A stretch of 64,000 nucleotides of DNA, from the NCBI GenBank assembly GCA_041937175.2, contig CP166615.1, positions 2,304,001 through 2,368,000 on the forward strand, read 5' to 3'. How positions within the stretch are numbered: position 1 is the first letter of the stretch; each line of letters begins with the position of its first letter. A model generated the notes under the pieces. It saw only the letters and a program-made list of their open reading frames with translations, was not told the origin of the DNA and made no database searches. This document shows positions 1-64,000 of the stretch, in pieces. The DNA comes from Limnothrix sp. BL-A-16. Its GTDB lineage: Bacteria; Cyanobacteriota; Cyanobacteriia; CACIAM-69d. Both the position numbers and the translations under genes were made by a program.

Positions 1-213
1 TCCTGGGTGGCTGGCGAAAAGGCATCGGCTAATCCTTGGAATGCTTTGACATTGGAGTGGACGGTTTCTTCGCCGCCGCCTGAGCATAATTTTGTGGGTC
101 AGCCGGTTTTGAAAACGGGTCCCTATGATTACGGGGTGACGAAACGGGGTGCAAGCCGCAAGCCAATTTCGCAACTGAAGGCTTCCGATATTTTGAGTGG
201 TTCAACACGCTAG
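1..213 (+). CDS. ctaD: Cytochrome c oxidase subunit I, C-terminal fragment (5' end outside window)
   Basis: [21 protein letters not shown]...GPYDYG is the typical CoxI C-terminus; frame open from base 1; directly upstream of ctaE. Confidence 0.93.
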
Positions 214-582
214 GAATTTGGATTCTCATAGCGCGGCAGCCGTAATTCATGGGGTCAACGTTGCGGAGTTGGTCGTGATGACAAGGGTCTTAATCCCTTG
301 TTGCTTAACGATCGAGTCACAGCAACAGGCCATTGAATTAACCGATGAATTAACCGATCGAAATCAGCTTGCCGTGCTAATAGGGTGATGAGGCAGTTGT
401 CGTGATCATGCAATGCACGCAGACCCTGTTCAGTTAGGGATCCTTGGCCAAGCATGATCACGCCCCGGTACTACCGATTATTGGAAGCCTCAACCCTCAA
501 AATGAAGTCTCAACCCTAAAAATCTGCGCAGGCTGGATTTCAAAATAGCTGTTCCATTGTCCTTCTTTTCTTTTGGGTTTCT

Positions 583-1197
583 ATGCAAGGTTCCGCAGTT
601 GATTCTCAACAGCCGATCGCCCTCGAAAGCACTAGTCATGGCAGCGAGGAACATCATCCCGATTTGCGGCTGTTCGGCATTGCTCTGTTTTTAGTGGCGG
701 AGGCGATGATCTTTTTGGGCCTGTTTGCGGCCTATCTAACCTTTCGATCGGTTGCGCCCAGTTGGCCCCCGGAAGGCACACCAAAACTGGAGCTATTGCT
801 GCCAGGAATTAACACCCTCATCCTGATTTCCAGTAGCTTTGTGATCCATAAGGGCGATGATGCCATTCGGGCCAATGATGTGAAGGGAATGCGCCTATGG
901 TTTGGGATCACAGCCGCCATGGGGGTCATCTTTTTGGTGGGTCAGCTTTATGAATATTTCCACTTGGAATTTAGCCTGACCACCAACCTGTTTGCGAGCA
1001 CCTTTTATGTGCTAACGGGCTTCCATGGACTGCACGTTTGCTTTGGGCTGTTTTTGATTTTGGCGGTGTTGTGGCGATCGCGCCGTGAGGGGCACTACAG
1101 CAACCAAAGCAAGTTTGGGATCGAGGCGGCCGAACTCTACTGGCATTTTGTGGACGTGGTGTGGATTGTGTTGTTTGCGCTGTTGTATTTGCTGTAG
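583..1197 (+). CDS. ctaE: Cytochrome c oxidase subunit III
   Basis: FLVAEAMIF, TGFHGLHV and YWHFVDVVW motifs. Confidence 0.96.
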   Translation: MQGSAVDSQQPIALESTSHGSEEHHPDLRLFGIALFLVAEAMIFLGLFAAYLTFRSVAPSWPPEGTPKLELLLPGINTLILISSSFVIHKGDDAIRANDVKGMRLWFGITAAMGVIFLVGQLYEYFHLEFSLTTNLFASTFYVLTGFHGLHVCFGLFLILAVLWRSRREGHYSNQSKFGIEAAELYWHFVDVVWIVLFALLYLL

Positions 1198-1450
1198 CTG
1201 TACCGGCCGCAAGAACATGAGGGCGATCGGGTGAACGTTGGTTAAAGCATTGGTTAACCTTTGCCCCCAAGTCCGTTCCAAATTGGCGACCCAGAGGAGG
1301 GCGATCGGGAGGAGATCCCCGATCGCCCTCTGTGCTGAATGGGTGATGCCTGAAGCACTTCACCGTTTCGTTAAGGAATCTTACATTTTTCGTAAATTCC
1401 GTTAATGTAAGAGCAGTACCTTACGCAATCAGCCCGGGATCGCGCTCAGG

Positions 1451-3223
1451 ATGGCTATTGAACACGGCATTGTTCTTGACTTTGCAACCGTCCTTGGAAC
1501 CTCCGCTATTGGCGGATATATCGCCAATAAGCTCCGACAACCGGTTATTTTGGGCTATTTGGTGACGGGTCTCATTATTGGTCCCTTCGGCTTGCAATTA
1601 CTCAGCGATGCAGCCCAAACGGAAGCCCTTGCGGAAATTGGGGTGGCGTTTCTGCTGTTTGCGTTGGGGATGGAATTTTCTCTCTCAGAATTGGGGCGCG
1701 TTCGCAAAATTGCGATCGAGGGTAGCCTGCTGCAACTGGGCTTAACCACCGCGATCGTGGCGGCGGCCACCACCCTCACCGGCTGGGCGAAGGATTTGCC
1801 CGAGGGGGTGTTTTTGGGGGTGGTGTTGGCCCTGTCGTCCACGGCGGTGGTACTGAAAACCTTGAGCGATCGGGGCGAAACCAACACCCCCCATGGTCAA
1901 GTGATGCTGGCGATTCTGATTGCTCAGGACATCGCTTTGGGGTTGATGTTGGCGGTGCTGCCCGCCTTGACCCAACCGGAAGACTTGGGGCAGGCGTTGG
2001 CGATCGCCCTGCTGAAGGCCTCGGCTTTTTTGGGGGCGGCCATCCTGGCAGGTAAATGGGTTGTGCCACGCTTAATGAGCGCAGTGGCAGCCACGGAAAG
2101 TAATGAAATTTTTCTGCTGACCACGATCGCCTGGTGTTTGGGTGTGGCCTTCGTGACGGCGGAACTGGGACTGTCGATCGAAATGGGAGCCTTTGTGGCG
2201 GGTGTGACGATTGCCGAACTCGACCAAGCCGATCAAGCCCTCTCGAAAATCTTGCCGTTGCGGGACACCTTCGCCAGCCTCTTTTTTGCTTCGATCGGGA
2301 TGTTAATTGATCCCCACCTGTTGATCGAAGAAATTTTTCCCATTTTGGGATTGGTGGTGCTGGTGATGATCGGCAAAGCGGCGATCGTCACTCCAGTGGT
2401 TTTGCGGTTTGGCTATTCCTTTAAAACAGCAGTTTTTGCCGGATTTGGCATTAACCAAATTGGAGAATTTTCTTTCATTTTGGCTGCCCAAGGCTTGGCC
2501 ATGGGCTTAATTGATAAAAAGCTGTATTTGCTGTTATTAGGAACCACTGCGATCGCCCTGATGCTGACCCCGCTATCTTTGGCCACTGCGCCTTGGATTG
2601 TGGAAGTGGCAGGGCGTTGGTCTTGGGTTAATAAGTATTTTTCGGGACTGGGGGAGCCAAAATTAACCTCCATGCCCGATGAATTGGCTGGGCAAGTGGT
2701 GGTAGCGGGCTATGGGCGGATTGGTCAAACCATTGTCAAAATTTTGCGCGATCAAGGCTATCCCGTTTTGGTGATTGACAACAGCGAAGCCGTTATTAAC
2801 AAACTGCGGGAAGCCAAAATTCCTTACCTATTTGGGGATGCGGATTCGGAGTTGGTGTTAGAAAAAGCCAGGATCGATCGCGCCAAGGCCCTGGCGATTG
2901 CGTTACCCGATCCCGCCAGTACCCGCTTGGTGTTGCAACATGCCTTGAAGATTGCCCCGGATTTGGATGCGATCGCCCGGGCCCGCGATGGTGCGGAAAT
3001 TGAGCGGCTGACCAACTTGGGAGCCAAGGAAGTGGTGCAACCGGAGTTTGAAGCGGCTTTGGAACTGACTTCTCATCTGTTGCTCACCTTGGGTGAAGAC
3101 GGCGACGATGTGCGCCAACTGACGGGGACGATTCGCCAAGACTGCTACGGCATCCATCCCCCCGCCCTAGCCTTAGCCATTGAGCCGCAGGCCGAACCGG
3201 AACCCCAGGAAATGGCCGCTTAG
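1451..3223 (+). CDS. CPA2/KefB-like cation:proton antiporter with C-terminal TrkA-N (RCK) domain
   Basis: About 12 hydrophobic segments, LSSTAVVLK and QDI motifs, GYGRIG Rossmann motif. Confidence 0.92.
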   Translation: MAIEHGIVLDFATVLGTSAIGGYIANKLRQPVILGYLVTGLIIGPFGLQLLSDAAQTEALAEIGVAFLLFALGMEFSLSELGRVRKIAIEGSLLQLGLTTAIVAAATTLTGWAKDLPEGVFLGVVLALSSTAVVLKTLSDRGETNTPHGQVMLAILIAQDIALGLMLAVLPALTQPEDLGQALAIALLKASAFLGAAILAGKWVVPRLMSAVAATESNEIFLLTTIAWCLGVAFVTAELGLSIEMGAFVAGVTIAELDQADQALSKILPLRDTFASLFFASIGMLIDPHLLIEEIFPILGLVVLVMIGKAAIVTPVVLRFGYSFKTAVFAGFGINQIGEFSFILAAQGLAMGLIDKKLYLLLLGTTAIALMLTPLSLATAPWIVEVAGRWSWVNKYFSGLGEPKLTSMPDELAGQVVVAGYGRIGQTIVKILRDQGYPVLVIDNSEAVINKLREAKIPYLFGDADSELVLEKARIDRAKALAIALPDPASTRLVLQHALKIAPDLDAIARARDGAEIERLTNLGAKEVVQPEFEAALELTSHLLLTLGEDGDDVRQLTGTIRQDCYGIHPPALALAIEPQAEPEPQEMAA

Positions 3224-3359
3224 CAGGCTATTGGGGCTTGGAGCGCTGTTGAGAGCCACGGCCCGGCATTGCCCGGGATCAGTCGGCTCGATCGACCCGT
3301 AAGCTGTTGATGACCCTCCACAGGCGACGCAGGCCGTTGGTCTAGTACAATCAACGGCT

Positions 3360-4370
3360 ATGCGAATTTTGATCTTGGGCGGAACAACCTTTCTGGGGCG
3401 GCATCTGGTGGATGCGGCCGTGGCTCGCGGCCATGAGGTCACTATCCTGACGCGGGGGCGGCGCAACCCGGAACCCTTCCCAGCGGTGGAGCGGCTGGTG
3501 GGCGATCGACTCACGGATGACCTGGCTGCCCTGAGCGATCGCACCTGGGACAGCGCGATCGATACCAGCGCGATCGTGCCCCGAGCCGCTCGCCACACGG
3601 CCGCCCGGCTCCAGAATGCTGTAGGTCACTACGTTTACCTATCCAGCATTTCCGTTTACGAAGATTTTGGGTTACCGGGGATCACGGAAAACGATCCCCT
3701 GCGATCACCCCTCTTGGATGACCAAGCCTCGATCGAAACCGGCGATGACTACGGGGCCCTGAAAGCGGGTTGCGAGCAACTGTTGGGCGAATCCTTTGGC
3801 GATCGGTTACTGATTGCTCGCCCCAGCTTGATCGTGGGGCCCCATGACCCCACCGATCGCTTCACTTACTGGGTGCGTCGCCTGGCCCAGGGTGGTGACC
3901 TGTTAGCCCCATCACCGCCGGAACAGTGGGTGCAACTGATCGATGCCCGTGATTTGGCTGCTTGGCTGATCAAAACCTGCGAAACCCAGCGATCGGGGGT
4001 TTACAACGTTGGCACTGCCGAAAAATCCCTCACCCTCGACAAGGTGTTGGATGAATGTGCTCGGGTCACCCGCAGCGATGCGCTGATCGATTGGGTGCAT
4101 GAGGACTTTTTGCTAGAGGCGGGGGTTGCGCCCTGGACAGAGCTGCCCCTTTGGATTCCCAGCAGAGAGGCTCCCATGCGCGGCTTCACCAGCATGGACA
4201 CTCGCCGGGCGGCGGCGGCCGGCCTGAAATGTCGTCCTCTGGCGGGCACGGTGCGGGATCTGTGGTCTTGGGATCGATCGCGCCAAGCGGATTTGAAAGC
4301 AGGCCTTTCGCCGGAACGGGAACAGCAGCTTTTGGCACAGTGGCGCGCGAACCAAGCTCGCTGGTTGTAA
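3360..4370 (+). CDS. NAD-dependent epimerase/dehydratase (extended SDR) family protein
   Basis: N-terminal ILILGGTTFLG and YGALK (YxxxK) motif. Confidence 0.88.
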   Translation: MRILILGGTTFLGRHLVDAAVARGHEVTILTRGRRNPEPFPAVERLVGDRLTDDLAALSDRTWDSAIDTSAIVPRAARHTAARLQNAVGHYVYLSSISVYEDFGLPGITENDPLRSPLLDDQASIETGDDYGALKAGCEQLLGESFGDRLLIARPSLIVGPHDPTDRFTYWVRRLAQGGDLLAPSPPEQWVQLIDARDLAAWLIKTCETQRSGVYNVGTAEKSLTLDKVLDECARVTRSDALIDWVHEDFLLEAGVAPWTELPLWIPSREAPMRGFTSMDTRRAAAAGLKCRPLAGTVRDLWSWDRSRQADLKAGLSPEREQQLLAQWRANQARWL

Positions 4371-4973
4371 GAGCTTGGGCGGGCGGCTGGGCCCAATCGA
4401 CGGTCAGGAATTGATCAGACTGTGCCGTTGATTAACCTTCAGTGCTGAAATCTCTGTGTCCCAAAAATCCGAAATCGAGCAACAAAGTGATGCTCGCCCA
4501 AGTTTTGATCGAGTTAGTTTCCGACGTTGGGTGATGGCCTTGTCGGTTGGCCTTGCCTCTAGACTGGTCGGTTGATGGGCCCCTGTTAGCGATCATGATG
4601 TTGGCCCTTGACCAGATTCACCAGTGATCTGGATCGCGTTGGAGATCTGGATCAGTCACGCGGGGGCTAGAAAGCAGTCACCCAAAGACCTTGAGCCGAT
4701 CGCCCCTGCAAAACCAAGGAATCACGGCCAGAGGGGAGGGCGATCGCTGAATTGATCAGTAATTTTGGCAATCATAACGAAGAGAATTCACCCACCCGTC
4801 TGATCTCCGTCGATCGGGGGCGTGAGTTCAATTCCCCGCACGGCCCACGGGGCAGCGGGGCCTAACGCCATGCCTTGGATCGCTTGGCGTTAGGCGTTTC
4901 AAGCAATTAAAAAATTGCCCACTCAGCCGCTGCTGCCGGGGAAGCATCGCCGTCTAGACCCAACTCTGAGCCA

Positions 4974-7265
4974 ATGATTGCGAAAATCCCCACAACCATC
5001 AATCCCATGGAGTCTCCTCCTCGCCCTCCCGATATTTCTGCCCGGGTCAAGCGGCGATCGCTGGCTTGGGTGTTAACGTTTCCGTTTGTGAGCCTTTCCT
5101 GTGCGGCGGTGGTGGTGGCCGGGGCCCTATCCCTGTGGGCTGGCGAGCGATCGGTGCAAGAGCTGTCCGATCGCCTGCACCTACAACTGCGGGAACGAAT
5201 TCGCGGTGGCCTAGCCCAATACTTTGAGCAACCCAAGCGGGCCACCCGCCTGTTTCTGATGGCCCTCAATTCTGGGTTGGTGTCCCCCCAGAATTTGCAA
5301 CAGGTGGGGCAATATAGCTGGCAATTACGCCAGGCCTTCGATGCCAGCTACATCAACTTTGGTTTAGCCACGGGGGAGTTTGCAGGTTCCGGTGTGGGGC
5401 GGGATGGGCTGATTGTGGGGGAGCGATCGGCCGCCTTGGGCTGGCGCTATGAGGAATATCGGGCCGATCGGCTGGGTCGTCGCCAGCAACGGCTGGGGGT
5501 GTATTCCTATGACCACCGCAAAGAACCCTGGTATCAGGCGGCCATTCGGCGCAACCGTCCCAGTTGGAGTGCCATTTACGCCTGGGATAGCACCCCAGAG
5601 TTTGTGTCGATTAACTATGCCGTTCCCTTTCGCGATCGCAATGGCCAACCGATCGGGGCGATCGGGGTTGACCTGTTGCTGGCCCGCATCAGCGCCATGC
5701 TCAAGGAGTTGAACGTTCACCCAGAATTAACCATCACCATTCTGGAGCGGAACGGCAACTTGGTTGCCAGCAGCAACGAGCAACCCCTGTTTGTGCTCAA
5801 AACCTCCGAACAGGGATCAACCCTAGAGCGCATCACGGCCCGCACCAGTAATGATCTGCGATTGGTCGCCGCCTTCGATCATTTGAATCAAAAAGGCGGT
5901 TTGGGGGCCGTGGTTAGTCCCCTATCAGAAACCTTCCAGGTCGATCACCAAACCTATCTCCTCTGGACTTCCCCTTGGCGAGATCCCGATGGCCTCGATT
6001 GGGTGATTGTGGCCACCGTGCCTCGATCGGCCTTCATGGGACAAATTGAGGCGAATCGCCGCGTCACAACCCTGCTCTGCGGTTTGGTGATCGTCCTGGC
6101 TGTGTTTCTGGGCCTGGTGATGGCGCGGCGTTTGGGGCGGCCCGTGCAGTCCCTAGCCGGAGCAGCCGGCCAGTTGGCGGCCGGTCAGCTTAACCATCGA
6201 GCGGAAACCTTTGATATTCGCGAATTGGATGAGCTGGCCCAGGCCTTTAACCGCATGGCCGACCACCTCCGCAATTCCCTGATTGCTTTGGAATCCGCCA
6301 ATCAAACCCTAGAAAGTCGGGTGACCACAAGGACAGCCGATTTAGCCCAGGCCCTTGAGAATCTCAAAAGTGCCCAGGCTCAATTGATTCAGACTGAAAA
6401 AATGTCCAGCTTGGGGCAAATGGTGGCGGGTATTGCCCACGAAATCAATAATCCCGTTGCATTTATCCATGGCAACTTAGGGGTGTTGCGGCAATACATT
6501 GAAGAACTCACGGATTGTTTCACCCTGTTGGGACTCACGCAATCTGGGAACGGGTCAGGGGCGATCGACCCGGCAGCCGGTGCCACCATCGACACAGAGG
6601 AATTAACCTTTGTGCTGGATGACTTGCCGAATCTGATCCAATCCATGGAGGAAGGCACGCGGCGGATTCAGGAAATTGTGCAGGGCCTGCGTAACTTTTC
6701 ACGTTTAGATCAAGTAGATCTCAAACCTGTGAGCTTGCATGATGGCCTCGACAGCACATTGCTGATGTTGTCCCATCGCCTAAAGCGGTATAGCGATCGC
6801 CCAGAAATTCGAGTTGTTAAGCAATACGGCGACCTGCAACCCGTTTGGTGCTATCCCGGTCAGCTCAACCAGGTATTCATCAATCTCCTCAGCAACGCGA
6901 TCGAGGCCCTCGATCAGGCCTGGCAGCAGCAGATAGCTCAACAAAGCTCAGGAGAAACTGCCCAATGGACACCCACCATCACCCTGCAAACGGTGGCCCT
7001 GAAAACCGACCAGGGCCCCCAAGCGGAATTGGTCATTCAAGACAATGGCATCGGCATTTCCGAAACCATTCGCCATCGGTTATTTGATCCCTTCTTCACC
7101 ACCAAGCCGGTGGGCAAGGGAACCGGCCTAGGGCTAGCGATCGCCTATCAAATCGTGGTCGATCGCCACGGGGGCCAAATCAACTGTGAATCGACATTGG
7201 GGAAAGGAACCACATTTCGGCTGCGGTTACCGGTGGGGCGGCCAGCCACTGACCCGATCGCGTAG
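4974..7265 (+). CDS. Membrane sensor histidine kinase (Cache-like periplasmic domain, HAMP, HisKA, HATPase)
   Basis: Two TM helices around a Cache-like region, HEINNP H-box, DNGIGI, PFFTTK and GTGLGL boxes. Confidence 0.92.
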   Translation: MIAKIPTTINPMESPPRPPDISARVKRRSLAWVLTFPFVSLSCAAVVVAGALSLWAGERSVQELSDRLHLQLRERIRGGLAQYFEQPKRATRLFLMALNSGLVSPQNLQQVGQYSWQLRQAFDASYINFGLATGEFAGSGVGRDGLIVGERSAALGWRYEEYRADRLGRRQQRLGVYSYDHRKEPWYQAAIRRNRPSWSAIYAWDSTPEFVSINYAVPFRDRNGQPIGAIGVDLLLARISAMLKELNVHPELTITILERNGNLVASSNEQPLFVLKTSEQGSTLERITARTSNDLRLVAAFDHLNQKGGLGAVVSPLSETFQVDHQTYLLWTSPWRDPDGLDWVIVATVPRSAFMGQIEANRRVTTLLCGLVIVLAVFLGLVMARRLGRPVQSLAGAAGQLAAGQLNHRAETFDIRELDELAQAFNRMADHLRNSLIALESANQTLESRVTTRTADLAQALENLKSAQAQLIQTEKMSSLGQMVAGIAHEINNPVAFIHGNLGVLRQYIEELTDCFTLLGLTQSGNGSGAIDPAAGATIDTEELTFVLDDLPNLIQSMEEGTRRIQEIVQGLRNFSRLDQVDLKPVSLHDGLDSTLLMLSHRLKRYSDRPEIRVVKQYGDLQPVWCYPGQLNQVFINLLSNAIEALDQAWQQQIAQQSSGETAQWTPTITLQTVALKTDQGPQAELVIQDNGIGISETIRHRLFDPFFTTKPVGKGTGLGLAIAYQIVVDRHGGQINCESTLGKGTTFRLRLPVGRPATDPIA

Positions 7266-7527
7266 GGCCCCTTTTCAATTCGGATAAGTCAAGAAAACCT
7301 GACATTTCCTGAAGTGGGTTTTGTTCATCCGGATCAACATGTCATGAAATCTTGATATTTGGCTTGATCGCCCTCGACGGGTGGGGATCGAGTTCAGTAG
7401 GATAACGGCCATCAAGAGCTGAGATTGGGATCGCCCATCCCAAACCGTGCCCAAGGCACCATTGCTGCTATTGACGTGCGATCGCCCTTTGATGGCCTGC
7501 CCTATTCGCTGAGGAGCTTTCGAGTTG

Positions 7528-8898
7528 ATGAGCGCGCCCAAAGAACGTCCACCCCTAGAGGAAATGACACTGCGCCAACTGCGCCGTGTTGCCAGCGAGT
7601 TAGGTATCTCGCGCTATAGCCGAATGCGGAAAGATCAGCTTTTGGCCTCCATTCAGACCAAATCGGCTGGTCTGCCGGCATCCAGCCCTACGCCACCCAC
7701 CGCCCCGCCAGCCATCGCCCAAGTTATTCCCGTTCGTACCATTGAGGCCCAAGAAGCTGTGGAAGCTGCAAAATTCGACCTCGGACAACCGAACAACCTC
7801 GCCGACCTCTCCGAAGAGCTGATTTTGGATCCGGAAACGCTCTCCGGTGTTGATGAAGGATTGCCCGACCTGCCCGGTGGCTATGGCGAAAGTCGGATTC
7901 TTCTGTTGCCTCGCGATCCCCAATGGGCCTACACCTACTGGGACATTCCCAACGAGCACAAAGCGGAGTTGCGGGCCCAGGGTGGTCTTCAGCTTGCGTT
8001 ACGGGTTTATGACGTGACCGATTTGGACTTGAGTGTCCAACGGGCCCACACGGTTCAAGAGTTCCCCTGCGATGAATTGGCTCGGGAATGGTACTTGCCC
8101 ATTCCAATCAGCGATCGGGACTACGCGATCGAAATTGGTTACCGTTGCGGCGATGGCCGGTGGCTGGTGCTGGCGCGATCGGCCCCGGTTCGGATTCCGC
8201 CCGTGTATCCCTCCGACTGGATCGAAGACGTATTTGTAACCGTTGATTGGGAACAGGATCTGCGCGGCACCACCGTCGCCACCCTGATTCCGCCCGCCCA
8301 AAAAGCTGCCCAAGCTGCCGAAAACGCCATTTACCAACAGGTGTTTGGGATGGCCGCTGGAGTCGAAGCCATGCGCGTGGCCGGTTCCCTCTTTGGTTCC
8401 ATGCAGCATGTGCCCGGTTCCGTTCCCGCTGGCTCGATCCAACACCTGGGCGAGCAAGCCATCAGTTCCTACGTCTTCCCTTCTGGCGTGGGCATGTGGG
8501 CTGGTGCGGTGGGTGCGCCGGGTCTGCCGGGGGCCCTGTCAGCCTCGGGCATGGGCATGTCCGGTGTAGGCATGATGATGTCTGGGATTGGGTTTGGGGC
8601 CTCGATGCCACCGATCCGCCCGCGTCAATTCTGGCTGGTGGCCGATGCGGAACTGATTGTTTACGGAGCCACGGAACCCGATGCCACGGTGACGATCGGC
8701 GGACAACCGATCAAACTGAATCCCGATGGGACGTTCCGCTTCCAGATGTCCTTCCAGGACGGCATGATCGACTACCCGATCATGGCGGTGGCGGCCGATG
8801 GCGAACAGACCCGATCGGTTCACATGAAGTTCGAGCGCCAAACGCCCGCCCGCAACACCAACAGCAAGGAAGAAGCCAAGTTGGAGTGGCTGTCTTAA
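7528..8898 (+). CDS. Rho-N-like plus DUF4912 domain cyanobacterial protein
   Basis: LEEMTLRQLR...YSRMRKDQL N-terminus, LLPRDPQWAYTYWD, C-terminal FWLVADAELIVYGATEP; GAGGAG RBS at 7511. Confidence 0.85.
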   Translation: MSAPKERPPLEEMTLRQLRRVASELGISRYSRMRKDQLLASIQTKSAGLPASSPTPPTAPPAIAQVIPVRTIEAQEAVEAAKFDLGQPNNLADLSEELILDPETLSGVDEGLPDLPGGYGESRILLLPRDPQWAYTYWDIPNEHKAELRAQGGLQLALRVYDVTDLDLSVQRAHTVQEFPCDELAREWYLPIPISDRDYAIEIGYRCGDGRWLVLARSAPVRIPPVYPSDWIEDVFVTVDWEQDLRGTTVATLIPPAQKAAQAAENAIYQQVFGMAAGVEAMRVAGSLFGSMQHVPGSVPAGSIQHLGEQAISSYVFPSGVGMWAGAVGAPGLPGALSASGMGMSGVGMMMSGIGFGASMPPIRPRQFWLVADAELIVYGATEPDATVTIGGQPIKLNPDGTFRFQMSFQDGMIDYPIMAVAADGEQTRSVHMKFERQTPARNTNSKEEAKLEWLS

Positions 8899-9875
8899 GG
8901 GCAAGCTAATCTTGCGCCAATCTCATGTCCGTTTTGAGCTGGTTTGCATTCCTTGATTCAACCAGTTTCTAAACAGTTGTTACTTGGTGCTGGAGTTCTT
9001 GCTCGCGTTCATTAACTTGTTCTAGTTCCTCGGATCGCCCATGACCTCGTTGCAGGTCTGGGCGATTTCTGATGTTTATCAAATTAGTTATTCACAAAAA
9101 TTCAAAAATCCATAAAGAATCTACAAAAACTCACCGAATGATTCATACAAAGTCATTCATTAATCGTCATTGATCAATGGTCGCGACTCAAAAATCGTGA
9201 CTCAAAACACGATTAGAAACAAATCAAGGCAAACAGAAACAAGGCAATTGTCAACCATGATGCAGAAGTAGGAAAAGCGTAATAATTTTTTATCGTATTT
9301 TCACATCATTATTTGATAATTTGTCATTCTTTTGAGTCTAATTAGGTCTGATATTGAAGATTTTTGACAAAACCGGTGTTTGAACGGAAAGCCCTAAAAT
9401 CAATTCGTATTCTGGAAGTATATTGATGGGCAGAGCAACGGGGCAGAGCTAGCGAGGCAATTACCCTCATCATTACACTGCCCGATCGGGTGCATTTTTA
9501 GACCGGACTGAAAATTCTGCCCCAACCCCAGGAGAACACTGGCCCGCGCTCCGATGGCTCAACCTCAACTGGATCAACATCAACAAACGCGATCGGCCCC
9601 ACGGCCATGACTCAATCGTCAGAAAATAAACAGCCCAAGAACTCCGATTTCAATCGCTGAATGGAGTTGGTATTGGATTGGACAGTTTGCCAAGACCAGT
9701 GATGCGGCTTCAGGGTGAATGCTGAGACTATGGAGCGATCGCCTCAGGGAAAGTTTTAGCTGGGAGGATTGGGGCGATGCAAGGATGGGTGGAAATGTAT
9801 CAACAAATTGCACAGGTTTTGGGGGCGATCGGGGGGCGATCGGGGCGCTGTCCCGGATTGGTCATTGATAGCCAA

Positions 9876-10199
9876 ATGGTGCGCGATCGCCTGAGTTCCG
9901 TAAACACAATGCTGATCGATCTATTACAGTCCTTAATTTTGGCCGCCAGCTTGGGTTTTCTGATTCCCGTGGCGGGTTTGGGAATTTTGCTGCTGGCGAT
10001 CGGGGTTTGGGTTTACGTGCCGGTTTTGAATATGATTGCGGCCACGACATTGCAACACATCATTTTATTTTTAACTGTTTTTGGTAATGGCTCCCCCATT
10101 CAAGGCACGTTAATCATTGGGTTGGCCTGTAGCTTTGTTTGCGTTTTATTTGATGCGTTTGTGTTTTATCAATATCGCAACCTGCGCCGAGAAGGTTAG
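9876..10199 (+). CDS. Conserved cyanobacterial small membrane protein (start uncertain: 9777, 9876 or 9909)
   Basis: Hydrophobic ORF ending FLTVFGNGSP...LFDAFVFYQY, resembling a recurrent cyanobacterial hypothetical family. Confidence 0.7.
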   Translation: MVRDRLSSVNTMLIDLLQSLILAASLGFLIPVAGLGILLLAIGVWVYVPVLNMIAATTLQHIILFLTVFGNGSPIQGTLIIGLACSFVCVLFDAFVFYQYRNLRREG

Positions 10200-10350
10200 A
10201 GGTGTCGTCGTTTCGCCGAAAACCCTGATTCCGCCGCGAGCCGATCGTTGGGCAGCAAGGGGCTTAAGCCCCTTGTTACGACAGTTGAGGCAAGGAAAAT
10301 CAGCCGTTTCAGTTTGTTTTAGCTGGCACTCAGGAAATGACGACAGGCCC
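10199..10350. mobile_element. MITE-like element, family A
   Basis: Imperfect TIRs GAGGTGTCGTC...GACGACAGGCCC, TA on both sides, central palindrome CAAGGGGCTTAAGCCCCTTG (10256-10275); homologous copies at 35157, 48281 and 60519. Confidence 0.75.
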
Positions 10351-10535
10351 TAGGGTTTGGGGCAAATTTCTCTTAGTTATTTCCCCTAGTTATTTGCCCT
10401 AGCAATGTCTTCTGGCAATTTGCCCTAGCTTAATCCTGTGGTTGCCGGATTCTAGGGATCGGAAACCGCTGCTTGATGCTTTCGGGGTGAGAGCTTCAGC
10501 CTGCTAGCGCAATTCTAAAGTAATGTTGGAAGACA

Positions 10536-10566
10536 CAAAAAAAGCGCACGAGCGTACGCCTTTTTG
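10536..10566 (-). terminator. Possible intrinsic terminator downstream of psbK
   Basis: Weak hairpin flanked by A7 and T5 tracts. Confidence 0.4.
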
Positions 10567-10849
10567 GTCAGATTTTTGATTAGGAGATAATGAAAATCTG
10601 AGTTGATCTAATTCAGGAAAGCTGTGTTGAACTGAACTGAATCAGTGGGCGATCACTCCCGATCGCGCGCTCAACTGTCCAGCCGTTGAGCCAAAACCCA
10701 GACGAGCAACCTCAGGTCATTAAGCTCAAAGAAGCTTAGAGAAACTCAGCAAGACTGGGACAGAATTGGACGCTTTTGGACAATTTTGGATGAGGACGGG
10801 GTTCAGCAGGCTGGCTTTCAGCCTAGGTCTAGCCGAAAGGTGTCGTGCT

Positions 10850-10987
10850 TTAGCGGAAACCAACAGCAGCTTGCCACACAAAGGCCAGCGCCAGGAACAG
10901 CAAAGGGATAATCGGCAGAACGTCAACCAACGGCGAGAAGGCGGAGTAAGCTTCGGGCAACTTGGCCAACAGCAAGGCGGCTTCCAT
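10850..10987 (-). CDS. psbK: Photosystem II reaction centre protein K (45 aa, not in the ORF track)
   Basis: Manual translation [53 protein letters not shown] upstream. Confidence 0.98.
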
Positions 10988-11161
10988 TGTGGGTATCCTC
11001 TCCAACACGAATTTTATTAAAAGCTGCCGAAAATTCTATCAGAAAACAGGGGTTCCAGCCCCGCCCTTTTGGGGGCTGCAACGATCGCCGCCTGCCCACC
11101 CCAATTCACCGCTGGCCGATCGGGATTCGATCCTGAGCCAGGAAAAACAGGAAAAAACACG

Positions 11162-11193
11162 AAAAAAGCGCCGGCTCTGTCGAACGGCGCTTT
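11162..11193 (-). terminator. Intrinsic terminator
   Basis: GCGCCG/CGGCGC stem followed by T6 on the minus strand. Confidence 0.7.
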
Positions 11194-11449
11194 AGCTGTG
11201 CTGAGTGTGCTTTAAGGGCTTTAGGCATCTCAGGGGTTGCCTAGAAACCGCACTGAGATGCAAAAGCAGTGTGGATTTGACTGGCGCGATCGCGAGGGAA
11301 TTGCGATGCTTCGGCCCGATCGTTGGAGCTTTGCCCTTGGGTGGATGGCGGCCAAAGGAATTGACCGCCGACCCAAAACGATTGCTGTGACTGAGTTTGA
11401 GGATATCAAGGCAGCCTTCAGGACTGAATCCTGGGATCCGCTGACCCCG

Positions 11450-11668
11450 CTACACCAGTGTGGACAAATCGTTCACTATCTCCACCCGCCCACGACGAAT
11501 CGATCGCAAAAGACGGTCAATAGAGGCTCGTTCCTCTTCCGTGATCGAGTCGTCCATGAGCGCTGCGAGCAAGCCGTAGCGATCGGCGAGGGTGAGGCGA
11601 CCGGTCGCCGTCACTTGGGCAAATAACTCGGACAATGCAAAGGGCAATAGTCGAACGGGCGGTTGCAT
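11450..11668 (-). CDS. Conserved small cyanobacterial hypothetical protein (72 aa)
   Basis: LTLADRYGLLAAL...EEERASIDRLL...RRGR pattern typical of a cyanobacterial small-protein family. Confidence 0.8.
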   Translation of the reverse strand: MQPPVRLLPFALSELFAQVTATGRLTLADRYGLLAALMDDSITEEERASIDRLLRSIRRGRVEIVNDLSTLV

Positions 11669-11800
11669 AATTCACCCCTGCATCGACATTCGCAGTCGAA
11701 TCTACGTTTCTAATATGACGCTTTGGGGGCGCTGGCCAGGTGATTCACCCCAGTAAGGAAGCGTGATCATTGCGGAAGATCAAGGCGATCGCAACAGACC

Positions 11801-11814
11801 GTATTCTGTGATAC
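11801..11814. promoter_or_regulatory. Putative NtcA binding site
   Basis: Intergenic GTA-TTCTGTGA-TAC matches GTA-N8-TAC (TGTATCACAGAATAC on the minus strand). Confidence 0.5.
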
Positions 11815-12007
11815 AAATCTTTACTCCCTGCGATCGAGATCGTCATCAGACGTGCATTGTGTCACTAAGCTTCCTCAAGTCCGTCAGTAACGGGGCTTGC
11901 GCTAAGTTGCTAGCGAAATGGCGACACTCCAGGTGTTTTTTAGAGAAAAAGCCATTCTGAATCGGTAATTTGGCAGATTTTTTCAAGATTTTCCTTAAAT
12001 CACCCTG

Positions 12008-12055
12008 AAAAAACATCGGGCGCTAGGAACTGCAACAGTTCGATCGCGCCCGATG
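12008..12055 (-). terminator. Intrinsic terminator of glmU
   Basis: CATCGGGCGC/GCGCCCGATG stem followed by T6 on the minus strand, just after the glmU stop. Confidence 0.7.
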
Positions 12056-12080
12056 GGAGGAGATCATTTAGAGCGCGAGC

Positions 12081-13436
12081 CTAGTCAGCACTGGGCAAGC
12101 GCCAACCGGGTTTCACGACTTGGCGCGATCGGGCAATCACCAAGGCATCGTCGCTCACGTCTTCGGTGACGGTGGAACCGGCGGCGATCGTCACGTCTTG
12201 GCCAATGGTGACGGGAGCCACAAGCACTGTGTTTGCACCGGTTTTGCTGCGATCGCCGATCGCGGTGCGGTGTTTGTTCACGCCGTCATAGTTCGCCGTG
12301 ACGGTTCCTGCGCCGATGTTGACCCGATCGCCCAAGGTGGCATCACCCAAATAGGACAGATGGGACGCTTTGGTGTTGCTGCCCAATTGCGCATTTTTCA
12401 GTTCCACAAAGTTCCCCAGGCGACAATCGGGGCCGGTGCTGGCATGGCCGCGCACATGGGCAAAGGGCCCCACTTGGTTGTTGGGGCCAATTTCGCTGTC
12501 GGTGACGACGGAATAGAGCACCTGGGCGTTGTCCCCGATCGTGGCGTTTTCAATTAGTGAGCCGGGGCCGATTCTGGCCCCGGCCCCGATCGAGCTGTGG
12601 CCGCGCAGATGGGTTTGGGGTTCAATGATCGCATCGGGGCCGATGGTGACCGTATCGTCGATCGTGATGCTGCTGGGATCAATCAGGGTCACGCCCGATC
12701 GCATCCATTGCTCCTTGGTGCGTCGTTGCAACACCTGGGCCGCCGCCGCCAGTTGCACCCGATCGTTAAATCCCCAAATCTCCTCCGGATCGGCCACATC
12801 CAAAGCCATCACCGGATTCAAGGCCCCGATCGCATCGGTTAAATAATATTCCCCTTGGCTATTGTCATTTTTGAGATGGGGTAAAAAAGCCGCCAATGCC
12901 GACCAGCGAAAACAATAAATTCCGGCATTAATTCGGCAATTCTGGCGTTGCTCTGGGCTGCAATCTCGGTCTTCAATAATTTCTTGAACAATCAGATGTT
13001 GATCGCAAAAAACACGACCGTAGCCCTGAGGATTTGCCAGTTGCGCTGTCAGAATAGTGGCAGCATTTTGGTGAGTTTGATGAATTTTCAGAAGGTTGGC
13101 TAGGGTTTCTGGGCGCAAGAGAGGCACATCCCCATTGAGCACCAATAAATCACCTTCATAGTCCGCTAAAGGGGCGAGTAATTGTTGAACGGCGTGGCCG
13201 GTTCCCCGTTGCTCCTGTTGTTCCACAAATTCCATTTGCGGCCAGGCGGCCAGGTGCGATCGCACTAAGTCTGCTCGATGGCCAACAATGGTCAGGCATC
13301 GATCGACCGATAATTGAGACAGGCTCTCCAAGACTCGGGCGATCGCGCTTTTGCCCCCCAACTCATGTAACACCTTAGGTAAATCAGATTTCATGCGCGT
13401 GCCTTTACCGGCCGCAAGAATCGCAACGGCAACCAC
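12081..13436 (-). CDS. glmU: Bifunctional UDP-GlcNAc pyrophosphorylase/glucosamine-1-phosphate acetyltransferase
   Basis: [18 protein letters not shown], hexapeptide repeats, NYDGVNK; GTG start at 13436 preferred. Confidence 0.97.
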
Positions 13437-13903
13437 AGGAATTCCCTCAGAAAATAATAGGAAATAACAACCGAAAAAAGCAGCAGCAAAAGCAATCGTG
13501 TAGACCAATCGCCCAAGCAAACAGCCCAAACCAACAGGGCAAGCCAACGGGGCAGACAATCGCTCATCCAACAGCCAAGGATCTTGATGATTAAGCGTTT
13601 TGGTAATCCCTGGCGATCTTTGACGAGAAATTGATGGTGATCAACAACGCTCTACAACCATCCATGATGATCCATGCAACCGTTGCCGCCGGCCCAATCT
13701 CGACAACACCATAGCCGTTGATTGGCCCTGAATTCACCCGAAATTTGCGGTTCGGGACGGCGCGATCGGGGAACTCCCGCGCTAGGCTGGATGCGAATCC
13801 TTGGCGGATTTGCCCCGGCGCTGGGCCCTTGGGCTTTAGCCCCGGCCACCGCTCGATTTTGCCCATCTGTTTTGATCGACCCGTTTCCCCAGGAGCAAGC
13901 AAC

Positions 13904-14281
13904 ATGCCTGACTTCGGTAACTTGGTGCAAAAAGCCCTGTATCTGGGTGTTGGCCTTGCCAGCTATGCCGGTGAAAAGGCCAGCGAAACCTTCACCGACT
14001 TGCCCAGCAAACTGCAACAACTGGCCGATGAGATGGTAGCAAGAGGTGAAATGTCTACGGAAGAGGCTCGCCGCGCCGTGGAAGCCCTGATTCAACAATC
14101 CCAAGACAACACCCCCAGCCGCGAGCCATCCGCCGGCCAAGAGCCGCGCCGCATTGAAATTTTGGACGCAGAAGTGAGCGCAGATGCGGCCAATGGTGGG
14201 GCCAATCTGGATGCCATGCGCCAAGAGGTGGAACGGCTCCAGGCGGAATTGCGACGGCTGCGGGATCAGGCGGGATCCTAG
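13904..14281 (+). CDS. Phasin-like/PHA-regulator family coiled-coil protein
   Basis: LVQKALYLGVGLAS...LADEMVARGEMSTEEAR; AGGAG RBS before ATG 13904. Confidence 0.75.
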   Translation: MPDFGNLVQKALYLGVGLASYAGEKASETFTDLPSKLQQLADEMVARGEMSTEEARRAVEALIQQSQDNTPSREPSAGQEPRRIEILDAEVSADAANGGANLDAMRQEVERLQAELRRLRDQAGS

Positions 14282-14421
14282 GAGCGCGGCTGCCTTAACG
14301 TGATAGGCCAAGTCAACTGACTGTTGTCGCCACCAAGCCGTTAGGCAGCAAGGGGCTTAAGCTCCTTGTTAGCACGACTGCCTTTGCCGCTTTGACCCAA
14401 TAAATTAAGCCTGTCGCCCTC

Positions 14422-14784
14422 CTAGTTACCGTTTTCCTCGCGATCGGGCATGGGCGATCGCCCCAATTCCCGCAAGGTGGAAACGGACGCAAAGGTGGCC
14501 ACCAGATAGGGAACCATGTAAGTTAGCCCAATTTTGGCGAGGCGATCGGGCGGACAGTCGCGCCGCAGCAGGGCATCGCCGTGATTAATCCCCACCAAGA
14601 TCGTGCCCACCAGCAGCGAAGTCCGCAGGGCCCGCTGCACCACGGAGCGCTGGCGGGCCAAAAGCCACCAATCGGGCCCGCTGGCGGGCTGCTGACCGGC
14701 GATGGGAGAATTGGACGGACTCAAGCGGGGCGATCGGGAATGGGCGGATGGTTCAGGTTGTGGGGGAGATACCAAAGGAGCCAT
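14422..14784 (-). CDS. NrtS-family small nitrate/nitrite transporter-like protein
   Basis: Two-helix signature RALRTSLLVGTILVGINHGDAL...LTYMVPYLV. Confidence 0.65.
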   Translation of the reverse strand: MAPLVSPPQPEPSAHSRSPRLSPSNSPIAGQQPASGPDWWLLARQRSVVQRALRTSLLVGTILVGINHGDALLRRDCPPDRLAKIGLTYMVPYLVATFASVSTLRELGRSPMPDREENGN

Positions 14785-15169
14785 AGCGTCAGAGAAGAAG
14801 AACCCAAATTGAAAGATCCGGGAATCAAGATCCGGGAATCAAGACCCAAAAATCAATGAACCAGAGGAATCGCCCAAAGGGAAGCGGCGATTGTCCCTGA
14901 ATCGAGACCGCAACGAATCGAGATTGCAACGAATTCGGTTTGTCACCGGTCAAGTTTGTAACCGGCCCTGAAATCGTCCTTGTGCTCAAGGGGCGATCGG
15001 GCAGCGGCCTTTCCCCTCGTTATCATGGCCTAACCTTGGCTTTTCGCTGGCTTCGCATGAACCGTTTGCCGCGCAAGCGTCATCACCGCGTCATGTCTGT
15101 ACCATAACCCCGTCAAACAAGCTGACTAGATTGGGGTCAAACAGGCCAGAATGGAAAGGACACAGCCCG

Positions 15170-16471
15170 ATGACATTTCGACTGCCGAAAGCTGCCATGA
15201 CATCTCCCAACGATCGCCCCGATCGGGTGCAATTTCAAAATCCCCCCAATCGTTCCGGCGGCGGATCGAAAGCCTTGCTTTACGTTTCCCTGATCCTCTT
15301 TGGGGCGGGGGCTGCTTTGGCAGGGGTGCGGATGGTGTCGCCCAATGCCTGGGGAATTTTAGCGAGTGGGGGTGAACCGGCTTCCCTGCCTAACACCAGT
15401 TCCGTACCGGTGTCGCTGCCGTTGGGATCCGCCACCAGCGCCAATAATCCTGGCAACTTCGTCACCACCGTGGTCAATCGCGTGGGGCCAGCCGTGGTGC
15501 GCATTGACTCCGCCCGCACCGTTCGGAGCGAAATTCCCGGTGAATTTAGCAATCCCTTTTTCCGTCGCTTCTTTGGGGAAGAGGGGCCCGCACCCCAGGA
15601 GCGGGAAACCCGTGGCTCCGGTTCGGGCTTCCTGGTCACCAATGACGGCAAAATTTTCACCAATGCCCACGTGGTGGAGGGAGCCACTTCGGTGACCGTG
15701 ACCCTGAAAGATGGGCGCAAGTTTGATGGCAAGGTGGTTGGGGCAGATTCCCTGACGGATGTGGCGGTGGTGCAAATCAACGCCAAGGATTTACCGACGG
15801 TCAACCTGGGCAACTCTGACCAGTTGCAACCGGGACAATGGGCGATCGCGATCGGGAACCCCCTGGGGCTAGATAACACGGTCACCACCGGCATTATTAG
15901 TGCCACCGGGCGATCGAGCAATCAGGTTGGCGTACCGGACAAGCGGGTCAACTTCATCCAAACCGATGCAGCCATTAACCCCGGTAACTCCGGCGGCCCG
16001 CTGATCGATGAGCGTGGAGCTGTGATCGGCATGAACACGGCTATTATCCGAGGGGCCCAGGGGATTGGCTTTGCGATTCCGATCAACCGGGCCCGCCAAA
16101 TTGCTGAGCAACTGGTGACCAAGGGACGGGCTGATCACGCCTTTGTGGGGGTGCGGATGGTGAAGCTCACGCCCGAACTGAAGCAGCAGATCAACGAAGA
16201 TCCAAACAGCAACGCCAAAATCGAGCTGGATGCGGGGGTGCTGATTGTGCAAGTGATGCCCCGATCGCCCGCTGCGGAAGCGGGTTTGCGCCCCGGAGAC
16301 ACGGTGTTTCAGATTGATGGCAAGGTGGTGGAAGATCCCAGCGAAGTGCAGCAAATGGTGGAAGCCACGGGCACAACCCGTCCTCTCACCTTTGCCATCA
16401 ATCGCAACGGACAAAACCTGTCATTGCAGGTGAAGCCCCAAGTCATGAGTCCCGATCGCGCCAATGAGTGA
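15170..16471 (+). CDS. HtrA/HhoA/HhoB-family serine protease with PDZ domain
   Basis: TNAHVV, DVAVV and GNSGGPL catalytic triad, N-terminal TM helix, C-terminal PDZ. Confidence 0.95.
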   Translation: MTFRLPKAAMTSPNDRPDRVQFQNPPNRSGGGSKALLYVSLILFGAGAALAGVRMVSPNAWGILASGGEPASLPNTSSVPVSLPLGSATSANNPGNFVTTVVNRVGPAVVRIDSARTVRSEIPGEFSNPFFRRFFGEEGPAPQERETRGSGSGFLVTNDGKIFTNAHVVEGATSVTVTLKDGRKFDGKVVGADSLTDVAVVQINAKDLPTVNLGNSDQLQPGQWAIAIGNPLGLDNTVTTGIISATGRSSNQVGVPDKRVNFIQTDAAINPGNSGGPLIDERGAVIGMNTAIIRGAQGIGFAIPINRARQIAEQLVTKGRADHAFVGVRMVKLTPELKQQINEDPNSNAKIELDAGVLIVQVMPRSPAAEAGLRPGDTVFQIDGKVVEDPSEVQQMVEATGTTRPLTFAINRNGQNLSLQVKPQVMSPDRANE

Positions 16472-16570
16472 TGAGCAAACGGTGGAATGACGGGCGATCG
16501 AGCAATCTTGAATCAAGAACTCGATCGCTCCATCTCTGCCCTGCTCACCGATTCCCGGCCGGATGGGGAT

Positions 16571-18058
16571 TTAGAAGCGATCGACCTCCTCGGGGAATCG
16601 CTGTGCTGGAATCTGAGCATTGGCCGCTTCACCACAGGTTTTGGGTGTAGGAAACACCTTATCAGGATTGGCTAAACGCAAAGGATCAAAGGCCGATCGC
16701 AACCATTGCATCGTCTCCAAATCCGCCGCTGAAAACATATCGGGCATATAGCAGCGTTTTTCCGCGCCAATGCCATGCTCGCCGGAAATCGTACCGCCCG
16801 CTTGCACACAGCGCTTGAGGATTTCGCCGCCCATTTCTTCCACCGCTTCCAGTTGTCCCGGCACGGACTTATCGTATAGAACCAATGGGTGTAAATTGCC
16901 ATCACCCGCATGAAATACATTGGCCACTTTGTAGCCATATTCCTCGCTCAGTTTGGCAATTTCTTGCAAAATCCAAACCAATTTGCCGCGCGGCACAACG
17001 CCATCTTGTACATAGTAATCAGGGCTGACATGGCCAGCAGCGGCAAAGGCAGACTTACGACCTTTCCAGAGTTTAAGCCGCTCTTGAGGATCCGTGGCGA
17101 TCGTAATATTGCGCGCTCCATTTTCGCGGCAAATTTCAGCGACGCGATCGCTATTGGCCGCCACTTCCACCGCCAAACCATCCAGCTCAACTAATAGAAT
17201 CGCCTCCGCATCTCGGGGATAACAATTGGTTTTGGCCACGTCCTCCACCGCATTAATGCTGAGGTTATCCATAATTTCCATCCCACCAGGAATAATCTTG
17301 GCGGCAATGATATCGGCCACGCTCTTGGCCGCTGCATCCATGCTGGTAAAATCCGCTAATAAAACAGCAATCTCATCGGCAGTTTTGAGGATTCTGAGCG
17401 TCACTTCCGTGGCAATTCCCAACGTGCCTTCAGAACCTACAAAAATTCCCGTTAAATCGTAACCAGGCATCTCGGGAACTGTGCTGCCTACCTCGACAAT
17501 TTCCCCATCGGGCAACACCAGTTTTAGACCCAAAACATGGTTGGTGGTTACGCCATATTTGAGGCAATGAACCCCGCCGGAATTCTCCGCCACATTCCCC
17601 CCGATCGAACAAATAATTTGACTCGATGGATCGGGCGCGTAATAAAATCCTGCACCGCTCACGGCCTGGGTCACCCAATTGTTAATCACCCCCGGTTGCA
17701 CCACCACTCGCTGATTATCCAAATCCACCTTTAGGATCTGTTTCATCAAGGCCGTGACAATCAGCACCGAATCCTCGATCGGGAGTGCGCCCCCCGAAAG
17801 TCCCGTGCCCGCTCCCCGCGCCACAAAGGGCACACGAAACCGATTGCAGAGCTTGACCGCCGCCGCCACTTGCTCCGTGGTACGCGGCAACACCACCAGC
17901 GCCGGCCGATGGCGATAGCTGGTTAATCCGTCGCATTCGTAGGTCAGCAGCTCATCCTTGCGACGAATCACGGCCCGATCGCCCAGCGCATTCACAAATT
18001 CCCGGGCGATCGCTTCCCAATCGGGGCGAGTGGCCGATAGCGGCGGTGCAAAAACCAT
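16571..18058 (-). CDS. glcD: Glycolate dehydrogenase FAD-linked subunit
   Basis: RGAGTGLSGG, PDPSSQ, GGVHCLKYG, HAGDGNLHP and GEHGIG motifs. Confidence 0.93.
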   Translation of the reverse strand: MVFAPPLSATRPDWEAIAREFVNALGDRAVIRRKDELLTYECDGLTSYRHRPALVVLPRTTEQVAAAVKLCNRFRVPFVARGAGTGLSGGALPIEDSVLIVTALMKQILKVDLDNQRVVVQPGVINNWVTQAVSGAGFYYAPDPSSQIICSIGGNVAENSGGVHCLKYGVTTNHVLGLKLVLPDGEIVEVGSTVPEMPGYDLTGIFVGSEGTLGIATEVTLRILKTADEIAVLLADFTSMDAAAKSVADIIAAKIIPGGMEIMDNLSINAVEDVAKTNCYPRDAEAILLVELDGLAVEVAANSDRVAEICRENGARNITIATDPQERLKLWKGRKSAFAAAGHVSPDYYVQDGVVPRGKLVWILQEIAKLSEEYGYKVANVFHAGDGNLHPLVLYDKSVPGQLEAVEEMGGEILKRCVQAGGTISGEHGIGAEKRCYMPDMFSAADLETMQWLRSAFDPLRLANPDKVFPTPKTCGEAANAQIPAQRFPEEVDRF

Positions 18059-18359
18059 GGTTGGTGATCTTTCTAAAACGGCAGCAAACCTTTACTTACT
18101 ATAACAATTTTGGTCTGCTTAATTTTAATTAGTCTTATACAAGCAAGCTATTAGTATGAAAAATATTGACAGTGGATCACGAGTTAGATTTAAGCACTTA
18201 GCTTGTCGATAATTAAGGAAGAACTATTGATTTTTACTTCAATATTTTTAGGCTGATTTGAGCTTGTCTGATGCTGATTAGAACGCTCAGGCAATCGTAC
18301 CTAGGGCGGCGTTGGGACGATCGGGCTAGAATTCTCGCAAGTGTGGCACGCGGGGCGAT

Positions 18360-21116
18360 GTGGGGCTTGTGATGGATTTTGGATCAATTCTGTCGCCCGA
18401 GAAATGGTGGCTGTTGCTGGTGACAGTGCTGTTGGGCATCAACACGGGGGTGATTTTGCCAGCTCAGTATGATTCATCGGCTCCTGCGCCTCGCAAGTGG
18501 TTGATCATTAGCACTTGGCTTTTGAACGGGATTTTGACAGGGTTGGCGGGGCTGTTGTTTTCACAGGAGAAGCCCAATTTTCAGCTTTGCCAAGGCTTGA
18601 CGATCGGGGGTGCGATCGTGGGTGTTGTGACGCTGGCGATCTTTTTTCGGGGCCCCAAGGCTGTAGTGACAGCGCACGATCGCCGATCGGAGTTGTTGGG
18701 GGTGCTGAAGGAGGAGTATGGCCAGCGGGAAACGGGGGCGGTGTTGGGCAAGTCGATCGCCCCTGTGCCCTTGGAGCCGCCGCGATCGATTCCCTTTCTT
18801 GGCAAGTTGTTCGGGTTTGGGCAGGAGCGATCACTATCGGGGCTGGATGACTTGCTCAAAACGTTTGATGAAGCCCAGCGGCAGGTGTTGATTTTGGGGG
18901 AGCCGGGGGCGGGCAAAACTACGCTGCTGGTGGCGTTGGCGAATCGGTTGGTGCAACGGGCGATCGAGGGCGATCGGGAACCGATTCCGGTGATTTTGGA
19001 GTTGTCGGCTTGGCGGGCGGGCGAGTCGCTGCCCGATTGGATTGTGGCGGAGGTGGCGGAGCGCTATCGGCCGCTGCCGGCCGCGCAGGTGGCGAACTGG
19101 CTGGCTACGGGGCAACTGCTGCCGCTGTTGGATGGGTTGGATGAGCTAAAGGATCGCCAGGGCGCGGCGATGGTGGCGATTAATGAGTGGGTGTCGCAGT
19201 CGCAAAAGTTGGCGGGGGTGGTGGTCTGTTGTCGGCGGGCGGAATATGACGCGGCGGTGGCGGCGGGCGACGCGCCTTTGGAAGAGCGGCTCAACAAGCG
19301 AATTGAGTTGCAGCCGTTGGATGAGGCAACGATTCGCACCCATTTACATGACTGCGAGCGGGATTTTTTATGGGAGAAAATTAAGCAAGATCGCGACGGG
19401 TTTCGCAAGTTGGCAGAGTCGCCGTTGTTGTTGGATTTGATGGTGGCGGCCTATGACAAACCGGGAAAATGGCAACGAGAAGCGCCGCGAAATCCTGATG
19501 ATCTAGCAGCCTATTATCTTGATTGTCGAGATCGTCTTTTAGATGATTATTTTGAAGTGCGGTTGCATAGTGTGCCGCATCCCAAATACAAACCAGCAGA
19601 TACGCGCCGTTATTTGGAATGGTTAGCGCGATTGATGCGCGATCGCAACCAAACGGAATTTTTGATTGAGTATATGCAGCCTGATTTGATTGAGGATCTA
19701 AAAGATCTGAAAGGCTATCGAGACTGCTTGGGATTTATAGCTGCAATACCTCTTGCTCTTGGCTCTTGGTTGCTTGGAGTAGTCCTCAATGAAGAATTTT
19801 ACGGACTCGTATTAGGTCTTGGGATTGGATTACAAGTATTTTGCTCGATGGAGATTCTCTATATTAGAATCTCAAAAACAATTTGGTCTGATATATCTCT
19901 GTTATTTCTTAGGGGACGAATCTTTATACTATTTATTTTTCAATCTTTCTTAAAAGGGGAGTTCATAGGAAATTATTTCTTTGCTCCCTTGCTCATCTTA
20001 ACTTTTTGTGGATATTTTTACGTATTATCTAGTGTTTTCAACATCGAAAACCAAAATCATCTTTCATATTTTCTCATATCAATTCCCTTTCTTTTTATAG
20101 TTGCAGTTGTTGCATTAGGTGCAATTCTTGAAAGTAATTCTTTATACTTAAAAAAGATTTCTTATAAAGAAACAAACGAAGGAACAATAGAGTCAAGAAA
20201 AAGTCTTGCTTTACTAACATTTTTATTTTTTCTACTGTTTTTTATAAATCAGTCAATTTCAACTATTTTTCAAAACAAGTTATCTTGGGAGGTGACTTTC
20301 TTTCATGATATTCCAATTGCATGTATTCTCTCAGGCTTAATGGGTTTTTATTACTTTGGTGGAATTCAGATATTTCAGAAAAAATTACTGTTCATATTTT
20401 TAAATAAAGCCAATCATATCCCCATTAACTATGATGATTTTCTTCAATATGCATCAGATAAGTTAAGTCTACTTAAGAAAAGTGGCGCATACTTTCGTTT
20501 CTATCATGAATTACTCAAGATTAATATGGCTAAGTTCAGTTCACCGGCTTGTCAGCTTGAAGCACCAAGAATATCTTTAAAGAGTAAGTTGATTGCTCTT
20601 CTTATTCAATTGATACTGATTTACTTGTTGATTTTCGCCTGCTTGAATATCAATAGTTATTTTGATTCAAGCAATTCATCATTTCTCAACAGTCTTGACC
20701 TAAAGAAAAGTGATATTGTTTTTCGTAATTCTATAATTAACTCAAGATTCAAAGTGCACAAGAACAGTCTAGTTCTAGTTAATTTTATGATCAAAACAGA
20801 GACTAATCACAGTCATTCCAATTTATCAATAGACCTCATTGGAAAAGTTGTTCAATTACCTGGAGATACAATCAATTTAGGTAATAAATACTTGTTTGCC
20901 ATAAACGGAAAGTCCATAAATGAGATTTATAAAGATGCCAAAACCTGGAGTTCACTATGTTTTGATGGAAAACTTAGAGTTCCTCAAGATTCTTACGTCG
21001 TTCTACTTCAGTGGGTAGACGAACCATGGCTGGTCTTAGTTAAAGAGAAAGACATCCAAACAAAAATTCTCTTTCGGATCTACCCGTTCGATCGCTTCGG
21101 GCCGATCGAGCCGTAA
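18360..21116 (+). CDS. Membrane-bound NACHT NTPase with multi-TM region and degenerate C-terminal S26 signal-peptidase-like domain
   Basis: Walker A GEPGAGKT, Walker B LPLLDGLDE, SPLLL helical motif, many TM helices, tail VVQLPGDTI...FRIYPFDRFG. Confidence 0.85.
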   Translation: MGLVMDFGSILSPEKWWLLLVTVLLGINTGVILPAQYDSSAPAPRKWLIISTWLLNGILTGLAGLLFSQEKPNFQLCQGLTIGGAIVGVVTLAIFFRGPKAVVTAHDRRSELLGVLKEEYGQRETGAVLGKSIAPVPLEPPRSIPFLGKLFGFGQERSLSGLDDLLKTFDEAQRQVLILGEPGAGKTTLLVALANRLVQRAIEGDREPIPVILELSAWRAGESLPDWIVAEVAERYRPLPAAQVANWLATGQLLPLLDGLDELKDRQGAAMVAINEWVSQSQKLAGVVVCCRRAEYDAAVAAGDAPLEERLNKRIELQPLDEATIRTHLHDCERDFLWEKIKQDRDGFRKLAESPLLLDLMVAAYDKPGKWQREAPRNPDDLAAYYLDCRDRLLDDYFEVRLHSVPHPKYKPADTRRYLEWLARLMRDRNQTEFLIEYMQPDLIEDLKDLKGYRDCLGFIAAIPLALGSWLLGVVLNEEFYGLVLGLGIGLQVFCSMEILYIRISKTIWSDISLLFLRGRIFILFIFQSFLKGEFIGNYFFAPLLILTFCGYFYVLSSVFNIENQNHLSYFLISIPFLFIVAVVALGAILESNSLYLKKISYKETNEGTIESRKSLALLTFLFFLLFFINQSISTIFQNKLSWEVTFFHDIPIACILSGLMGFYYFGGIQIFQKKLLFIFLNKANHIPINYDDFLQYASDKLSLLKKSGAYFRFYHELLKINMAKFSSPACQLEAPRISLKSKLIALLIQLILIYLLIFACLNINSYFDSSNSSFLNSLDLKKSDIVFRNSIINSRFKVHKNSLVLVNFMIKTETNHSHSNLSIDLIGKVVQLPGDTINLGNKYLFAINGKSINEIYKDAKTWSSLCFDGKLRVPQDSYVVLLQWVDEPWLVLVKEKDIQTKILFRIYPFDRFGPIEP

Positions 21117-21145
21117 AGCAGCGATCAGCCCGAAAGTTTTGAACC

Positions 21146-23086
21146 CTAGGATTCGGCTAGCTCCGATAATTCAAGCCAACGTTCAGTGCCCTGATCAATT
21201 TGGTGACTGAGATCCGCCAGCTTTTGCGATAATTTCTCGACCTCGCTATAGCCGCTAGGGGGATTTTCATAGAGGCGCTTTTCAATCGTCGCTTTCTCCT
21301 CTTCCCACTGGGGCAAATGGGTTTCCAGGTGCTCAAGTTCCCGCTTTTCCTTGTAGGACAATTTGCGCGATCGCCCCTTAGATGAATTGCCTTGATCCGG
21401 CTCCGTCTTAGTTGCAGCCTCAGCCTTCTTCTCAGCCGATCGCCCGTTTTTCTCCGGAGCCTCACTCGCCACATCGGGCGATCGCAAATCCAAATAAACC
21501 GAATAGTTACCGGGATATTGGCGAATCTGGCCGGCTTGCTCAAAGGCGAAGATTTTCTCCACCGTGCGATCGAGAAAATAGCGATCGTGCGACACCACAA
21601 TCACACAGCCGTTGAATTCTTCTAGATATTCCTCCAACACCGCTAAGGTCTGCACATCTACATCGTTGGTCGGCTCGTCCAAAATCAACACATTCGGCGC
21701 TTCGAGCAACACCTTCAGCAGAAATAAGCGCCGCCGTTCGCCCCCCGAAAGTTTGTTGAGAGGCGCATATTGTTGATCAGGTGGAAACAGGAACCGTTCC
21801 AACATTTGGGCCGCCGTGATGATTTGTCCATCGGCGGTTTTCACCAGTTCCGCCGTTTCCTTCAGATAATTCAACACCCGTATTTCGCCCTTATCGGACA
21901 AATCATCCGAGTGCTGATCAAAATAGCCAATCTGAATCGTGCTGCCCCGATCGACCTGGCCCGCCGTCGGTTCCAACTTGCCCATGATCAGGTTCATCAG
22001 GGTTGATTTACCCACGCCGTTACCACCGATGATTCCCACCCGATCGTCCGGTAGAAATTGGTAGGTAAAATCGCGAATCAGCACCCGATCGCCCACTTGA
22101 TAAGTCAAATTCTCTAGCTCGATCACCTTCTTGCCAATCCGCCGGCCCGCCGTGGCAATTTCTACCTTGCCTTGGTTGGCTTTGAACTCCGTTTCGCGCA
22201 TGTCCTGGATCCGATCGATCCGGGCTTTCTGCTTCGTGCTCCGCGCCTTTGGCCCCTTCTTCAACCATTCCAATTCTCGCCGCAACACCCCTTGAAACTT
22301 GCGCTGGCGGCTATTTTCAGCGGTTTCCGCCTCGGCTTTTTTCTCCAGGTAATAGCCATAGTTGCCCGCATAGCTAAACAGATCGCCGCGATCGAGTTCC
22401 AAGATCCGATTGGTCACCCGATCGAGAAAATAGCGATCGTGCGTCACCAACAACAACGCCCCGCGAAATTGTTGGCGTAAATAGTCTTGCAACCAGTTCA
22501 CCGAATCCGCATCCAAGTGGTTGGTTGGCTCATCCATTAACAACAAATCCGGCTGGGCCAACAGCGCCGCTGCCAGCGCAATTCGCTTGCGATAGCCCCC
22601 GGAAAGTGTCCCCACCTTCGCTTCAAAATCCTCAATTCCTAACTGGGACAGCACAATTTTCGCCTGGGTTTCCAGTTCCCAAGCGCCCGCCGCTGCCATC
22701 TTGTCGCCCAAGCTAGCCAACTGAGCCATCAACCGATCGAACTCGGGCCCCGTGGTGTGGCCCAGCCGGTGGGATAGATCCTCGTATTCCCGCACCAGGG
22801 CCATTTGCTCGCCACTGTCGGCAAACACCTGCTCCAGCACCGTGCGATCGGGGTCGAGCGGCGGATCTTGGGGCAAATAGACCAATCGATAGTTAGGGTT
22901 CACCAGCCGATCGCCCCGGTCGATCGGCTCCAGCCCCGCCAGCATCTTCAGCAGCGTGGACTTGCCCGAACCATTGGTGCCAATCAAGCCAATTTTGTCC
23001 GTTGGCTCGATGCTAAAGGTTCCATCCCGCAGAATTTCTTTGATTCCAAAATCCTTGTGGGCATTCTTCAGAGACAGCAGACTCAT
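21146..23086 (-). CDS. ABC-F family ATPase (Uup-like)
   Basis: Two ABC cassettes (GTNGSGKS, GGNGVGKS, LSGG, DEPTN), no TM helices, C-terminal KLSYKEKREL coiled coil. Confidence 0.93.
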   Translation of the reverse strand: MSLLSLKNAHKDFGIKEILRDGTFSIEPTDKIGLIGTNGSGKSTLLKMLAGLEPIDRGDRLVNPNYRLVYLPQDPPLDPDRTVLEQVFADSGEQMALVREYEDLSHRLGHTTGPEFDRLMAQLASLGDKMAAAGAWELETQAKIVLSQLGIEDFEAKVGTLSGGYRKRIALAAALLAQPDLLLMDEPTNHLDADSVNWLQDYLRQQFRGALLLVTHDRYFLDRVTNRILELDRGDLFSYAGNYGYYLEKKAEAETAENSRQRKFQGVLRRELEWLKKGPKARSTKQKARIDRIQDMRETEFKANQGKVEIATAGRRIGKKVIELENLTYQVGDRVLIRDFTYQFLPDDRVGIIGGNGVGKSTLMNLIMGKLEPTAGQVDRGSTIQIGYFDQHSDDLSDKGEIRVLNYLKETAELVKTADGQIITAAQMLERFLFPPDQQYAPLNKLSGGERRRLFLLKVLLEAPNVLILDEPTNDVDVQTLAVLEEYLEEFNGCVIVVSHDRYFLDRTVEKIFAFEQAGQIRQYPGNYSVYLDLRSPDVASEAPEKNGRSAEKKAEAATKTEPDQGNSSKGRSRKLSYKEKRELEHLETHLPQWEEEKATIEKRLYENPPSGYSEVEKLSQKLADLSHQIDQGTERWLELSELAES

Positions 23087-23194
23087 GCGATCGGGCAGGG
23101 GCTAAACACTACTGTCTATGATTCCACGGCCCGCCCCGATCTCCCCCGTTACCTTTGCTACGATCGACCTGTTTCCCAAACACCGACTAGCCCC

Positions 23195-23617
23195 ATGACC
23201 GCCGCCCTCAGCCCCGCCGATCGCCACAATTACCAAACCCTGCTGGCCGACTATGGCCCCGGTCTGCGGGCGATCGATGCCCTTGATCAACACGATGGCG
23301 ACCTGATCAGCGCCGTCGAAACCCTGTGGAATCAGTCAGAAACTCCCAGCACTTTTGGCAAGGGTCAAAAACTGTGGGAAACCCTGTTAAAAGTCTTGCG
23401 CAAGGAACTCTGTGGCAACGAAGGGGTGCGCGCCCAGTTTCAGGAATACACCAAAAATCCCGGCAGTGCGCCCCTGTTGACGGGCTTGATTGTGTCAGTC
23501 ACCACGGCGGCGGGTTTACCGATCGACCCAGCGATTTCCACAATTGTGGTGTTGTATTTGCTCAAAATCGGTCTGAATGTGTTTTGTGAATACACCGAAC
23601 CCAAACCAGAATCATGA
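23195..23617 (+). CDS. Cyanobacterial hypothetical protein (140 aa) with C-terminal hydrophobic hairpin
   Basis: 3' part of ORF 22805-23617 not overlapping the ABC-F gene; ATG at 23195; stop overlaps the next start (ATGA). Confidence 0.78.
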   Translation: MTAALSPADRHNYQTLLADYGPGLRAIDALDQHDGDLISAVETLWNQSETPSTFGKGQKLWETLLKVLRKELCGNEGVRAQFQEYTKNPGSAPLLTGLIVSVTTAAGLPIDPAISTIVVLYLLKIGLNVFCEYTEPKPES

Positions 23618-23973
23618 TCAGTCCATTACTCATCACTGATTCCATCACCCCCGCAACCTGGGAATTGCGATCGCGCCTGATCTGTCATCGTGAGCAAATC
23701 CAGGCGATCGCCGCTGACTACGGCATTAGTCACATGCGCATTTTCGGTTCCGTGGCCCGAGGAGAAGCAACCGCCGAAAGTGATATCGATTTTTTGGTGG
23801 AGATGGAACCCGATCGCAGTTTGCTCGATCGAATTGGCTGCATTCAGGATCTATCGGACTTGTTAAATTGCCCGATTGATGTTGTCACTCTCAAAAATAT
23901 CCGTGAGGAATGGCGCGATCGCATTCAACACGAGGCAATTTCACTGTGTGAAGTCCAACACGATCAAATTTGA
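23614..23973 (+). CDS. Minimal nucleotidyltransferase (MNT/MntA-like antitoxin family)
   Basis: IFGSVARGEATAESDIDFLV (GSx10DxD), L..LL...IDVV, EAI near the C-terminus. Confidence 0.9.
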   Translation: MISPLLITDSITPATWELRSRLICHREQIQAIAADYGISHMRIFGSVARGEATAESDIDFLVEMEPDRSLLDRIGCIQDLSDLLNCPIDVVTLKNIREEWRDRIQHEAISLCEVQHDQI

Positions 23974-23984
23974 TTTTGCTGGGG

Positions 23985-24350
23985 TTAATCGATCGCGTAG
24001 CCTGTATATTGTCGAACGGTGGGAGCATGGAAAGCGAGAACAATGTGATCTTTCGGAACTCCCAACTCTGTTAACTCATTGGCAATTCCACCTTCAATGC
24101 CATCATAGTGAATCCAGATTTTTTGGTTCCGAATTTCGGCATGAACTAGGCAACCATGCACTCTCTGATTCTCTTCCCAACCTTCTTGCATGAGCAGGAA
24201 ATGATTGCAATCTTGGCTCACCACTAAGTAGGTCACTACATTTCCATAGCGATAGGGCAACTTGGCATAGTCACCGAGAATTTTCTCTAGGAGCGATCGC
24301 CACTGGTTTAGGTTTTGTCCTTCTTGAGTGTCGAATGCTTCCATACTCAT
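23985..24350 (-). CDS. xisI: XisI-family protein
   Basis: GW...RVHGCLVH.EI...KIWIHYDGIEGGIANEL..LGVPKDHIVLAFH.P..RQYTGYA. Confidence 0.92.
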   Translation of the reverse strand: MSMEAFDTQEGQNLNQWRSLLEKILGDYAKLPYRYGNVVTYLVVSQDCNHFLLMQEGWEENQRVHGCLVHAEIRNQKIWIHYDGIEGGIANELTELGVPKDHIVLAFHAPTVRQYTGYAID

Positions 24351-24375
24351 GATTTGATAATAGTTCGGTAGTCCA

Positions 24376-24490
24376 GTAGGTTGGGTTGAGCCTCGCGAAA
24401 CCCAACGCAAGATCTGGGCTATGCGATCAATTACTTTCAAAACATAGCGTATTGATCGTGTTGGGTTTCGCACGGCTCAACCCAACCTAC
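24376..24490. repeat. GTAG-type REP doublet (REPIN-like long inverted repeat)
   Basis: GTAGGTTGGGTTGAGCC..GCGAAACCCAAC (24376-24406) inverted at 24460-24490, ending CCTAC. Confidence 0.8.
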
Positions 24491-24600
24491 TGCTCTCAGT
24501 TAACGGTAGCTTCTGCGATCGCTGGTGGTTGATTTCGACATCCCGATCGCCTTGGTGAGGTTGTTAGGATGGGGCGAGTGATGAACCGATCGCTCCACCT

Positions 24601-27600
24601 ATGCCGACCATTCAGATTCGCGAAGTTGCTGCCGTTGTCGATGGGTTCACTGCTGAGGTGACGATCGCCCAGGATCTCAACACGAGCCGCGCCTATCCCG
24701 TCACGTTGCGGAATCCGTTTCAGCACAACGAAGAAGCGGATCTGGAATTCTTCTTTGAAGAGTGGTATCAGTTCCCGACGCTCGATCGGGAGCGGGCCGA
24801 TCGCGCCCGCCTGGCGATCGCTCAATATGGCCAAGAGCTGTTCGAGCAACTGTTGAAGGCGAATTCCGATGCCTACGCGGACTATCGGGACTTGCGGCGA
24901 TCGCAGGCCTTTGAGCGGGGCACGGTGCTGATCGAAATCATCGGCTCGCCGGAGTTTCAGGGGTGGCATTGGGAAGCCCTGCGCGATCCCGATTTGCCGG
25001 AACCGCTGTCACTGATGACCCCGATCGTCCGGCGCGACCCCCGGCGATCGGTTGCCAATCCGGCGCGGGTTGAGCCGTCTGGCTGGCTGAATTTGTTGGT
25101 GGTGACGGCGCGGCCCGGTTGGAGCCAGGATGTGAACTACCGGACGATTTCCCGGCCGTTGGTGGAGGCGATCGCCAATGCTCAGTTGCCCGTGAAGGTG
25201 GAGCTATTGCGGCCCGGCACTTGGGAAGCGCTCGATCGCCACCTGCAAGATGTCGGGCCGGGGTTCTATCACGCGGTGCATTTCGATTTGCATGGGTCGG
25301 TGCTGACTTACAAAGAAGCTAGCAAACTGCTCGATCGCCCCGCCCAAGCCAGCGGCCAAACCTTTCGGCGCGGTTATGGTTTGGGGGATTTGCCTGAATA
25401 TGACGGCTATCGGGCATTTCTGAGCTTTGAAGGAGAAGCGGCGGGCCAGTCAATTTTGGTGGAAGCGGCGGAGGTGGCAAATCTGCTGAAGACCCGGCAA
25501 ATTCCTCTTTGCATTTTGAATGCTTGCCAGTCTGCCAAGCAGATTAGCGGTGGCGAGGGGCCGGCGGCGGAAACCAGCCTGGGGGCCAAGCTGCTGGAGG
25601 CGGGGATGCAGGCGATCGTGGCCATGCGCTATTCGGTGATGGTGCGGGCGGCGGAACTGATGATGACGCGGTTCTATCAGGCGCTGTTTACCGAGCAGCC
25701 GGTGATGGAGGCGATTCGGTTGGGGCGGCGGGAGCTGTGGCAAACCAAAACCCGCCCCGGCCGGTTCAACATGCCGATCGAGCTGGAGGATTGGCTGTTG
25801 CCGGTGGTCTACAGTGGCGCGACGGTGAATTTGAATTTGCGGCCCCTGACGGCCGACGAAGAGGCGGCCCGGTGGACGGCGGAGGCCGATCGCGATCGCT
25901 TTGAGCCGCCGATCTATGGCTTTGTGGGACGGGACACGGACATTTTGGAGCTGGAGCGGCGGTTGTTGCAGCCCGATCGCAACGCTCTGTTGTTGCAGGG
26001 GATGGGCGGCACGGGCAAAACCACGCTGCTGCGCTATTTGCGCGACTGGTGGCAGCGGACGGGGCTGATTGAGCGATCGTTCTATTTTGGCTATGACGAG
26101 CGGGCCCACAACCTGGAGCAAATCGCCGCCAGCATTTTTCAGCAGCTTGATCCCGAGGGGTGGTTGCGGTTCCAGTCGTTCCCCTTGGCGGCGCGGTTGA
26201 CCAAGCTGACCCAACTGTTGCGATCGCGCCGCTATGCCTTGATTCTGGACAATTTGGAATCGGTGACGGCGGCGGCCCTGTCGATTCCCAACAGCCTGCC
26301 GGAGTCGGAGCAGCGGGCCTTGGCCCAATGGTTGCGCGGGTTGGTGGGGGGCAAAACCCTGATTTTGTTGGGGTCGCGGGGGGCGGAATCCTGGCTGGAG
26401 CCGGTCTATGGAGCCAATCGGCTGGGGTTGCGGGGGTTGGATCGGGATGCCCGCACGGAGCTGGCCCAAAAAATTCTGGAGCGACAGGTGGGCGACTCGC
26501 GCCGCATCGCTCAGATCAAGGATGATCCGGCCTTTGGGCAGTTGATGAAGCTGTTGGATGGCTATCCATTGGCGATGGAGGTGGTGTTGGGGAATCTGAA
26601 GCGCCAAACCCCCAGCGAAATTGTGGCGGGGCTGGCGGCGGCGGATGTGAATCTGGACAATCCGCAGGCCCAGGGCGACAAAACCCAAAGCATCATTGCT
26701 TGCATTGACTATTCCCACGGGGCGCTGTCGGCAGCGGCCCAGCAGGCATTGCTCTGTTTGGCTCCCTTCAGTGGGTTTATTAATTGCGATGGCAATTGCT
26801 TGGAACAGTATGCGGCGCGGTTGGCGGAGCAGCCGGCCTTAGCGGCTTGGTTGGGGGATTCGGGGGCAGAAATTTTGGCGGCGGCGGTGCAGGAGGCGGT
26901 GGATTGGGGGCTGTTGTCGCCGATTTCGCCGGAAGTACCGATCTTACTGACCATTCAGCCGACGTTGCCCTATTTCCTGAAGCTGAAGTTAGCGGAACGG
27001 GACAAAGAAACCCAAGCGGCGATTCGCAATGCCTTTAAGCAGCACTACATCGGCTTGGCGAATTACTACAACAATCGATTGCTGAAATCAAAGGAGCCAG
27101 ATCAGCGGCAATTGGGGATCTTTTTTGTGCGGCAGGAGTATGAAAATTGCTATGCAGCGCTGCAAATTTGCCTAGAGAAATTCGAGACGGCAGATATTTT
27201 CTTTTGCCTATTCCAATATTTGTACGTGACCCAAGATTGGCCGACTGCCAAGGCTTTGGCGGAACAAGTTCGGGCGGCCCATGCCCAATATCCTCCCGAA
27301 ATTCGTCAGGGCAAAATCGGCTTGGAAATTACGATGTCGCTCGATCGCCTGGCCTCTTGCCAATTGGAACTCAAGGACTATGCAGGCGCTCGGGCGGCTT
27401 ATTTGGAAGAACTCCAACAACTCGATCAACTACAAGGCGTTGACCGTCGCCAAATCTTAGCCAGCCAAGCCAGCACCTACCACCAGTTGGGAAGGGTTGC
27501 CCAGGGCTTGCGGGAGTATGCCGAAGCCCGCCGCTGCTACCAACAGGCCCTCGAAATCAAAATCGAGTTCGGCGAGTCTCCAGAGGAGAGGCTTCGCCAA

Positions 27601-28581
27601 CGCTACGAGCAAGCTGGCACCTACCACCAGTTGGGAATCGTTGCCCAGGAATTGCGGGAGTTTGCCGAAGCCCGCCGCTGCTACCAACAGGCCCTCGAAA
27701 TCAAAATCGAGTTCGGCGATCGCTACAGCCAAGCCAGCACCTATGGTCAGTTGGGAAGTGTGGCCCAGGAATTACGGGAGTTTGCCGAAGCCCGCCGCTG
27801 CTACCAACAGGCCCTCGAAATCAAAATCGAGTTCGGCGATCGCTACAGCCAAGCCAGCACCTACCACCAGTTGGGAATCGTCGCCCAGGAATTGCGGGAG
27901 TTTGCCGAAGCCCGCCGCTGCTACCAACAGGCCCTCGAAATCAAAATCGAGTTCGGCGATCGCTACAGCCAAGCCAGCACCTACCACCAGTTGGGAATCG
28001 TCGCCCAGGAATTGCGGGAGTTTGCCGAAGCCCGCCGCTGCTACCAACAGTCCCTCGAAATCAACATCGAGTTTGGCGATCGTTACGAGCAAGCTGACAC
28101 CTACCACCAGTTGGGAATCGTTGCCCAGGAATTGCGGGAGTTTGCCGAAGCCCGCCGCTGCTACCAACAGTCCCTCGAAATCAACATCGAGTTTGGCGAT
28201 CGTTACGAGCAAGCTGACACCTACCACCAGTTGGGAAATATTGCCTATCTACTGCGGGAGTTTGCCGCAGCCCGCCGCTGCTACCAACAGGCCCTCGAAA
28301 TCAACATCGAGTTCGGCGATTCCTATAGCCAAGCCAGCACATTCAATCAGCTAGGGTTGCTGTCTCAAGCAACGGAAAATTTCCCCAAAGCTCTCGATTA
28401 TTTCCTGCAAGCGCTGCAAATTTTTGCCCAATTTGAAGACACCCACCACGCCCAAGTTGTCCTCAGAAACATCGCCAACCTTTACCAACAAACCCAAGAC
28501 CCCAACATCCTCACCGCCGCCGCCGAAATCCTCGGTTGCACCCCCGACGACCTCGCCACCGCCTTCACCCAACAGCCGTAG
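24601..28581 (+). CDS. NLR-like protein: CHAT (caspase-like) protease, STAND/NB-ARC-like NTPase and TPR repeats
   Basis: CHAT dyad VHFDLHG and ILNACQS; Walker A GMGGTGKT; Walker B LILDNLE; GYPLAM; 40-aa TPR array. Confidence 0.92.
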   Translation: MPTIQIREVAAVVDGFTAEVTIAQDLNTSRAYPVTLRNPFQHNEEADLEFFFEEWYQFPTLDRERADRARLAIAQYGQELFEQLLKANSDAYADYRDLRRSQAFERGTVLIEIIGSPEFQGWHWEALRDPDLPEPLSLMTPIVRRDPRRSVANPARVEPSGWLNLLVVTARPGWSQDVNYRTISRPLVEAIANAQLPVKVELLRPGTWEALDRHLQDVGPGFYHAVHFDLHGSVLTYKEASKLLDRPAQASGQTFRRGYGLGDLPEYDGYRAFLSFEGEAAGQSILVEAAEVANLLKTRQIPLCILNACQSAKQISGGEGPAAETSLGAKLLEAGMQAIVAMRYSVMVRAAELMMTRFYQALFTEQPVMEAIRLGRRELWQTKTRPGRFNMPIELEDWLLPVVYSGATVNLNLRPLTADEEAARWTAEADRDRFEPPIYGFVGRDTDILELERRLLQPDRNALLLQGMGGTGKTTLLRYLRDWWQRTGLIERSFYFGYDERAHNLEQIAASIFQQLDPEGWLRFQSFPLAARLTKLTQLLRSRRYALILDNLESVTAAALSIPNSLPESEQRALAQWLRGLVGGKTLILLGSRGAESWLEPVYGANRLGLRGLDRDARTELAQKILERQVGDSRRIAQIKDDPAFGQLMKLLDGYPLAMEVVLGNLKRQTPSEIVAGLAAADVNLDNPQAQGDKTQSIIACIDYSHGALSAAAQQALLCLAPFSGFINCDGNCLEQYAARLAEQPALAAWLGDSGAEILAAAVQEAVDWGLLSPISPEVPILLTIQPTLPYFLKLKLAERDKETQAAIRNAFKQHYIGLANYYNNRLLKSKEPDQRQLGIFFVRQEYENCYAALQICLEKFETADIFFCLFQYLYVTQDWPTAKALAEQVRAAHAQYPPEIRQGKIGLEITMSLDRLASCQLELKDYAGARAAYLEELQQLDQLQGVDRRQILASQASTYHQLGRVAQGLREYAEARRCYQQALEIKIEFGESPEERLRQRYEQAGTYHQLGIVAQELREFAEARRCYQQALEIKIEFGDRYSQASTYGQLGSVAQELREFAEARRCYQQALEIKIEFGDRYSQASTYHQLGIVAQELREFAEARRCYQQALEIKIEFGDRYSQASTYHQLGIVAQELREFAEARRCYQQSLEINIEFGDRYEQADTYHQLGIVAQELREFAEARRCYQQSLEINIEFGDRYEQADTYHQLGNIAYLLREFAAARRCYQQALEINIEFGDSYSQASTFNQLGLLSQATENFPKALDYFLQALQIFAQFEDTHHAQVVLRNIANLYQQTQDPNILTAAAEILGCTPDDLATAFTQQP
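27466..28350 (+). repeat. Intragenic tandem array of 120-bp TPR-coding units (7 full plus 1 partial)
   Basis: Units start at 27466, 27610, 27730, 27850, 27970, 28090, 28210 and 28330; the first is 144 bp because of a 24-nt insert. Confidence 0.97.
27575..27598. mobile_element. 24-nt SDR-like mini-insertion at a HIP1 position
   Basis: GCG-AGTCTCCAGAGGAGAGGCTTCGCC-AACGC stands where sister repeats have GCG-ATCGC; internal TCTCC/GGAGA hairpin. Confidence 0.7.
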
Positions 28582-28638
28582 GGTGCATGGGAGAACACTT
28601 GGCCATTAACAATCCTTTCCCTACACCTCCCATGCACC
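28578..28638. repeat. GTAG-type REP-like palindrome
   Basis: GTAG-GGTGCATGGGAG...CTCCCATGCACC; partial third arm GGTGCGTGGGAG near 28694. Confidence 0.6.
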
Positions 28639-28726
28639 GCAATCGATCGCGCAAAAACAACAATCCTCGATCGATTGAATAACCACAACCCTCGGTGCGT
28701 GGGAGAGCAAATCAACCTTATGGCAA

Positions 28727-29947
28727 TCACGGGCGATCAACCCCAAACCCTTCCGCTTTCAGCATAGCTAAAGTTGCAATTGCTGCTTGGGTTTCTGCTT
28801 CCTTGATGGTCTTCCCTATCCCTTGGCCATACACTCGGTTCTGAAGCTTGACTTCTACAGTCCAAGGCTCCGCCCCTGGAACTGGACAGTAATCTACCAT
28901 GCCATATTTACTTGCATTTTCTGGCTGTTGTAGAAATTCTTGAAGAGCATTTTTAGGATGTCGGGCCGTTGCACCTTCGTAGCCCAGTTTATCGATCACT
29001 TGATCAAGCTTTGGCCAGAAGAATGCCTGAACTGCTGCCAAACCAGAATCAAGATAGTAGGCTCCAATCAATGCCTCAAAGGCATTAGCAAGAACTGAAT
29101 TCTTTTGACTAATTTTCTGATCACGCTTAAGCCCATTTCCTAGTCTCAGACAATCACCCAGATCCAATTGACTCGCAAAAAGCTCGAGTTGCGTATTTTC
29201 CACAATTCGAGATTTAATTTGAGTCAATTCTCCTTCGGTTAGGTACGGGTGTTTATTATGAATATACTCGGCCACTACCAATCCCAAAACGGAATCGCCT
29301 AAAAACTCCAGCCGTTCATTGTCATCGCCACTGCTTGGGTGTTCATTTTTATAAGACCTATGGGTTAAAGCCTGTTTCAGGAGGCTGAGATTCTGGAACG
29401 GAATTTGAGAAATGAGGCGATCGCACTGCTCTTGAAACTGTCGGTCTGCCTGATTGTTAGGGTTTAGACCCCATTGCTGCGCTTGGTTTTGATGACTCAA
29501 GGCTAGCAAAGCTTCATTTTGCTGGGTGACTACCTCTTCCAATAGAGGCGATCCGATCGCCTGTAGTAACCGACGAATGCTATCGAGCGATCGATAAACA
29601 TCTGCGGTGGGAAATTCTGATTCATGGGCCCACTGGTTACGAATTTCCTGAAGTTCATTGACTAGAACTTTGTCGCTTTTGCTTAATCGGTCTTTAAAGA
29701 CCTTGGTGTAATGCTTATCTAGAATTGTTAGTAAATTGGCTACATCTTCACTAATGATTTTGATGGGAGAATACTTTTTTAAAATTGGCTGGGCTGTTCG
29801 TAGCTTGGGTAAGAAATGTAGGGATTTTGTAGCCCAATCATCCCCATATTCTGTCTGCATGGCTTCCTGAATGAAAGGAAACAATCCCTGGCGCAAAAGC
29901 TCTAGGCCACGGGTAATCGTTTCCTTTCCCCAGTTTTGGTTTGACAT
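28727..29947 (-). CDS. Swt1-like HEPN domain fused to ribonuclease III and a dsRBD
   Basis: ELQEIRNQWAH (Rx4H), ALTHRSY, NERLEFLGD, ANAFEALIGA, dsRBD HPKNALQE...G.GKTIKEAETQAA. Confidence 0.88.
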   Translation of the reverse strand: MSNQNWGKETITRGLELLRQGLFPFIQEAMQTEYGDDWATKSLHFLPKLRTAQPILKKYSPIKIISEDVANLLTILDKHYTKVFKDRLSKSDKVLVNELQEIRNQWAHESEFPTADVYRSLDSIRRLLQAIGSPLLEEVVTQQNEALLALSHQNQAQQWGLNPNNQADRQFQEQCDRLISQIPFQNLSLLKQALTHRSYKNEHPSSGDDNERLEFLGDSVLGLVVAEYIHNKHPYLTEGELTQIKSRIVENTQLELFASQLDLGDCLRLGNGLKRDQKISQKNSVLANAFEALIGAYYLDSGLAAVQAFFWPKLDQVIDKLGYEGATARHPKNALQEFLQQPENASKYGMVDYCPVPGAEPWTVEVKLQNRVYGQGIGKTIKEAETQAAIATLAMLKAEGFGVDRP

Positions 29948-30005
29948 GATGTGAATTCACAATGACTAATTTCATGGTAGTCAGCAATTCACATTTCGTG
30001 GGAAC

Positions 30006-31142
30006 CTAGCGGCGACGATCGCCCCCAAATCGTCCAACTCGGCCGGTGGGTTTGCCCAGGTTGGCGCGGAGTTGGCCACAGGCTGCATCCGACTCCAGGC
30101 CCCGGGTGCGGCGGACACTGACGGCGACGCGGCGATCGTCCAGGGTTTGCATGAAGTCCCGCACGCGCATCGGGTCAGGGCGCTGGTAGTCTACCTCCGC
30201 GATCGGGTTGTAGGGAATCAGGTTGACGTGAGCTTGGAACCCGCGCAGCAACTCCGCTAGCTCGGCGGCACAGTCGCGGCTGTCGTTGACCCCCGCCAAC
30301 AGGATGTATTCAAAGGTGACGCGGCGGCCGGTTTCGGCGGCATAGTCGCGGCAGTCCTCGATCAGCTCCTCGATCGGGTATTGGGCGGCGCTGGGAACGA
30401 TCGACTCACGGATTTCCTGGTTGGGCGCGTGGAGGCTGACAGCCAGGGTGGCTTGCAACCGTTCGTTGGCGAGCTGCCGAATCCGGCCGGGAATACCGAC
30501 AGTGGAAATGGTGATGTAGCGCTTGCCGATGCCGATGTCTTGGTTGAGCGATCGCGTTGCACTCAGGACGGCGGCGGGGTTATGTAGCGGTTCGCCCATG
30601 CCCATAAACACCACATTGCTGACCCGGCGATCGAAGTCCTCTTGGACAGTCAGCACCTGATCCAAAATTTCCGATCGCGATAGGTTGCGCACAAAGCCGC
30701 CTTTGCCCGTGGCGCAAAAGTCGCAGGCCATGGCACAGCCCACTTGGGAGGACACACAAACCGTCAGCCGATCGCGGGTGGGAATGCCGACGGTTTCCAC
30801 GATCTGCCCGTCGGCCATTTTCAGCAGAAATTTTACGGTTCCGTCATGGCTCTCGGAGCGGTGGTGCAGCTCGGAGCGGCCGATCGGAATGTCGGCGGCC
30901 GCTTCCCGCCAGTTTTTGGGGAAAACGGTGATATCCATCAGCGATCGGGCCCCGCGTTCGTAGATCCATTGGTGGAGCTGCTTGGCACGGTAGGCGGGCT
31001 GTCCCTGGTCTTTCACCCATTGGGTGAGTTCCGTGAGGGAGCCACCCAACAGCGGCGGCAGGGGCTGACGATCGGGACGGGACTGCAAAATCTGCGAATC
31101 GGTTTGGGCAGCGGTGTTCAGGGCGATTGGGGCGGGAGCCAT
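30006..31142 (-). CDS. rlmN: 23S rRNA A2503/tRNA A37 C2-methyltransferase (radical SAM)
   Basis: [22 protein letters not shown] and AACGQL motifs. Confidence 0.97.
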
Positions 31143-31362
31143 GGTCAAGTCTCAAGACAAAGGGCCGAACAAACCCCAAGACACCATCGCCACCAGCCAA
31201 GCGGGCGATCGGGCATGGGATTTGGGAATTAGGCGGATCAACGGCGGGCGATCGTGAAGCGATTCAGTAGTCGATTAGGGGTCGATCGAAGCCTGTATTA
31301 GCTTAGATCGTAGCGACTCTGATCGATGATTGCCCCGTTGTTTGTTTCTTGCCCGTCTCTCC

Positions 31363-33453
31363 ATGACCCTCGAAGCCGAAAACGCCCGCCTCCAGCAGCG
31401 CGTGCATGAGCTGGAACAGCAACTGGCCCAATGGCGCGATCGCCCACCCGCCGGGCCGCCACCCAAGCCCTATGGCATCAACTTGGATCGGAAACGGGAA
31501 CCCACGGAAGTGGATCCCTTTAACTCCGAAGGGCTGTTTCGGGCCTATGTGGAAACCGCCAATGACATGGTGTATGCGGTGGATTTGCTGGGCCGGCTCG
31601 TGTTTATTAATCCCTACGGAGAGCGACTGTTGGGGATTGAACCGGGTGAATGGCGCGGCCGCCCCTACATGGACTTTGTGGCTCCGGCCTTTCAGGAACC
31701 CACGGGCCAGGCCTTTGCCAACCTGTTGCACACGGGCGAGCTAATGGATTTTGAGTTCGCGCTGCTCGATCGCGCCGGTCGAGAAATTCACATGCAGGTG
31801 AACGGGCGCTTGCTCTATGCGGATGAGGAGCTGATTGGTGGTTTGGGTATTGCGCGGGATATCACCGATCGCAAGCAGGCAGAACAGCAGGTACAGATGT
31901 TTGTGCGGGCCCTGGAGTCAACCCACGACAGCACCGCGATCGCGGACTTGCAGGGGGGCTTCATTTATGCAAACCCGGCGACCGATCGGGTTTTTGGTTG
32001 GACCACCGGGCCCAATCGCCCCCAAAATGCAGCGGCTTTTTATCCAGAGGCAGGCACAAAACAGGTGCATTGGCTGGTGCAACAGGCGATCGACGGTGGT
32101 TGGAGCGGGGAAGTCATTTGCCAGCGCCAAGGGGGCGATCGGTTCCCTGCGTTGGTCTCGGTGGGGCCCGTCCCCGACGAGCAGGGCCGGCCCGTGGCCT
32201 TTTCGATCGTCACCCGCGACATTAGTGATCAAAAACAAACCCAAGCGGAATTGGCGGCCAAAAACCTGGAATTGGAACGGGCCAGCCAATTGAAATCCGC
32301 CTTTTTGGCCAATATGTCCCATGAGTTGCGCACACCGCTGACGGCTATTTTGGGCTTTTCTTCTCTGCTAAAACAGCAGCTTTATGGGCCGCTGAACGAA
32401 AAACAGATGGTCTATATCGAACAAATTCGCAAGAGCGGTGATCATCTGCTCAGTTTGATTAATGACGTGTTGGATTTATCCAAAATTGAGGCGGGCCAAA
32501 TTGAACTAGCGATCGAGGCGATCGATGTGCCCACCCTCTGCGATTCGGCGTTGGCCCTGGTCAGCCAGCAGGCAGCCGATCGGGATATTCGGATTCGCAA
32601 ACGGATTCCCAAACGGTTGCAACCCTTGATGGCCGATGAGGTGCGCGTGCGCCAAATGCTGTTGAACCTGCTCAGTAATGCGGTCAAGTTTTCCCATGAG
32701 GGGGGCGAAATTGGCCTTGAGGCGATCGAGCGAGGCGGCTACGTGCATTTTTGCGTGTGGGATCATGGTATCGGGATCCCCGAAGAAGCCCGCTCCGTCA
32801 TGTTCCAGCCCTTTCATCAACTGGATAACTCCCTTTCTCGGCGGCACCAGGGCACGGGGTTGGGCCTGTCCCTCACCCGGCAGTTAGCGGAACTACACGG
32901 CGGCTCTGTGGACTTTGAATCCAAGCTGGGCCAAGGCAGCACCTTCACGATTCGGTTGCCCTTAACCTTTGTGCCGCCCGGTCGATCGCCCGCGCCGGCC
33001 ATTCAACCCGGCGCATCGGCGGCGCGGGTGATGGCGGCGGAACAGGCCCGGCCACCACAAATTTTGGTTGTTGAAGACGATTCGACCAATGCCAAGTTGC
33101 TGCAAGACCTGTTGAGCAGTTGGGGTTGTGGCGTGGCGATCGCCCCGGACGGTTGGCGAGCGATCGACTGGCTAGACAGTCACCCGGTGGATTTGGTGTT
33201 GCTGGATATCCAACTGCCGGACATGGACGGGCTGGCGGTCTTGCAGCAAATCCGCAGTGATGAACGTTGGCAGGATTTGCCCGTGGTGGCGGCCACGGCC
33301 CTGGCTATGGAGCACGATCGCCAGCGCTGTTTGGCCGCCGGAATGCAGGGCTATCTCAGCAAACCGCTGGATCATCAAGCCTTGCGGGCGATCGTGGCCG
33401 AATTCACCGGCTATCATACCCCTGGCCAAGCCAGAGATCACGCAAGCAATTAG
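31363..33453 (+). CDS. Soluble hybrid histidine kinase (2 PAS, HisKA, HATPase, receiver)
   Basis: RDITDRK PAC ends, SHELRTPL, NAVKF, GTGLGL, receiver VEDD...LLDIQLP...SKP. Confidence 0.93.
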   Translation: MTLEAENARLQQRVHELEQQLAQWRDRPPAGPPPKPYGINLDRKREPTEVDPFNSEGLFRAYVETANDMVYAVDLLGRLVFINPYGERLLGIEPGEWRGRPYMDFVAPAFQEPTGQAFANLLHTGELMDFEFALLDRAGREIHMQVNGRLLYADEELIGGLGIARDITDRKQAEQQVQMFVRALESTHDSTAIADLQGGFIYANPATDRVFGWTTGPNRPQNAAAFYPEAGTKQVHWLVQQAIDGGWSGEVICQRQGGDRFPALVSVGPVPDEQGRPVAFSIVTRDISDQKQTQAELAAKNLELERASQLKSAFLANMSHELRTPLTAILGFSSLLKQQLYGPLNEKQMVYIEQIRKSGDHLLSLINDVLDLSKIEAGQIELAIEAIDVPTLCDSALALVSQQAADRDIRIRKRIPKRLQPLMADEVRVRQMLLNLLSNAVKFSHEGGEIGLEAIERGGYVHFCVWDHGIGIPEEARSVMFQPFHQLDNSLSRRHQGTGLGLSLTRQLAELHGGSVDFESKLGQGSTFTIRLPLTFVPPGRSPAPAIQPGASAARVMAAEQARPPQILVVEDDSTNAKLLQDLLSSWGCGVAIAPDGWRAIDWLDSHPVDLVLLDIQLPDMDGLAVLQQIRSDERWQDLPVVAATALAMEHDRQRCLAAGMQGYLSKPLDHQALRAIVAEFTGYHTPGQARDHASN

Positions 33454-34152
33454 CTAGGGCGGCGGAGATTCCAAGGGGCGATCGGTGACCGGCGTGGCGG
33501 AGGGAAACCGCTGGCGCAACACCTGAAACAACCGAGCCACCTGATCCAGATCTTTATCAGCGGGCCCCCGCTCCACCCCACTCGATAGATCAATCCCGAT
33601 CGGGGCAGCCATAGCCAGGGTGTCGATCGCTTGGAGCAGGTTATCGGGGGTAATGCCACCCGCCAAAAACCAAGGCAGGGGCGATCGCCAAGCTTGCAAC
33701 CGCTGCCAATCGAGGGTGTGGCCCGTGCCGCCCAAGGCTTCGGGCCGGTAAGCATCCAGCAGCAGGGCATCCACCGCCGTTGCGTAGGATTCTGCTAAAT
33801 CAAGAGTTTCCGCCGATCGCACCCGCAGCGCTTTCCAAAGGGTTTGATGGGGCAAGCGCGATCGCACCGCTTCGCAAAACTCAGGGGACTCATCCCCATG
33901 CAGTTGTACGATCGTCAGGTTGCCTGTGGTCACGGTTTCGGCGATCGTGTCTAGATCCGTATTCGCGAAGATACCCACCCGCTCCACTGCACAGCCCGCC
34001 GCCCCGAGCCGATCGCTCACCAAGCGCATTTGTGCCGGACTGACATAGCGCGGCGAAGCGGGCACAGCAATCAACCCGATCGCCCAAGCGCCTAAACGGG
34101 CGATCGCCACCGCTTGGTCAGGATCTTTCAGTCCGCAAATTTTGACGAGCAT
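33454..34152 (-). CDS. trpF: Phosphoribosylanthranilate isomerase
   Basis: VKICG, VQLHGDE, GGTG, LAGG and DLSSGVE motifs. Confidence 0.96.
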   Translation of the reverse strand: MLVKICGLKDPDQAVAIARLGAWAIGLIAVPASPRYVSPAQMRLVSDRLGAAGCAVERVGIFANTDLDTIAETVTTGNLTIVQLHGDESPEFCEAVRSRLPHQTLWKALRVRSAETLDLAESYATAVDALLLDAYRPEALGGTGHTLDWQRLQAWRSPLPWFLAGGITPDNLLQAIDTLAMAAPIGIDLSSGVERGPADKDLDQVARLFQVLRQRFPSATPVTDRPLESPPP

Positions 34153-34626
34153 CAGCAAAAATTCCGAAAAATTCCAAGCCTGAGCGTTGTAATAGGGCTT
34201 TGTCGCCCAGAAACCCTGAAGTCTGAAATATTGAGTACTGTTAAAGTCTACCGAAATTTCTGTTAAGTCTTAATAACAGGGCTGTCTACCCCTGAGACCG
34301 GGTTTCTATAATTTGGCCGGTTTCCGCTGCCGGGAGTCAGCAGGCTGTCATGGTTCAGTCATGGTCATTTATAAGCTATTCATGAGCCGTTCATGAACTA
34401 TCAATGGGCCATTCATTTGAGCCATGAATCTGCATCATCATTGACACCATTTCTGATCCAACCAGCAGTCCCCAGCAGCCCGATTTCTTCACAACCTGTT
34501 GACAATATCAATTTCCATTGGATTTTTAACGCTTTGCTCTCGGGCAATTCTTGTTAAGAATCCTCAGCAGTTGATAGCTTTAGCAACTGATGGCTTTAAC
34601 ATTCTGAATCCTTGGAGGAATGACCC

Positions 34627-34902
34627 TTGTTTAATCTATTCACGATTCAAAATCTTTTGGCCACCGCCACCACCGTTGAATGGTCGCCCAATGTGGGGAT
34701 CATCATGGTCACCTGCAATGTGTTCGCGATCGTGATTGGTTACTACGCCATTCAAAAGCGTGGCGTTGGCCCCACCTTGCCCTTGCCTTTGCCCGCCATT
34801 TTCACCGGGTTTGGCATTCCGGAATTGTTGGCAACCGCTAGCTTTGGCCACCTGTTGGGAGCAGGGATGGTTTTGGGTTTGGCTAACGCCGGTTTACTGT
34901 AG
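34627..34902 (+). CDS. psaK: Photosystem I reaction centre subunit PsaK
   Basis: TVEWSP.VGIIM..CN...PELLATASFGHLLGAG..LGL. Confidence 0.95.
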   Translation: MFNLFTIQNLLATATTVEWSPNVGIIMVTCNVFAIVIGYYAIQKRGVGPTLPLPLPAIFTGFGIPELLATASFGHLLGAGMVLGLANAGLL

Positions 34903-34974
34903 GTTCTAGCTACTCAACTTCGACTTCAAAACCGCACGTTAGCATCACACGAAAATTTTTACCTAATTTTCGGA

Positions 34975-35311
34975 ACAAGGGGTTTAAAACCAAGATCTTA
35001 GGGCTTGTCGCCAAATCGCCTGAAACCTTGATTCCACCGTGAGCAAATCGTGAGGGGCAAGGGGCTTAAGCCCCTTGTCTTCGTTGATCAGTGCAACCCA
35101 CAAAGTGATCAGTGCAACCCACAAAGTAGTCATTTTGGCTTTTCAGAGATTCTCTAGGATTTGTTGTCGTTTAGCCCGAAGCCCTAGATCTGCCGTTAGC
35201 GGATCGTGGGAAACAAGGGGCTTGAGCATCTTGCTACAGCGACTGAGACATGGAAAACCAATTGTTTCTGCCTGATCCTAGAAAATGACGACAAGCCCTA
35301 AAACCCCTTGT
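34975..35311. mobile_element. Composite MITE cluster: chimeric A/B element (35001-35154) and family A element (35157-35298)
   Basis: TA-separated elements lying between split half-palindromes ACAAGGGGTTTA and TAAAACCCCTTGT; internal 21-bp duplication TGATCAGTGCAACCCACAAAG. Confidence 0.7.
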
Positions 35312-35785
35312 TTATCGATTAGACCGCTTGAGCGTAATAATTGATAGCACTAACAGAAAACCGTAAATTACCAGAAGGGGTAAAAAGGACTGCTCGATCG
35401 CACTCCAATGGGGCGGTTGATTTTGAAAACTGATTTCGCCTAAGTTTCCCCACCAAACCTGAGCTAGGCTATAGCATTGATTGCCCTGCTTAAAGCCATA
35501 GCAATTCCCCGGACTCACGATAATTGCCAGAGTTTGACTCACCAAAACTAAGATCAAAAATAGTGGTTTGACTTGCAATTGATACCCACGATATCGACTG
35601 GTCAAGGCAGCTAATAACAAAATCAAAAATCCATAGAATGGCAATAGAAAAAACAGATAAACAATCCAAGCCAGCATGGTAAATGAGCTACCCATGAACA
35701 AGAGGGTGCTCAAGAGTAAATAGCCCAAGAAGCAGAACCAAAATTCCCGAAGGGAGAGCCAAGGAAGAGAAGGCAAGAAGGACAT
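35312..35785 (-). CDS. Hypothetical membrane protein (about 4 TM helices)
   Basis: 157-aa hydrophobic ORF with CYGFKQGNQC loop; more AT-rich than neighbours. Confidence 0.7.
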   Translation of the reverse strand: MSFLPSLPWLSLREFWFCFLGYLLLSTLLFMGSSFTMLAWIVYLFFLLPFYGFLILLLAALTSRYRGYQLQVKPLFLILVLVSQTLAIIVSPGNCYGFKQGNQCYSLAQVWWGNLGEISFQNQPPHWSAIEQSFLPLLVIYGFLLVLSIITLKRSNR

Positions 35786-35825
35786 TCTAGTTACGAAGTT
35801 CTACTGAATTAGTCCCTGGCAGCGA

Positions 35826-36194
35826 TCAGGAGTTTTCATCAGTTTCGTCCGCCTCAAGATCAATAATCCAATCCTGAACGAGTTGGGCAAATTCCTCGAT
35901 CGACAGGGTGCAACTTGGCGATTCGTCATCCACCGTGTCTTCAATCGTGGCGCGATCGCCCGATAGGTTCAAACAGTAGGCATTACCCAACCGTTCCCAA
36001 CCGTCCAATTCCCCCGTTCGCACCGCTTCCAGTTTTTCTAACAATTCCGCTGCTGCTGCTTTCACCCGCTGAATATCCAAGGTTAAAAACGCGATCGCCC
36101 GCTTTTGGGCGGTCTGTTGCGCTTGGGGAGGCTGGGGTGGTTCCGGTTCGGGCATGTTGGACGGCTCGGGGCGATCGGGAAAAAGGGGGTTCAT
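35826..36194 (-). CDS. Hypothetical acidic protein (YacL/immunity-protein-like)
   Basis: FLTLDIQ...WERLGNAY.L...CTLSIEEF..LVQDW; start uncertain. Confidence 0.65.
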   Translation of the reverse strand: MNPLFPDRPEPSNMPEPEPPQPPQAQQTAQKRAIAFLTLDIQRVKAAAAELLEKLEAVRTGELDGWERLGNAYCLNLSGDRATIEDTVDDESPSCTLSIEEFAQLVQDWIIDLEADETDENS

Positions 36195-36511
36195 GGGTCG
36201 GAATAGCCTGACTGATTGGGCGATCGGGAACAACAATCAGGAACTTGCTTGTTAGTTTACCGGCCCCGATCAGCCTGGCCCAAAGGCCCAGTTCGGCGGC
36301 ACAAACGGTGATTGCCCCCCAAGACCAGACTTTCTGGCTCCCTAGTTCTCTAAAATCGATAGGGAAGAAAACACCGCGATCGAATCGTTTCCCCAACCCA
36401 ACATCCCCCCACGGTCAACCGCCGCCGCTGCCGAAACCTGCACGGAATTGATCGGGAGTTGATAGGGTGGATGGTTGGGATTACTAGGGACTTTTAAACC
36501 CGCCGTAAGCT

Positions 36512-37522
36512 ATGGATTTGGTTGTACTGCAAACCTGGTTAGATAACGCATCGTTTGGCATCCTGCTGGTGACGATGCTGCTGTATTGGGTGGGGGCGGC
36601 GTTTCCCCAATGGATTCTGTTGGGATCCTTGGGCACGGCCGGTATGGCGATCGCCAACCTCTGTATGGCGGCATTGTTGGGCGCAAGGTGGATTGAGGCG
36701 GGCTATTTCCCCCTCAGCAACCTATATGAATCGCTGTTTTTCCTCGCTTGGGGGATCACGGCTGTGCATTTGTTGACCGAGCGCAACAGCCGCAGCCGCT
36801 GGGTTGGAATTGTTACGGCTCCCGTGGCCATGGGGATCACGGCCTTTGCTGCCCTCTCCCTTCCGGACAACATGCAGGCCGCTGAGCCGTTGGTTCCGGC
36901 CCTGAAGTCCAACTGGTTGATGATGCATGTGAGCGTGATGATGCTCAGCTATTCGGCCCTGATGGTGGGGTCGTTGCTGGCGATCGCCTTTTTGATTGTG
37001 ACGAAAGGGCAGAATGTGACCCTGCGCGGTAGCTCCGTGGGCACGGGCAGTTTTCGGGACAAGGTGGCGCGGCTGGCGGTCAGCACGGCGGCCGTTGAAG
37101 CGCCGGCCGCCCTTGCGATCGGGGGTGAAGCCAGCGGGGTTGCCCTGCTCGATCGCCCCGCCACTGACAGCACCACCACCCTGAACCTGTCGCCCCAACG
37201 ACTGACCCTGGCGGACACTCTGGATAACATCAGCTACCGAACGATCGGGCTGGGCTTTCCCCTGCTTACCATTGGCATCATTGCCGGTGGCGTGTGGGCC
37301 AATGAAGCTTGGGGATCCTACTGGAGCTGGGATCCCAAAGAAACCTGGGCTTTCATCACCTGGTTGGTGTTCGCCGCCTATCTCCATGCCCGCTTAACCA
37401 AAGGCTGGCAAGGCCGCAAACCGGCGATCTTGGCCGCTTTGGGCTTTGTGGTGGTTTGGGTTTGCTATTTGGGCGTGAACCTGCTGGGCAAGGGCCTGCA
37501 TTCCTACGGCTGGTTTTTCTAA
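36512..37522 (+). CDS. ccsA: System II cytochrome c biogenesis heme-attachment protein (CcsA; called CcsB in some annotations)
   Basis: [21 protein letters not shown] motif, [15 protein letters not shown]. Confidence 0.96.
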
Positions 37523-37534
37523 GGGCTAGTTCCT

Positions 37535-39268
37535 GTGGCGGCATCCGACCTCACCCCAGACCTACAGCGGCTGCTCGATCGAGCGGCCGCTTGTCGTGAG
37601 CAGGGCCACTGGCCAGAGGCGATCGTGCTCGATCGGCAGGCAATCCAGTTGGCCCCTGATTCTGCCTTGGCTTATGGTTCCTTAGGCCAATCGCTGCGGG
37701 GAGCCGATCGCCCATCAGCAGCCGCCCAAGCCTGGAAACGGGCGATCGCCCAAGGATTGGCACAACCCTCCCAAATGGCGATTGCCCATTGGGAACTCGG
37801 CAAACTTCAATGGGAACTGGGAGAACACAATGGGGCGATCGAGCAGTTCCTCAACGCGATCGCGCTGAACCCCACCCTGATTTCCCTACAAACCCTCGAT
37901 GACCTCAGCCGTTGGCTCCGGCGGCGCGATCGACCCACCGCAGCCGCCGCCTTCGAGCAAGCTGCCCTGAAACGGCTGATTCCCGAAGTTCGCCAATTAA
38001 TCCACCAGGGTAATGCAACCCTCGCAGCCCGCTGGTGCCTTTGGTCATTGCAAATTGCACCGGCCCATAACGCTGCCTATAACTTGCTGTTTGAGGCCCT
38101 AACGGCCCTTGATCGCCCCGAAGAAGCGAAAGATTGTTTTTGTCGATTGGTACCCGCCACCGTCCTGGATGAATTCGCTCCCCATCCCCCACTCCCGATC
38201 GCCCGGTTGCCCTTAACGGCTAACGACTCAGCGGGCTTGAAGCCGCTAGCGATCTGGCCCTTGGTCGCTCCCTACCCCTTACCCGAACCTCAATCCATTT
38301 TGTGCGATCGCCCCACGGCCAACTTTCCAGCTATCAGCCCCCTGCAAGAACCGCCACGGCAATGTTGGGCCTTGAACAACGGCCGTGTTTGGGTGGATGC
38401 CTGCAATCGGGTGTTTTGGAATCGGGATGGAGCGGTTGTGGATGACCTTTCGATCGGGGTGGAGCACTTAATCGCCACCTCCCATCGGCTGCCTGCCCCA
38501 CAACCCATTCAAGGCACAGTCGCCGTCATTGCCAAACAACATACAGAGAATTATTTTCACTGGGTTACGGAATTTCTACCCCAGGCGATCGATCTTTTAG
38601 ATCTTGCCCAAAGCGTGGGAAAATCCATTGACTATTGGTATTTTGATGCAGACTATTTACCATTTCAGATTCAAAGCTTGGAGTCCTTAGGCATTTCACG
38701 TAGCCAAATTCTTGCGAGCCAAGACATTCCCCATTTACAAGCTGACTTACTGTTAACCTTCAACGCCAGCAGTCTAATTGAAGGTCGCCGAGAAAGCCTT
38801 CAGAAGTTGCGTCAAATATTCTTAGCTAAAACTTCGCCAAATCGTCTCCAATCTAGACGGCTATATTTAGGGCGATCGCACGCCCGCCGCATCCTGAACG
38901 AAAATCAGCTACGATCTGTACTTCAAAAATGGGGATTTGAGCCAGTTCCTGAAGGACTCTCCTTTGCCGAGCAAATTCAATTATTTGCAGAGGCATCAGT
39001 TATCATTGGCCCCCATGGCGCAGCATTTACTAATATGATTTTCAGTCAACCTCAAAGCCGTATTTTAGAATTCTTTGCGCCGAGCTATATCAGCCATTTT
39101 TATTGGCGATTGAGTGGTCAACTAGATTTTCAGTATTCCTATTTAGTCGGGGACGTTGTTCCGTTGGATGATCAATCACCCTTGTCCAAAATCAGCTTCT
39201 ATCATGATTTAGAAATTTCGCCCTTCGTTTTGGAGCAAGCACTTCAAAATCTGATCAACTCCAATTGA
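37535..39268 (+). CDS. TPR plus glycosyltransferase family 61 (DUF563) protein
   Basis: N-terminal TPRs, NYFHWVTEFLP, RRILNE, IIGPHGAAFTN. Confidence 0.87.
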   Translation: MAASDLTPDLQRLLDRAAACREQGHWPEAIVLDRQAIQLAPDSALAYGSLGQSLRGADRPSAAAQAWKRAIAQGLAQPSQMAIAHWELGKLQWELGEHNGAIEQFLNAIALNPTLISLQTLDDLSRWLRRRDRPTAAAAFEQAALKRLIPEVRQLIHQGNATLAARWCLWSLQIAPAHNAAYNLLFEALTALDRPEEAKDCFCRLVPATVLDEFAPHPPLPIARLPLTANDSAGLKPLAIWPLVAPYPLPEPQSILCDRPTANFPAISPLQEPPRQCWALNNGRVWVDACNRVFWNRDGAVVDDLSIGVEHLIATSHRLPAPQPIQGTVAVIAKQHTENYFHWVTEFLPQAIDLLDLAQSVGKSIDYWYFDADYLPFQIQSLESLGISRSQILASQDIPHLQADLLLTFNASSLIEGRRESLQKLRQIFLAKTSPNRLQSRRLYLGRSHARRILNENQLRSVLQKWGFEPVPEGLSFAEQIQLFAEASVIIGPHGAAFTNMIFSQPQSRILEFFAPSYISHFYWRLSGQLDFQYSYLVGDVVPLDDQSPLSKISFYHDLEISPFVLEQALQNLINSN

Positions 39269-39419
39269 GTTTGTTAAACGAAACTTTCTGATTGGTATTG
39301 TGGCCTTGGCTAGCCGCTGGTTGCGTGCAAACCGCCCGTACCGCTGGCAGATTGCGATCCCCGCCGTCTCTCCACTAAGGTTAAGATTCGGGACGCGATC
39401 GACTCGTTCGATCTAAACC

Positions 39420-41240
39420 TTGCCGAGTGCGTCTTTTCCCGAGTGCGTCACTGTGATTTCGCCCAAACCTGCTCATCGTTCTTGGTTGGTGCTGTCGGCT
39501 GCCATTGGTGGCACGTTGCTGGTTGTGGCGGCCCTGGCGATCGCCCTGTTGTTGCGGGTTCCGGCCTTGCCCAACTGCCCCGCCATCTTTTGGCCGCTGG
39601 CTTCGGCTTCCATGCGCCTTTACTGCGCGGAAGTGGCGGCCAACAAGCGGACGGTGCGGGATTTGCTGGAGGCGATCGCCCTGGTGGAGGTGCTCCCGGC
39701 GGATCACGAGTTGCGCCCCCAAGCGAATCGCTACTTAGTCGCTTGGGTGGAGGAAATTTTGCGGTTGGCGGATGGGGCCGTGCAGGCGGGCAACTTGGAA
39801 GAGGCGCTGAAAATTGCCCGCCAGATTCCAACAACGGTTCCCAATCATGGCCAAGTGAAAGCACAGATGGCCGCCTGGGAGCGGGATTGGCGGGAGGCAG
39901 AAGGGATTTATAAGGCGGTGATTGGGGCGATCGACCAACGAAAGTGGGATGTGGCGATCGGGAACGCTAACCGGCTGGTGCGTGGCCCCTTGCGCTACTG
40001 GGCAACGGTCAAACACGATGAGCTGCGGGTGCTGATTGCGGAAACACGCCAGGATGATGGACGGATTCGCCGGGCCCTGGCGCTGGCAAAAGGCGGCAAC
40101 CCCGATCGCTTTGAGCAGGCCTTTGAACTGCTGCGGGGCATTGAAGCGCGACGGCGACTTTATCCCCTTGCCCAACAGACGATCGCGGATTTAACGGAGC
40201 AGGTGTTGACCCTGGCTCAGGAAAGTATCGATCGCGGTAATGGAGAGGCGGCGTTGCGGTGGGCGGATTTGCTGCCCGATCGGGAATCGTTGCAGGCCCA
40301 AGCGGAGGATTTACGAAATCTAGCAGCGGCGGAAACGGCGGCCAAAGGGGGCACGCCTAAGGATCTGGAAGTGGCGATCGAGGAGGCCAGCAAGATTCCG
40401 GAAGGGCGACCCCTCTATGAACGGGCCCAGGCCAAAATTGCCCAATGGCGACGGGACAGCGAAGATGCAGCGCGTTTGGAGCAAGCAAGAGAATTAGCCC
40501 AATCGGGCACATTGGCGGACTTGACCAACGCCATTTCCCAGGCTCAGGAAATTCCGGAAACCAGCGGTTTGGCGGCCCTGGCACGGCGGGAAATTACCAA
40601 CTGGAGCCGTCAAATTCAAGAACTGCGCGATCGCCCCCTGTTGGATCAAGCGGAAACCCTGGCCGGTCAGGGGCGTTGGGCCGAGGCGATCGCCCAGGCC
40701 CAGCGCATTGAACCGGAAAGCCCTTTGGCCGCCGATGCCCGCCGCCGGGTGGCCACTTGGCGAGCGGAGTTGGAACAGCGACAGGACGAGCCGATTTTGC
40801 AACAGGCGGAGGAACTGGCTCGGGGGGGCGACCTCGCCGGGGCGATCGACATGGCGAACCAAATTGCCAGCGGCCGATCGCTCTATCGCCAGGCCCAACA
40901 GGCGATCGCCCGTTGGCAAACCCAGCGCCAAGATCAACAACAACTCATGGAGGCCCAACAGCTCGCCACCAACAACAGCCCGGACGGCCTCGTGAGCGCC
41001 ATCCTGCTGGCCGATCGGGTCAAACGCAACAGCCCTTGGCGCAGTCAGGCTGACGGTAACATTGCCCGCTGGAGCCAGCAGCTTTTGGCCTTGGCCCAAC
41101 AACAGGCAGCCAACGGCGACTTACCCGGTGCGGTGGCCTTGGCTCGCCGCATTCCAAGGGCAGCCACCACCTACGAGGCCGCCCAAACCCAAATTAGTGC
41201 TTGGCAGCGGTGGATCTCACCCGCACCAACCAGCCCCTAA
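39420..41240 (+). CDS. Conserved membrane-anchored alpha-helical repeat protein
   Basis: N-terminal TM helix then PNCPAIFWPLASASMRLYCA; repeated AI..A..IP....Y..AQ..I..W units. Confidence 0.8.
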   Translation: MPSASFPECVTVISPKPAHRSWLVLSAAIGGTLLVVAALAIALLLRVPALPNCPAIFWPLASASMRLYCAEVAANKRTVRDLLEAIALVEVLPADHELRPQANRYLVAWVEEILRLADGAVQAGNLEEALKIARQIPTTVPNHGQVKAQMAAWERDWREAEGIYKAVIGAIDQRKWDVAIGNANRLVRGPLRYWATVKHDELRVLIAETRQDDGRIRRALALAKGGNPDRFEQAFELLRGIEARRRLYPLAQQTIADLTEQVLTLAQESIDRGNGEAALRWADLLPDRESLQAQAEDLRNLAAAETAAKGGTPKDLEVAIEEASKIPEGRPLYERAQAKIAQWRRDSEDAARLEQARELAQSGTLADLTNAISQAQEIPETSGLAALARREITNWSRQIQELRDRPLLDQAETLAGQGRWAEAIAQAQRIEPESPLAADARRRVATWRAELEQRQDEPILQQAEELARGGDLAGAIDMANQIASGRSLYRQAQQAIARWQTQRQDQQQLMEAQQLATNNSPDGLVSAILLADRVKRNSPWRSQADGNIARWSQQLLALAQQQAANGDLPGAVALARRIPRAATTYEAAQTQISAWQRWISPAPTSP

Positions 41241-41294
41241 TCCAGATTTGGCTTAGTGATGGTGGTTGAGATTTTTGGGATCCCAACCGGATCC

Positions 41295-43778
41295 TTAGCG
41301 CAATTCCACTTGCAATTGCAGCGATCGCAAGTTGGCCGGAGCATTGGCCCAACGCAGCAGCACTTGCCGGAATTGGGCTGCTTGCTCAGGGGTCAGGGCA
41401 CTGGAAACCGTGTCATCCCAAACCACACCCACCACGGAACCACGTTCCAGGGTGAGGGTAACCACGAACGTCCCCCGCAGGCTAGCTGGCAAGTTGTGTT
41501 TTAGGTATTGCGTGAGCTGCTCGATCGCCTGTTGATCCAAGCCCGGGGCGCTGGCAATCTGCACCGTGGGGCCCGTTGGCAAAGGAGACGTAAGATCGCC
41601 ATTCACCTCTCCAGCGGGCGGCGGCGGGGCGATCGGGAGGGGCGCGGGTTGCCAGCCGCTGCGGCCCCCTTGGCCACCCGTGCGGCGCGGGGGAGCACCC
41701 ACCGATCGGGCCGCCTCGGAGCGATCGGCTGCCCCAAAGAACCCTTCGTAGCTGGTTCCTTCTGGCAATTCCACAGGCACGGTCACCCGCTGGGTTGAAC
41801 CATCCGGATTGACCCGCACTTCCTCACTCACGGCTACAAAGGCGGTGTATTGAGACAAAACCCGATAGGCCAAGGAGGTTTCAACCACCCGATCGACCAG
41901 GGATTTCACCTCATTGCCATAGAGCTGATTCATGAGGTCTTTGATCCGGGAGCGGGCCCACAGTTGAGCAATGGCCGGCCGATCGCTCTGGTTAAACTCC
42001 ACCTTGAACCGCTGCTCAAAGGGTTGATTACCGGCGGTTTTGCCCGTCACAATCAGGGTTCCGGGAGCACGATCGCCCTTGCGCCCAAAGATCACCAGGG
42101 GTTGCGCCGCAAACAGATCCGGCGCGGCGGCCGGATAAATTTCGGGCCCGGGGCCCGGCCCTTCCCAACGCACCCGCACTTCCGTGAGCACCGGGTTGGC
42201 AATTTGGCGAAAGAATTTTTCCACGGGGGCTTCGGTGGTTTCGTCTTGGCGCACCACTTGCAGGGTTCCGCGTCCCACTTCCGCCAGGCGATCGAGCAAA
42301 AAGCGGTTGACGGAGCTGCCCACCCCAAAGCTAAACAGCCGATTCCCGGGCTTCAGATTGCGTTGAACGCTGGCGATCACCTCCCGATCGTTGCCAATGT
42401 AGCCATCGGTCAGCAGCACCACACTCCGCAATCGCCCCGCTTCGGCCGCTGGAAACCGCAACATTTCATCAATGCCCGCTTGCAGATTAGTCCCGCCGTT
42501 GGCTTGCAGGGCTTCAACGTAGCCCAAGGCTCGCTGTCGGTTGGCGGCGGTGTTGGCCAAGGGGCGATCGGACAAGCGCGTGGCCGCATTGGCAAAGTCA
42601 ATGATCGTGAAGGTGTCGTTGGGATTCAGGCCATTGATGAAACGGCGCATCAATTCCTTGGATTTGGCCAAGGGTTGCCCCTGCTGGGAGCCGGAGGTGT
42701 CCATCAAGAACACCACGTCCTTGGGCACGATCGCCCGTTGGGGATAACCAATTGCCGGGATCAGATATAGCCCAAAGAAACCGCCCCGATCATCCCCTTG
42801 GGTGAGCACGCTGGCTTGGGTATTAGCCCCCGCCACCCGATAGCGCAGGATGAAGTCTTTGTTGGGAATCGAGTCCGCTGGGGACAGTTGCACGGCGGTG
42901 AAGCGCCCTTTGCCGGTGAAGTCGATTTTGTGGGAGGGCGATCGCACCGCCTCGATCGGCACGCCCGCATCGATCGACAGTCGGAGGATGATGTCATGGC
43001 CCGATCGACTGCCGGGGGGCAACACTGGCGGATTAATCCGCGAACCATCGGGCACTTGATCCGTGTTGCCATTGGGGTTGCCATTGGGGCCGATCGGGTT
43101 GCCGGGGTTATATCGCGGCCCCACCACCATCGGGAACACAAATTCATAATCCCCCCCTTCAAACCTCAGGGATTCGGTGTATTGAATGGTGACTTGGATC
43201 GCTTCCCCGGGACGAATGTTGGCCAAAGATTGGGTGAAAATATTATCGCGCTCTTGCTCCAGCAGTCCGGCCGTGCGCCCCTCTTGGCGGGCTTGCTCAT
43301 AAATTTGGCGGGCTTCTTCGCGGGTTTTTAAATCGCCCTTAATCACCCGATCACCAATCCGAATTTCCATATCATCCACGGCGGCATTTTCCGGCAGTGG
43401 AAAGACATAAACCGCCTCCAAAGGGCGATCGAACGGATTGGTAAAGGTCTGTTGCACCGTCACCCGCGACAGGTTGCCGGTCACCTGGGCGGTCACCTCG
43501 GTTTTATCCAACACAAACCGATCGAGCGAGCCATCGGGATTCGGGGCATAGAGACCGCCCACCGGGCGATCGGGCTGGGGCGAAACCATCGGGCGGCCCT
43601 CCGGAGGCATCCGTTGTGTTAAATGAGCAGCGGGAGCAACCGTGGGGCGAGTCATGGCATCGGTTGTGGGTATCGATCGCGCCATCACGGGTGTTGATGA
43701 TTGGACGATCACCCCGCCCGCCGCCAGCACCACCATCCACCCGATCGCCGTCATTTGCTTACTCATTTCGATCCCCAT
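41295..43778 (-). CDS. Exported VIT plus vWA domain protein (inter-alpha-trypsin inhibitor-like)
   Basis: Signal peptide, LEAVYVFPLP VIT motif, MIDAS DTSGS, GGT and LLTDG. Confidence 0.9.
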   Translation of the reverse strand: MGIEMSKQMTAIGWMVVLAAGGVIVQSSTPVMARSIPTTDAMTRPTVAPAAHLTQRMPPEGRPMVSPQPDRPVGGLYAPNPDGSLDRFVLDKTEVTAQVTGNLSRVTVQQTFTNPFDRPLEAVYVFPLPENAAVDDMEIRIGDRVIKGDLKTREEARQIYEQARQEGRTAGLLEQERDNIFTQSLANIRPGEAIQVTIQYTESLRFEGGDYEFVFPMVVGPRYNPGNPIGPNGNPNGNTDQVPDGSRINPPVLPPGSRSGHDIILRLSIDAGVPIEAVRSPSHKIDFTGKGRFTAVQLSPADSIPNKDFILRYRVAGANTQASVLTQGDDRGGFFGLYLIPAIGYPQRAIVPKDVVFLMDTSGSQQGQPLAKSKELMRRFINGLNPNDTFTIIDFANAATRLSDRPLANTAANRQRALGYVEALQANGGTNLQAGIDEMLRFPAAEAGRLRSVVLLTDGYIGNDREVIASVQRNLKPGNRLFSFGVGSSVNRFLLDRLAEVGRGTLQVVRQDETTEAPVEKFFRQIANPVLTEVRVRWEGPGPGPEIYPAAAPDLFAAQPLVIFGRKGDRAPGTLIVTGKTAGNQPFEQRFKVEFNQSDRPAIAQLWARSRIKDLMNQLYGNEVKSLVDRVVETSLAYRVLSQYTAFVAVSEEVRVNPDGSTQRVTVPVELPEGTSYEGFFGAADRSEAARSVGAPPRRTGGQGGRSGWQPAPLPIAPPPPAGEVNGDLTSPLPTGPTVQIASAPGLDQQAIEQLTQYLKHNLPASLRGTFVVTLTLERGSVVGVVWDDTVSSALTPEQAAQFRQVLLRWANAPANLRSLQLQVELR

Positions 43779-43996
43779 AGCCTCACACCGGGCCCCATTA
43801 GCAATCCGTCGCCATCCAACATTCGGGCCCGCCGGTCAACGGGCCCAACCAAACTCGACCCGGAACGACTGGCCCTCCTGTTCATGCCTTGGGGCATGTT
43901 GGGGGCGCTGTCCCGAGTCAAGGTTCTGAATGACGGTACTACTGTTGTAGTGCTTCTGTTTTAGTTCCGCGATCGTCGATCGCCCTCCGGATCCGT

Positions 43997-45355
43997 CTAG
44001 ACCCTGGTTGCACGGTTGGTGGTGCGTTCCATCTCGCGAGTCTTTTTGCCACGCCAGAAGAATTTCACCGGGGTGCCTTCAAAGCCCAATTCTTTGCGGA
44101 AATGGCCTTCGATGTAGCGGCGATAGTTGTCGTTGAACCGGTGGGGATCGTTCACAAACAGGGCGATCGCGGGTGGCTGGCTGCTGACTTGGGTTCCGTA
44201 ATAAATCTTGCCCTGCTTGCCTTGGCGAGTGGTTGGCGGCGAGTGCCAACGCAGCGCATCTTCCAACACCTCATTGATCGTGGCTGTGGAAACCCGGCGA
44301 CGATGTTGTTCAGCGGCGCGATCGACCAATTCCAAAACCTTCGGGACTCGCTGACCGGTCACGGCACTGGTGAAAATCATTTCCGCCCAATCTAGGAAAT
44401 AGAGACGGCTGCGCAATTCCCGCTCATATTCATAAATTGAGGTGGAATCCTTATCCACCGCATCCCACTTATTCACCACCAACACGCAGGCTCGCCCATC
44501 GTCCGTAATCCGGCCCGCCAGGCGCTGATCCTGCTCCGTGATGCCATCCAACACATCAATCACCAACAACACCACATCCGATCGACGGATAGCCTTAAAG
44601 GCCCGATTGATGCTGAAGAATTCCGGGCCGTAGTCGATCATCTTTTTGCGGCGAATCCCGGCGGTGTCAATCAACCGGTAGCGCTTGCCATTGCGCTCCA
44701 CCACCATATCGATCGAGTCCCGAGTGGTTCCCGAAATGGGGCTGACGATCGCCCGGTTTTCGCCCACAAAGGCATTCAACAAACTGGACTTGCCCACATT
44801 CGGCCGCCCCACGATCGCAATGTTTAATTCCGGTTCCTCCGGCAACTGATCCACGGGCGGCAGGTAACGAATCGCCGCATCCAACAAATCTCCCGTGCCG
44901 TTGCCGTGAATGCCCGACACCGCAAAGGGTTCGCCCAGTCCCAATTCCCAAAACAGGCTCGCCTGAGCCAAACCTTGATCCGGTGATTCACACTTGTTCA
45001 CCGCCAGCAACACCGGCTTCGGCTGGCGACGCAACCAATCGGCAATTTCCCGATCGGCATCGGTGGGGCCTTGCTTCCCATCCACCACAAAAATCGCCAC
45101 CGCCGCCTCCGACAGGGCCGCCATCGCCTGTTCGCGAATCAGGGGCAAAAACTCCGTGTCATCATCAAACACCAGCCCGCCCGTATCCACCACCAGGAAA
45201 TCCCGATCGCCCCAGAAAGCCGGCCGATAGGTGCGATCGCGCGTGATCCCCGGTTGGTCGAACACGATCGCTGATTGATCCCCCGCGAACCGATTCACCA
45301 GGGTCGATTTGCCCACGTTGGGCCGTCCCACGATCGCCACCACCGGAAGAGACAT
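43997..45355 (-). CDS. der: Ribosome biogenesis GTPase Der (EngA)
   Basis: Two GRPNVGKS P-loops, DTGG/DTAG, NKCE/NKWD. Confidence 0.97.
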
Positions 45356-45474
45356 ACGCCTCACCTACCGCTCTTTGTTCAAAACCAAACTAGTAATCAT
45401 AGCGCGATTTGGAAGGCGTAATTCATGATCAATTCAGGAATTCTCGGCCATTCCTGACCAGCCTCCTCAGCGCA

Positions 45475-46371
45475 CTATTCGTGTTTATGACCATCGGGCA
45501 TAATCGCCGCCGCCATCAGAGCGCCCTCAAAGGAAGCTGAGTAAAGATTCGCCCGGTGTAGATTGGCTCCTTCCAAGTTTGCTCCATGGAATTTCGCTTC
45601 TCGCAAATTTGCCATGCTCAGGTTGGCCAACATCAAATTCGCCCCAGACACATCCACTTGGCTGAGGGTCACCTCCCGCAAATCCGCTTCCCGCAAAATG
45701 GCATCTCGCAGCGTTGCCATATACAAATTGGCCCCAATCAGATTCGCCCCAATCAGGGTCGCCTCATCCAAATTGGCACTCATCAAGCTGGCCATGCAGA
45801 GGTTAGCCAAGCTGAGATTCGCCATGCGGATATTGGCGCAGTACAGGTTGGCCCCCACCAAGTTAGCCAAGCAGACGATCGCCAGGCTCAAATTTGCCTC
45901 CCGCAGGTTCGCCTCCCGCAGATCCGCCATGCCCAAGTTCGCTTCTCGCAAGTCGCAGCGGCTGAGATCCGCCTCCCGCAGCTTAATTCCCTTCAGGTTG
46001 GCCGTGTAAAGACTGGCTTCCCGCAAATCAGCGCGGCTGAAGTCCGACTCTCGCACCACACTCATGCACAGATCCGCCCGTCGCAAGGTTGCCTCGCGAA
46101 AGTCCACATGACGCATCACCGATTCCCGCAGGTTCACCCCCGATAGGTTGGCCGTGTAGAGGTTGGTTTTGCGAAGGCTGGCCCGCTGCAAATTGGCCCC
46201 TTCCAAATTCGCCATACACAAATCCGCATGGCTGAGGTCAAATTGCTGCAGGTTAACTTTGCTGAGATCGGCTTCGCGGAGGTTGGGATAGATGTTGGGG
46301 TTGGCGCGTCGCCAGCGGTTCCAAACATCTGCACCTTGCTCGATCAGCACGAGGTGCTCGGGGTTTGCCAT
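45475..46371 (-). CDS. Pentapeptide repeat protein
   Basis: A(D/N)Lxx repeats over nearly the whole length, ending MPDG. Confidence 0.95.
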   Translation of the reverse strand: MANPEHLVLIEQGADVWNRWRRANPNIYPNLREADLSKVNLQQFDLSHADLCMANLEGANLQRASLRKTNLYTANLSGVNLRESVMRHVDFREATLRRADLCMSVVRESDFSRADLREASLYTANLKGIKLREADLSRCDLREANLGMADLREANLREANLSLAIVCLANLVGANLYCANIRMANLSLANLCMASLMSANLDEATLIGANLIGANLYMATLRDAILREADLREVTLSQVDVSGANLMLANLSMANLREAKFHGANLEGANLHRANLYSASFEGALMAAAIMPDGHKHE

Positions 46372-47031
46372 CCTGTTGACTCCGGCTCTGAGGACGATGC
46401 AGCAAGGTGCGACAGGGAACGAGAGGGGGTTGATCGACGAAATTGAATAGATCGACGAAGAAATGGAATGGTTCTGCCCATTGGACTAAGCATATCAAGG
46501 CAATGAAGCCGTTGAAAGGCAACCCAGAGTTGGCCCTGCCTCCCATCGCCCTGGGGTGATGAAACAGTCTCCAAGGGCTTCCGTGAGCGATCTGGCTTGA
46601 CCCGATCGCCCCGCAAATTGGCCAGAAAAGTGGCTAAATCATCCGGATGACCCTTGGGCGATCGAGAAATCAGTTTTTGAAAATAGATGCACCCCAATGC
46701 CAAATCCTCAGCTCCCAATGGGAATGGGGATTTTTTTATGGGTTCGTTGGGTTGATTGAAACTCGACAGGCTCAAGCTCAGCAGCCCTAGACTCGGAAGC
46801 CGTTGCTTAACCCTGAGCTTGAAAGCCCCAGACTCGGCAGGTTAAAACGCAACGGACTTGACCATTGAACCCGAGCAACCGGCAATCCGGCAATCCGTCG
46901 TAACTGCCCAATCGATCGGCAACATTCGCTACAATCATCAATCCAGATGCGTCCACTAGTCTGACCCAGTTTGTTGGTCATCCCGCTAGTTATTCATCAT
47001 TTTATTCACTCACATACCGGAGACAGTCCCC

Positions 47032-47775
47032 TTGCTGACCCTCGGAGTCAATATTGACCACATTGCCACCATCCGCCAAGCCCGCCGCACCGTGGAGCCG
47101 GATCCGGTGGCCGCGGCTGTTTTGGCAGAATTGGGGGGCGCGGATGGGATCACGGTACACCTGCGCGAAGATCGCCGCCACATTCAAGAGCGCGATGTGC
47201 GTCTGTTGCGGCAAACGGTGCGCACCCATTTGAACTTGGAAATGGCAGCAACCGATGAGATGGTGGCGATCGCCCTGGATATCAAGCCGGATTACGTGAC
47301 CCTCGTGCCCGAGCGGCGAGAAGAGGTGACCACTGAAGGCGGCCTAGACGTGGTGGGGGCGGTCGATCGGCTCGGAGATGTGGTGGAAACCCTGCAAGAT
47401 GCCCACATTCCCGTCAGTCTGTTCATTGATGCTGACAGCAAGCAAATTGAAGCTTCTGCTAAAACCGGCGCGAAATTCATTGAGCTGCACACGGGTCGCT
47501 ATGCGGAAGCCCACAGCCCCGAAGAACGGCGCAAGGAGCTGGGAATTTTGGCCCAAGGTGCTTGGCGGGCCCGGGATGCGGGCTTGCGGGTGAATGCCGG
47601 CCATGGCTTGACCTATTGGAACACCTACGAAGTGGCCTGCATTGAGGGCATGGAAGAACTGAACATTGGCCACACGATCGTCAGTCGGGCGGCGCTGGTG
47701 GGCATGGAGCGGGCGGTGCGCGAGATGAAGGAAATTTTGCAGCGGGCAGCGTTGGATATAAAGTTTCGTCGCTAG
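47032..47775 (+). CDS. pdxJ: Pyridoxine 5'-phosphate synthase
   Basis: [27 protein letters not shown] and ELNIGH motifs. Confidence 0.97.
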
Positions 47776-47905
47776 GGGTGCGATCGCCCAACGATTCGAT
47801 CGCCAGGCCGCTAAAATGCAAAGTCGCTAGCACTTCCGCTGATTGCGCCTGTTTTCAAAATCCTTAAAATTCCTCTGGTAAACCTGCTACCTCTCCCCAA
47901 AACCG

Positions 47906-48241
47906 ATGACCACCTATCACTTCTGTTTGGCTAGCCGTCATTTTCTCCTGGAAGAAGAACCCCTTGAAGAAGTGCTCAAGGAACGGACGCGCAACTATCA
48001 TGAGCGGGAACAGGAAATTGATTTTTGGCTGGTGGAGCAACCGGCATTCCTGGAAGCTCCTGAGTTCAAGGAAATGAAGCAACAATGCCCCCAACCGTCG
48101 GCGGCGATCATTTCCACCAACCCCACCTTCATTACCTGGTTGCGGTTGCGGTTGGAATATGTGGCAACGGGCCAGTTTGAAGCGCCTTCTGAGTCGATTC
48201 CGGAACCGTTGAAGTCGTTGGCTCCCGTTTCGGCCAGCTAG
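47906..48241 (+). CDS. ycf54: Ycf54, accessory protein of Mg-protoporphyrin IX monomethyl ester cyclase
   Basis: FLLEEEPLEEVLKER, DFWLV.QPAFL, FITWLRLRLEYV. Confidence 0.94.
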   Translation: MTTYHFCLASRHFLLEEEPLEEVLKERTRNYHEREQEIDFWLVEQPAFLEAPEFKEMKQQCPQPSAAIISTNPTFITWLRLRLEYVATGQFEAPSESIPEPLKSLAPVSAS

Positions 48242-48280
48242 GTTTTGCGCCAGCGATCACGGCAAACAATACAGGGTTTA

Positions 48281-48423
48281 AGGCCTGTCGTCGTTGAGCA
48301 CGAAACCCTAGATCTGCCGTTAGCGGATCGTGGGGGACAAGGGGCTTGAGCATCTTGTTGCGACGATTAGGGCATGGAAGATCAACGGTTTCAGCATCAC
48401 CTCGAAATAATGACGACAGGCCC
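48281..48423. mobile_element. MITE-like element, family A
   Basis: TIRs AGGCCTGTCGTC/GACGACAGGCCC, TA both sides, sitting inside split AGGGTTTA/TAAGACCCCT. Confidence 0.78.
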
Positions 48424-48657
48424 TAAGACCCCTATTCGTCTTGGCCAGGGTCAAGCGTTGGACAAGGGGGAGGATTCGACTGCGGATCCTCCCTTTTGGT
48501 GTTGATCGATGATTACTGGCTTTGATCGGTGCAGTGTGGAGGACTTGGTTTTTAGGTAGAAAGTCCGGTTTTTCCCGATCGCTCGGGTTAGGCTTGGGAG
48601 GCTGCACCCTAGATCTATCCTTCAGAATCCATCCCTCAAAACCCATCCCTCAAAACC

Positions 48658-49311
48658 ATGTTGAAACAGCGGTTATGGCGGCCCCTGTGGCAATCCTTGG
48701 CGATCGGAACCGGCCTGGCGGCGATCGCGGCCGGTGGCCTGATTCCTGCGGCCCAAGCTCAAACTCGGGAAGACTTGCCCGAGTGCGAACCGCCCCAGTC
48801 CGGTGAATTTTTGCTGTTGGTGCGCCGGGCCAGCCGGGATGTGGAAGATCGGCTTTACAAGGCGTTGCCCCAGAATGTATCGGCGGAACCCTGTCGCTAC
48901 GTGGGGGAAGCGGTGATGCGTTTGGAAGGGTTTCCCTCGTTGAACATTGCCAAGGCTTGGGCCGATTATGTGCGCGATCGCACGGGGTTGCAGGCTTTTG
49001 CGATCGAATCGCCCAGCGCGCGGGCGGCGGCGGCCTTTCAACCCACGGCGTTGGGAAATGGCTATGCGGTGTTGGTGAATTATTTTGACGATCCGACGGT
49101 GGCTCGTGAGTTACGGGATTTTCTGAGTCGGGATGTGGGGCTAGCCAGCTATGCCGATCGCCCTTATCTATTGGCATCGAGCAGCACAGACAGCAAGGCG
49201 GCGGGCGAGTTGATGCGTCGTTTGAGCGATCGGGGATTCACGGCCATGGTGGTGGACGGTCGGCAAGTGATGTTGCTGCGTCAGGCGATCGCCCTACCGG
49301 TCGATCGATAA
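48658..49311 (+). CDS. Exported hypothetical protein (possible SPOR-like repeats)
   Basis: Signal peptide ending AQA, then LPECEPPQSGEFLLLV. Confidence 0.75.
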   Translation: MLKQRLWRPLWQSLAIGTGLAAIAAGGLIPAAQAQTREDLPECEPPQSGEFLLLVRRASRDVEDRLYKALPQNVSAEPCRYVGEAVMRLEGFPSLNIAKAWADYVRDRTGLQAFAIESPSARAAAAFQPTALGNGYAVLVNYFDDPTVARELRDFLSRDVGLASYADRPYLLASSSTDSKAAGELMRRLSDRGFTAMVVDGRQVMLLRQAIALPVDR

Positions 49312-49575
49312 ACACCCTAGGAAAACTATCCCCCCAAACATCCTCCAAAACATCCCAGAGTTCTTAACCTAGAAGCATTTCAGCCCTTTCGCCCAGTCAT
49401 CCAACAGACCGTCACCCAAAACGTTACCCAAAGGCCCCCAAAAAACTTTGCCCGAGCGCTGAACCTTTTTCGCTAGCCCTCTGTCCAAAGGAGCAATTCA
49501 ACCGCATTGCGAGCATGGAGGGGCTAACAAGCCGCCAGCAGCAGTGTTTCTAGGATTTCTAGGTTTAAGGGCTGA

Positions 49576-50214
49576 ATGCTGGGAAAGGCTCTCTATGCTC
49601 AATTGGGTCGCTGGCAAAGGACGGCGGTTTTGGCGGTGGCCACGGACGATCGCTCGATCGTGCAACGGGCCGCTGGCGGGGACGCACGTGCCTTTCAGCA
49701 TCTTTATCGTCAACACCAAGCTCGGGTACGCGCCACGCTCTATTCCCTCTGCGATGCGGATGGTTTAGATGATTTGGTGCAGGAGGTGTTCCTGCGGGTT
49801 TGGCGAGGGTTGCCGCGTTTTCGAGGGTCGGCCAGCTTTTCCACTTGGCTTTATCGAATCACTTGGAATGTGGCCAGCGATCGGCGGCGGGAGTTGGCCA
49901 AAAACCGCGCCCGCCGCTTGGAATCCACGGCGGATCCTGACTTGGCGGAACGGGCGATCGAACAGGCGATCGATCCCCAAACCCAAGACAAATCCCCCCT
50001 CAGCCAACTGCACTACCAAGATTTGGTGCAGCGATCGCTGGCCATTTTGGGGTTCGAGGCCCGGGCCGTTTTGGTGTTGTGTGATCTCGAAGACGTTTCG
50101 CAAAAGGAAGCGGCGGAAATTTTGGGAATTCCTGTGGGAACCGTCAAATCGCGGCTCTTTTACGCCCGGGCCCAAATTCGGCAGTTTTTGCAGCAGCAGG
50201 GGGTGGAACTATGA
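49576..50214 (+). CDS. ECF sigma-70 family RNA polymerase sigma factor
   Basis: DLVQEVFLRVW, FSTWLYRI, EAAEILGIPVGTVKSRL. Confidence 0.94.
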   Translation: MLGKALYAQLGRWQRTAVLAVATDDRSIVQRAAGGDARAFQHLYRQHQARVRATLYSLCDADGLDDLVQEVFLRVWRGLPRFRGSASFSTWLYRITWNVASDRRRELAKNRARRLESTADPDLAERAIEQAIDPQTQDKSPLSQLHYQDLVQRSLAILGFEARAVLVLCDLEDVSQKEAAEILGIPVGTVKSRLFYARAQIRQFLQQQGVEL

Positions 50215-50741
50215 CCGATCGCCCATCTCATCCATCCGATGAGGCTAACGCTCAACCCCGCCCCGGTGGCACCCCCCGCCGGCCCGCCCATCCGGCTGCT
50301 GGCCCTTCCGGTCAGGAGGATGTCAAAGTGGTGAACTTCTTGCGCCAACATCGTCCCAGCCCACCGCCCGCCGCCCCGAGTCTGGAGCGATCGCTGCTGT
50401 TGGAAATTGAGGCCAGCCAACTGCGGGCCGCCCGCCGCCATCGGCAACTGTGGTTAGGCAGTTTGGGGGCGATCGCGATCGGCTGTTGGGCCCTCTTTCA
50501 ACAGGGCCCGGGAACTCAGGCCCCAGCCCCCAGCGTTGCGGAAGCCGATCTCGAAAGCTTCATCAACGAAACCTGGGGCGTGACCCTCGCGCCCAGCAAC
50601 GTCACCACCCAAACGGCCAGCACCGATGACTCGCTGCCCTGGAGTTTCGACCCCCACACCTGGGAAACGGAGCCAACCAAGCTGGTGAATCGATCGCTCT
50701 CGGCCATGGCGCTTCCCGATCAATGGACACCTTACCTCTAG
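50211..50741 (+). CDS. Putative single-TM anti-sigma factor
   Basis: ATGA overlap with the sigma gene, VNFLRQHRP.PP motif, one TM helix. Confidence 0.7.
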   Translation: MTDRPSHPSDEANAQPRPGGTPRRPAHPAAGPSGQEDVKVVNFLRQHRPSPPPAAPSLERSLLLEIEASQLRAARRHRQLWLGSLGAIAIGCWALFQQGPGTQAPAPSVAEADLESFINETWGVTLAPSNVTTQTASTDDSLPWSFDPHTWETEPTKLVNRSLSAMALPDQWTPYL

Positions 50742-50779
50742 CCCCTGATTAATCAGCATCTCTCAGGAGTTCGTCAATT

Positions 50780-51445
50780 ATGAAATTTTGGAACTTGAAT
50801 CGCCTTCAGATCACCCTCATGTCCATGGCCGCCGTTGCTGCCGTGGGGACTGCTGCCCTGGTGCCGTTGGCCAACGCCCAAGCGGGGCCCGATGATGATT
50901 GGATGTCGCAAATGGACGATCGCCCCGGCCCGGGTGGCCCCGGCGGCCCGGATGGTGGCCCTCCCGGTGGTCAACGGGGTGGTCGGGGTGGCCCCGGTGG
51001 CATGTTGCGCGACCTGAACTTGACCACCGAACAAACCCAAAAACTCGACCAAGTGCGCGAGCAATTCCGCAGCCGCATGGATCAACAAAGAACCGCGATC
51101 GACACCGTTCGCCAAGAAATGGGTCGCCTGATGGCCGGCAGCGCCAGCGCCGACCAACTGCGGCAGCAGCACAACCGCTTGCAGGCGGAAATGCAAAAAA
51201 TGGGTGATTTGCGCTTTGAAAGCATGTTGGCGATGCGGGAAATTTTGACCCCGGCCCAGCGGCAACAATTGGCTCAACGAATGCAGGAGCGCGGGCCGGG
51301 CCGGCGACATGGCGGCCCCGACGGCCAGGGTGGGCCCGGCGGTCGAGATCGGCAAGGGCAACCTAATAACCAAGGCGGCCAGGGCTGGAATCGGCAAGGA
51401 CAACCCAATAACCAAGGGCAGCCTAACAACCAACGGTCGCAATAG
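50780..51445 (+). CDS. Spy/CpxP-family periplasmic chaperone
   Basis: Signal peptide, two LTxxQ motifs (LTTEQ, LTPAQ), Gly/Pro- and QGQPNN-rich tails. Confidence 0.88.
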   Translation: MKFWNLNRLQITLMSMAAVAAVGTAALVPLANAQAGPDDDWMSQMDDRPGPGGPGGPDGGPPGGQRGGRGGPGGMLRDLNLTTEQTQKLDQVREQFRSRMDQQRTAIDTVRQEMGRLMAGSASADQLRQQHNRLQAEMQKMGDLRFESMLAMREILTPAQRQQLAQRMQERGPGRRHGGPDGQGGPGGRDRQGQPNNQGGQGWNRQGQPNNQGQPNNQRSQ

Positions 51446-51778
51446 AGCCGCAATAGGTTGGTGCTCTCCAGTTGAGTCTTCAAAGCGATTTTTCTAGGGA
51501 AATTGCTAGGGATTGGTTCGGAGAGTTTCCCAACGGTTTTTCGACCATTTTCCCAGCGCCAGCCAACTTCCCAGCGTTAGCCAGCGCTGCAACCTGATAG
51601 CCGTGTAGGATCGCCTGTCCTGCGCGGTTTTCTGCTGAGAATCTTCTGCCGCGAATCTAGTGAAAATTTGGTGAACATTTGACCAATCAGGGCGATCGCG
51701 ATGTTGGGATCGTAACTGTGGTGATCACGGCGATCATGCTGCTCGTTTGCTGTTTTTCCTTGGCTTGGATCCAGCTCT

Positions 51779-52438
51779 ATGCGCTATCTCTACCTGCACG
51801 GTTTTGCTTCGGGCCCCGGTTCATTTAAGGCCAGGGCCTTGACCGATCGATTTCAACAACATCAAATCGCCCTTGAAATTCCCGACTTTAATGAGGGGGG
51901 ATTCACCGGACTGACCCTCAGCCGCCAAATTCAGCAAGTGCAAGCCCTGATTAACCAAATGCCGGAGGAACCGATCGGGCTGATTGGTTCGAGCTTTGGT
52001 GGCTTGACGGCCCTGTGGGTGGCGGAACAATGCCCCCAGGTGCAACGGTTGGGGCTGTTGGCTCCGGCCTTGGGATTTCCCCAAAGTTGGTACGATCGCC
52101 TGTCGCCGGATCAATTAGCCCAATGGCAAAGGAGTGGTCAGTTGATGGTTTACCACTACACAGCCGGGAAAGAGTTGCCCTTGGGGTTGGGCTTTTGGGA
52201 AGATGCCCAGCGCTATGATCAGCCCAAGCTTCAGCGGGTGTTGCCAACGGTGATTTTGCATGGACGGGCCGATCGCACGGTGTCGATCGAGCTGAGTCGG
52301 CAATGGGTAGCGAGCCATCCTTGGGTGGAATTCATCGAACTGGAAACGGATCACGCCATGGGCGACGCGATCGAGCCGATTTGGCAAGCAATTGAGCGAT
52401 TTTTTCAGCTCCTCAACCCTCCCCAAATACTCCATTAG
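51779..52438 (+). CDS. YqiA/YcfP-family alpha/beta hydrolase (esterase)
   Basis: YLHGFASGP.S.KA, GSSFGG nucleophile elbow, HG..D and DH. Confidence 0.9.
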   Translation: MRYLYLHGFASGPGSFKARALTDRFQQHQIALEIPDFNEGGFTGLTLSRQIQQVQALINQMPEEPIGLIGSSFGGLTALWVAEQCPQVQRLGLLAPALGFPQSWYDRLSPDQLAQWQRSGQLMVYHYTAGKELPLGLGFWEDAQRYDQPKLQRVLPTVILHGRADRTVSIELSRQWVASHPWVEFIELETDHAMGDAIEPIWQAIERFFQLLNPPQILH

Positions 52439-52496
52439 TTTTGGGCTGAATAATTTTGGGCTGAATAGTTTTGGGCTGAATAGTTTTGGGCCGAAT
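52437..52496. repeat. 15-bp tandem repeat, 4 copies
   Basis: AGTTTTGGGCTGAAT units with minor variants. Confidence 0.85.
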
Positions 52497-52527
52497 CATT
52501 GCGGAAATCAAGAGCAAGATAGCCAGC

Positions 52528-54819
52528 ATGGTCATCACCAGCAGTCGAGATGAGATCGCTTGGCAACAGTTACGGGATGGTTTGCGGCCGGGCCAGCGGG
52601 AAATTGCCGATTGGACGGGCGGGCCCTTGGCGGTTTCGGCGGTACCGGGTGCGGGCAAGTCCACGGGCATGGCCCGAGCGGCGGCCCTGACGATCGCCCG
52701 GTTTCAGTTGGACGCGCGCCGCCAACTGGCCGTGGTGACCTTTACTCGATCGGCAGCGGCCCACCTGAAGGCCAAAATTCGCGAATCTCTGCAAACATTG
52801 GGCCTCCCGCGCCAGGGCTTCACGGTGCAAACCCTCCATGGCTTGGCCTTGCAAATTGCCGGACGCAATCCGGAACTGTCGGGCATGGAGCGCGATCGCA
52901 CCCTGGTGTCTCCCGATCGCCAGCACCGACTAATTGCCAATGCCGTTGATGATTGGATTACCCAAAACCCGGCCCTCTACGGGCTGTTGCTGGAGGGGTT
53001 GGAATTTGACGGGGAAGAGGCGGAACGGTTGCGGCGACTGTCCGTGTTGCGAACGGATTTGTTGCCGGAGTTGATGTTAACGGTGGTACGCGAGGCCAAA
53101 AGCTCGGGCCTGAAGCCCGCAGATTTGCAGCAAATGGGCCAAGCGCCGGAGCTGGCCACCGATCGCTATCCAGGTTTGGCGATCGCGGCGGGTCTCTACG
53201 AAGCCTATGAAGCCCAACTGCAACGGCGCAATGCGATCGACTATGACGACATGATTTTGGCGGCCTTGCGGGTTTTGGCGGATCCGGAGGCGGCGAACCT
53301 ATGGCGATCGCGCATTTTTGCGGTGTTTGAGGACGAAGCGCAGGACTCCTCACCCCTGCAAGCGCGACTGTTGGAACAGTTGGCGATCGACCCGGCCACG
53401 AACGCGGTGAACCTGGTGCGGGTGGGCGATCCCAATCAGGCGATTAACTCCTCCTTCACGCCGGCCGACCCGGTGTTCTTTCGGCGGTTTTGCCAAGCCT
53501 GTCGATCGCAGGGGCGGTTTGCCCAAATGGATCGATCAGGACGCAGCAGCTTGATCATTCTGGAAGCGGCCAACGTCCTGGTGCAGTGGACGAACGATCG
53601 GGAATTTCCCCGCCTCACCCAACAGATGGGCGCGCGATCGGCCCTGCCGCCCTTTGAGTTGCAATGCATTCAAGCGGCAGAACCCAACGATCCCCAGCCG
53701 AACGCCAACCCAACGCCGATCGGATTGGGGCTGGAGTTGGTGCGTCCCGCCGATATTCACCAGTCGATCGCTCAAATTGGCCAACGGGCGATCGACCTGT
53801 GGGCCAAGACCCCCGATCTCAGCTTGGCGATTTTGGTGCGCACCAATGATCAGGGGCGCTGGGTGGCCAAATCCTTGGGCGATCGATTTGGCGATCGGCT
53901 CAATCTTTACGAAGTGGGAGCCAGCGATCGCCAATCCCACGTACCTGGGGAAATGTTGACCCTGCTGCAATTTCTCGATCGGCCCCACTCGCCCCAATAC
54001 CTGAAGGCCCTGCTGCGGGTTTTGGTCGATCGACAACGAATCCCCACCCAAGACCTGGACAGCCTGGCCGCCCAGCCCGAACAGTTTCTTTATCCGGGGC
54101 CGTTGGATCCACCCTTAGCAGACTCAGCCCGCCAGGCCCGGCGGATTTGTGCCGGCATTTTGGCCGCCCGGTTGCATTTGCCCCACTACGCTCTCCTGTC
54201 CTTTTTGGCCATGACCTTGGGCTACGATCGCGCCGAGCTGGCCACCACCGACAAATTAATCGAAACCCTCGTGCAGCGCGATCGGGGTGACCAACGGCTA
54301 GAAACCACCTTGAACAACCTCGCTGAAATTGTCAGCAACGAAACCTTCGCTCCCGTCGAAGCTGAGGAGTTGCCCGAGTCCCCCTACACCCGTTCCGGTC
54401 AGCTCACCATCATCACCGCCCACAAAGCCAAGGGTCTCGACTGGGATGGGGTCTTTTTGCCCTTCCTCCACAGCGACTATTTCAGCACCGAAGCGCGTGT
54501 GCCTTTGCAAATGGAGTTTTTAGGGGCATTTAACTTGGGTGATTGTTTACGGGCCCAAATTCGCGATCGGGTGCATGGAGCCGCCAAACTTCCCCCGATC
54601 GCGATCGCCACCCACCAAGCCCGTTGGTTAAAAGTGGCCGAAGAATATCGCCTGCTTTACGTGGCCATGACCCGGGCGAAGCGACTGCTGTGGATGGCGG
54701 CCGAACAACAAGCCCCCTTCACCTGGAACAAGCCCGAAAACCTCACCACCAAAACGCCCTGCCCTGCATTTTTGGCTTTGGAGGCGGACTTTCCCGAATG
54801 CAAGCGATCGGCTCCCTAG
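52528..54819 (+). CDS. UvrD/REP-family ATP-dependent helicase
   Basis: AVPGAGKS, VTFT, DEAQD, VGDPNQAI, TAHKAKGL, RLLYVAMTRAK. Confidence 0.93.
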   Translation: MVITSSRDEIAWQQLRDGLRPGQREIADWTGGPLAVSAVPGAGKSTGMARAAALTIARFQLDARRQLAVVTFTRSAAAHLKAKIRESLQTLGLPRQGFTVQTLHGLALQIAGRNPELSGMERDRTLVSPDRQHRLIANAVDDWITQNPALYGLLLEGLEFDGEEAERLRRLSVLRTDLLPELMLTVVREAKSSGLKPADLQQMGQAPELATDRYPGLAIAAGLYEAYEAQLQRRNAIDYDDMILAALRVLADPEAANLWRSRIFAVFEDEAQDSSPLQARLLEQLAIDPATNAVNLVRVGDPNQAINSSFTPADPVFFRRFCQACRSQGRFAQMDRSGRSSLIILEAANVLVQWTNDREFPRLTQQMGARSALPPFELQCIQAAEPNDPQPNANPTPIGLGLELVRPADIHQSIAQIGQRAIDLWAKTPDLSLAILVRTNDQGRWVAKSLGDRFGDRLNLYEVGASDRQSHVPGEMLTLLQFLDRPHSPQYLKALLRVLVDRQRIPTQDLDSLAAQPEQFLYPGPLDPPLADSARQARRICAGILAARLHLPHYALLSFLAMTLGYDRAELATTDKLIETLVQRDRGDQRLETTLNNLAEIVSNETFAPVEAEELPESPYTRSGQLTIITAHKAKGLDWDGVFLPFLHSDYFSTEARVPLQMEFLGAFNLGDCLRAQIRDRVHGAAKLPPIAIATHQARWLKVAEEYRLLYVAMTRAKRLLWMAAEQQAPFTWNKPENLTTKTPCPAFLALEADFPECKRSAP

Positions 54820-54822
54820 CTC

Positions 54823-54878
54823 AACCGCAACCAACAACCGCAACCAACAACCGCAATCAACAACCGCAACCAATAACC
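54823..54878. repeat. 13-bp tandem repeat, about 4 copies
   Basis: CAACCGCAACCAA units. Confidence 0.8.
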
Positions 54879-54881
54879 TCG

Positions 54882-55011
54882 AAGGATGTCTGAGAAGTGG
54901 CTTGGGATACTTGTAAAGCGCTAGTAGTCGTGGGGCAAGGGGCTTAAGCCCCTTGTCTTCGTCGAGCAAGGTAACCCACAAGGTAGCAGCTTTGGCCGTT
55001 CAGGCATCCTC
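54882..55011. mobile_element. MITE-like element, family B
   Basis: TIRs AGGATGTCTGA/TCAGGCATCCT around the same central palindrome (54936-54955); right arm homologous to 35078-35154. Confidence 0.65.
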
Positions 55012-55227
55012 TCAACAAACAATGCAAAAGGGACTGGCCGAAACCAATCCCTTTTCCAAAAACCCTTTTCAGAGTTGTTCGCCAGAGCACTTTGCAGCAG
55101 CAAATCTAGAGAGTCTTGAGACTGGATCTAAACTCCGCTGCTTCACTCCGCCGATTTAGACTCCACCAGCATTGATCACGATTCGGCCTTGAAACCGAAT
55201 GCAACAACCAGAGCAGGAGGGGCTAAT

Positions 55228-55881
55228 TTACCACAGACCTTGAATCGGGCCCGAGGGAACCATCGGCGCGGAAGGAGCCACAAACGGACGTTGCTCAACC
55301 ACCACGTCACGGCACTGACGATCCATGCTCACGGGGGTGGCACGGCCGATGAACTGACGGCACACGGCCTTGCCGGAAGCATTCAGCACAATATCGCGCG
55401 ACAGCTCTTGGCCATCCTTGTTGTAGATGAACACTTCGTTACCAGTCAGGTCACGGATCAACACCGGGCCAGCCTTCATGCACTCTTGCACTTCGCGCGA
55501 CCAAGCTTGGAAACGCGAGTTGCAGATACCCCGGTGAATATCGAGATCTTCGAAGGTAATTTTGTTGTCGCTGTTGCAATCACCAAATTGGTGAATCTTG
55601 TAGCGATCGGTGATCGGGGTGCTGGTGGTGATGCTGCTCTCTTTCTTCATCGAGAGGTCGATCGGGAACTCAAAGCTCTTGCGCAGAGCTGCACCGGTCG
55701 GATCGGTCACCACGCGCAGGCGAGGGCCATCGTAGTAGGTTCCATAGACCACCTCTTGAGCAAGGCTTTGCTCGTGGTAGTCAACTTTGATGTGGGGGTT
55801 CAACGCAGGTGCAGCTTGGGCCACCGTAGGCACGCTAGCCGCCACCAGGGAAACCAAGCCCCAAAATGCTTTCGATTTCAT
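55228..55881 (-). CDS. Secreted hypothetical protein with a dockerin/EF-hand-like loop
   Basis: Signal peptide MKSKAFWGL...AQA, GDCNSDNKITFEDL, Pro-rich tail ending PIQGLW. Confidence 0.78.
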   Translation of the reverse strand: MKSKAFWGLVSLVAASVPTVAQAAPALNPHIKVDYHEQSLAQEVVYGTYYDGPRLRVVTDPTGAALRKSFEFPIDLSMKKESSITTSTPITDRYKIHQFGDCNSDNKITFEDLDIHRGICNSRFQAWSREVQECMKAGPVLIRDLTGNEVFIYNKDGQELSRDIVLNASGKAVCRQFIGRATPVSMDRQCRDVVVEQRPFVAPSAPMVPSGPIQGLW

Positions 55882-56001
55882 AGGTGCTGTGGGTCTTTCT
55901 CGTCGGTTGGAAACGAGCATACCGCTTTGGCGGCAGCCCGCAGGGTCGGTGGTGCGGAGCTTCCAATTACTCTAACAGATTGCCTGAAGTTGACCAGCTA
56001 A

Positions 56002-56030
56002 CAAAAACGGCAGGCGCGGGGCCTGCCGTT
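56002..56030 (-). terminator. Intrinsic terminator of the hetZ-like gene
   Basis: AACGGCAGGC/GCCTGCCGTT stem followed by a T tract on the minus strand. Confidence 0.72.
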
Positions 56031-56101
56031 GAATTTCGTCGTTACCGAAGGAGCTGAATTCCTGGGCGATCAGCCCCCAGAAGGGGAAATGAGGCGATCG
56101 C

Positions 56102-57358
56102 CTAGGCCTCTTGCAGAAGGGTCACTTCACCGTTGCGCACTTGCCAAGCAAAGGTCAGCAGCTTGAACCAGCGCTTTTGCACCTGTTTGGGGGTGCAGCC
56201 GATCGCCTTGCCAATGGTTTTTTCGTCTTTTTGAGCTTGCTTCAGTTGCACCAGTTGCTGTTGCTCGGGGGTCAGTTCCTCCCAAAACAAAGTCCACAGC
56301 GCACCGGACATCCCTAGGCGATCGCCCACATCGGCCCCGAGCCACTGGTGAACCAATTCCCAGTTGTGCATCCGGGAAAAGCGCTCCACATGATACTTAA
56401 ACCGTTGTTGCAGATAGTCGCGCTGGCGAGGGCTGAGGCCCAATACTTCGTCAATTTCCGGGGCAGACAGGTCTTGCATTTTCAGGGCCAGGTAATCCAC
56501 GCAGTCGTGGTGACCTTGGTTGCGCAGATAGTCCACCAGTTCGTTCAAGATTCGATCGCGCAGAACCGCTTCCGCTGGGTCGATCGCCTCCGAAACCATT
56601 TGCTCGCGCACTTGCTGCACGGCACTGCTGCGGGCATATTGTTCAGCCTCTTCGCCTTTGCCCCCTTCCACGGCCAATTCCATGTCGATCGCCACTTCCG
56701 GCGGTTGGCGACGGGCAAAGCTTTTCGCCCGCAGCACGATCAACTGTTGGTTGCGGCAACCGGGCAGGGAAATGCGGCGCTTGGCATATTGCTCCGCGAA
56801 GGAGAGATATTCAGCCAACTCCAGCCGGGTGCGGGGCTGGTAAGTCTCAAGCAAGTCGTTTTCCCGCCGGAAAGCCCGCAGGGATTCGATGTAAAACGCC
56901 TGCATGAAATCTTCAATCAGGGTGTAGCGAGCCTGGAAGCTCAGTTCCGCTTGGGCCGGAGCAATGTAGCGATAGACCATGGCGCTGAGGGTGCTGTGCA
57001 GTTCCACTCGGCCACGCTCGGAGCCGCGCTTATAGTAAGCCAGGCATTTTTGGAGCCGGTGACGAGCCAGGGACAGGGCCCAATCGTCCACTTGACCGGA
57101 GGCTTGGATCCGATCGCTCTTTTGGCAAACGCGGCTGACTTCGTTCAGGATGCGCTCAACCGTGGCGATCGCTCGGGTGGGCATTTGCCCCACCGAATTC
57201 ACCACCTCATCCAACAACATCTGTACTTGGGCGCTGGCATCGGCGGGGGCTGGCACAAGGCTGAGGGCAACGGTCGCGGCGGGAACGGGGCTGGAAGGGC
57301 GGCGGACTTGGGGGGCGGTGGCCAGTTGAGCGTTCACGATTCTTACCTCAGGATGCAC
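56102..57358 (-). CDS. HetZ-related regulator
   Basis: GRVELHSTLSA.VYRYI, LIEDF.Q.FY.E.L.AFRRE, RQRDYLQQRFKYH, WELVHQWLGA. Confidence 0.85.
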   Translation of the reverse strand: MHPEVRIVNAQLATAPQVRRPSSPVPAATVALSLVPAPADASAQVQMLLDEVVNSVGQMPTRAIATVERILNEVSRVCQKSDRIQASGQVDDWALSLARHRLQKCLAYYKRGSERGRVELHSTLSAMVYRYIAPAQAELSFQARYTLIEDFMQAFYIESLRAFRRENDLLETYQPRTRLELAEYLSFAEQYAKRRISLPGCRNQQLIVLRAKSFARRQPPEVAIDMELAVEGGKGEEAEQYARSSAVQQVREQMVSEAIDPAEAVLRDRILNELVDYLRNQGHHDCVDYLALKMQDLSAPEIDEVLGLSPRQRDYLQQRFKYHVERFSRMHNWELVHQWLGADVGDRLGMSGALWTLFWEELTPEQQQLVQLKQAQKDEKTIGKAIGCTPKQVQKRWFKLLTFAWQVRNGEVTLLQEA

Positions 57359-57895
57359 AACACAACGGTGACGACGAAGGTTGTCGGGGAAGCGCTTGGG
57401 AGGTGCGTTTCTCTTGACAGCTTCACTCTACGGAGCTAGCCCCAGTGCCGATCGCGCGTCTGTGTCACTGGCTCGATCGCAATCGGCCCCCTGTTTCGGG
57501 GCGATCGACCATCGCAGACACCTAAAACGCCCAAGGGCAGATGGGGTAAAGCTTGTGGCGGCCTGTTTCCGAGGCTATCCAGCTTGGCAACCGCCCCTGA
57601 AACCGTCGCTTTCCTCAGCCAGTTGACCAACCGGATCGAAACAGCGCATTTTTGAGGATGGGGTTGCGGATTTGCCGGGTTGCACAATCCTCCCTGCCAA
57701 TGTTTCGGGCAAGGGGGCGAGGATCCGGATCTGCGCCGCCGAATGCTGGGGCATTCAAGCCAAGAGCCGCCCGATCGCCGTGGTTCAAAGTGTTGTGCGC
57801 TCAGAGGATGCCTGAATCGTCAAAAATTCTCCGAAATTTTCCGACCGCCTCGCAGACCCCAAACAGCAGCATTCAAAATTTCTTGAGCAATTTGC

Positions 57896-57925
57896 TTGAC
57901 AAACCCTAGCGGCGGCGATTATCTT
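57896..57925 (+). promoter_or_regulatory. Sigma70-type promoter of tRNA-Asn
   Basis: TTGACA-N18-TATCTT ending 22 nt before the tRNA. Confidence 0.6.
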
Positions 57926-57947
57926 AGTTTCCGCGTTGGACGCGCAT

Positions 57948-58019
57948 TCCTCAGTAGCTCAGCGGTAGAGCGGTCGACTGTTAATCGATTGGTCACAGGT
58001 TCGAATCCTGTCTGGGGAG
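57948..58019 (+). tRNA. trnN: tRNA-Asn(GTT)
   Basis: 72-nt cloverleaf: acceptor TCCTCAG/CTGGGGA, anticodon loop CTGTTAA, T-loop GTTCGAATC; CCA not encoded. Confidence 0.98.
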
Positions 58020-58041
58020 TTTCTAAAATCTCGAATGCAGA

Positions 58042-58061
58042 CAAGGGGCTTAAGCCCCTTG
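58042..58061. repeat. Stand-alone 20-bp palindrome
   Basis: CAAGGGGCTTAAGCCCCTTG, identical to the MITE core; a 1-mismatch copy lies at 14349-14368. Confidence 0.85.
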
Positions 58062-58096
58062 CTCCGAAGTCCAGCAACCACAACGGCTAACTGGGG

Positions 58097-59038
58097 CTAA
58101 CTGGGGCGAACCTGTCGATCGCGGATCAGGTTCATGAAAAAGTCCTCCAGGGAAGGGCGCTGAAGGTTCAGGCTCAGCACTTGGGCTTGGGCCTGGTCGA
58201 TCGCCCGCAGAAACTCAGCCGGATCGCCCTTCAGCAAGCCGCGCCAGTGATCTCCCTGAAAATCCGCCTCCGTTAGCCACGACGCGATCGCCTCCGGTGA
58301 CCCCCCTCGGCCCACAACGCGATAGGTACTGCTGGGGCCCAGTAGTTCATCCAGAGATCCCACACAGAGCAACTCTCCCTGGGCCAAGATCGCCACCCGA
58401 TCGCACACTTGCTCCACATCGGAGAGGATGTGGCTGTTGAAAAAAATCGTTTTGCCGCGCTCTTTCAGAGTCAACACAATTTCCCGAAACTGATGCCGCC
58501 CGATCGGGTCAAGGCCCGACATTGGCTCATCTAGAAAAATCACCTCCGGATCATTGATCAGCGCTTGGGCCATGCCCACCCGCTGCAACATGCCTTTGGA
58601 ATATTGCTTCATCAACTTCTTGCGGGCCGCCGTTTCGGAAAGCTGCACCCAATCAAGCAGTTCCACGATGCGCTTTTGGGCAACGGCACGCGGAATTTGA
58701 AACAGGGCCGCCGCCTGCTCCAAATATTCCCAACCAGTCAGGTGGTCATAGAAATAGGCATTTTCCGGCAAATAGCCCACCCGCTGCTTCACGGCTCGAT
58801 CGCCCAAGGGCCGCCCCAGCACCGTGCCACTGCCGGCCGTGGGGTTGGCAATCCCCAGCAAAATCTTGAGCAGGGTGGTTTTGCCCGCCCCGTTGGGCCC
58901 CAACAGGCCAAAGGTCTCGCCCGATCGCACCGCCAAGGACACGCCCCGCAGGGTGGTGACCAATTGATTGAGCCAAAAACCAGTGCGGTAGGTTTTGCGA
59001 ATGTTGTGGGCTTCAACAATCCAGGATTCCAGTTCCAT
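58097..59038 (-). CDS. ABC transporter ATP-binding protein (ABC-2/exporter type)
   Basis: GPNGAGKT, YSKGM, LDEP and NSH motifs. Confidence 0.93.
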   Translation of the reverse strand: MELESWIVEAHNIRKTYRTGFWLNQLVTTLRGVSLAVRSGETFGLLGPNGAGKTTLLKILLGIANPTAGSGTVLGRPLGDRAVKQRVGYLPENAYFYDHLTGWEYLEQAAALFQIPRAVAQKRIVELLDWVQLSETAARKKLMKQYSKGMLQRVGMAQALINDPEVIFLDEPMSGLDPIGRHQFREIVLTLKERGKTIFFNSHILSDVEQVCDRVAILAQGELLCVGSLDELLGPSSTYRVVGRGGSPEAIASWLTEADFQGDHWRGLLKGDPAEFLRAIDQAQAQVLSLNLQRPSLEDFFMNLIRDRQVRPS

Positions 59039-59680
59039 AGCAACGCAGCAAGGTTAATGCAGCAAGATCAAAACAGTACAGGTCAAGACAATAAAGGCCG
59101 ATCGGGGCGGGATGCATTCGGCGCAGCAAGATCAATCCCGCACAGACCCATGCAGCACAGATCGATCAATGCGGACAATGCGGATCGATCACTGTGGATC
59201 GATCAATGCGGAATGCATCTGGATCCCAACTAATGCACCCATTGAGTCGCAATCCCCATTGTGCCGTTGATTCAGCCTGTAGATGTGGGTTCCGCAGCGG
59301 GCCACCGGACGATCTCCCTTGGCCCGGCGCACCTTAGACTGAAGAATGCACAAGGCCCCTGTTGGGCCCGTGACTGAGACGCTGGGACATGGATTAACCC
59401 AGCCAACTCGGTCAATTCCGAACATACCGCGAAAACATCCTGAACCTTGCGAGGAACCCCCATGACCCGATCAAAGTGGGTAGCCATTGCCACTGGCGCA
59501 ATTTCGTTGCTGTTGGGGGCGATTTATCTGATTGTGGTGCAAATCCTAGACAGCCGGGAAATGGTTCCAGCGCCCATTCTGGAATGGTTGCCCATGGGTT
59601 TCTAGGACGCTTTATTCATTCAAGATTTAGTTCATTCAAAGTTCAGTTCATTCAAATCATTCAAAAATTCAACAATCATC

Positions 59681-60439
59681 ATGACTTCTGAAATGTCTTT
59701 GGAATCGCCTGTCAAGTCAGGTTCCTTACGCGATCGACTGCATCCCACCATTACCGCCGTTGCCAACGCGATCGAGCAAATTTGGCGATCAGAATTGAGC
59801 CTGGAACCCTACCAAATGCCTGAGGATTTGGGGTATGTGGAAGGAACCCTGGAAGGCGAAAAATTAATTATTGAAAATCGCTGCTACCAAACTCGCGAAT
59901 TTCGCAAAATTCACCTGGAATTGGCGCAAGTGGGCAGCGCCTTGGATATTTTGCATTGTGTCATGTTTCCGCGATCGACCTTTGCTCTGCCCATGTTTGG
60001 TTCTGATTTGGTGGCTGGGCGCGGGCAATTGAGCATGGCGATCGCGGACTTGTCACCCGTAATGGACGATCGCGCCCTGCCCAGCCCCTATGACCAAGCC
60101 CTCAGCGCCTTGCCGGAATTGGTTTTCAGCCAAGAACGAACATTCCCCAGTTGGGGCACCATTTTTTCCGCTCACTGCCTGTTTGTGCGGCCCGAAAATG
60201 CCCAGGAAGAAGCACAAATTGTGACCCGCATTGGTGATTTTTTGCGGCTGCATTGTCAACAGGCGATCGCCCTTTCTCCCACAGAAGATGCCGCTGAAAT
60301 TGCCGCCATTGAAATGGGTCAGCGGCGCTATTGCCAACAGCAACTGCAAAACGATAAAACTCGCCGCGTGTTGGAAAAAGCCTTTGGAGCCGATTGGGCC
60401 GATCGCTACATGACCACTGTTCTTTTTGATGTTGTCTAG
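59681..60439 (+). CDS. pcyA: Phycocyanobilin:ferredoxin oxidoreductase
   Basis: FRKIHLELA, LDILHCVMFP, PMFG.DLV, QQLQNDKTRRVLEKAFG. Confidence 0.96.
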   Translation: MTSEMSLESPVKSGSLRDRLHPTITAVANAIEQIWRSELSLEPYQMPEDLGYVEGTLEGEKLIIENRCYQTREFRKIHLELAQVGSALDILHCVMFPRSTFALPMFGSDLVAGRGQLSMAIADLSPVMDDRALPSPYDQALSALPELVFSQERTFPSWGTIFSAHCLFVRPENAQEEAQIVTRIGDFLRLHCQQAIALSPTEDAAEIAAIEMGQRRYCQQQLQNDKTRRVLEKAFGADWADRYMTTVLFDVV

Positions 60440-60518
60440 ACGGTATTACACAGAGATTTAACCCGCTTTAACTGGACTAGCTGCCCTGGACTGGCTGAAA
60501 TTGATGGTTGCTGAACCA

Positions 60519-60865
60519 GAGCCTGTCGTCATTTCCTGAGATCAGGCAGAAACGATTGATTTCCCATGCCCCAACCGTCGTAACAAGGGGCTTAAGCCCC
60601 TTGTCTCCCACGATCCGCTAACGGTGGAACCAGGGTTTTGGGTTAAAAGACGACAAGCCCTAAGCCCCTTGTCTCCCACGATCCGCTAACGGTGGAACCA
60701 GGGTTTTGGGTTAAAAGACGACAAGCCCTAAGCCCCTTGTCCCTCACGATCCGCTAACGGTAGATCTAGGATTTTGGGTTAAACGACGACAAGCCCTAAA
60801 GCCCCTTGTCCTCCACGATCTGCTAACGGTGGAACCAGGGTTTCAGGTAATTTGACGACAACCCC
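60519..60865 (-). mobile_element. Nested/tandem family A MITE array (one arm once, the other arm four times, 68-69 bp each)
   Basis: Units at 60593, 60661, 60729 and 60797, each running from TAAGCCCCTTG (TAAAGCCCCTTG in the fourth) to the TIR GACGACAAGCCC (GACGACAACCCC in the fourth). Confidence 0.85.
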
Positions 60866-62020
60866 CAACATTTCAGCCCCCATTTGAGCCAATCCTCCAA
60901 AACTCGGCTCCCTAAACCCATGTTTACTCCGTGCCCAGTTGCTCCCCAGCATCTGGGTTCAGTCGTTTGGGCGATCGCCTGGTTCGTCAACGGCCGGAAG
61001 CCAACCCAAAAGCCTCCCAGAAGCATGGGCTAAAGGGCAACACCACAGGAACCCGAGCGATCGAACCAGCCCCCCAACGGATTCTGGCCAGGTTGCCGGA
61101 TCGACGGGGATCAATTGGTAAAAGTAAGCGATTCATCATAACTACCCCCTAGACACCTCGTTGAATTACCCTCGCGGGTTGCTCTTTAAGGGGCCTTGAA
61201 CCAAGACTTGTTTTCTTGCTATGCCTTGGGTAAATGTGCCAACATAAGCTTCTTTTTGATCGTGGTTCTCCAGTCAAAAAAAGACCGTCATTTATTAAAA
61301 TTGAATCATTTTTCCTGAAAACCCTCTCAAAGTTCACTCAACTTAGATCAAGCCAGTAGGAGAAAAGCTCAATTTGCAGCCCATCTTAGACCGATTTAAT
61401 ACATTTCTTGAGATTTTCTTCATAAAACCGATGAATGAGTCTCTTTTTGCATTTTTTTAAAGAAAGTTCATGAAGTTTCAGGGGATCAGAGTTTTCTCAA
61501 GGGGTTTTACATTTTTTTAAATTTCCATACAGGTTGTGACAATCTTCGCCACAATACAATCAGTGTTCGTTGCTTTAAATTCTCGGAAAATCTCACAATG
61601 AACCATTAATCAAGCTTCAACCTAGCTTTCTCAATCGATTTGTAGGAGGATAATTTTACATTCAAAGCCGTTACATTCAAAGCAGCACTGAGAAATGATG
61701 AGTCGAGAACCACCCACCTTGGTTAACTCGGTAATTCTTCCCATTCCCAATCCGCTCATCCTTTAACCCAAAGACTCACAGCGATCGTGATGGATGGAGA
61801 TTAGCATCATTTCTCAATGCGTCTTTAATCTGTGGGAAATTGCTTAAAAGATACCGTTGGGTTAACCGTTGGGTTAATTGTTCTTGATTTCGACTTGATC
61901 CGATTGCGACTCAATTTCCTACTTAATCTTTTTAGACTCCTATCATTGGCATTGACCAGTGAATCTTGATTGTTTTAACAACAATCTGCGCAATGCTTTC
62001 ATTTTTCCCAGCTCTAAATC

Positions 62021-64000
62021 ATGCATGATATCGCGCAAAACCCTGCTATCCACACACTCCTCAGCAAGATGCCAGGGGTTGCTTATCAGCTTTTGATGGA
62101 TCGTGATGGCCGATTGTCATTTCTGTTCATCAGCGAAAGCTGCTATCGCTTGTTTGGTCTTTCGGCAGAGGCAATCATGGCCGATAGTCACTGCCTGTTG
62201 TCGCGCATTCATAGCCGCGATCGCCGGGCTTTTCATCGATCGCTCCAAGCAGCCGCCCGCAATCGATCGTCCTGGTTTTGGCAAGGGCGATTTGATGGAC
62301 ACCAACATCAAGAATGTTGGGTGTATGCCACCTCAGAACCGGAATTATTGGAAGATGGTTCGATTTTGTGGCATGGCACTTTGATGGAGGTGAATTCCTT
62401 CAAGCAGGCGGAATCTCGGCTCAAGCGATCGCGGAAAACCGTCCACAAAGATCGAATGCGCTATCGCTACGCCCTGGATAGCACCAGCGAAGCGGTGGCC
62501 TTGGTTGATGCAGAGGGACAGCCGATTTATCACAACGGAGCGTTTGCCCGGTTGTTCCAGGTTGATGAGTTGTCGGTACTGGTGGCGGCGGGGGGCATAG
62601 CGAGTCTTTACACCCAGCCCCAAACTTGGCAAGCGATCTATGACTTGGTGCGATCGGATCGCTCTTGGGTGGGTGAGGTGACTATGAAAAGCACCCGTGG
62701 AAAAATGCTGACGATTTTTCTGCGAGTCAGCCCCATCCATGACGCAGATGGTTCCTATATGGGTTGCGTCAGTTTGTTTTCGGATGTGACCCTGAAGCGG
62801 CAGGCAGATCAGGAGCGCCGTCAACTGGCTGCTTTGGTGGAAAATAGTCCGAATCTAATCGGCATCACCAGCCTGGATGGCGAAGTTTTATATCTGAACG
62901 GGGCGGGCTTGGCCCTGGTGGGGTTGCCTAATTTATTGGCGGCCCAACATCACCAGCTCATGGACTTTTTCGCGGTGGAAGATCGCCCGATCGCGGCGGG
63001 ACTCATCCACCCGATCGCCCTCAGGGACGGCACCTGGAGCGGGGCTTTTCGGCTGTGGAATTTGCAAGCCCAAAGTTATATTCCCGTTGATTACACCATT
63101 TTTGTGATCCGCCATCCCCAAACGAACGATCCCCTTTGCTTGGGGGTGATTGCCCGGGACGCGAGCGATCGAGAAGCGGTGGAAGTGGCCTTGCGGGAAT
63201 CGGAAATGCGGTTGCGGCAACAGGCCAAAGACCTAGAAGAAACCATTAGCGAATTGCGTCACACCCAGGCTCAACTGATTCAACAGGAGAAGATGTCGAG
63301 TTTGGGCCAGTTGGTGGCGGGGGTGGCCCATGAGATCAATAACCCCGTGAACTTTATCTATGGCAATTTGGATCATGCCAAACGATATGCCATTGATTTG
63401 CTCAATTTGATTTTGCTTTGTCGAGAATATTTTGATTTTGAGGCGATTCCAGCGATCGCGGAGCATCTAGAAGACATTGATTTTGAATATCTCAGTCAGG
63501 ATCTACCTAAGTTATTTACTTCCATGAAAATGGGAGCCGATCGCATTAAAGCCATTATTAAATCCTTGCGCACCTTCTCGCGAATGGATGAATCAGAACT
63601 GAAGGAAGTGAATTTGCATGATGACTTAGAAAGCACCCTTACTATTTTGAATCATCGATTGCGGGGCAGTGATCAACACCCCTCCACGCAGGTGATTCGC
63701 AATTATGGGCATCTGAGTTTGGTGGAATGCCATCCGGGCCAACTCAATCAGGTGTTTATTAATATTCTGGCCAATTCGTTGGATGCACTGGAAGATCGCT
63801 ATCAGGTTGAGGGGAAGAATTTTCAGCCGCAAATTGTGATTTCCACTCGCCCCATTTTGGATAACCATTGGGTGCAAATTTCCATTTCGGACAATGGAGC
63901 AGGGATTCCAGAATCCATCCGAGCGCAGTTGTTTGACCCATTTTTCACCACAAAAGCAGTCGGCCGGGGAACAGGGCTGGGATTATCCATTAGCTATCAG
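62021..64000 (+). CDS. Multi-PAS sensor histidine kinase (3' end outside window; not in the ORF track)
   Basis: Manual translation from ATG 62021: three PAS-like domains, QEKMSSLGQLVAGVAHEINNP, DNGAGI, PFFTTK, GTGLGL. Confidence 0.93.
   Translation, partial: MHDIAQNPAIHTLLSKMPGVAYQLLMDRDGRLSFLFISESCYRLFGLSAEAIMADSHCLLSRIHSRDRRAFHRSLQAAARNRSSWFWQGRFDGHQHQECWVYATSEPELLEDGSILWHGTLMEVNSFKQAESRLKRSRKTVHKDRMRYRYALDSTSEAVALVDAEGQPIYHNGAFARLFQVDELSVLVAAGGIASLYTQPQTWQAIYDLVRSDRSWVGEVTMKSTRGKMLTIFLRVSPIHDADGSYMGCVSLFSDVTLKRQADQERRQLAALVENSPNLIGITSLDGEVLYLNGAGLALVGLPNLLAAQHHQLMDFFAVEDRPIAAGLIHPIALRDGTWSGAFRLWNLQAQSYIPVDYTIFVIRHPQTNDPLCLGVIARDASDREAVEVALRESEMRLRQQAKDLEETISELRHTQAQLIQQEKMSSLGQLVAGVAHEINNPVNFIYGNLDHAKRYAIDLLNLILLCREYFDFEAIPAIAEHLEDIDFEYLSQDLPKLFTSMKMGADRIKAIIKSLRTFSRMDESELKEVNLHDDLESTLTILNHRLRGSDQHPSTQVIRNYGHLSLVECHPGQLNQVFINILANSLDALEDRYQVEGKNFQPQIVISTRPILDNHWVQISISDNGAGIPESIRAQLFDPFFTTKAVGRGTGLGLSISYQ

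Follow-up and report, generated by a model that had tools for sequence, protein, structure and literature searches.

Modules that join a protease to a small effector are emerging as a dominant logic of prokaryotic immunity, and to our knowledge the effector families worked out are few: gasdermin, EACC1, Pepco, MBL and alpha/beta-hydrolase. One example is the two-gene EACC1-caspase system (Kaur et al., 2020), enriched in multicellular bacteria, cyanobacteria included, in which a small non-enzymatic "constant" protein is encoded beside a caspase-superfamily protease fused to sensors of the STAND/Avs type, and in which the small component is conserved, according to PMC7159879. The EACC1-KrAvs12 system has been shown experimentally (Evans et al., 2025, preprint), and PMC12642450 has the caspase-like Avs12 cleaving EACC1 to produce a pore-forming fragment. 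Another example is presented by the cyanobacterial Bell-domain/BASS NLR pairs (Dyrka et al., 2020), where a small helical, putative death-execution protein sits beside an NB-ARC/NACHT-TPR protein. Of a different kind is the HEPN-RNase III-dsRBD "two-headed RNase," described from a cyanobacterium (Lyngbya) by Anantharaman et al. (2013, Biology Direct).

Here we consider a locus of Limnothrix sp. BL-A-16 in which a CHAT-STAND-TPR gene, the gene of a small protein and a HEPN-RNase III gene lie close together (Table 1), within the 64,000-nucleotide stretch of DNA analysed, hereafter the window. A preliminary description had listed these genes, a second STAND-class (NACHT) gene some 2 kb upstream among them, and all are confirmed by the open reading frame (ORF) listing and by Pfam. 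It had further remarked that neither a gasdermin nor a Csx30-like gene was recognisable, and this holds: no such family was matched by Pfam, gasdermins being absent from the matches of any ORF between window positions 17000 and 33000. Two repeats punctuate the interval, of which the palindromic one has arms matching about ten further sites in the same genome, and the one in the convergent gap has five further copies there and is also multi-copy in two genomes of the same genus, G001 and G002. A promoter and terminator scan of the locus gave matches below chance. As to sequencing runs, four contain 6-21% of the sampled words, with RNA on record for one only. We consider the interval likely to be a mosaic rather than a single module, its functional unit being the gene for the small 140-aa protein together with the CHAT-STAND-TPR gene.

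Table 1. Genes and repeats at 18-31 kb of the window.
Feature	Position	Strand	Evidence or remark
918-aa NACHT protein, also with Peptidase_S26	18360-21116	+	2.1 kb upstream
ABC-F gene	21146-23086	-	ORF listing and Pfam
140-aa ORF (small protein)	23195-23617	+	ORF listing; outside every Pfam/NCBIfam family
MNT-type nucleotidyltransferase	23614-23973	+	Pfam NTP_transf_2, 1.4e-13
XisI	23985-24350	-	Pfam, 2.6e-35
Palindromic dispersed repeat between XisI and CHAT gene	24374-24492	.	Two 50-nt arms, 80% complementary
1326-aa CHAT-STAND-TPR protein	24601-28581	+	Pfam CHAT 2.3e-18, NACHT/NB-ARC/AAA_16, TPR repeats
Dispersed repeat in convergent intergenic gap	28576-28720	.	Multi-copy; at synteny breakpoint
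406-aa HEPN-RNase III-dsRBD protein	28727-29947	-	Pfam HEPN_Swt1 1e-30, RNase III 2.6e-33, dsrm 1.6e-9
rlmN	30006-31148	-	ORF listing and Pfam

The larger protein of this pair starts with a CHAT (caspase-like) protease, continues with a STAND NTPase, in which Walker A spans G467-T475 and D550 is also found, and ends with a TPR array (residues ~932-1302). An alignment of 17 orthologs shows H231/G232, C309, Walker A and D550 to be invariant; the protease dyad and the STAND motifs are intact. Orthologs of at least 45% identity are distributed sporadically over many cyanobacterial families in a phylum sample of 401 genomes. As to named systems, PADLOC returned TPR models and a weak SAVED_CHAT match (0.003) only. 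NCBIfam gave only partial matches of the TPR type, below their cut-offs, and a profile of the CHAT domain had no match among PDB sequences at E<=1.

The small protein had been noted for a hydrophobic hairpin, and this is real, with a 15-residue Kyte-Doolittle mean of 1.5-2.0 over residues ~91-130. The AF2 model (pLDDT 85.6, pTM 0.83) is all-alpha, with eight helices; the hairpin corresponds to residues ~92-131, the C-terminal 40 residues being hydrophobic, and its helices are packed inside the globular bundle. The family alignment has R69, C73, G74, P109, Y121, K124, G126, C131, and Y133 as invariant residues. No relatives of known identity were recovered from Pfam (E<=0.01) or NCBIfam, nor from the PDB, whether by Foldseek with the model (E<=0.001), by VIA-align over 48,161 chains (best Z 4.1, none >=5) or by the family profile against PDB sequences (chance-level rows only, best 0.039). 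PADLOC gave weak, near full-length and colinear matches of the small family to PDC-M35B, component B of a candidate system (4.4e-4 for the small protein of the window; eight of the ten homologs scanned, the best at 1.1e-6), and component A, PDC-M35A, matched none of the proteins scanned, CHAT proteins included. Its neighbours in the Protein Atlas are clusters of "hypothetical protein," the nearest named one, DUF6887 (0.80), being a lead only. The family counts 240 relatives in a collection of one genome per species and 167 representatives among 1.84 billion proteins, and one distant paralog is located in a kaiABC-linked housekeeping cluster. Matches of the family profile in four long proteins (P0232, P0241, P0242, and P0262), which are multi-GAF kinases with repeated stretches, are regarded as spurious, and a UniRef label of "DUF3944 domain-containing" on one cluster member was not reproduced by Pfam scans. 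No description of the family turned up in the papers searched, although it could be listed in the supplements to Kaur et al. (2020) and Evans et al. (2025).

The two genes are physically linked well beyond this genome. Clade 1 of the CHAT proteins was sampled as 20 loci with orthologs of at least 45% identity plus G002, and 14 of these 21 other loci contain the small gene at a distance of 0.07-3.5 kb, on the same strand, divergent or convergent, the latter two arrangements being frequent enough to mean that the genes are often not co-transcribed. Three fully flanked clade-1 loci (L054, L055, and L057) are devoid of the small gene, with no match to the core family in their genomes, and four more are truncated by contig ends. 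Clade 2, at about 32% identity, comprises eleven matches from the phylum sample at 32-34% and G386 at 30%; here the CHAT gene is immediately followed by the small gene, in the same orientation, in 12 of 12 loci, the two genes being separated by 14-15 bp or overlapping. The species collection gives a similar picture from the side of the small gene: among the best 80 of the 240 relatives, which were examined as loci and are all cyanobacterial, 25 have a CHAT-STAND-TPR gene of the A2 type (A2 denoting the alignment and profile of these proteins, and A1 the alignment of the small family) within 3.4 kb, and for a further 20 the distance to an A2-like TPR protein is at most 1.9 kb, although many loci come from related genomes and all these counts thus overstate the number of independent events. 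At least 12 loci pair the small gene with a 447-aa P-loop NTPase and a TPR protein instead, the profile detecting no CHAT domain, and activation in these loci cannot be by this protease. Thirty-five of the 80 small genes have no A2-like neighbour: for 14 of them one flank is shorter than 2.8 kb, and the other 21 have full flanks. A single Nostocales synteny, with a glyoxalase-like gene and a large serine recombinase alongside, accounts for 18 of the latter, which may for this reason represent a single loss. Genes flanking the pair vary between families, and therefore the small gene and the CHAT gene move as a unit; clustering of neighbours across loci revealed no other recurrent companion.

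The preliminary description had suggested the 140-aa protein as one candidate substrate of the protease, and this is borne out to the extent that it is a conserved neighbour of CHAT-STAND-TPR genes across many cyanobacterial families, while the link is not universal. The distance matrices of the two proteins are correlated (Mantel r 0.37, reached by 0 of 2000 permutations). Small proteins stand at a mean distance of 0.51 from one another whether they belong to the same or to different partner clades, versus 0.41 within and 0.72 between clades for the CHAT protein, so that between clades the small protein is the more conserved of the two and, in this sense, the constant component of the pair. 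Prediction of a complex between the small protein (A1) and the CHAT domain (residues 1-430 of A2) gave a score of 0.01, which is no evidence either way. We consider a functional link between the two genes very probable, and a dedicated partner for the CHAT protease, other than the HEPN-RNase III, probably exists; a role of the small protein as a membrane effector activated by cleavage is a serious possibility, at somewhat under even chances.

Compared to the systems described above, the pair most resembles EACC1-caspase, in the small non-enzymatic protein beside a caspase-superfamily protease fused to a STAND/Avs-type sensor, and in the stronger conservation of the small component (0.51 versus 0.72 between clades here). 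The small proteins nevertheless differ: EACC1 is described as having an alpha+beta fold with one TM helix, whereas the small protein is all-alpha with a C-terminal hydrophobic hairpin, and EACC1 (PF19953) has no match at E<=10 in any of 15 small-family homologs, nor any in the whole Limnothrix genome. Gene order and orientation also vary here, and part of the small family is paired with CHAT-less NTPase and TPR genes. With Avs and other bacterial NLR-like proteins the CHAT-STAND-TPR protein shares an N-terminal caspase-like effector, a STAND NTPase with intact Walker A/B and a C-terminal TPR sensor, in addition to the intact protease dyad, but no Avs-specific or other named defence-STAND model of PADLOC or NCBIfam matched it. 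It is set apart from gasdermin-protease systems by the lack of a gasdermin neighbour and by the all-alpha small protein. The likeness to Bell/BASS pairs lies in a small helical protein beside an NLR-like gene in cyanobacteria, but the NLR N-terminus is a protease here and not an amyloid motif; a comparison of A1 with A2 by hhalign found no adaptor domain or motif common to the small protein and the NLR N-terminus (probability 0.3%), a search that very short motifs could escape.

By analogy with EACC1-caspase systems, the pair is best read as a protease-plus-small-effector module. The TPR array would sense a trigger, probably a phage protein, upon which the STAND NTPase would oligomerise and render the CHAT protease active; the protease would then process the small protein, freeing the buried hydrophobic C-terminal hairpin, which in turn may damage the membrane, leading to abortive infection or programmed death. 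This proposed sequence of events follows the logic demonstrated for the EACC1, Pepco and gasdermin protease-effector modules. A bolder and still less probable proposal, which we offer tentatively, is that the small protein founds a new all-alpha family of death effectors, a "constant component" of cyanobacterial NLR-like systems, its buried hairpin being released by the NLR-like sensor through CHAT cleavage or, with the CHAT-less NTPase-TPR partners, by another route. If true, one conserved executor would be wired to at least three sensor architectures. The locus in any case points to an additional candidate effector family, one that is well conserved, has a confident predicted fold without a solved match, and has a clear candidate partner with an intact catalytic dyad.

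Other interpretations of the locus must be weighed, the earliest of which joined the CHAT protease to the HEPN-RNase III opposite it in a single immune module; the nuclease would be the substrate or the effector and would perhaps be restrained by the MNT. The two genes are indeed adjacent and convergent, with a gap of 145 bp, the interdomain linker of the nuclease (residues ~142-175) is visibly Q/N-rich, as had been pointed out, and both nuclease motifs are intact (Rx4H as R103..H108, and ERLEFLGD at 211-218 of the translation). In addition, a TPS-CHAT protein is encoded upstream of a HEPN-RNase III, at 129 bp, in one distant locus (L038), and in one locus (L042) an MNT homolog is found at a distance of 0.5 kb. 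The distribution of the genes, however, largely refutes this idea, as homologs do not co-occur. In 21 other HEPN-RNase III loci, the 139 ORFs of at least 250 aa within 10 kb (70 scanned at E<=1e-5, 64 at E<=1e-8, four separately, and rlmN by tblastn) include neither a CHAT-STAND-TPR gene nor any STAND NTPase, and only two of these loci have other CHAT architectures; conversely, a scan of 133 CHAT or small-protein loci for HEPN or RNase III matches (E<=1e-5) found not one. A single genome of the phylum sample, G032, possesses both genes, on separate contigs. Within the genus, rlmN and the HEPN-RNase III occur in G001 without a CHAT ortholog, and ABC-F, the small gene and the CHAT gene occur in G002 without a HEPN. 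The junction between the two is a synteny breakpoint, where homology to G002 stops at window position ~28603, on the dispersed repeat, dividing an ABC-F/small/CHAT block from an rlmN/HEPN-RNase III block, and a rearrangement at this repeat probably placed the nuclease beside the CHAT gene. We therefore regard the single-module interpretation as very improbable. The nuclease, one of three RNase III paralogs in its genome (TIGR02191, 199.6 bits versus a cut-off of 166.25), differs in nothing essential from the "two-headed RNase" of Anantharaman et al. (2013), sharing its architecture exactly and showing the RNase III signature and an Rx4H that looks active. Its family is found in 19 other genomes of the phylum sample, one copy apparently degenerate, mostly among housekeeping genes, and in five loci it is followed by a tandem second RNase III gene. 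It is probably an independent, extra RNase III paralog of the rlmN-side block, outside the CHAT module. The case illustrates that two nuclease- or protease-like genes in convergent arrangement within a variable region are not necessarily a system.

A different role for the small protein would be to regulate the NLR-like protein, for example as an inhibitor or a brake of the antitoxin kind, as a chaperone, or as a guarded bait to which the TPR domain binds, with the CHAT protease killing by cutting host or phage proteins; this role seems to us rather unlikely. It would fit the clade-2 gene spacing, which is as for stoichiometric complexes, and caspase-like defence proteases without an effector are reported in PMC12642450. 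It would also fit the pairing with CHAT-less partners: strong matches of their TPR arrays to the A2 profile (with a domain E as low as 7.4e-99 in L077) make the TPR the common denominator of the partners, but TPR repeats of the KLC/NPHP3 type are near-consensus, and high profile scores may not signify a specific relationship. Strong conservation and a hydrophobic hairpin are better suited to an executor than to a fast co-evolving inhibitor, and the small gene persists in loci without a nearby partner. The latter fact, and the serine recombinase beside it in Nostocales, could instead suggest that all of the genes, the pair included, travel independently in a variable island and are adjacent through shared residence there or through inherited synteny, without a joint function; in support, the NACHT-S26 gene, the MNT, XisH and the HEPN-RNase III each differ among G000, G001, and G002, and dispersed repeats flank the genes. 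This is improbable for the pair, whose adjacency recurs in 14 of 21 and 12 of 12 loci of two CHAT clades about 70% different in sequence, with varied flanking genes and orientation, in many families and with no other recurrent neighbour. Arrival at an insertion hotspot, an option that the preliminary description had left for all genes, applies to the HEPN-RNase III, MNT, XisI and NACHT genes but not to the conserved pair.

The MNT and XisI genes we take, with some confidence, for hitchhikers of the toxin-antitoxin type in the spacer that separates the two genes of the pair, where such selfish genes would have landed as similar ones have in other genomes. Both domains are clear when compared to the MNT-HepT (type VII) and XisH-XisI pairs (for MNT, PADLOC PDC-S09 at 8.2e-36, with the MntA equivalog model at 53.3 bits, under its cut-off of 60), but both are orphans here and variable between genomes of the same genus. 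No HepT (DUF86) gene adjoins the MNT (the small ORF and XisI border it on either side and leave no space for a further gene), and tblastn with the XisH of G002 found nothing in window positions 23000-25000, while G002 itself has XisH-XisI at the equivalent place. The stop codon of the small ORF and the MNT start share 4 nt (ATGA), and the preliminary description had called the small gene coupled to the MNT; as G002 lacks the MNT, present here as a 330-bp insertion relative to that genome, the coupling is a local accident. The spacer is occupied at other loci by Uma2, DUF433, ParE, HicA/HicB, MNT, MNT-HepT (a pair seen at comparison locus L053) or XisH/XisI genes.

All of the genes that the preliminary description had named in this interval were confirmed by ORF listing and by Pfam, NCBIfam and PADLOC scans, the start codon of the MNT gene overlapping the stop codon of the 140-aa ORF, hereafter the small ORF (ATGA). 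The ORF for the 918-aa NACHT protein shows an internal fall in GC from ~0.59 to 0.30-0.33, which suggests a recent chimera; in the same-genus genome G002 no such gene separates FAD oxidase from ABC-F, and the match of its protein to the model for antiphage EruA is weak and partial (3.5e-10, far under the cut-off). Both dispersed elements are multicopy in the source genome of the window and in the two same-genus genomes, G001 and G002.

Features of the interval, with positions in the window; genes are from the ORF listing and family scans
Feature	Position	Strand
NACHT protein, 918 aa, C-terminal Peptidase_S26/signal-peptidase-like region	18360-21116	+
ABC-F	21146-23086	-
140-aa ORF, no family	23195-23617	+
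MNT nucleotidyltransferase	23614-23973	+
XisI	23985-24350	-
Dispersed palindrome, 50-nt arms	24374-24492	
CHAT / NACHT-NB-ARC / TPR protein, 1326 aa	24601-28581	+
Dispersed element, ~145 bp, at synteny breakpoint	28576-28720	
HEPN_Swt1 / RNase III / dsRBD protein, 406 aa, convergent	28727-29947	-
rlmN	30006-31148	-

The CHAT gene and the HEPN-RNase III gene, proposed earlier to form one immune module, are not a pair. Each occurs alone within the genus: G001 encodes rlmN followed by a HEPN-RNase III 77% identical to that of the window and has no CHAT ortholog (best match to a 900-aa N-terminal query, 2.1e-5), and G002 carries ABC-F, the small ORF, XisI, XisH and a CHAT gene 86% identical to that of the window, with no HEPN match. 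In G002 a 465-aa unrelated gene follows the CHAT gene, and rlmN, with an AAA_15/AAA_21 ATPase for a neighbour, is on a different contig. The window and G002 cease to be homologous at about 28603, within the ~145-bp repeat (5 further copies in the source genome, many in G001 and G002). Given this gene content and the end of homology in a repeat, the window joins two blocks, an ABC-F-side block with the small ORF and the CHAT gene and an rlmN-side block with the HEPN-RNase III, that are here juxtaposed. The rlmN flank is itself a variable site, since the slot that holds the HEPN-RNase III in the window holds the ATPase (OLD/ABC-type; L032:353-1537) in G002.

The wider sample agrees, as homologs of the two do not co-occur at loci. 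Among the 139 ORFs (at least 250 aa, within 10 kb) at 21 HEPN-RNase III fusions, none encodes a STAND NTPase or a CHAT-STAND-TPR protein and two encode CHAT in other architectures (TPS-CHAT in L038, and CHAT-FHA in L039, 8 kb from the fusion), in a scan that covered 70 ORFs at E<=1e-5, 64 at E<=1e-8, a threshold that a weak CHAT could escape, four in a separate scan, and rlmN by tblastn. Likewise, neither HEPN nor RNase III was matched (E<=1e-5) at any of 133 loci with the CHAT or the small-protein gene. Both families are found in the same genome in three cases of the 401 cyanobacterial genomes, on separate contigs (G032, G338) or ~529 kb apart (G263). The sole close CHAT neighbour among the 21 fusion loci is the two-partner secretion (TPS)-CHAT protein (L038:4841-9574, 1577 aa), 129 bp upstream of the HEPN-RNase III on the same strand.

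In the 406-aa protein of the window the HEPN Rx4H motif (R103..H108) and the RNase III motif ERLEFLGD (211-218) are intact, both being motifs of established roles, and the Q/N-rich linker noted earlier is indeed present in the translation. The source genome (4.56 Mb, 2 contigs) has three paralogous RNase III genes, and HEPN_Swt1 occurs in it only once. HEPN_Swt1-like matches are found in 36 of the 401 genomes; from these, 20 with ORFs of 333-473 aa were chosen and fetched with their loci, and RNase III comes immediately after HEPN in 19 (one of which, L040, looks degenerate), as well as in G001 and G016. The surrounding genes are mostly housekeeping (ValRS, IleRS, MurE, aconitase, glycogen synthase, GcpE). 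Five loci (L034, L036, L045, L047, L048) have a second, ordinary RNase III gene in tandem, ~0.05-0.1 kb downstream of the fusion, in a conserved block including glycogen synthase and trypsin-like peptidases. Other cyanobacterial HEPN_Swt1 matches lie mostly within proteins of ~1030-1180 aa. The fusion has already been published: Anantharaman et al. (2013; PMC3710099) describe it in a Lyngbya cyanobacterium and call it a 'two-headed RNase'. The context of a 357-aa HEPN protein in L014 (G014:C1:158000-177000), adjoining an SNF2/NOV_C helicase and a DUF1156 methyltransferase, agrees with the restriction-modification-linked Ava_2192-type context given in that paper.

Instead, it is the small ORF that accompanies the CHAT gene as its conserved partner. 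CHAT-STAND-TPR orthologs (45-59% identity over 900 aa) are scattered across many cyanobacterial families of the 401-genome sample, and 14 of 21 ortholog loci (20 retrieved, plus G002) also carry a small-ORF homolog at a distance of 0.07-3.5 kb, placed either upstream of the CHAT gene in the same direction or in divergent or convergent orientation; in alignment A1 these homologs share 33-94% identity with the small protein of the window. No homolog is seen in the other seven, of which four are truncated by contig ends (L058, L069, L071, L072) and three, L054, L055 and L057, are fully flanked and belong to genomes with no match to the A1 core family. The A1 profile gives ~40 strong matches in the 401 genomes, along with a weaker, widespread ~126-aa subfamily. 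A strong small-family gene lies directly downstream on the same strand in 11 of 11 CHAT matches at 32-34% identity and in G386 (30% identity), with gaps from overlap to 1.1 kb. A scan of one genome per species gave 240 small-family relatives, and the best 80 of these loci, some from genomes already included above, are all cyanobacterial; 25 of the best 80 have a CHAT-STAND-TPR gene of the A2 family within 3.4 kb (small-then-CHAT 4, CHAT-then-small 10, convergent 11). As many sampled genomes are related, these counts overstate the independent observations, but the variety of orientations, flanking genes and host families argues that the linkage is real. The idea of independent arrivals at this site holds for the HEPN-RNase III, MNT, XisI and the NACHT gene, and is unlikely for the small ORF and the CHAT gene, whose linkage recurs.

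MNT and XisI are best read, with other spacer genes, as selfish insertions of toxin-antitoxin type. Set against G002, the window shows a gain of 330 bp, which contain MNT, and lacks the 411-bp XisH, and elsewhere the CHAT/small spacer holds Uma2, DUF433, DUF4926/DUF6883, ParE, HicA/HicB-like, MNT, MNT-HepT or XisH/XisI genes. An MNT homolog is near the HEPN-RNase III in one of 21 other loci (L042).

The small-protein family is compact: against 1.84 billion representative proteins, A1 finds 167 at E<=0.001 and 79 at E<=1e-10, nearly all stand-alone and 120-160 aa long. Invariant residues include R69, C73, G74, P109, Y121, K124, G126, C131 and Y133; conservation peaks in the stretch GLPIDPAIATVIVLYILKIGLNIFCxYTEP, and residues ~91-130 are hydrophobic. 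The AF2 model is a confident eight-helix bundle (pLDDT 85.6, pTM 0.83), for which structure and profile searches of the PDB found no resembling solved structure. No Pfam or NCBIfam family matched the small protein, EACC1 (PF19953) has no match anywhere in the source genome, and profile-profile comparison found no domain common to the small and CHAT proteins; the PADLOC candidate PDC-M35B gives weak, colinear matches in the window protein and 8 of 10 homologs. Two distant members of 227-249 aa (P0214, P0231) have an N-terminal DUF6887 domain (1e-14, 2.9e-16), and DUF6887 is also the closest annotated cluster in the Protein Atlas. The 17 CHAT orthologs aligned share without exception the caspase-type dyad (H231-G232; C309 within LNACQSGK), Walker A (GMGGTGKTT, 467-475) and D550; no Avs-specific model of PADLOC or NCBIfam matches the CHAT protein. 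Divergence of the small protein is equal within and between partner clades (0.51), versus 0.41 within and 0.72 between for the CHAT protein, making the former the constant member of the pair.

The CHAT-STAND-TPR architecture has long been known in cyanobacteria, and the system is of a known kind, in which a small constant protein accompanies an NLR-like protease. The small-protein family and the pairing appear to be new; no description of the family was found in the literature searched, supplementary tables of key comparative papers aside. The linkage, the intact motifs, the fold prediction and the conservation pattern are directly supported. By analogy with the EACC1-KrAvs12, Pepco-Avs4 and gasdermin systems (PMC12642450, PMC7159879), the TPR array would sense a trigger, the NTPase would drive assembly, and the CHAT protease, then activated, would cleave the small protein, whose C-terminal hairpin may damage the membrane. 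Alternatively, the small protein may be a regulator or a guardee, a reading that is kept alive by small genes that have partners without CHAT or stand alone, and these weaken a strictly protease-dependent model.

Thirteen more strong small-family loci of the 401-genome sample, sorted by neighbours, comprise four beside a 447-aa P-loop NTPase (KAP/AAA matches) and a CHAT-less TPR protein of 524-644 aa, three at contig ends, and six with no neighbours of this type. Among the best 80 of 240 loci, 20 have no CHAT-STAND-TPR gene nearby and an A2-like TPR protein at most 1.9 kb away, adjoined by the 447-aa NTPase in 8 of 14 inspected, and 35 have neither neighbour, 14 of them with a flank below 2.8 kb on one side. 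This alternative NTPase and TPR pair, found at L073, L075, L077, L079 and eight species-scan loci, has ORFs overlapping by ~40 nt and no detected CHAT. Eighteen of the 21 fully flanked partnerless loci are of one Nostocales arrangement, in which the small gene adjoins genes for a glyoxalase-like protein and a large serine recombinase of A118 type, and because they share it they may descend from one event. Across the Nostocales loci L109-L179 (e.g., L110:5983-7721), the small gene is divergent from the ~119-aa glyoxalase-like gene and the ~430-aa recombinase in 26 of 35 inspected, which hints at a module on an integrative or excisable element. The distant ~126-aa subfamily occurs at L086, L087, L090 and L091 (centre ~9850-10270) in a conserved, housekeeping-looking row (kaiA-kaiB-kaiC, TolC-like OEP, small-like gene, 167-aa gene, YlmH-S4), and at L092 a gene of this subfamily is convergent with one for a 1412-aa TPR...CHAT protein.

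Follow-up and report, generated by a model that had tools for sequence, protein, structure and literature searches.

Described counterparts of the locus reported here include small effectors activated by caspase-like proteases and CHAT proteases with dedicated substrates. EACC1, for instance, forms pores once it is cut by caspase-Avs12 (PMC12642450). For CHAT proteases, cuts have been described between Leu and Gly (10.1101/2021.06.07.447441), between Met and Lys (10.1101/2022.08.17.504292), and between Arg and Ser (PMC9457339); the accessible part of 10.1101/2023.06.23.546230 yielded no cut site. Csx29 carries a pseudo-protease half of the CHAT fold (10.1101/2022.08.17.504292). The layout in which an effector, a STAND NTPase and a repeat array are joined in one protein is already known.

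We analyzed a window of 64,000 nucleotides from Limnothrix sp. BL-A-16 (contig CP166615.1, positions 2,304,001 to 2,368,000), which encodes a CHAT-STAND-TPR receptor of this layout and, upstream of it, a small gene that we call S (Table 1). The initial annotation, which considered the receptor by itself, left the substrate of its protease unknown; the search can now be narrowed to a strong candidate, S. The S gene lies outside the interval covered by that annotation.

Table 1. Features of the S-receptor locus (positions within the window).
Feature	Position	Strand	Remarks
S, unannotated gene, 140 aa	23195..23617	+	1 kb upstream of receptor; based on linkage, purifying selection, model and hydropathy
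Parts of S	23195-23335; 23336-23365; 23468-23587	+	N-domain; linker (Phe54-Gly55 at 23354-23359); hydrophobic hairpin
MntA-type nucleotidyltransferase antitoxin gene, without toxin	23614..23973	+	Variable insert, outside the system; slot differs in relatives
XisI gene, without XisH	23985..24473	-	Variable insert, outside the system
CHAT-STAND-TPR receptor-protease gene	24601..28581	+	One open frame, 1326 aa; single copy in genome
N-terminal region, residues 1-160	24601..25080	+	Conserved in receptor family
CHAT protease core	25162..25755	+	His231 at 25291-25293, Cys309 at 25525-25527
STAND NTPase	25921..26961	+	Walker A 25999-26025, Walker B 26239-26259, GxP 26560-26574, winged-helix IQP motif 26953-26961
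TPR sensor	27469..28500	+	Built around a 120-bp tandem DNA repeat (27601-28340)

The CHAT-STAND-TPR receptor

All motifs noted in the initial annotation are found in the receptor frame, including those of the catalytic His (VHFDLHG, residues 226-232) and Cys (LNACQS, 306-311), Walker A (GMGGTGKTT, 467-475), Walker B (LILDNLE, 547-553), and GYPLA (654-658). The HMM scan for CHAT, NB-ARC/AAA and TPR that it had proposed bears out the effector-STAND-repeat layout, with Pfam matches to CHAT (PF12770, residues 188-385, E 2e-18, scoring 67.1 bits where the cut-off is 24), to NB-ARC and NACHT (E 1e-6, barely over the cut-off), and to TPR_12 (E 2e-54). Of the 120 homologues listed, 118 were aligned, two long fusions being excluded. 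H227, H231, C309, D550, R593, and the GxP motif do not vary among the 118, and 117 of them have K473. The catalytic dyad, His231 and Cys309, is thus intact as claimed, and the STAND hallmarks (Walker A, Walker B, sensor Arg, and GxP) are all present. In NB-ARC proteins, the MHD-like motif of the winged helix carries a His. The receptor lacks this His, as Gln786 takes its place in 117/118 homologues and only a distant clade retains His-Pro; the replacement may alter control of the resting state, and STAND membership is unaffected.

Residues 1-160 are probably a pseudo-protease half of the CHAT fold, and the Pfam CHAT model reaches into the equivalent region in two relatives. An ESM Atlas search with these residues returned unnamed clusters only, bar one isolated match, and searches of solved structures by sequence found no match for the CHAT-STAND part. 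A single-sequence structure model of residues 1-960, made with no alignment, had a pLDDT of 37. No PADLOC model (v2.0.0, which predates newer families) matches the protease or STAND part; the matches obtained were to the TPRs only and included no described Avs family model. A search of seven supplements of PMC13581612 found no usable family label for the receptor.

The tandem repeat that encodes the TPRs, a feature absent from the initial annotation, has 6.2 copies with 91% matches. Across the receptor family, the arrays differ in copy number; the repeats of any one gene have been homogenized, a few positions in their helices have diversified, and four positions show excess amino-acid change. 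The receptor is found in 56 of 401 cyanobacterial genomes and is patchy even inside genera; the Limnothrix genome itself has 16 CHAT matches. Patchy distribution, plasmid carriage, toxin-antitoxin-type neighbors, and diversifying TPRs together lend indirect support to a defense or non-self role.

A small gene linked to the receptor

The structure model of S (pLDDT 85) is all-helical, with the linker at low confidence and hairpin helices of only about 14 residues each. The N-terminal part is acidic in 69/69 homologues, a hydrophobic peak of at least 1.9 is present in 121/121, and the hydrophobic C-domain is the most conserved portion, occurring also behind unrelated N-domains. None of 60 S homologues matched a Pfam family at E below 0.009, an NCBIfam search gave no match, and S matched no described effector family (EACC1, Pepco, CATASP, gasdermin, and others) in the libraries and literature searched. 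With the S model, Foldseek returned nothing at E 0.001, and a fold search reached a best Z of 5.5 without a clear match. Sequence searches of solved structures found no match to S, and the ESM Atlas gave unnamed clusters only. Four of five S proteins tested gave weak matches to the PADLOC model PDC-M35B, of similar length and with marginal scores (E 8e-5 to 7e-4); no PDC-M35 partner model matched among the S neighbors scanned, and the name PDC-M35 was absent from the searched full texts, including the main text of its paper. S was likewise absent from the phage records and viral contigs searched. No description of the S-receptor pair was found in the literature searched, a set with few subscription papers; the supplements of PMC12642450 and of the PADLOC preprint could list S.

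Among the 401 cyanobacterial genomes, S is present in 46 of the 56 with a receptor and in 25 of the other 345, counts that include non-independent kin. Where the two genes share a contig, they lie within 10 kb of each other in 34 of 35 pairs, in four orientations and across 13 families and 24 genera. The flanks of S vary among lineages, the receptor being its recurring neighbor, and both S matches on plasmids adjoin CHAT/TPR genes. A control is provided by an iSTAND-TPR gene that has repeats of the receptor's type but no protease: of 70 genomes with it, only 22 contain S. Distances among S proteins are correlated with those among STAND parts (rho 0.36, 32 pairs, uncorrected for host ancestry). 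Within one genus of 33 genomes, S and the receptor each occur in nine and both together in six. Since the genes are on opposite strands in 23/34 linked pairs, they do not form a conserved operon, and S was absent from 10/56 receptor genomes even by profile search, one of these being a single contig.

S also occurs next to other proteases, and without any. In 4/12 loci it is immediately upstream of a C14 caspase; divergent S paralogues and TPR-CHAT genes are arranged tail to tail in 8/8 cases, vs. 2/55 for the common paralogue. A conserved neighborhood with a protease is seen for three caspase-fold types (CHAT-STAND-TPR, C14, and TPR-CHAT), and each of these links may have a single origin. Elsewhere, S adjoins a protease-less pair of KAP-ATPase and iSTAND-TPR genes (7/74 loci) or nothing recognized (11 loci); in metagenomes it is partnerless in 39/80 loci, and in 7/17 of those of at least 10 kb. 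S is conserved in two single-contig genomes where the protease was not found, its dN/dS is 0.07-0.22 where no receptor adjoins, and a common standalone paralogue is present in 109/281 genomes, this one included. A role as a pure toxin is not suggested by so widespread a standalone paralogue. In a preliminary tree of S, built by the quick method, neighborhood labels did not cluster, except for C14.

The slot between S and the receptor is variable, and toxin-antitoxin-type genes pile up in it; relatives L021 and L142 have a complete XisH-XisI pair. MntA, XisI, an ABC-F gene, and RNase III were considered as partners and rejected, because they do not recur as neighbors in the distant loci inspected. 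A promoter and terminator scan stayed at chance level. Pieces matching S and the receptor in one RNA run differ from the window by 5-13%; these are contigs and are silent on expression.

A candidate cleavage site in the linker of S

The linker of S has the motif [FYM][GASDN] in 37/40 receptor-linked genes, compared to a background of 25% of windows, and G[DS]LG in 4/4 C14-linked genes. By sequence, the combination of Phe, Tyr or Met with a small residue resembles known CHAT sites. However, the motif is also kept in 7/9 orphan and 6/6 KAP-linked S genes, and it may therefore be structural or ancestral. A prediction of the complex between CHAT (residues 1-420) and S, run with alignments, scored 0.00 and is uninformative in either direction.

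Proposed mechanism and alternative explanations

The architecture, conserved catalytic residues, linkage, selection, and repeat variation, all observed, are consistent with a two-gene system that we put forward as nearly an even prospect. The receptor would be autoinhibited at rest, and its TPR array would bind a foreign ligand, for which a phage protein is the best candidate. By analogy with related families, nucleotide exchange and oligomerization of the STAND part would then switch on the CHAT protease. Its target would be the loose linker of S, with Phe54 the likeliest residue to precede the cut. The cut would strip the acidic three-helix N-domain and release the C-terminal domain, whose hydrophobic hairpin may act on the membrane and so kill or arrest the cell. 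This reading is weakened by the purifying selection on S where no receptor is adjacent, by the protease-less neighbors, and by the standalone paralogue. More broadly, and more tentatively, S could be the first member of an undescribed family of all-helical caspase-activated effectors that serves three kinds of protease, its linker varying with the protease as a cleavage code; here it would be the executioner in a bacterial inflammasome of a single step, with a TPR sensor reshuffled in the manner of fungal NLR repeats.

S might instead regulate the protease, as an inhibitor, pseudo-substrate, or adaptor comparable to securin for separase, with host proteins as the real targets. Such a role would suit a gene that adjoins three caspase-fold types, is tolerated and conserved alone, and has a standalone paralogue widespread in genomes rich in CHAT genes; yet receptors with intact motifs occur in genomes without S, so that S is not a required antidote, and the part of S that is best conserved, also behind unrelated N-domains, is the hydrophobic one. 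We regard regulation as unlikely. That S pairs with the TPR/STAND part, as guarded bait, co-sensor, or recruited membrane effector that needs no cleavage, seems decidedly improbable. In its favor, one and the same chromosomal site is occupied by CHAT-STAND-TPR in some close relatives and in others by the protease-less KAP and iSTAND-TPR genes, whose repeats are of the same type; in L134 and L157, S is the gene immediately upstream of KAP, and S is conserved at KAP loci. These swaps may, however, reflect recombination via the shared repeats, as a receptor remnant lies upstream of KAP in L047; moreover, S is found in only 10/56 genomes that have iSTAND-TPR but no receptor match, and C14-linked S has no TPR gene of the receptor type nearby.

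The many orphan S genes, the variable slot with its accumulated toxin-antitoxin-type genes, and genome counts that include non-independent kin would all fit an S gene that marks an insertion hotspot, or travels as a passenger in transfer, beside a receptor that acts alone on conserved host proteins. We consider this improbable, given that the receptor recurs while the flanks of S vary by lineage, that proximity holds over four orientations and plasmid transfer, and that S and STAND distances are correlated. The pair could also be a developmental or stress-signaling switch and not part of immunity. One cyanobacterial CHAT protease, HetF, has the regulator PatU3 as its substrate (PMC9457339), non-defense STAND clades are interspersed among defense clades (PMC13581612), and the protease and STAND parts have no PADLOC match; but patchiness within genera, carriage of the pair on plasmids, varying TPR copy number, and the four fast-changing positions make such a switch very improbable.

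Comparison with known systems and implications

Cyanobacterial caspase-like proteases are many, as the CHAT matches in this genome illustrate, and their known substrates very few. S supplies a named candidate substrate; its predicted site of cleavage, together with natural pairs drawn from three classes of protease, makes the question directly testable. If S is a protease target, it would represent a new protease-triggered defense switch; if it acts on membranes to kill, it would add a helical effector to ten protease-effector modules (PMC12642450). The hypervariable repeat positions measured here provide a way into the evolution of specificity in bacterial NLRs.

Like the S-receptor pair, EACC1 with caspase-Avs12 and other protease-effector modules place a small non-enzymatic gene beside a STAND-fused caspase-like protease, with a removable N-terminal part, a hydrophobic C-terminal part, and varied sensors (PMC12642450). 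The descriptions of EACC1 as alpha+beta and of Pepco as a beta-barrel (PMC12642450) set them apart from S, which is modeled as all-helical; S and the protease gene also often differ in orientation. Bacterial gasdermins likewise form one family found beside both CHAT and C14 proteases, of which some contain TPR or NACHT domains, and share a hydrophobic P1 followed by Gly and a conserved cysteine (10.1101/2021.06.07.447441); S differs in being a helical protein of 140 aa, with no sequence or fold match to gasdermin found and a removable part that would be N-terminal. Csx29-Csx30 (Craspase) and HetF-PatU3 resemble the proposed pair in combining a CHAT protease with a dedicated substrate and a single cut, but the S locus has no CRISPR effector, sigma factor, or membrane anchor, and their substrates are regulators of other size.

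The receptor shares the effector-STAND-TPR order with Avs and other defense STAND receptors (PMC13581612), from which it differs in matching no PADLOC Avs model and in its sensor, a short array of near-identical 40-aa repeats. The layout also resembles fungal and bacterial NLRs, including CHAT-NOD-repeat genes, for which 80-90% repeat identity was already noted in cyanobacteria and actinobacteria; the accessible text names no S-like partner for the NLRs with highly conserved TPR repeats (10.1101/2020.01.06.895854). The site-wise diversification of bacterial repeats proposed in that work (10.1101/2020.01.06.895854) is measured here.

The CHAT-STAND-TPR receptor and its repeats

The motifs quoted in the initial annotation of this gene as a caspase-like CHAT effector, STAND ATPase, and TPR sensor are all present in its open frame, and the HMM scan proposed there returned, with Pfam, CHAT (188-385), NB-ARC/NACHT (441-627), and TPRs. 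A homologue search scored 7999 candidates, of which 1148 met the E 0.001 cut-off; the closest named homologues belong to Limnothrix, at 83-92% identity where named, and behind them come many from cyanobacteria at ~50%. Of 120 listed homologues, 118 were aligned after two long fusions had been set aside; none of the 118 varies at H231, C309, D550, R593, or GxP, and 117 have K473. The NB-ARC winged-helix motif usually contains His; the receptor has Gln at this position, and His-Pro is kept in a distant clade. The gene is single-copy in a genome with 16 CHAT matches in total, and its distribution is patchy, with the full-length receptor in 4/31 relatives and a match (E 1e-60; two candidates scored per genome) in 56/401 cyanobacterial genomes. 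The homologue in an archaeal metagenome-assembled genome (L041) is split within its first 140 residues, and S is absent nearby.

Features in and beyond the window
Feature	Coordinates	Strand	Description
NACHT-type gene	18360-21116	+	918 aa; C-terminal S26 signal-peptidase-like domain
S	23195-23617	+	140 aa; 1 kb upstream of receptor
MntA and XisI genes	23614-24473		Adjacent half-systems: MntA antitoxin without toxin, XisI without XisH
Receptor	24601-28581	+	Open frame, 1326 aa
RNase III-HEPN gene	28727-29947	-	Ribonuclease III fused behind N-terminal Swt1-like HEPN domain; low-GC stretch
Tandem repeat	60593-60843		68 bp, 3.7 copies, 91% matches
Standalone S paralogue	G000:C1:2152448-2152801		Outside the window; function unannotated
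Receptor homologue	L041:9923-13496		49% identity; archaeal metagenome-assembled genome
Unannotated proteins upstream of C14 caspase	L226:397-1482; L227:400-1482; L228:2311-3486; L229:1990-3069		360-392 aa

At the DNA level, the core of the TPR region consists of tandem 120-bp repeats. Mean DNA identity is 0.82 within arrays vs. 0.62 between them (30 arrays, 128 units), a sequence pattern consistent with concerted evolution, and six close orthologues have 7, 5, 6, 4, 0, and 8 units (strict pattern). Compared with locus L021, the N-terminal, CHAT, and STAND parts show a dN of 0.03-0.08, whereas the repeats are near saturation; the contrast is milder with L143 (0.02-0.08 outside the repeats vs. 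0.10 within). At unit positions 4, 7, 14, and 36, pN exceeds overall pS with bootstrap intervals >1, uncorrected for 40 tests or gene conversion; positions 4, 7, and 14 would share one helix face. Earlier publications describe CHAT-NOD-repeat genes of the all-in-one type, as well as bacterial NLRs whose TPRs are 80-90% identical (10.1101/2020.01.06.895854), and caspase-fused STANDs (PMC13581612; PMC12642450). By itself, the receptor is of a known architecture; the new part is its linkage to S and the repeat measurements.

Linkage of S to the receptor

S has no match in Pfam or NCBIfam and only marginal PDC-M35B matches in PADLOC, and its public records are mostly "hypothetical"; purifying selection acts on the gene (dN/dS 0.05-0.12 vs. 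three close relatives). With a cut-off of about E 1e-11 or better, which excludes weaker matches, mostly from a paralogue family, S is present in 71/401 genomes, including 46 of the 56 receptor genomes, although the overall Fisher value for this co-occurrence overstates the case because kin among the genomes are not independent. Within one genus (g7), each gene occurs in 9 of 33 genomes and both in 6. The two genes share a contig in 35 of the 46 genomes, and 34 pairs, from 13 families and 24 genera, lie within 10 kb, 29 of them within 2 kb (receptor gene taken as 3.7 kb). The arrangement is downstream-opposite in 12, upstream-opposite in 11, downstream-same in 9, and upstream-same in 2. Distances of S and STAND correlate with rho 0.36 (32 pairs) or 0.19 (all 36), uncorrected for host ancestry.

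Other samples agree in part: S occurs in 6 of 8 genome loci found via the receptor (two of these loci duplicate results of the genome searches), and both plasmid matches of S are beside CHAT/TPR genes. Among 80 metagenome S loci, 25 have the receptor, 13 the repeat type only, 2 the KAP/iSTAND pair (protease-less KAP-ATPase and iSTAND-TPR genes), 1 another CHAT, and 39 nothing; at loci of at least 10 kb, the receptor is found in 10/17. In the literature searched, no description of the receptor-S pair was found.

The 74 fetched S loci comprise 43 with CHAT-STAND, 9 with TPR repeats only (mostly contig ends), 4 with a C14 caspase, 7 with the KAP/iSTAND pair, and 11 without a recognised neighbour. 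The C14-linked S, four in number, group in a single clade, and each lies immediately upstream of a caspase gene that retains its His and Cys. In 12 loci of this caspase subfamily, S is upstream in 4 and a different, unannotated 360-392-aa gene in 3; its product, without a match in Pfam, PADLOC, or NCBIfam, is a second candidate caspase substrate.

The KAP/iSTAND pair has the receptor's TPR repeat type and, among close relatives, occupies the receptor's site in L046 and L047 (vs. L023), with a receptor remnant alongside in L047. Near-identical S genes stand beside either in close relatives (the same loci; also L044, L045 vs. L116). This alternation, which in one group occurs at a single chromosomal site and with a shared TPR unit type, suggests module exchange via the repeats. 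Co-occurrence of the pair with S (22/70 genomes; 10/56 without a receptor match) is much rarer than that of the receptor.

S also has a distant family of paralogues (probability 96% by hhalign), which occurs in 109/281 cyanobacterial genomes, including the one under study, and mostly lacks a protease in its neighbourhood. Inspection covered 63 separate loci (43 plus 20 hand-picked extra or low-scoring copies), and all 8 paralogues without the common Gln-Glu-Pro-type linker are tail to tail with a TPR-CHAT gene (≤460 bp), vs. 2/55 with it. These eight TPR-CHATs may have a single origin, since all have the His motif, mostly as HF[SCG]CHG.

Anatomy of S

The S model (pLDDT 85, pTM 0.81; 60-sequence alignment) has eight helices, three of them in an N-domain (1-47), followed by a linker modelled at low confidence and a C-domain with a hydrophobic helix pair at its end (92-105 and 112-125). 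The N-part is net acidic in 69/69, and the 19-residue hydropathy peak is ≥1.9 in 121/121. Cys73 and Cys131 do not vary, even among distant relatives, in some of which this C-domain is preceded by an unrelated N-domain.

Position 54, within the variable linker, is Phe/Tyr/Met in 39/43 receptor-linked S, and [FYM][GASDN] occurs in 37/40 with a full linker vs. 25% of background windows. All 4 C14-linked S carry G[DS]LG, and several, though not all, of the paralogues linked to TPR-CHAT carry Arg with a small residue. CHAT cut sites are described between Leu and Gly (10.1101/2021.06.07.447441), Met and Lys (10.1101/2022.08.17.504292), and Arg and Ser (PMC9457339). As cut-site evidence the linker motif is suggestive only, because orphan and KAP-linked S retain it.

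Other features of the window

The NACHT-type protein has hydrophobic segments that are probably membrane-spanning; its gene has low GC in the second half and is missing at the corresponding site in L021 and L143. The orphan MntA and XisI genes between S and the receptor both differ in relatives: L143 has MntA with a further gene behind it, and L021 and L142 have XisH-XisI. XisI is flanked by short dispersed repeats. The RNase III-HEPN gene has a DNA match at 81% in another genome (G001), and the 68-bp tandem repeat could be a short CRISPR-like array.

Possible mechanism and comparison with known systems

The best fit, tentatively held, is that the receptor is a ligand-gated protease and S its latent substrate-effector, acting on membranes. 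Against it count that orphan S is still conserved (dN/dS 0.11, G278 vs. G068) in genomes assembled as one contig that yielded no match to the protease, and that S is missing from 10 receptor genomes by profile search. Most receptor-S pairs are not co-oriented and standalone paralogues are common, which also count against a substrate-effector. S might instead be an inhibitor or adaptor of the receptor, which we consider unlikely; that it is a passenger of a hotspot is more doubtful, and a role as TPR-bound bait or co-effector is slightly more doubtful again. Least probable of these is a HetF-like regulator.

The available part of PMC10907252 makes no mention of S. A receptor-S pair with S as substrate-effector would work like EACC1-Avs12 or gasdermin-CHAT systems, as an analogue and not as an established member of any described family. 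S is unlike EACC1 and EACC2, which are described as alpha+beta domains (PMC7159879; PMC8195603).

Follow-up and report, generated by a model that had tools for sequence, protein, structure and literature searches.

The window, by which we mean the whole stretch of 64,000 nucleotides that was analysed, carries a gene on its reverse strand (positions 28727 to 29947) that joins a Swt1-like HEPN domain to a complete RNase III with a dsRBD. The best explanation for this gene, to which we assign a probability of only about 0.42, is that it codes for a mobile accessory ribonuclease with two heads, both of which would be active against duplex-containing RNA. On the evidence of gene and genome comparisons, it is established that both catalytic motifs are kept, that the gene is an extra copy, and that the slot it occupies can be swapped. 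The relevant features are as follows.

28727..29947, minus strand: HEPN_Swt1-RNase III-dsRBD fusion gene (P0001), 406 aa (ORF plus Pfam and TIGRFAM profile matches)
29552..29911, minus strand: Swt1-like HEPN domain, residues 13-132 (PF18731, E 1e-30; model and fold match to 4pqz)
29624..29641, minus strand: Rx4H motif RNQWAH, R103-H108 (invariant residues across 22 fusion genes)
29402..29551, minus strand: helix 136-158 and then a poorly ordered linker, residues 133-182 (alignment; pLDDT below 50 at 158-164)
29018..29401, minus strand: RNase III catalytic domain, residues 183-310 (PF14622, PF00636, TIGR02191; VIA match to 3o2r)
29294..29317, minus strand: signature ERLEFLGD, E211-D218 (sequence and alignment)
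29075..29086, minus strand: N288-A-F-E291, with N equivalent to E. coli D114 and E to E117 (alignment)
28760..28957, minus strand: dsRBD, residues 331-396, of which 342-386 are dimorphic among close relatives (PF00035; relatives compared)
29948..30005, no strand: 58-bp spacer, common to the same-genus genome G001; similarity to the same-genus genome G002 stops at the rlmN stop codon (genome comparison)
30006..31148, minus strand: rlmN, the core gene ahead of the variable slot (TIGR00048)

The earlier note on this DNA, made from its letters alone, had read the 406-aa ORF as an N-terminal Swt1-like HEPN domain followed by RNase III and a dsRBD, and the profile searches bear this out. The HEPN_Swt1 profile PF18731 is matched from end to end (1-115 of 115) with 106.8 bits against a cut-off of 27.5, the RNase III profile PF14622 matches residues 188-310 (E 2.6e-33), and the dsRBD profile dsrm (PF00035) matches residues 331-396 (E 1.6e-9; 38.7 bits against a cut-off of 23). 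The motifs RNQWAH, ERLEFLGD and ANAFEA also lie where they had been placed, at R103-H108, E211-D218 and N288. When modelled alone, the N-terminal domain adopts an all-helical HEPN fold (pLDDT 89.5, pTM 0.84). Foldseek places 4pqz, the C-terminal domain of yeast Swt1, at the top, with a probability of 0.92 but an E value of 0.21, and VIA-align ranks the same structure first (Z 9.1, rmsd 3.1, 125 aligned), with unrelated helical bundles within 1 Z. The HEPN assignment is carried by the Pfam score, and the fold search agrees with it. The RNase III domain model matches 3o2r (VIA Z 20.2, rmsd 1.7, 141 aligned) and the dsRBD is modelled as a helix, three strands and a helix. The full-chain model has a pTM of 0.47 and no fixed arrangement of HEPN and RNase III, with residues 158-164 below a pLDDT of 50. 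The helix at residues 136-158 is also found, by alignment, after the HEPN domain of fusions that do not include RNase III.

The earlier note had proposed that the genome be searched for a separate rnc, and the search recovered two full-length RNase III genes plus a mini-III, which is the set described for model cyanobacteria in the available portions of PMC10989914 and PMC5829567. With the fusion, the genome of the window (G000) has four PF00636 genes, one of which is mini-III-sized. A gap of 58 bp separates the fusion gene from the upstream rlmN, which has the same orientation, and the fusion gene is indeed more AT-rich than this neighbor (GC 0.445 versus 0.626), as had been remarked. Its GC3 of 0.405 corresponds to the 3.1 percentile among 1590 long ORFs. 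The same-genus genome G001 carries the fusion behind rlmN, whereas the same-genus genome G002 does not, and it was also not found in G003. Because three other RNase III genes are present, G002 lacks the fusion, and the composition is atypical, we conclude on these genomic grounds that the gene is not the housekeeping rnc of this genome, which agrees with the earlier proposal of an accessory nuclease. It is neither core in close relatives nor typical in composition, and it was apparently imported.

That the gene nonetheless codes for the vertically inherited RNase III that processes rRNA in this genome is most improbable. The protein passes the TIGR02191 equivalog cut-off (199.6 versus 166.25) and the gene sits behind one for an rRNA/tRNA methyltransferase, both of which would suit such a role. 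However, the mini-III and the two full-length enzymes are at hand in G000, and G002 and G003 keep those three genes without the fusion.

Comparison with G002 also characterizes the slot. This genome matches both flanks at 90-94%, and divergence starts at the rlmN stop codon. The slot in G002 holds a gene for a 394-aa AAA_15/AAA_21 ATPase (L039:211-1395), which matches the PADLOC candidate PDC-M38A with an E value of 1.4e-72, and the partner gene downstream is cut by a contig end (L182:1-353). Since this ATPase pair stands between common flanks, the fusion is a one-gene occupant of a variable slot behind rlmN. The 3' flanks of the fusion in G000 and G001 are unrelated. In the PADLOC 2.0 library of 2023, no family was matched by P0001 at an E value of 0.1 or by P0138 at 0.001.

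Several elements in and around the gene deserve mention. A 140-bp intergenic repeat downstream of the fusion (window 28577-28720) is dispersed, with 6 BLAST matches in the genome. The possibility that this element is an antitoxin RNA was rejected, as it is a dispersed repeat that is unlinked to the gene in G001. An Rfam search for an antitoxin RNA near the gene gave three matches, all in adjacent TPR repeats and far below threshold, and no match to a sigma-70-type promoter or a terminator was found at the fusion gene. Contigs from RNA run X2 span most of the gene, but such contigs cannot show transcription, and DNA may also have been in the sample. Runs X6, X7 and X13 contain only short pieces of it.

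The window also codes for a 1326-aa CHAT-NB-ARC/NACHT-TPR protein with near-identical 40-aa repeats (24601-28581, plus strand), which G002 matches except for part of the repeat tract, and for a NACHT protein of 918 aa that has membrane segments and, at its C-terminus, a weak match to signal peptidase S26 (18360-21116, plus strand; 28-32% GC in its 3' part). A minimal nucleotidyltransferase stands beside XisI (23614-23973, plus strand, and 23985-24473, minus strand), with no evident HEPN partner. It is 4.7 kb from the fusion, and is also present in G002, which lacks the fusion. Finally, a long palindrome at 24365-24495, with a predicted fold of about -75 kcal/mol, is dispersed and has 19 BLAST matches in the genome.

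Matches to PF18731 are present in 50 of the 401 genomes of the phylum, and the fusion is present in 21 of the 401, including G000. We examined 30 regions around PF18731 matches, mainly those with open frames near 400 aa; most frames of ~1100 aa and matches below the cut-off were left out. Of the 80 loci recovered by a search with the full-length alignment, only 1 was a fusion and ordinary RNase III made up the bulk. A word-index protein search gave six fusion clusters among the best 120, and the remainder came from HMMER library and genome searches. The ESM Atlas has a 57-member cluster with the same domains, and Limnothrix is the source of named homologues that share 87% identity. At least four PF00636 matches occur in 18 of the 23 fusion-bearing genomes, and thus the fusion is an extra copy there. 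Four others have three such matches, where the fusion is the second paralog itself. Genome G224 has two, and in its fusion (L156:6413-7399) most of the RNase III core is absent, in frame, between the HEPN domain and the dsRBD, both of which are kept. This might represent decay, an assembly error or a true HEPN-dsRBD protein.

No neighbor gene is shared across 22 fusion loci. Core genes there are mixed with Uma2, XisH/I, DUF29, nucleotidyltransferase, HNH and DarT-UvrD genes and a HEC-01-like pair, core genes being as common as conflict genes, and the fusions are mostly AT-richer than their flanks. In family f28 (L157, L158, L162, L168, L169), a plain rnc follows within ~50 bp downstream of the fusion. 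Its product belongs to a different RNase III subgroup and keeps Asp at the D114 position. Close relatives of the HEPN domain lead ~1100-aa frames, ParA-like proteins and NACHT proteins. The phage collection yielded 13 records, all for the RNase III part only and none covering 80% of the query. Among plasmids, 51 records match the HEPN part, and the 20 matches listed are annotated as Swt1-HEPN, DUF499 or hypothetical.

Related architectures were also encountered. Fusion-bearing genomes contain further long RNase III-domain frames of 411, 595 and ~345 aa, some with two matches (G086:C40:74431-74697; G161:C2, G328:C107, G044:C27, G364:C85, G228:C127). P0233 is a TIR-RNase III-dsRBD protein, and Swt1-HEPN domains joined to ParA-like, dynamin-like or NACHT domains were seen as well (loci for these fusions, with P0233: L166:6119-7480, L179, L180, L172).

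In a tree of 157 rows, the RNase III domains of the fusions group with the second cyanobacterial paralog and away from the L004 clade. A single origin for these RNase III halves was rejected, as they do not form one clade and at least 3 changes are forced. The HEPN halves may have one origin (1 change, support 66/81), placed beside the ~1100-aa proteins. We name no donor because the lineage of the window is a long branch in both the RNase III and the HEPN trees.

The second paralog is best followed in family f31, judged to be heterocyst-forming because its clade includes the named loci L042 and L095, where it is present in 119 of 121 genomes. We examined 93 of the 123 matches in this family, including every long frame; the other 30 are all frames of 270 aa or less. 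The 93 matches comprise 17 that are HEPN-fused (16 resident and 1 of the extra type), 32 with an NYN gene upstream and 44 with neither. The resident second rnc is therefore HEPN-fused in 16 of the 119 genomes. An NYN (LabA-like) gene lies directly upstream on the same strand in 32 of the 76 unfused loci, two of these being fragments, and in none of the 15 assessable loci with a resident HEPN fusion, although kin within f31 are not independent in these counts. Common downstream genes mark the same locus in many of the HEPN and NYN cases, and the two states are interleaved on the f31 tree, including sisters within one genus (L216/L217; L213 beside L218/L228). NYN genes beside the second RNase III can be seen at L095:7355-7900, at L021 and at f31 loci within L211-L300, and NYN-RNase III fusions also exist (P0153, P0157, P0207). 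No paper on a link between NYN and RNase III was found in the literature searched, as far as its available text extends.

The slot upstream of the second rnc also holds genes for HNH (6), Uma2 (5), PIN (1) and Mrr (1) proteins, as judged from 32 of the 44 upstream genes. At L229, L265, L274, L282, L289 and L300 and at L168 and L169, the gene directly upstream of the second RNase III or the fusion, in the same orientation, is a small HNH gene (~80-95 aa). In G000 itself, an NYN-like gene (G000:C1:1121185-1121610) lies downstream of the L004 RNase III at a distance of ~1.7 kb, and a gene on the opposite strand separates the two; this placement may be chance.

These patterns bear on a different role for the protein, as an accessory RNA-turnover enzyme with no part in defence. 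Here, a second-paralog RNase III would carry a single-strand RNase head that finishes its own antisense or stem-loop substrates. The placement of the fusions with the second paralog group, apart from the L004 clade, is consistent with this role, as is the pairing of two unrelated single-strand RNase folds, HEPN and NYN, with the same enzyme but never both (15 assessable loci). Furthermore, the fusion may be co-transcribed with rlmN across the 58-bp gap. We nevertheless find this role somewhat unlikely. The scattered distribution of the fusion, its varying loci and low GC3, and its exchange for a candidate defence pair are a better fit to conflict genes, and the upstream slot, given its other occupants, may be no more than a place where small nuclease genes tend to insert.

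The preferred model, a two-headed accessory ribonuclease, requires that both heads be competent. For RNase III, the class I acids E211, E214, D218, E238 and E291 are all present, equivalent to E38, E41, D45, E65 and E117 in E. coli numbering, which was derived from motif spacing and an alignment with the Thermotoga enzyme. The equivalents of E41, D45, E65 and E117 are invariant in all 34 fusion rows of the alignment. The sixth position lacks the Asp of the D114 site, with N288 standing where Thermotoga RNase III has D. The earlier note had singled out this change as unusual, but it is the family norm: among the 34 fusions, 25 have N here, 5 have S, 3 keep D and 1 has A. Of the 42 unfused cyanobacterial rows, 28 likewise have a residue other than D, often S or N. 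Drosha, too, carries N at the equivalent site of its first RNase III domain. In the available text of a mutational scan of E. coli rnc, tolerance is low at all six acids ‘except for D114’, and D114G gave 48% gel cleavage versus 69% for wild type (PMC10037077). Because this position tolerates mutation in E. coli, Asn288 was rejected as the mark of a dead RNase III, and the change is probably harmless in the fusion.

For the HEPN domain, the motif R103-N-Q-W-A-H108 is located at the end of helix 90-108 in the sequence and model, and R103, N104, W106, A107 and H108 are invariant in 22 fusion genes. A first count gave Rx4H in 34 of 34 fusions, and it was overturned by deeper sampling of family f31. 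The motif is intact in all 30 rows of extra-copy fusions, the type to which this gene belongs (29 rows of the 34-row alignment plus L248), although several rows are close kin and so do not represent 30 independent cases. The most distant members are ~35-40% identical, and mean conservation of HEPN columns is 0.65. Among the 16 resident-type fusions of f31, R or H has been lost in 8, of which 7 fall in one clade, representing perhaps two events. The dN/dS ratio for HEPN is 0.13 between G000 and G001; it could be computed for 12 of 13 pairs, in which it spans 0.09-0.32. These values indicate that the HEPN domain of this lineage is under constraint and not decaying, although neither a dN/dS below 1 nor an invariant motif demonstrates catalysis.

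The losses suggest that a HEPN head can persist without catalysis, and the head of this protein might likewise be a non-catalytic dimerisation or RNA-binding module on a spare RNase III, comparable to eukaryotic Swt1 or the N-domains of yeast RNase III. In the 8 resident-type fusions that lack R or H, the domain is still in frame. The HEPN domain of eukaryotic Swt1 is called inactive in the portion of PMC3710099 that was available, and the literature searched yielded, to the extent of its available text, no study that directly assays a Swt1-type HEPN from bacteria. Even so, an inert head seems quite unlikely for this gene, since all 30 rows of its type retain the motif despite their sequence divergence. 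The earlier note had named a resident enzyme with an inert N-domain as the case that would overturn its reading. That description fits half of the resident-type f31 fusions and does not fit the gene in the window.

Among 22 close relatives, residues 342-386 of the dsRBD exist in two forms, 11 of each, that are only 47-56% identical. In several relatives with the alternative form, all regions outside this segment are 88-100% identical. For example, P0130 and P0001 are 98-100% identical over residues 1-341 and 51% identical in the dimorphic segment. The second form is also present in one contig of RNA run X2. Both forms lack the loop G-x-x-H and the K-K-x-A-E patterns, which we take to be the dsRBD patterns usual for RNA contact. 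K-K-x-A-E is retained in 25 of 34 fusions, and most other fusions keep both patterns. Exchange of an RNA-facing segment suggests selection on the recognised target or escape from an inhibitor. A duller reading is that this is a relaxed domain that binds weakly.

RNase III enzymes are homodimers whose dsRBDs bind duplex RNA and whose cleavage uses Mg2+. The active site of HEPN RNases is metal-independent and is formed jointly by two Rx4H motifs. In the preferred model, the RNase III dimer would keep its two N-terminal HEPN domains close to each other through a flexible tether. RNase III would cut the duplex and the HEPN pair would cut nearby single-stranded RNA, and the resulting breaks might be several, differ in their end chemistry and be difficult to repair. 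Likely targets would be duplex-containing RNAs such as antisense pairs or the long stems of phages, plasmids and other mobile elements, and a foreign target is suggested by the mobility of the gene, the slot exchange and the relatives of its HEPN domain. If activity is confined to RNA that the enzyme has bound, the lack of an accompanying antitoxin gene would be accounted for. This model is favored by the retained motifs and constraint of both heads, the extra-copy status, the patchy distribution (21 of 401), the differing neighborhoods, the candidate-defence ATPase in the G002 slot, the two dsRBD forms, and the fact that a plain cyanobacterial RNase III (A2542) already cuts an antisense duplex. 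The absence of a PADLOC model, the core neighbors, the missing dsRBD contact patterns, the motif losses among resident f31 fusions and the full-chain pTM of 0.47 count against it, which keeps it tentative.

The same features might instead describe a dsRNA-gated abortive-infection toxin, a reading in line with the earlier note. RNase III and the dsRBD would then serve mainly as a sensor, and long dsRNA produced during infection would, once bound, align the HEPN pair to cut host tRNA or mRNA in trans and cause arrest. No conserved adjacent antitoxin gene or RNA, as in the HEPN-MNT and AbiF-ncRNA toxin-antitoxin systems, accompanies the fusion, so control of a toxin would have to be internal. Swapping of dsRBD alleles is expected of a sensor under counter-selection, and Rx4H has been lost only on the resident enzyme, which would make sense if activation by the duplexes of a healthy cell carried a cost. 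The G224 protein, with its HEPN domain and dsRBD and little RNase III core, would also be consistent with a sensor-toxin, and the HEPN toxin AbiF is among the fold matches of the N-domain (8vz6; Z 7.5, rmsd 3.8, 150 aligned). However, retention of the RNase III catalytic residues in 34 of 34 fusions means that the ligand would be destroyed while being sensed, and eight resident-type enzymes with intact Rx4H presumably meet host duplexes constantly. Moreover, G224 is a single case that may reflect decay, and the Z score for 8vz6 lies inside the range of unrelated helical bundles. We therefore regard a toxin of this kind as unlikely.

A broader proposal, which is also unlikely, would combine some of these elements: the protein might be a single-chain dsRNA sensor-effector whose RNase III-dsRBD half detects infection-derived duplexes and turns on the HEPN pair to arrest the cell, with an RNA-facing segment that is exchanged between strains, and the second cyanobacterial RNase III might be a platform with an exchangeable single-strand RNase partner, either HEPN or NYN. 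If dsRNA does switch on HEPN, the protein would be a one-protein bacterial counterpart of dsRNA-triggered RNA destruction. If it does not, the gene remains relevant to the question of why cyanobacteria maintain more than one or two RNase III genes. In either case, one ORF with two separately mutable active sites is a convenient test case for a design proposed in 2013. Nature also supplies variants whose HEPN motif is dead, one that lacks most of the RNase III core, and two dsRBD alleles on otherwise near-identical proteins.

The fusion in itself is thus no surprise. In the available part of their study, Anantharaman et al. (2013) list the Swt1-like HEPN with ‘RNASEIII and DSRBD (Cyanobacteria), active’, and name the architecture a ‘two-headed RNase’ that likely makes several cuts on dsRNA with both of its heads, with gi 119489560 of Lyngbya as the example (PMC3710099). 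The gene described here has the same three domains in the same order and phylum with an intact motif, a match made by architecture and not by alignment. As available, the 2013 account is a one-paragraph prediction without the split between extra-copy and resident fusions, the motif loss, the NYN alternation or the dsRBD dimorphism, although this lineage or the motif losses may already appear in its complete additional file. Relative to the literature searched, which was available in part, the slot exchange behind rlmN, the alternation of HEPN and NYN at the second rnc, the dimorphism of the dsRBD core and the retention of Rx4H in extra copies versus its frequent loss on the resident gene were not found. 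No experimental study of a HEPN-RNase III fusion was found in the same literature, with most subscription journals outside it.

Other known systems share parts of this architecture. The DUF499 ATPases (Ava_2192 family; Type-1 BREX-related or Hma) have the same HEPN family and following helix, and the HEPN domain of the fusion is ~35-41% identical to the N-termini of ~1100-aa frames. The available text of PMC12839542 proposes the DUF499 form as an effector of BREX-related systems. In those systems, HEPN heads an ATPase in a methylase-helicase operon, whereas here it heads RNase III and the gene stands alone. The HEPN toxins of the AbiF/AbiD type have a related fold, with Abi2 and Swt1 grouped together in the available part of PMC3710099. 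AbiF is held by a non-coding RNA, according to the title of 8vz6, whereas none was found beside the fusion gene by Rfam search and flank comparison. The full-length cyanobacterial paralogs A0061 and A2542 of Synechococcus PCC 7002 likewise consist of a complete RNase III and dsRBD. As reported in the available text of PMC5829567, A2542 is a plain cyanobacterial RNase III that cuts a plasmid antisense duplex. The fusion differs from both enzymes in being an extra copy with a HEPN head.
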